A stretch of DNA of 63,995 nucleotides, counting the filler, from Kipferlia bialata (lineage: Eukaryota), in assembly GCA_003568945.1 (NCBI GenBank). It is 5 parts of 5 records of this genome, joined end to end, with 100 filler letters (N's around TTAATTAATTAA, not from the genome) between each part and the next. Parts side by side here need not be neighbours in the genome. Positions count along the whole stretch, not along the records: positions 1 to 15,145 come from BDIP01000736.1; 4 more parts are not named here. One strand, written 5' to 3'. A model generated the notes under the pieces. It was not told where the DNA came from. It searched no databases and worked only from the letters and a program-made list of their open reading frames with translations. The number at the start of each line of letters is the position of its first letter. Position 1 is the stretch's first letter. The translations under genes and the position numbers were made by a program. This document shows positions 1-63,995 of the stretch, one piece after another.

Positions 1-47
1 TACATATGTATCTATATATCTATATATGTTGTATGGTATAGACACAG

Positions 48-1243
48 GGGAATGGGCTGGAGCAGGCACTGAAGGACATGGTACGGTATCCAACAGACAC
101 CCCTACCTCTCCCCCTATATATATATCTATATGTACTAACCCCCCAGATCGATGCGGGTCTGTGGGGTCTGTATCTATTTGTGACAATATATCTATATAC
201 ATAGAGTATGTATATAGATAGTATGTATACTAACCCAGGTCGATGCCGGTCTGTGGGGTCTGGAGTGTCTGCACCCAGACTACGAGGAGGCACAGACAGA
301 GGTACAGCTAAAACACACTTTGAGACACATATATAGATAATACATATACATAGTGTACATAGTATAGACACCCAGACTATGAGGAGGCACAGACAGAGGT
401 ATAGTAGATAGTATACACACTATTACTCATATATAGTGTAGACCCAGGACATCCACTGATAACCCAGGTGCTGCTCGATGCTGCAGACAGGCACTCCCTG
501 GCCAGGACAGCAGGTGTGGGTGATTATGGTATTGTCTGTTTTCTATATATGCCCTTATAGTCTCTTCCGGTGTCTATATACATACCTGTACCCCTGCCCT
601 TGTCTGACCCCCCCAGGCAGTGACTGTCACGGGTCAAGTCAGCTATTCTCTTACTCACTTTCAGATACCTAGTGTTCGCTCTGTATACATATATATACAT
701 TCACACTCTCTGACCCCAGGCAGTGACTGTCACGGGGCAGGCAAGCCAGGGATAGCACTCGGGAGGGGACAGGTGGGGGGAACCATCATATATGCTATAT
801 ATATATACTATGTATACATTATATGTATATACTGTGTATGTACTAGGGTAGCACTCGGGAGGGGACAGGTGGGGGAATCCAGTACTCACTGAGTGCTATG
901 TTTATATATGTATATGTATACTATGTTCTATAGTATACTGGGATAGCACTCGGGAGTGGACAGGTGAGGGGATTAAGAATATATATATGTGTATATACTG
1001 TGTGTATACAGCGAACTGCCCATTCTATCTAACTCCAGGTCTCCCACCCCTTCTGTGCCCCTGTGGAGTGGGGGCATATATATATAGTCTATATTGTAGT
1101 ATACTGTGTGTTCTATACTATTCTCTATCAATCTACCTCCGTCTTACCCCTAGGTCTCCCACCCCTTCTGTGTCCCAGTCGAGTGGGGCCAGACACTGGT
1201 ACAGGCAGTGCAGGCAGCAGAGACTGAGGGAGCAAGTGCTTAA
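48..1243 (+). CDS. PHP-domain metal-dependent phosphoesterase (YciV/TrpH-like), 3' part, 5 exons visible
   Basis: Spliced exons (48-80, 239-301, 468-513, 720-772, 1154-1243) read GNGLEQALKDM|VDAGLWGLECLHPDYEEAQTE|VLLDAADRHSLARTA|GSDCHGAGKPGIALGRGQ|VSHPFCVPVEWGQTLVQAVQAAETEGASA*. GLxGLE..H and GSDxHG are the C-terminal PHP motifs. Introns are GT-AG. The 5' end lies outside the window. Confidence 0.8.
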
Positions 1244-1619
1244 TGTCAAGTGTAATACTGTAGTACTGTGGGCCGCCTGTTGGTGATGCCTTATGTATAT
1301 TATGTATACAACAGGAGGTCAGGTACAGGCAGTGCAGGCAGCAGAGACTGATGATAGGGTGTAAGGGATGGTTCTGATACTCTGTATGGATGGCATGAGG
1401 TACTGGCAACAGTGCGGACATACGCACTGTAGACCACTATTTGTGGCATTGCATCTATGACCCATGACAACCCTAAGTACTGTTAGGCACGGGAGAGGTG
1501 TGTACCTCTCTACTCTTCGGATAAATGGGTTAGCTTCTACGTGTGGGAGTGTTAACCCCATATAGTGGTGGAGTTCAGACATGGCTTTGAGGGCCACACA
1601 AAAAGTGTGTTAAATTACT

Positions 1620-1760
1620 GCGGATTGCTTGGAGCAATGGTTATCTCGCCATTCGTGGCTAAATTGCTATTGCAATTGCGGTTTCCTTTGGAAACTCTTT
1701 GGATCTGCCGGCTAACCCCGGCCCTGGCCTGAGGTGGTTCGATTCCACCAGTCCGCACCA
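1620..1760 (+). ncRNA. tRNA-like RNA (acceptor, D and T arms plus CCA) with ~85 nt of hairpins in place of a normal anticodon arm
   Basis: GCGGATT(1620) pairs with AGTCCGC, followed by A-CCA(1760). A-box-like TGGAGCAATGG is present. T arm is GGTGG-TTCGATT-CCACC. No canonical anticodon loop could be assigned. Confidence 0.6.
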
Positions 1761-1767
1761 TCTCATT

Positions 1768-1877
1768 GGGTGTGTGGCACATTGCTGGTGTTAGGATCCT
1801 TGTAATTTCGGTGTGAAGGGATTTGAGACTTTTGGCTACCAAGCCCAAAGTTCGAATCCGCTTCAACACACTATTTT
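1768..1877 (+). ncRNA. Second structured RNA candidate ending in a T4 Pol III-type terminator
   Basis: Hairpin TGGCAC-ATTGCTG-GTGTTA, then single-stranded TAATTTCG, then a long bulged hairpin of ~25 bp at 1811-1869 containing B-box-like GTTCGAATCC, then TTTT at 1874-1877. Confidence 0.4.
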
Positions 1878-2174
1878 CCAAGGTCTACATATGCTTCTCA
1901 CCTGCTACAACAACACGTCAAATCTATTCATAATGATTTAGCAGTACACGAAAATACTCATCCCAACTACACTGTGGGATTATCTACACAAGTTGGCCGA
2001 TAGCCGACCATGCACATCCCTATCTCTGCGTCTCTCTCTCTCCTCAACTGCAGAGACAGATACTGGGATGGGCGTCCACCCCACTACCGGCATCATCTCC
2101 GCCATCCACTCACTATACTGTGTGCATGACAACCTAGAGAGACTAGACTCTGCACCTAGCCCCCTTAGTCCCCT

Positions 2175-2255
2175 TTAATCCTCCCAGCTGACAGCCTGGG
2201 CTGTGAGCCTGACCCGCTCCATGTTGGTGGGCTCCTCACAGTGCCTGGGGGTGAG

Positions 2256-2299
<44 letters not shown>

Positions 2300-3089
2300 T
2301 CAGAATGTTGGTGGGCTCCTCACAGTGCCTGGGGGGTGAGAGGTATATGAGAAATTTATATATATGGATATATATATATAGAGAGAGAGAGAGAGAGGGA
2401 GTCATTATGTTGGTGGGCTCCTCACAGTGCCTGGGGGGTGAGATGTATATATATATATATACATATATATCAACCCTAGTGTTAGACACAGGTTTGTATA
2501 TACATAGAGTGAGAGAGAGAGGGGGGGGGGGGTACCATACCTGTCCCAGGACTCCTCGCCCTCGGGGTCTGTGAGCTGCTCTGCACCCCTCACAATCTTC
2601 ATGTACTTGCGCCTGTTGGTCAGATGCAGTATATACTAAAAATACGAAGTGTACTAAATGTACTACGTACTATCAAATATACTACGTACTATATACTGCA
2701 TTTATGATATGTCTTCATGTACTTGCGCCTGTGGTAGGTCAAGTACATATATACATATACAATATATAGTATATACCCACCTGTTGTTGATTCTGATGGT
2801 GCAGAAGGAGGCCACGGACAGCACAATCACGGCAGTCACGCTGATCTCAAGGGCTGGGGGTAAGACACACATACATATAGGGCAACAGGACATTGAGACT
2901 ACATACCGAGTATCATCTCGTCCCCTGTGAAGGAGCAGGACACGTACCCACACATGCATAGAGATGTATATATATATATATATATCTATCTACATACCCA
3001 GTATCATCTCGTCCCCTGTGAAGGAGCAGGACCTCCAGCAGTAGCCGTTCTTGGCAACAGTGAAGTCCCACCTGGGGTGAGGGGAATAT

Positions 3090-3124
<35 letters not shown>

Positions 3125-3499
3125 CGGGGGAGGGGGGGGGACTACTCCATGTACCACACAAAAAGGATACCTACATACTGGGAGAGGGTGAGAGAGTTAT
3201 TCATTAATATGAGATTTGTTACATATTAGGATAGATCTGTATGCATGACACAACAATGTCACTAATAAGCATGTATTTCTGTATAACTGTGTGTGTACCT
3301 GCACACATCTCGGTCCGTTGTAGCACGTGCCCTTGCAGGCAGCGGTGCGTTCATCATACACACATGGATCAGAGCCAACCCCATGATCGATCCCAAAATC
3401 AATTCCGAGGTCAGAGTGGTCGATAACTGCCCCGTAACACACCACGAAGGCAGTCGAGAGAAGCAGAGCGAGCAGGGCAGCGGGCGCAACACGCATCAT
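2175..3499 (-). CDS. Small type I membrane protein (signal peptide, Cys-rich ectodomain, TM helix, short tail), multi-exon
   Basis: MMRVAPAALLALLLSTAFVVCYG...CVYDERTAACKGTCYNGPRCVQ | WDFTVAKNGYCWRSCSF... | LEISVTAVIVLSVASFCTIRINN | RRKYMK...SWD | RHCEEPTNMERVRLTAQAVSWED*. Phase across the poly-G intron (3091-3140) is not resolved. Confidence 0.6.
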
Positions 3500-3681
3500 T
3501 GGTGGGTATGGTGGGCTGGGTTGCAAGTCTTACAAGAAGAGGAGAGAGCAGCGACAGTCTGTGAGGGTCAAAACGACTACACCCTTTGGGACTGTGTTTG
3601 TGTACGTTAGTCCAACGGCCCCACCAGATCTAAGGACTCGTGCTCTCAGTCTCTCTTCCTTTGAGTGGAAGCAGAGTGCCT

Positions 3682-6600
3682 ATGTCTGAGGGCGAGACTG
3701 GGAGGGGGAAGACTTCCCCTCCTGTCAGTATCTTGGCATTGTTTGCCAAACCCAAGAGACGCCAGGGAGGGAGGAAGAGAGAGAGGGAGACACCCCAAGT
3801 AGAGGGCAGAGCTGAGCCGAGAGGGGGAGAGCGAGAGAGAGAGGAGATACCCAAGGAAGCGGGGGGTATTGAGAGGGAGGGAGAGAGAGCGAGAGGGGTT
3901 CGCTCCCCTGTCAATCTCTTGGCACCCTCACCCGATAGAGAACAGGGAGAGAGAGACAGAGAGGAGGGGCAAGAGGGAGGGGTGGTTGCTGAGGCGAGTG
4001 AAGGGAGGGAGAGAGGGAGAGAGAGAGAGGTGGAGTGTGTGTGTCACATGGTCAAGAAAGAGAAGGGTAGTGATGAAGGGAGGGAGAGAGAGAGAGAGGG
4101 TGCCAGGGATCCAGACGGGGAGATTGGCATGATGCTGGACCAGATAGACAGGTACTGATATATACATATATACATATACATATATAGTATATAGTATATA
4201 TATGAATGACAGTCTATGCTATCACTATATATATATATATATATTGATTAGATTGGCATGATGCTGGACCAGATAGACAGGTACAGTTATAGAGTATATA
4301 TAGAGTTAGTACCATATTGACTGGTAGATGGATTAGTGATATATTATGTGAATATTTTATGTAGTTCATTAATACTATTGATACATGCTCTAATCACTAG
4401 GCTGGAGCGTCAGAGGGGTATCATTGCGAGTGGCTTCCTAGAGATGGACCCCAGACTGAGACCTGCCCCATCTAAGCTGAAGGGGAGACTGCTGGACATA
4501 CAGGCACAGCAGGAGGTATATATTGATACGTATACATACAATGATATATATATATATATATGTATGTATATATATATATATGCTACTGTAGTATATATAC
4601 GGATGCTGGACATACAGGCACAGCAGGAGGTATGGATACTACTATCAACCCAGTATTTATATATTATCATACATACTAATGAACGTCGCACTTATGTATG
4701 TCCCTCAGCAACCCAGACTCTTCTTTCTCTCTCTCTTCCACCTTCAGGACCTCAGGCTCAAGATATGGCTCAGAAGGGACCCAGGTAATCTCTCTCTCTC
4801 TCACTCATTCTATCACTCTCACTATCTCTATCTTTCATTCTCAAGATATGGCTCAGAAGGGACCCAGGTGGGTTATATACATTATTATTTCTTGCTTCCT
4901 TACTCTCTCTCTCTTATATCTCTGTCTCATATCTTCTCTCTCTCTCCTCTGACCCTCAGGTGTTGATGCCGTGCACTCTTACTACTACAGCGTCGGAGGG
5001 CCCATCAAGGACCTATGTGTGGTACGTAAACGTATAACATTAAGTTAATATAGAGTGTTTGTGGAAGTTGAGAGTCTGTGTGTGGTATGTGAATGTTAAG
5101 TTTTAAGTGTATATATATAGTATATATATATTGTATGTATCAGAGACCCCATCAAGGACCTGTGTGTGGTACGTGAATGTGTAATAGTTCCATAAACATA
5201 TTCCTCTCATATGATAGGTATGGATAATATTGTATAATTGTTTTAGGCAATTATTGTGTATAATAATTAGTGTAGTTATATATAGTTATATATAGTATAT
5301 CAGTGAGGTAGTCAATGGTCTGTGTGGTATGTAGACTCATAACGTGCTATCCAAATTATCCCAATGTCTTCTGTCCCTCTATGTACTCTGTCACTCCCGT
5401 TCCCCAACCTCATATTGTCATTCTTTCTCTTTCTCTCTCTCTCTCTTTCTATATGTATATAGGTATATTGCCCACCCCAGTGGCCCAACCTCTCTCTCTC
5501 TCTCTCTATATATGTACAAATATAGATATATATATGTATATGTATTTATGTATATATGTATATACATAAGTTGTCCCACCCGAGCCAGCTAACCTGGTCC
5601 GTCGTGTCAACGGCAGTGCCCTCGCCGCCTCTGTCTCTCTCTCTATATTTATAGTTATTATGGTATCTCACCTTAGTTACCTAACCTTGTCCGACGGGTC
5701 AACGGCAGTGCCCAATATACCACAGTGCTGCCCAGACTCATGCAAGCACACTTGTTTGGGAGGTATTGCCATATATGAATTCATATGAGGTGCCAGTAAT
5801 GGAGTCTCCCTTCCCCATCTCACGCCATATGTGTGAAAGATACGTTCTCTCAATATGATGCAGAATTGTAGTACGTCTCCTTTTCCCTCTCTCCAGGTCA
5901 GTAAGCTGTACAGAATCGTTCTCTCTCTCTCTTCATGTGTAAAGCGGTATACATACATATATTTTGCTTTGACCCTCTGACCCCAGCCCTCTCAACCACT
6001 GTCCTGAGTGCGAAGCCAGGGGCAGCAGAGTCATACCGCAGGTGGGTTATCTCTCTCTCTCTGTCTATACTTTGTGTATGTGCTTACCCCAGCTGTCTTA
6101 CTATTGTTGACATTGGATGTATGTGTATGCTTACATTTCTGATCCCAGCTAGTCTTTGATCGAGACTGCAGACGTGTTGTGGGTCTGAAGTGTGTGGGGT
6201 GGAAGGGTCTAAAGAAGGCAGATCTCCTCCCTTGCACTTGGAGTGTCGACATCAACCCAGAGAATGAAGGTATCAGCTTTGATTCACTCTATGAAGCATC
6301 ACCATGTATCATTGTCAGGGACTAACTCAGCAAGGTATTGGTGTGTGTCGCTGCCTGTAGCATCATTGACAGTGTAGTTGTATTCCTCTCTCTCTACGTA
6401 TCAGTTACAGTGTGTGTATTTCCTGTCTCTCTGGTGCTCACTCAGGGGTATTCCTCAGCCGTGGAGTTAGGGACATTGATGGGATACTGGACTCCTTTGA
6501 CAGGTATGGGATATCTATCTATCTATATATATATATATATATATACTCAGTTGTGTGTTCATGTGTAGTATGGAGTGTGGTATAGTTCTCTCCCTTCTTC

Positions 6601-9600
6601 TAGACGCCTGGACAGTTCCTTGGCTACTATACAATAATATTTGGTGACTCTGCGTATATATTGTGTATAGAGTATATCTACTGGCTGACGTGTCCTTGAA
6701 ATACTATATCCTACCCTATGCATCTTGTCTCTTCCTAGAACATGTTCTGATTTCTGACTGTCTAGCCACTGGAGGGTCCTAGATCATGCCACTGACAAAA
6801 AGGATTGCCTCATCTACTCTCACAATAGTTCTCACTCCCGTCGTAACAGAAGTGCTGATTCTTTGTTTGTCGAGTCACTGACTCCAGGACGGCTGGGCAG
6901 CCTCAGGTGAAGTTATGTAACTGTTGTTCTCAGAGGGTGTCGCAGAGGGATCTCATTGGGGACTCCGGCACACACTATCAGATCTGCTCACACAGTGATA
7001 GGTATGTATACATGTATATACATTTATACATACATATATATGGTGCCTACACTTCATCTATCCATGAATTTGTAAGCACTATAGAGTGGTAAATTCAGTC
7101 AACAACTCGGTAATTATATATATGAGCACGCAATACAATAGAGTTATGTATGAGTAATATCATTGTAAACGATCTGGGTCTGAGGCTACCTCCAGGTTAG
7201 GGCGTCAAATATGTATTAACATCATATTATTCCACCTTATTATACATATATATATATATATATGAAGCCTACACCAGGCAATGTATCCGCTGTAGCGAGG
7301 CCTATCGAGCAGGGTTTGCCACCTATCATGCTTCTAAGCCAGAATATCACACTGCCAGGTACGAAACATAATACTTCTTTTTCTATTCTTTATCAGAAGC
7401 TATATAGAGTTACATATCCATACATATACTTCTTCGATATACCATGTGCGCTATTGACATTGTAAAACATATGTAAATATCTCACCCAAGGGTTATTTGT
7501 ACGGTGTCTAACCCACTGTCTCCTATTCATTCATTTATTCCTGTATCCCTCTCCTATGTTTACGTCTACCCATAGAGCAGCTGCTGTTGCTCAGGAGGAG
7601 GCTGCGGCTGATGCGAGGATCGAGACAGACGCAGTGGCAAGGGCCATCATCAGGCAAGAAATAGTATAAATTACATAATTATAATATAATATATTATAAT
7701 ATTATTATAATATAATATTATAATTGTACATTCATCTATCCAGCTTCAGCGCTATTTCTTAGCACTGGAGTGATTGCCTCAATGTAATGTCGAACATAAT
7801 CTGATTAATGTGCTGATATGCGGTTCCTCATCTAACCCCCAGGAATAGCTGTATTTGGCTATGTTGTCTGAATGTCACAGTTAGGGGTCTGAGTATGTAT
7901 ACACTATATATATATGTATCCCATCCAACATCCAGGAAGGCACGGGAGAGTGGGGAGAGAGTGGAGAGACCTGTGGTTCCCCTGGTTGCCTCCTCTGATC
8001 CCACTGTGAACGTGGGGCCTGGCAGAGACCCAGAGGCATTAGAGGTATATCATTATACAGAATTGTACTGTATGTGCAGGTATTCTAATTTTTTCATCAT
8101 TGGGGGAGAGACCCAGAGGCATTAGAGGTCGGACATGCCTTCTGACCAGTGTGTTCACATATATGATGATAGTGTGCCATACCCCAACCCTAGCGCTTAA
8201 CAGGGCCTGGGCCACAAGGCTTAGACTAACCACATTATTGAGACATATACTTACTATCTTGGCCCCTATGTAACCCCTAGCGCCACAGGGCAGACGCCTG
8301 GTGTACCAGGGACCAGTCCGTAGCGGAGACACGGGCCAAGCTGAAGAAGCTACACTCATTCCAGCTGCTTGAGCTGTCTCGCAAGGTGGGAAGGGTATCA
8401 AGCTACTACCATTAGTAGTATTAGTATAGTTCTACTGTTGATCTCGAGCTGTGTCGCAAGGTGGGCAGCCATCCGTAGTTGATATTCATTGAAAGGCGGT
8501 CAACTCCAATATATATATAGATGTATCATGCATAGTATTATTAGGACCACAATATTCTCATGTTTAGGGCTCTGGCAACCGCATCAGTGTCTACACTGGC
8601 GTTAAAGGTCTGCGGTGCAACAACAGCAGACTGGTCCAGAGGGTGCTGCAGGCACACGTGTTTGGCAGGTATATGTGATACATATGATCAATCTGATAGA
8701 ATGGCATATATATATATCAATTGTAGTCATTCATTAGCTAGTGTTCTATCGCTGTTGGTAGTGTTTTGATTTCACTCCAGTCCCACTGTCATGTGCCCCA
8801 CTTGCTCTCCATCAGTGTTGCCCAGTATCGATGGCAAGCCGGATCCCGAGGCAATTCCAGAGGTAGACAGATACCTATATCCAATGCCTATGCACAATGA
8901 CACCTCTTTCGGTTACTTCACCTGTACTTGCACTAACTATGTATGTTCTGATTCCAGTTGGAGTTCAACGCCGATGCTTCTGTCGTGACAGGGCTGCGTT
9001 GTGTGGGTATCAGAGGTGCTAGAGCGTCATCCCGCAAGCCACCCTGTGGGTGGAGGGTGGATATCACTGAGGCCAATAGAGGTATGTCTTTAGTACGTTA
9101 GGAATCCTGCCGGGTAGGGGTCACTCCAACATGTGTACATCATCTAATAGGATTCAGATTAAGAGTATTTGTCTATTCAGTATCAGTCGCTGTGAGTATC
9201 CGTGTTTCATCTTTCCATCAAGTGAGTATTTGTCTTTCCAGTATCAGTAGCTTCTTGTTTGTCTCCCTTACCATCCAGACGACAACATGACATGTATTTG
9301 ATCTATCCCTTACCATCAAGACAGGCTATATTTTTATATCTGATATCCCTTACCATCCAGACGACTTCATGACACGTGGCCTGGTTGACAACCATGGGAT
9401 GCTGGAGTCACTGGACACTGAGCACACCAAAGTGGATGTGGAGAGTGGAATGTAAGACAGATACAGAATACATTCCTATTTATATACTCAGTATGAACAT
9501 CTCAGAACATGCATTCATATATATATATACCTGTATGTATATTCGGAGTCCACCAAGTGGATGTGGAGAGTGGAATGTACGTGACCAACACAGTATCAAT

Positions 9601-10166
9601 TGACTCATAGTTGTCCTGCAAGTCTCTAACACCCAGCCATCCAGAGGTCTGTCGGTGTTGCTACCGGTTCTACTGCATATTTAGGAGACACGAGGTGTCA
9701 TGCAAACACATCACCAAGTGCGTGGGTTTAGCATGTGTTACAGTCCTAATTCCATATTCAGTAATTTGATGTGGAATGTCAATATCTCATTTGTCATACC
9801 ATGTATTCTTGGTCTATGCACTCAGTCTCACATAGGAACTGCCAAGTGTGTCAGACTAAGCGGAAGAATGCAGAGGTTGAAGCCCACCAGAGGAAGGCCA
9901 GCATTGACGACGCTCGTGCAGAGGTTCAGAGTATTGCTGCGCAACAGAAAGAGTTCACTGAATTCAAGGAGAGTCTAACCATGCAGCGTCATCTGGTGAA
10001 GCAGCAGTTAGACGGGATTGATGCTAAAGTGGCCATTATGACCGAGGCTCTCAACGAGCTGAGAGAGTCCCGCAAGAAGCAGGTTCGGAAACTGAGGATC
10101 CTCTTAGAGGAGGACAGACAGTTGAAGAAGAAGGAGAGTGGGGGGCAGGGACCTGCTCAGAAGTAG
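3682..10166 (+). CDS. Protein with two tandem PADR1-like (PARP1 Zn3-like) zinc modules, extra Cys/His clusters and a C-terminal coiled coil; one gene or two adjacent paralogs
   Basis: Module A (5677-6503): VLPRLMQAHLFGS|PLNHCPEC...IPQ|LVFDRD..VVGLKCVG...PCTW..NE|GVFLSRG. Module B (8568-9451): LVQRVLQAHVFGS|PTVMCPTC...IPE|LEFNAD..VTGLRCVG...PCGW..NR|DDFMTRG. Intron positions are the same in both. A GC-AG intron at 7654-7935 joins A and B in frame. Stop at 10166. Confidence 0.6.
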
Positions 10167-10592
10167 CAGCTGCTGTTGAGGTCATAAATGTTCACTGAGA
10201 TATCCTCAGCCACATCAAATTGGTTCTGATCTGGGAATCACAGTCAACCTAGAGCCTATCTTCTCTACTCATCAGTCATCCTGGGCAAAACTCTTTCATG
10301 TTAGTCCTTCCCTCAAGTCCACTCAGCACAGGTTCTTCATCTTCAAAACGTCTCTTCAAAGTTTGAAGTACAAACGAAACACTTGTGTGAGAAGGGATAG
10401 CTTGTGACCAGCCTGGTCTCGGAGATTTCTTCTTCTTGGATCTGAACACTGGTGTCCAGGGTCAAACAGCATACCGAACAACCACAAATTTCCACATCAG
10501 TCTATATTGTATCTCTTACGCATTGAACTGTGTTGAAGAAATCTTGCATGCAGATAAGGTCCTAGGAAGAGACAACACCCACTGTTTCCTCC

Positions 10593-53400: not shown

Positions 53401-54132
53401 AAGAATCGTAATATTCACTGCTACACCACACTATAACTAGTAAGGATGCTGTATAAGTACCCACCTGGTTGAACTGGAGCATGATAGATAGATATATATA
53501 TATATATATCATACCTGGTTGAGCAGCAGTATGGCCAGGGAGTGTGACGACAGACAAAGCTTGCCCTTCCTCTCGTGCTCTCTCTCCTTGCCCCTCTCCA
53601 CCTCACCTCCCCGGTTGACTACACAAGGTACACCCTGGGAGTGAGGTCACAGGTACACATATACACAGTCTACAGTCTAGGTATGTTCAAACACCCACCT
53701 TGTCCTTGAGCAGGTCTAGTGTACATATATCTATAGGCATCTGACTTGTCCGTGAGCAGGAATGTATTGTATATGGTATAGGGTATAGTATATATGATAT
53801 AGTATAACTAATGCTATTGGTATATTCGGTACCTTGTCCTTGAGCAGGTCGAGTGTGCGTGTGAGTGTGACGCCCGGGCACTCCTTCTCAACAGCAGAGA
53901 AGGAGAGGGAGAGAGAGACGGGGGTGGGGGGGACGTAGAGCACTGGGAGAAGGGTGTCGTGGACCTGCTATCAGAAAGGGGGGAGATACCCCATGAAACA
54001 GAGAAGTCTGTGTGTCTATGAGTAACTCTACCCACCTTGATGTGTACGTTGAAGGGTAGGTGGAAGGTGGGGAGGGGGAGGCTCATGTCCACACTGTCCC
54101 TGGCAGAGACACCCTGGGGTGAGGGGCACGAC

Positions 54133-54167
<35 letters not shown>

Positions 54168-54917
54168 AGTACACATACCTGAGGCAGTTGGAGTATGGGC
54201 AGGGAGTCCATGTGCAGGGAGGTGTCACTGAATGTAACACGCCCAGTCACAGCCTCTCGGAAGGTGTCATAGCCATTCACTGGGTGTGGGTAAGGGCGAG
54301 TGAGGATGGGTGTGTATGTGTGAGGGGGGAGGGAGGGGCTGAGTGTATATAATGCCTCACCTCTGAAGCACTCGGTCTCCCCTAGTCTCCCAAATACCAG
54401 GCCCTGGGGGGTCTTCTTGCTCTGGGGGTGAGAGTGAAATATCCAGAGTATGACAAATGCAATTTGTCCTTGTGAACATGCACACAGTCACATATAGTAT
54501 CTATACTGCCTATAGTACAGAGACTGCGTACCCTGACCCCCCCACTGACCCATGGGGCAGACAAGGCTATGGATATGGGTGTCTGGCCCATGTTGCACTG
54601 TCTGGCAGAGGCCGTGTTGCCTGATGTAAGACCCTAGCTTTGTGAATACTACAATGTAGACTATATGTCACATATATGTAGGTAAACTCTGCACTCACCA
54701 AACACATCAGAGACCACCCCCCTGACCACCACCTTCTCTCTCTCCCTATGGACTGCATAGACAGTGCGGGCATGGTCCACAGTGCCCATGGCCACGGTCA
54801 GGGAGGGGTCACTTCTAAGGTCAGAATATATAGATAGATAGACAGATAGAGAGAGAGAGAGAGTATCCATGGCTACAGTCAGGGAGGCATCGCTCCTAGG
54901 GGTGAGGGTATATATAC

Positions 54918-54959
<42 letters not shown>

Positions 54960-55428
54960 GCCCACAGTGAGGGAGGGGTCACTCCTAGGGTGACGTCAGA
55001 GAGAGAGCGAGACATATATGCATACACTACCTGACCGATGGTACCAGTGTCAAGTGGCTGGGACCCAGGTGCTGGACAGAGATCTGGTGGGTGCCTATAG
55101 GTAAGGGTATGGAGAGAGAGGTGGGCAAGAGAGTAGGGTACGTGTATGTGTGGCAAGAGCTGTGTAACCCCACCTGCTGCATTGATGACCATGACCCCTC
55201 TGTAGTCCCTGTCAGAGGAAGGGGGGGCCTGGGGGGTAAGGGGGAGGGAGAGAGAGGGAGAGAGAAGAGGCAACTAATCTCTCCACAGATACAAAGAAGT
55301 ATGTCGAGATAGGGAGAGAGTACCTTCAAGGGCGTGTCACTCTCCAGCCCCACCGTGTCTGACTCATGCTGACCCCTGGCACAGAGGGACACCTCAATCA
55401 CTCCACTGCCACCATACTGTGACTGGTA
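49900..55428 (-). CDS. HECT-type E3 ubiquitin ligase with beta-rich (possibly filamin/Ig-like) N-terminal region, 5'-truncated
   Basis: VYFDGEEGIDLGGLLRDF, SIGHVIGIALAYG, FWQVYASLTPAERVQLYMFATG, LPRGHTCSRQ|LDVP (catalytic Cys), and C-terminal AIAETSGFGFS*. Confidence 0.92.
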
Positions 55429-55515
55429 CTGGGTGAGACAGAGAGTGTGTGAGAGAGAGAGGGTGGAGCGCGCGCGGGGGGGGGGGGGGGGGTGGGGGGA
55501 ATAAAAAAAACCGTG

Positions 55516-55615
55516 NNNNNNNNNNNNNNNNNNNNNNNNNNNNNNNNNNNNNNNNNNNNTTAATTAATTAANNNNNNNNNNNNNNNNNNNNNNNNNNNNN
55601 NNNNNNNNNNNNNNN
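55516..55615. other. Artificial contig linker
   Basis: N44-TTAATTAATTAA-N44. Confidence 0.97.
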
Positions 55616-55619
55616 GTCT

Positions 55620-55668
<49 letters not shown>

Positions 55669-55740
55669 AACAAACAGATCAATATATACTCTAGCTAGTG
55701 AAAGTGAATGGTAATGCACTCTTGATATATGTTGACGCAC

Positions 55741-56954
55741 CTCCTTGAAGCCAAGAGACTTTCCGTGCTTCTTCTTGTACTTGTTCCTGCAGGCCTGGGG
55801 TGAGGGGGGCGGTGGGTATGGTATGTCCAGCCAATATAGAGCACATATCACCAACACAAATACGTGTATATACTCATATACATATCCATGTACCTGGCTG
55901 AAGAGGATGAATGCCGTGGGGGCCCTGCCCTTCTTGGGCTTGTCATCCCTAGGGGTCAGGGACAGGATGGGTCAGTGGAGTAGAGTAGTGGTATCCAGCA
56001 AATAGCATAATACAACATACTCACCCGTCCTCCTTGCCCTTCTTGGCAGCGCCCTTCTTGGCACCTCCGGCTGGGGGTCAGAGTGGATAGAGACAGGAGG
56101 ATAGTGAGGAAGTATTGCAGACAACCCTCGTGTTAGGGGGGGGGGGGGTATGGAATTAGAGAAAAAGTGACAGTCATCTCGATATGGATGCATAGACTTG
56201 GCCCTACCTCCCTTGGCGCCCCTCTCCTCGGGGTGCTTCACAAAGAACTCCTCCATGGCAATGTCATAGTCCTCCTTGGCCCTGAGGGTCAGATGCAGTA
56301 GAGGTCATCTCATATATACAAAGTGGGATACTGACGATACTGGGTGTGCCTCACTCCTTCAGGGCAGACGGCAGAGAGGGGGATTGAGTTAATCATAATT
56401 GAAATAGGGAAGATAGGAGTAAAGAAGGTGGGACAGATGAACCCACCTCTCGTAAGCATCGACGTATGGCTTCATCTCTGCCTCAGAGAGTGCCTTGTAC
56501 TGCTGGGCAACCTGGGGGTGAGGGAGATGCAGACATATACCAGGTCAAAACGGCCAAAGACTACACCATCACCCTATAAGCACGGTAATTGGTCTATACA
56601 CAGAGATCAGAGGCAGAAATGACGTACCACACGGATGATCTCCTTGGGTGGCAGGTCGGGGTGGTTGTTCTTGACGTTCTCACGCTCATCCTTCATGTAC
56701 AGGATGTAACTGGGGGTAAGAGTAGAGTATATACTGGTAGCACAACACACACCACAGGCAATTACGATCACTTTAGAGCTTCTAGGAGAATACAGTACAG
56801 TAAGATGCCGAAAAAGGATATGTGAAAAGACTAAAAGGCGCAGAACGGTGAGTGGGGATTGAGTATGAGGGTGAAGAAAGGTGCGGGTAGGCACGTACGC
56901 TGAGGCAGGCCTCTTGGGCTTGTCGGGGTGCTGGGCAGTCTTTGCCTTGGCCAT
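55741..56954 (-). CDS. HMG-box protein (HMGB/Nhp6-like) with two boxes, 3'-truncated
   Basis: MAKAK...PDKPKRPASA|YILYMKDERENVKNNHPDL...|VAQQYKALSEAEMKPYVDAYE|RAKEDY..., and a second box KPKKGRAPTAFILFSQ|ACRNKYKKKHG. Confidence 0.9.
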
Positions 56955-57075
56955 TCTGAACGATCAATGAATGAGCAGACGTCTGCTGTGCTCTCATGGG
57001 CTGCATGTTTGAGCAAGTGAATCAAGGGTTTAGGACCTTTCACTCTATATACATACTCTATACACCCATCACAGG

Positions 57076-59656
57076 ATGAGGAAGCACCCGAAACACGGTG
57101 CCCACTCCACACATAAGGAGCCCAAGGCGAAACGCCGCCCTTCGGGGCAGCGGGAGGAGCGATCTGAGTCGCAGAGCATCAGTCCCTTGCAGGAAAAGGT
57201 GAACAGCTTCTTCCAACCCAAGTCCCGTCCCGTGACCCCCACACCCTCTGGTGCCCGACCCACCCCTGTACACGGGGGGGAGGAGGTGATAGACATCGAT
57301 GACAGTGCCCTGGTGGAGTGTGCCTCCCCCATACCCTCTGTGCCTAACGTGGTAGAGACACCCATAGACACAGGGACAGAGGCAGTGCCAGTGACGACAG
57401 GAGTGGTGCTTCCGTCACTTGACACTAACCAGGTTCAGGAGGATGCACAAGCCACTAGTATTGTGGAGTATTGTGCAGTTCAGTCAGCCAGTGAGATTGT
57501 GACAGATGCTGATGTACCAATGATTTCCAAGACTGTGACTGATTCTGGTGCACATACTGGTGGCGACACCCCCTCTGCCCCTCCGGGTGTCACCAGGCCA
57601 AGGGATATACATGAGGCACAGGGGCAAGGGGTGGGGGCACCCAGTGTCCCTCCTGCCCCTCAGCCTGATGTCCTGCCCATCCCCACCTTCCCCCCTCCTC
57701 CCCCGGTTGCTGTCCCCACGCAGCCTGTCCTCTCCTCCAACCCCACCCCCCAGGAGGTAGTGTCTGTATTAGGGCACACCCACCTGGCAGAGCTGGGAAC
57801 GGTATGGAGTACTACATGTACTGTAGTTTAGTGAATGGGTGCTGACCCCCCCCCCCCGTATATCTCTCTCTCTCACTCTCACTCTCTCTCTCATACTTCC
57901 TATGTGTCTCCTTCCCATGTCTCCTCACTCTTTAGGAGTGGCTGCGTCTGGAGTCCCACAACCCAGTGTGTAAGGTCATAGTCCTAGCCCCTCTGCGGTC
58001 CAAGACGTGTGTGTGTCTGCCTGTCCCCCCTCTAGACTCCGATGCCCAGGGTGCAGGGGGTGGGACTGCCATGTCGCCTAGGAGTGCCTGGATGGGGACG
58101 GGGTCCGCATCACCCTTGCCCATCATGCCTCATGGTAGTAGCACCATGGCTAGGGGCATATCCAAGGGCAGGGTCAAGGGTGTAGAGATGGGGATCAACT
58201 CAAGGGGTGGCGCCTCCCCGACCATGTCTCCCTCCCCCTGTGTCTCCTTCTCCCCATCCCCATGTATGAGTCCTGCACCCATGTACCAGGATGCCTCAGC
58301 CTCTCTCCTAGGCACTGTGTCCCCAGCTGTGCAGGCTGTGTATGCCGCAGTTGATAGGGCAGAGTCGGCAGATGCCGCTAGGTGCACTCTGCCGCCAATA
58401 GGGGGAGGGACTCCCACGGAGCAGGAGGTCGAGAGGTGAGGGCATTGTAATAGTTGTATGTTGACACTCCATCAGCCTCTCTCTGTAAGAATCATCTGTT
58501 GGCGTCTGTGTGACAGATCCCTTAAGACGTGTTGAAGTGTTTTTGATTTTTCCTTGAGGACGTATGACTCTTCCCTGGTATCTATATCCCCCTCACCCCC
58601 AGCCTGTTGTGGATGTTGGTCCCTGTGGATACAGTGCTGGCCATCAGAGAGTTCGAGGAGGAGTGGTTCGAGGTATGGGACAGTAGTATATATGATACAT
58701 GTAGCTGATGGATACATATTGACTGATTCTGATACTGAAGAGTAGTTCGAGGTATATGGTATGGCTCTGAGTATAGATGTATCAGACACTCATTATCTCC
58801 CACCCCTAGGCTGCTGGTGGTGATGACCCCTCTGAGGCCATCCACTCCCTGACAGGCATACTGCACGACAGGTACAGGGGGAGAGTGTGGATACTGCATG
58901 TATGTATGTACTTGTACTATGATACTCACCACCAGATACAAGATGGGCACCGCCGCCCTGAGACGCAAGGACTACCTGGCCTCATTTGGTATACTGCTAT
59001 CCACTACAGTGGTGGGGATCGGGTGCAACAGGTGGGGCTAGGAGCGTGGAGAATGCAGCCGTCATATTCACACTCAGTTTGACTACCCATTGTGCTGATA
59101 CTCAATTGAGTATGTCTTCTGTTTTACTATTTGACTTCTTCCTATTGTATACACGTTACCAACCCCTCAGGTTCTGGCAGCGGACAGAAGACGTAGAGGA
59201 AGTATCAGGGCTAATTAAGAAGGTGCGGTGGTCCAACATGTTAATAATATAGAGTCAATGTAATTGCTTGCCCTCCACACCTCACCTCAGATCATGTCTC
59301 AATGGATTGTGTTCCTAAAGAAGGGTGTCTTGGATGAGGAACTGGCACTTCGAGAGGTGAGTGCTTGGTCAAGTGCGAGCAGTAGCTCACTGAATGAGTG
59401 GACTCTTTGGGTGTAATTTCGTTTTGAACTGCCTTCTTATGCCTGGAGGGCTGTAGCTGAAGCAGTGTCTCTCATTGATTCACACCTGATATTGATGTAT
59501 TCATATTACTTGCGTGTCCCTGACTATCAGGAGGACATTGAGATGCTGTACCGGTATCTGTCTGAGGTGAGATACATCCTGACCCAGCAGACATCATTCA
59601 CTAGTGACCCTGACAGAGAGGTGTGGGCTCGGTGCAGATGGCCAGTCAACACATAG
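57076..59656 (+). CDS. Hypothetical protein with P/S/T-rich N-terminus and helical C-terminal domain
   Basis: Large exons 57076-57756 and 57936-58435, followed by in-phase small exons ending EVWARCRWPVNT*. Confidence 0.6.
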
Positions 59657-59873
59657 ACATGGAGTGGCATGTGTATCATTCATGACATGGGGTTGATGAG
59701 TCTATTGATGGATCCTCACACATCCCACACACTATGCATATATACACATTATTAACGAAGAGCATCCTCCGGCCAGAACAGCCTGGGACACACAACTATC
59801 ACACACAAAACCTCTGCACATCAGAGGACCTATCCTCTTCCATACAGACACTCTCTCTACACTGTAGATCCTC

Positions 59874-62501
59874 TCATAGTGCCTGCAGACAGAGCCCTAG
59901 CCCCCCTATCAGTATGAGCACGCCTGTGCCAACTGCCTTCATCGGGTTCCACCTGTGCTCCCTCTTCTCCAGTGCCCTGTAGCACAGCAAAGGGAGGATG
60001 AACACGTAGATCAGGCCACCTGCTGCACCACAGATGCTAGGGGTGAGAGGGGGTCAAGTGGAGTAGCAATTTCGGTACCCGAAGTATGGATAGAGTCATA
60101 TACAAATAGATACACTGCCGTACCCGAGAATATCCCCGACCTGTGGGCACTTGAGGGATATGAATGACGCCATACACAGCATGACGACGGATATCAGGAT
60201 ATCAACCCTCTGGGTACGTGCTCTGGGCTGCTCAGCATCTGAGGGGGCATCGGCATCAGTACCACAGTCACCACCCTCCACTCTAATGTCTCCCACGTCG
60301 CCATCCCTCTCTCCCTCTCCCTCTCCCTCTCTCTCCTCCTCCTCAAAGGACTCCGGGAGGGGTGTGTACTCAGCCCGCATGGATGTGTAGAAGAAGTACA
60401 GGCCCCCGATGTTGTCCCTCACAACCATCTGCAGCAGAGGGAACACAGACACAATGTACACTGGGGGTGGATTGATAAGGGGAACGGGGAGGATATATTG
60501 GGTACAAATATTGACAGACAATGTACACTGGTATAGGGGGGAGATAGTATGGTGCAGTGTACACAATATAACTCATGTCAGTCCGTACCTAGCTGTATGA
60601 CGTATATGAGGCTGCCTATGGGGGTGTGGGGAAAGAGCTCGCTGAAGTTCTGGGGAACACCCTCACACCTGGGTGAGAGGTTGAATCAGGGATGATAAGG
60701 GAGTACGCATGTGAACAGAAGGAGAATCACTATCAATCAACATACCCAGTGGGTCTCAGGAGCCCCACCGGATGCATAGAGAGAACTATGGTACACTGTA
60801 AATCACCCCCCTCCCCACCTGTACCCCATGTATCCAGCCATGCCCACAGTCATATTGACAAGGCACAGACAGAGCAGAGTGACCCTCAGGATGCCAGTGC
60901 GGGCAGAGGGGTGGGTGCCCTTCAGAACACCTAGAGTGGGGGGGGGGACAATAGAATACAGATACACCGACACCGGATATAACACTACAACCCACCTAGC
61001 AGCAGGTTGTGCAGCATGAACTGGCTGATAGTGATCAGTATCAGTATCAGTAGTATATATACACATACACCCATATAACCACAATAGCCATATACCTAGC
61101 AGCAGGTTGTGCAGCATGAACTGGCTGATGGTGATGCCAAACAGCTTGGCCACGCCCCTCTGGAACAGATAGCCCTGGGGGTGGGACAGGGTATCCATAT
61201 CCTACACTCTATATGTATATACATACCCTCATACCTTGACGCTGCATGTCTGCTGTGGGATGTGCCTGAGGCCTGTCAACACCACCACCCCAGACAGGAT
61301 GGCCGTGAACACTATGCCCATCTGGGCTATGGAGACCAGTCTACGCACATCCCTAAGGAGGGACAGGACGCCAAGGGTCAGAATGGCCACACCAACACAC
61401 ACGTAGGAGGGGATCTGGATGGTGAGGGGGGGACAAGAGAATACCAACAGACCACTATAGTAGGATAGTATGGGATCATGCTCACCTCCACACCGAAGCA
61501 TGTCCCGATACTGCCCAGGTAGGAGGCAATGTATACACTGAGGGGGTTAGGAAGCTGGAAAGAGAGGTAATAGAGTGGGGGGAAGACATCATAGACCACA
61601 GACAAATAGAGACTGAGAGGAAGTACAGTCATTATACACCAGATACTGAATGATTGACGTACAAGTATGCCATATATGCCCCTGTCAGGACAATCAGAGA
61701 GGCCAGACTGCCTGCCCCAATGGCCCTGGGGTGAGAGAGGGGGGGGGGGGAGAGAGAGAGTATCAGATGTGATACTGATAATATAATACTGCCCCAATGG
61801 CCCTATGGCGTGAGAGGGGGAGGGGGAGGGATACAGAGAGAGAACGTACCACTTCCCGACAAAGTGTGCAGCCACAGATGGGAAGTCCACTGCGTCATGG
61901 CCAGTCTCGCTGGTGTAGGCATCGCCTGTCCTGGGGTCAGAACAGAAGGGAGAGGAGAGACAGATCAGACGTCCCATATCTTGGGGTAAGAGACACACAC
62001 TGGTACCTAACAATCAGGATGGCTGTCTGTGCACAGATGACTGCCGCAAAGATCACAACCAGAGGACCACCGATGATACCAGCCTGAAGGTGAGGAGACT
62101 GGTGATTGATTGGATGATTGGATGGATCATATAATCACTTCCTGTACCTCCTACCACCATCGTAGAAGGTATTAGTTACCGCAAGGTATAGTATCGCATA
62201 CTTCTCTCTCTCTCTCTCTCTCTCCCCGTCCCCCTACCTGTGAGTACCCGTATGACAGGCTGAGCAGACTGGACCCCAGCATAGTAGCCACCATCGACAT
62301 CACAACAGCACGGGGCTTGGTGTACTGGGGGACCTCAGGGGAGGCAGGGGCAGCCTCAGCCCCACCCTTCGGTACCTCACTCTCCCCCACTAAGGAGGGG
62401 GGCAGGATGACTGGGTCCTCAAGAGGGTCAGACACACTCCCTCACTCACCCCCGTCCACAGTCCGGGGACGGCTCTGCAATGCATGGCTAGCCTCACTCA
62501 T
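59874..62501 (-). CDS. Amino-acid transporter of the AAAP/Aa_trans family, SLC38A9-like
   Basis: SMVATMLGSSLLSLSYGYSQ|AG, FMLHN, GMAGYMGY, PLLQMVVR, GICGAAGGLIYVFILP, and multiple TM segments. Confidence 0.85.
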
Positions 62502-62678
62502 TTGAGTAGCAGTTGTCTACACCTGGTTCACAGTGGCTGAAGAGAGAAGGTACTGTAATAGACCTCCACACAAGCTGCACCGAAGAGTGTAGGCTTGCAT
62601 ATCTTGTGTCAAACCCTTTTGCTAAGCATCGACAAAAACCTGAGATTTTGGTGCTGTCTTTCTCTTACTCAGGTGCAG

Positions 62679-63066
62679 ATGAGTGAGACTGCTGAGACCC
62701 CTGAGGTCCCTGACGACGTGGAGGAGAGGTACCCAGTGGAACACGTGGCAGAGTACGAGCGGACGCAGGAGGAGCTGGAGCGTGAGCATGCCGAGTACCT
62801 GTCCATCCACCCTGAGCTGAGGGACATCATCACAGGTACACAGGGAATGGAGGGGGGAGAGGGGGGGTGGTCTCCCTATATCGTGGTCTTCTCCATAGCC
62901 TACCTCTGCCTCTCTCTCTCTCTCTCTATCTCTCCCTCTCTCTCCATTCTCTCATTGTTTCCATACTATTCTGACCCTTCTCTCTCTTCCCCCAGACTTT
63001 GTGAGCTCTGTCCTCGTGGCCAAGCCTGATGATATCTATGAGTTTGCTCTGTCCCACTTTGAGTGA
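62679..63066 (+). CDS. RIIa (dimerisation/docking) domain protein, RIIAD1-like
   Basis: Two exons: ...EHAEYLSIHPELRDIIT|DFVSSVLVAKPDDIYEFALSHFE*. Confidence 0.85.
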
Positions 63067-63530
63067 GGTGTTAGGGTGATAGACATGGCCCAGTGTCCTT
63101 TCTGGGGGAGCGAGAGATCCTACCAGGACTAATATGTCACTGAGGCTGGTGTTATCCCAAGGCCTAGTGGTTCGTATAGCTCTCCGTAGGTGCTTTGTGC
63201 GGATCGAGAGCCAGTAGCTGTGGTAGATGGTGCATGAGTCACTTCCACACTTGGTCTAGTGGTGTGGTCGGTTGAGACTCTGTGTTGGCCCACCCGCAGT
63301 GTTCGGTGTATGTAATATATTGCAATTAGCACAGGTGGACATATCAGTAGTGCCAGCCAGACTACTAGTAGAATGTGTGGTAGTGGCAGCAAACACAGCA
63401 ACAATCGACTTTCATCTATAAATGTGTCTCCCTAATGCATAACAGGGGACAGTTACAATTCAAACACACAATGCATCCTTGGACAGCCCTCTCCCAACCA
63501 GCATCTAACTGAACGAAAGAGGCCCCCCCC

Positions 63531-63943
63531 TCACTTGACCCACTTCTCGTACTCTGCCTCCAGGTTGTCGAGGGTGACACAGTCAATGTCAACGCCAGTG
63601 TCACGCTGGGGTCAGACACAAAGGGGGGGGACTGTGGTACTAACAGAGAATGATTGATGTATCTACATTGAATAGCAATTGTGTTGACTCACCTTGAATG
63701 ACATGAGCTGGTTGTATGAGTTGGCGTCATGGACCAGGGAGATAGCCACGCCCTTGCGGCCAAACCGGCCACACCTACCCACTCTGACGGTGAGACTCAA
63801 ATGGACACTGTAGGTATACTACTCACATGCAACATATACATACTCCCTGTGTACCTGTGGATGTATGTCTCGAGGGGTGACACCTGCCCACTGGAGGGGA
63901 CATCAAAGTTAACAACCAGGGTGATGGACGGGATGTCAATTCC
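63531..63943 (-). CDS. DBP5: DEAD-box RNA helicase C-terminus, DDX19/Dbp5-like
   Basis: GIDIPSITLVVNFDVP...ETYIHR|VGRCGRFGRKGVAISLV...|...EKWVK*, containing motifs V and VI. Confidence 0.8.
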
Positions 63944-63995
63944 CTGGGGGGTTGGGGGGGGGGGGGGGGGGGGGGGGAAAAACCCTTCTTTATAA

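What the first reader, a model, noticed from the sequence alone, without database searches (positions are those of the whole stretch)
48..1360. Strict polarity of echoes gives nested 'Russian-doll' introns full of decoy splice sites
Seen in the PHP gene and throughout the window: copies holding acceptor plus exon start lie upstream of the intact exon (148, 617, 1039). Copies holding exon end plus donor lie downstream (367, 845, 940). Differences are again mostly synonymous (GCG/GCC, TAC/TAT, CCT/CCA, GTG/GTC, GGG/GGC). An intron therefore reads D1..D2..D3..A2..A1, and only the outermost pair gives an intact mRNA. Inference: this requires either strong exon definition or stepwise inside-out (nested) splicing. 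One echo (~1322-1350) lies beyond the stop codon, so the copying is not strictly tied to splice sites.
Basis: partly seen in the sequence, partly recalled or inferred. Interest (0 to 1): 0.78.

Follow-up and report, generated by a model that had tools for sequence, protein, structure and literature searches.

The report
Introns stacked with spare exon ends
In the free-living protist Kipferlia bialata most introns examined hold partial copies of the neighbouring exon's start or end with splice signals intact; their fixed orientation is what any tandem duplication produces, the cell likely skips them by recognising whole short exons, and their unexpectedly protein-preserving differences likely mean they were captured from diverged working versions of the gene.

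Summary
The echoes are real and the polarity is strict. In three annotated genes (55 introns), 44 of 44 exon-end copies lie downstream, 32 of 32 exon-start copies upstream, and none is reversed. Polarity needs no special rule: it is the geometry of head-to-tail duplication across a splice junction, known as amphioxus 'mirages' and the human F7 VNTR. This scan met such repeats before in other genomes (sea urchin). Nested splicing is disfavoured: inner donors and acceptors are matched in only 4 of 41 introns. Exon definition is favoured: exons are short and uniform, and copies with both sites intact are absent (0 of 59 families, about 21% expected). What is new is threefold. Density: 45 of 55 introns, with intron length about 151 + 109 nt per echo. 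Inner sites: as strong as the real ones, yet spelled differently. Coding signature: pN/pS 0.16 (0.11-0.22) against 0.39-0.47 for dead copies, with no stop codons. Best reading: junction units are turned over by unequal exchange between diverged alleles. No reads or RNA were examined.

The parts
48..80 (+). PHP-family gene, first exon in the scaffold (gene is 5'-partial)
   Evidence: exact spliced match to P0002; weak PHP_C hit, E 0.0064, below the curated cut-off
128..171 (+). acceptor echo of exon 239-301: AG 146-147, exon copy 148-171
   Evidence: acceptor score 10.9 vs 7.7 for the authentic site
239..301 (+). intact exon 2
369..404 (+). donor echo of exon 2: exon copy 369-398, GT 399-400
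   Evidence: donor score 11.3 vs 9.8
468..513 (+). intact exon 3 (no echo found)
603..636 (+). acceptor echo of exon 4: AG 615-616, exon copy 617-636
   Evidence: score 9.9 vs 16.6
720..772 (+). intact exon 4 (GSDCHG motif, aligns weakly with E. coli RNase AM)
846..878 (+). first donor echo of exon 4 (D2): exon copy 846-868, GT 869-870
   Evidence: score 7.8 vs 7.8
940..973 (+). second donor echo of exon 4 (D3): exon copy 940-963, GT 964-965
   Evidence: score 7.2 vs 7.8
1028..1076 (+). acceptor echo of exon 5 (A2): AG 1037-1038, exon copy 1039-1076; D3-A2 would be a 75-nt inner intron
   Evidence: score 16.0 vs 12.2
1154..1243 (+). intact last exon with TAA as annotated
1322..1364 (+). identical 30-nt copy of 1198-1227, running on in frame to its own TAA four codons later; likely a duplicated coding end
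   Evidence: acceptor at 1321-1322 scores -0.4, donor at 1199 scores 8.5
21662..30350 (-). CTP synthase gene: 20 annotated exons (29724-21662) plus an unannotated upstream exon; 32 echoes kept in 19 introns
31643..44928 (-). 893-aa hypothetical gene, 33 exons, 53 echoes kept, arrays of up to 6 donor copies (32718-33432; 39095-39551)

Best explanation
These are partial copies of exon-intron junctions whose fixed orientation follows from head-to-tail duplication, which the spliceosome likely ignores by pairing sites across short exons, and which are likely renewed by unequal exchange between diverged working alleles. Step 1 (geometry, shown; whole-unit repeats seen in 10 arrays): a duplicated unit with one breakpoint in an exon and one in the intron leaves the whole exon on the outside. 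Exon-end copies therefore fall downstream, exon-start copies upstream, and donors precede acceptors inside the intron. Step 2 (selection, inferred): units wholly in coding sequence, units with both splice sites, and acceptor units with a long piece of exon are purged. Step 3 (splicing, inferred): each acceptor pairs with the nearest downstream donor across a roughly 73-nt exon. A lone inner site has no partner, and using one would make an exon of 145 nt or more, so the intron is removed in one step from outer donor to outer acceptor. Step 4 (turnover, inferred): arrays grow and shrink by misaligned exchange in the exon-derived core. Each new unit takes its splice-proximal part, splice signal and intron stub from a junction that was working in another, strongly diverged allele, and then decays neutrally (about 4% so far).
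For: Polarity 44/44 and 32/32, order 27/0. TRF sees 10 junction-spanning arrays as whole-unit repeats, period 55-130, 71-100% matches. Both sites intact in 0 of 59 families vs a 21% share under random placement. Acceptor copies have median 24 and maximum 45 nt, below the 0.5th percentile of a uniform-breakpoint null (29 and 65). Exon + spacing is 145 nt or more in 48 of 48 nearest echoes, while 50 of 52 internal exons are shorter than 145. pS 0.236, pN 0.037, ratio 0.156, family bootstrap 0.11-0.22, vs dead-copy simulations with medians 0.39-0.47 and minimum 0.28. 0 stops among 72 changed codons. Echo-echo ratio at most 0.18. GT/AG bases changed 7 of 148, about the same as pN. Replacement changes are no more conservative than random (p 0.16) and near and far copies are equally diverged, as expected for capture followed by short neutral decay. 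Breakpoints are shared within arrays (mean difference 5.6 vs 12.0 nt, 0 of 5000 shuffles) and differences are denser near the splice site (111 vs 75, p 0.01). Precedents: PMC3087553, PMC1557585. The species is reported as diploid (PMC5874029).
Against: No RNA, reads or second haplotype were examined; a metagenome scan found no relative. Use of the outer sites rests on gene predictions, which favour open frames anyway. Intron-side homology between copies is mostly gone (4 of 74 pairs above the 99th percentile of the null, 1 of 13 even where the exon part is 97% or more identical), so step 4 needs alleles whose introns differ far more than their silent sites (4-fold sites 78% identical). Silent diversity of about 20% with four or more states per codon is not documented for this species. 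Depletion of cryptic partner sites is weak with a position-matched control (donors p 0.01 or 0.18 by threshold, acceptors p 0.34-0.37). The 145-nt floor is post hoc and threshold-dependent (permutation p 0.004-0.65). Full-strength inner sites are also what current use would give.
Confidence: 0.6

Rival explanations
1. Standby copies under indirect selection: the arrays are old, but recombination or conversion promotes echo sequence into the working exon often enough that damaged copies (coding or splice-site) are purged. Polarity and exon definition are as in the best explanation.
For: Same pN/pS 0.16 and strong, differently spelled inner sites. Old-looking intron stubs beside near-identical exon cores. 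Needs no extreme allelic diversity.
Against: It predicts more replacement changes far from the splice site, and none is seen (0.071, 0.055, 0.085, 0.060, 0.075 per codon by distance bin). It predicts conservative surviving replacements, also not seen (p 0.16).
Confidence: 0.22
2. Inner sites are used: introns are removed stepwise (nested inner donor to inner acceptor, or ratchet-type recursive splicing), and that use keeps the inner signals strong.
For: Inner donors and acceptors score like authentic ones (7.9 vs 8.75, p 0.65; 8.9 vs 9.7, p 0.86) while differing in sequence. The D3-A2 segment is 75 nt and stubs cluster at 60-90 nt, like the shortest real introns of 67, 78 and 82 nt.
Against: Numbers of intact inner donors and acceptors match in 4 of 41 introns, 33 have one kind only, and the two kinds do not co-occur (p 0.42). 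Only 7 of 29 exons with acceptor echoes start with GT (14 of 55 overall), so a ratchet donor is usually not re-created. It does not explain codon-level conservation.
Confidence: 0.08
3. Ordinary dead mirages: neutral duplicates whose silent bias comes only from selection on the working exon.
For: Explains polarity and order. Fits the PHP gene alone (5 silent, 5 replacement) and is closer for acceptor copies (ratio 0.25).
Against: Expected silent share 42.5% vs 67% observed, and 63-69% with one echo per family. Simulated pN/pS never fell below 0.28 in 120 runs, against 0.156 observed. Synonymous multi-base switches (Ser AGT/TCA, Leu TTG/CTC and others; 10 cases, 4 of them one shared variant) sit in the echoes.
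Confidence: 0.07
4. Assembly artefact: divergent haplotypes of a heterozygous diploid joined in tandem.
For: Would give silent differences and unrelated intron flanks. The assembly is fragmented with internal gaps. Reads were not examined.
Against: Arrays hold up to 6-7 distinct versions, more than a diploid has. Each filler-to-mid-exon junction is unique sequence that a graph assembler needs from reads (inference). Breakpoints, spacing and polarity are regular.
Confidence: 0.03

Closest known systems
[quoted passage not shown]
   Same: Tandem units spanning a 5' or 3' splice boundary, AG/GT often kept, reported not to disturb splicing, variable copy number attributed to unequal crossing-over; unit sizes overlap (10-160 bp there, 83-194 for 46 of 48 nearest copies here).
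   Different: There the whole unit, intron part included, aligns (81-100% identity). Here the intron stubs are mostly unalignable, with signals re-spelled. There they are reported from a few loci; here from 45 of 55 introns, and they account for most intron length variation. The passages read report no coding-type constraint on the copies.
Human F7 intron 7 37-bp VNTR (PMC1557585, abstract and Discussion)
   Same: Authentic donor followed by functional downstream donor copies; only the most upstream is used.
   Different: One locus, identical donor sites, donor side only, mammalian spliceosome. Here both sides, diverged units, and a lineage with 87 of 174 surveyed spliceosomal proteins (PMC6679479 passages).
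Intron gain by tandem duplication of an AG|GT site (Rogers model; ATP2A1, PMC3265369 abstract and Discussion)
   Same: Same raw process; junctions here are mostly AG|G (30 of 55), so wholly exonic duplications could found introns.
   Different: That model duplicates an exon-internal site, so the new intron begins with a copy of the next exon. The echoes duplicate existing junctions and add no exon. No clear case was found; 1198/1322 has a donor but a poor acceptor.
Nested splicing / intrasplicing / stwintrons and recursive (ratchet) splicing (search listing only, plus general knowledge)
   Same: Strong splice sites inside introns.
   Different: Inner sites are mostly unpaired, do not interrupt outer signals and rarely re-create a GT.

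Membership tests
Mirage / boundary-spanning minisatellite | Repeat unit spans an exon-intron boundary and lies in tandem with it | tested here: met
   77 boundary-touching hits, all in the intron adjacent to their exon
Mirage / boundary-spanning minisatellite | Both 5' and 3' boundaries can be duplicated, AG/GT often retained | tested here: met
   44 donor and 32 acceptor copies; 7 of 148 GT/AG bases changed
Mirage / boundary-spanning minisatellite | Whole unit, intron part included, is alignable between copies | tested here: inconclusive
   10 arrays seen as whole-unit repeats by TRF, none in 48-1360; flank homology clear in 4 of 74 pairs, weak residual overall (p about 1e-4)
Mirage / boundary-spanning minisatellite | Normal splicing unaffected (RT-PCR) | not testable with these tools
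   No RNA examined; gene predictions use the outer sites
Mirage / boundary-spanning minisatellite | Copy number differs between haplotypes or cells | not testable with these tools
   One assembly only; no related locus found
Nested intron / intrasplicing | Inner donor paired with an inner acceptor in the same intron | tested here: not met
   Matched in 4 of 41 introns, one kind only in 33, no co-occurrence p 0.42
Nested intron / intrasplicing | Inner-junction RNA intermediates | not testable with these tools
   No RNA examined
Spliceosomal twin intron (stwintron) | Inner intron interrupts a splice signal of the outer intron | tested here: not met
   Outer GT and AG sites are contiguous in all 55 introns
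Recursive (ratchet) splicing | Inner acceptor immediately followed by GT | tested here: not met
   7 of 29 exons with acceptor echoes start with GT, against 14 of 55 overall
Intron gain by AG|GT duplication | Donor in the first copy and a working acceptor at the same point in the second copy (pair 1198/1322) | tested here: inconclusive
   Donor 8.5, acceptor -0.4 (5th percentile of authentic acceptors 3.8); the annotation reads through

The most novel reading that the evidence does not exclude
Kipferlia runs a genome-wide exon-junction turnover system. Most introns are stacks of spare, still competent exon ends and starts that swap into the working gene by recombination often enough to be held under coding and splicing selection, so that splice junctions are continually replaced and intron length is set by the stack height. 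A minority of inner pairs may also be spliced as 75-nt inner introns.
Probability: 0.3. Interest if true: 0.87.

Novelty: new variant of a known kind. Interest (0 to 1): 0.62.

Why it matters
If the window is typical, most introns of this fornicate contain decoy splice sites as strong as the real ones. That makes it a natural genome-wide test of how a reduced spliceosome (87 of 174 surveyed proteins, snRNAs not identified; PMC6679479) chooses sites by position, and indirect evidence for exon definition in a metamonad. It offers a mechanism for intron growth (about 109 nt per captured unit) and splice-site turnover. It also means that one haploid assembly may archive many diverged alleles of each exon end, which would imply a hyperdiverse, recombining population. 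Practically, the echoes can mislead gene prediction: the CTP synthase model starts just after an echo-filled intron with a GC donor.

Tried and rejected
No whole genome was held, so the tally is window-wide, not genome-wide. No sequencing runs were obtained. A metagenome scan with P0004 found no relative (107 pattern matches, none confirmed). Single-event model (a whole exon inserted into a mid-exon break, leaving complementary acceptor and donor halves): rejected, because the two kinds do not co-occur per exon (17/10/13/12, p 0.58) and their breakpoints are not correlated (p 0.83). Serial snapshots of one evolving exon: rejected, because near and far copies are equally diverged (pS 0.231 vs 0.245). 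Tolerated alternative splicing: only 4 of 69 intact inner sites would give an in-frame, stop-free product, and spacing is not enriched for multiples of three (17 of 74). Echoes as mini-exons: no consistent acceptor at donor-echo starts or donor at acceptor-echo ends (by eye). Pseudo-exon depletion looked significant with a crude control but weakened with a position-matched one. E. coli RNase AM was too distant to define the PHP exons (E 0.008). Rfam found nothing in 1300-2300 or in the whole window. Paper searches listed no description of these repeats in Kipferlia; the library is open-access only and most hits were seen as listings.

Full report
Setting. The window is a chain of eukaryotic scaffolds joined by N-flanked spacers, and no whole genome was held. 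Searches with single exons each returned one protein that the source names as Kipferlia bialata, on contigs as long as the window's scaffolds: CTP synthase (P0001), a 94-aa partial hypothetical protein (P0002) and an 893-aa hypothetical protein (P0004). The published draft genome of this species reports a diploid, 124,912 introns and gene models made with transcript hints (PMC5874029, passages and methods section). It does not use the word 'duplicat-' in its main text. I had no reads or RNA.

Observation. P0002 maps exactly onto exons 48-80, 239-301, 468-513, 720-772 and 1154-1243, the outermost sites. The PHP label is weak but reasonable: Pfam PHP_C E 0.0064, below its cut-off, and a GSDxH motif aligned to E. 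coli RNase AM. Local repeats number 194 pairs in 85 families against 0-5 in five shuffles. In the PHP gene the codon differences are 5 silent and 5 replacement, so 'mostly synonymous' is not true of this gene alone.

Polarity tally. I aligned every exon of the three genes to every intron (55 introns). Of 133 hits, 100 were to an adjacent exon and 33 to distant exons; the latter were mostly GA/CT-rich tracts, in line with a null rate of 20 of 1242. Of the 100, 44 reach the exon's 3' end and all lie downstream, 32 reach its 5' start and all lie upstream, none is reversed, 1 covers a 37-nt exon with the acceptor lost, and 23 touch neither end. Echo hits occur in 45 of 55 introns. Donor copies precede acceptor copies in 27 of 27 pairings. 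Outside these genes a model-free test gave 20 as predicted, 1 tie, 0 against and 12 unclassified of 33 pairs. For the rate analyses I dropped 9 of the 100 hits (1 weak, 8 low-complexity; one of these, at 24495, is a real donor echo and was restored only), leaving 91 in 59 families.

Why the polarity. This follows from geometry. If a segment from mid-exon to mid-intron is duplicated head to tail, the first copy keeps the exon start and the second is a fragment. For a segment from mid-intron to mid-exon the reverse holds. TRF sees 10 junction-spanning arrays as whole-unit repeats of period 55-130, none of them in 48-1360, and copies within an array share their breakpoint. The copy at 1322-1351 fits the same logic at a coding end: it runs on to its own in-frame TAA, and a spliced reading is unlikely because the acceptor scores -0.4. 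Intron length is about 151 + 109 nt per echo (r 0.85).

How splicing likely copes. Inner sites are not decayed. Donors score 7.9 against 8.75 (42 pairs, p 0.65) and acceptors 8.9 against 9.7 (32 pairs, p 0.86), while other intronic GT and AG average -1.5 and -3.4. Using an inner site would nearly always break the protein (4 of 69 in frame and stop-free). Nested removal needs paired inner sites, but of 41 introns with intact ones 33 have one kind only and 4 have matched numbers. In PHP intron 4 the 75-nt D3-A2 piece is of workable size, but its removal leaves D2. Ratchet splicing needs GT at the exon start, present in 7 of 29. Exon definition fits better. Internal exons are 37-156 nt (median 73) and introns 67-970. 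No family carries both intact sites, whereas random placement gives 21%. Acceptor copies carry at most 45 nt of exon. An inner site would give an exon of 145 nt or more in 48 of 48 cases, while 50 of 52 real internal exons are shorter; that last point is post hoc, with permutation p 0.004-0.65. Depletion of cryptic partner sites was weak under a matched control. Precedent: in human F7 only the most upstream of several functional donors is used (PMC1557585, abstract and Discussion).

The real surprise. Over 91 echoes pS is 0.236 and pN 0.037, a ratio of 0.156 (family bootstrap 0.11-0.22; one echo per family 0.15-0.19). Simulations of dead copies beside a constrained exon give medians of 0.39-0.47 and never below 0.28 in 120 runs. 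167 of 255 differences are at third positions and none of 72 changed codons is a stop (92 hits). Echoes differ from each other in the same way (ratio at most 0.18) and include multi-base synonymous switches. The signal is stronger for donor copies (0.13) than for acceptor copies (0.25), and the six PHP copies (0.25, nine differences) are too few to test. Similarity falls sharply at the junction: intron flanks are clearly homologous in 4 of 74 pairs, with only a weak residual overall, yet branch-point and pyrimidine features are kept in different spellings. Replacement sites and GT/AG bases show the same roughly 4% change. Replacements are not conservative, there is no age gradient along arrays, and replacements do not rise with distance from the splice site. 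The simplest reading is that each unit was a working junction in another diverged allele until recently, and was brought in by unequal exchange seeded in the conserved exon core. The main rival is indirect selection on standby copies. Both are inferences; neither allelic diversity nor copy-number variation could be checked (one search found no relative).

Comparison with the known. [quoted passage not shown] Its supplement 4 shows the intron parts aligned across all units. The original Adh3 paper was not read. Two other notes (e1-7810567, e1-9861148) found silent bias no greater than chance or a dead-copy model predicts in other genomes; I applied that null here and it fails. The Kipferlia echoes work like mirages and meet the structural criteria that could be tested. 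They differ in density, in their unalignable intron stubs and in the coding signature. Nine searches listed no report of them in this species; closed-access papers and preprint supplements were not visible.

Verdict. Polarity is ordinary geometry, nested splicing is unlikely as a rule (about 8%), and exon definition is likely. New variant of a known kind; interest 0.62, carried by the density, the full-strength decoys in a reduced spliceosome, and the not fully explained coding-type conservation of untranslated copies.

Noticed in passing
window 1619-1872 (+): Two structured non-coding stretches after the PHP gene. 1620-1760 has tRNA-like ends (closing stem, T-arm-like hairpin, encoded CCA) around a long middle (z -2.6); 1766-1872 is a long hairpin (z -3.3). 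There is no ARAGORN, Rfam, phage or prokaryote-genome match. Candidates for unusual tRNA-like or small nuclear RNAs; snRNAs were reported as not found in this species (PMC6679479).
   Followed up: partly
window 30350-30259 (-): Unannotated CTP synthase exon (tblastn E 2e-5 to PyrG) that ends in a GC donor, while its nearest echo has a GT donor; the database model starts at the next exon.
   Followed up: partly
window 39095-39716 (-): All five donor echoes of one exon encode Glu (two codons) where the working exon has Ala, and they use four different Leu codons at the next position around a 25-nt invariant core.
   Followed up: partly
three annotated genes: Nearest echoes are never closer than 83 nt, and intron stubs cluster at 60-90 nt, the size of the shortest real introns. 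Acceptor copies are shorter (median 24 nt) than donor copies (43 nt).
   Followed up: partly
window 15146-15245, 30383-30482, 45614-45713, 55516-55615: N-flanked stop-codon spacers join separate scaffolds of about 15 kb; two internal N gaps (31908-31963, 33320-33345) fall inside echo arrays.
   Followed up: yes
window 10593-11825 (-) and 18574-19913 (+): Long nearly intron-free reading frames (410 aa; a kinase-like frame with an HRDIRPGN motif) in an otherwise intron-dense window, possibly mobile or recently acquired.
   Followed up: no
window 5460-5713 (+): Acceptor echoes whose 5' part differs from the working exon start, a possible record of a shifted acceptor.
   Followed up: no
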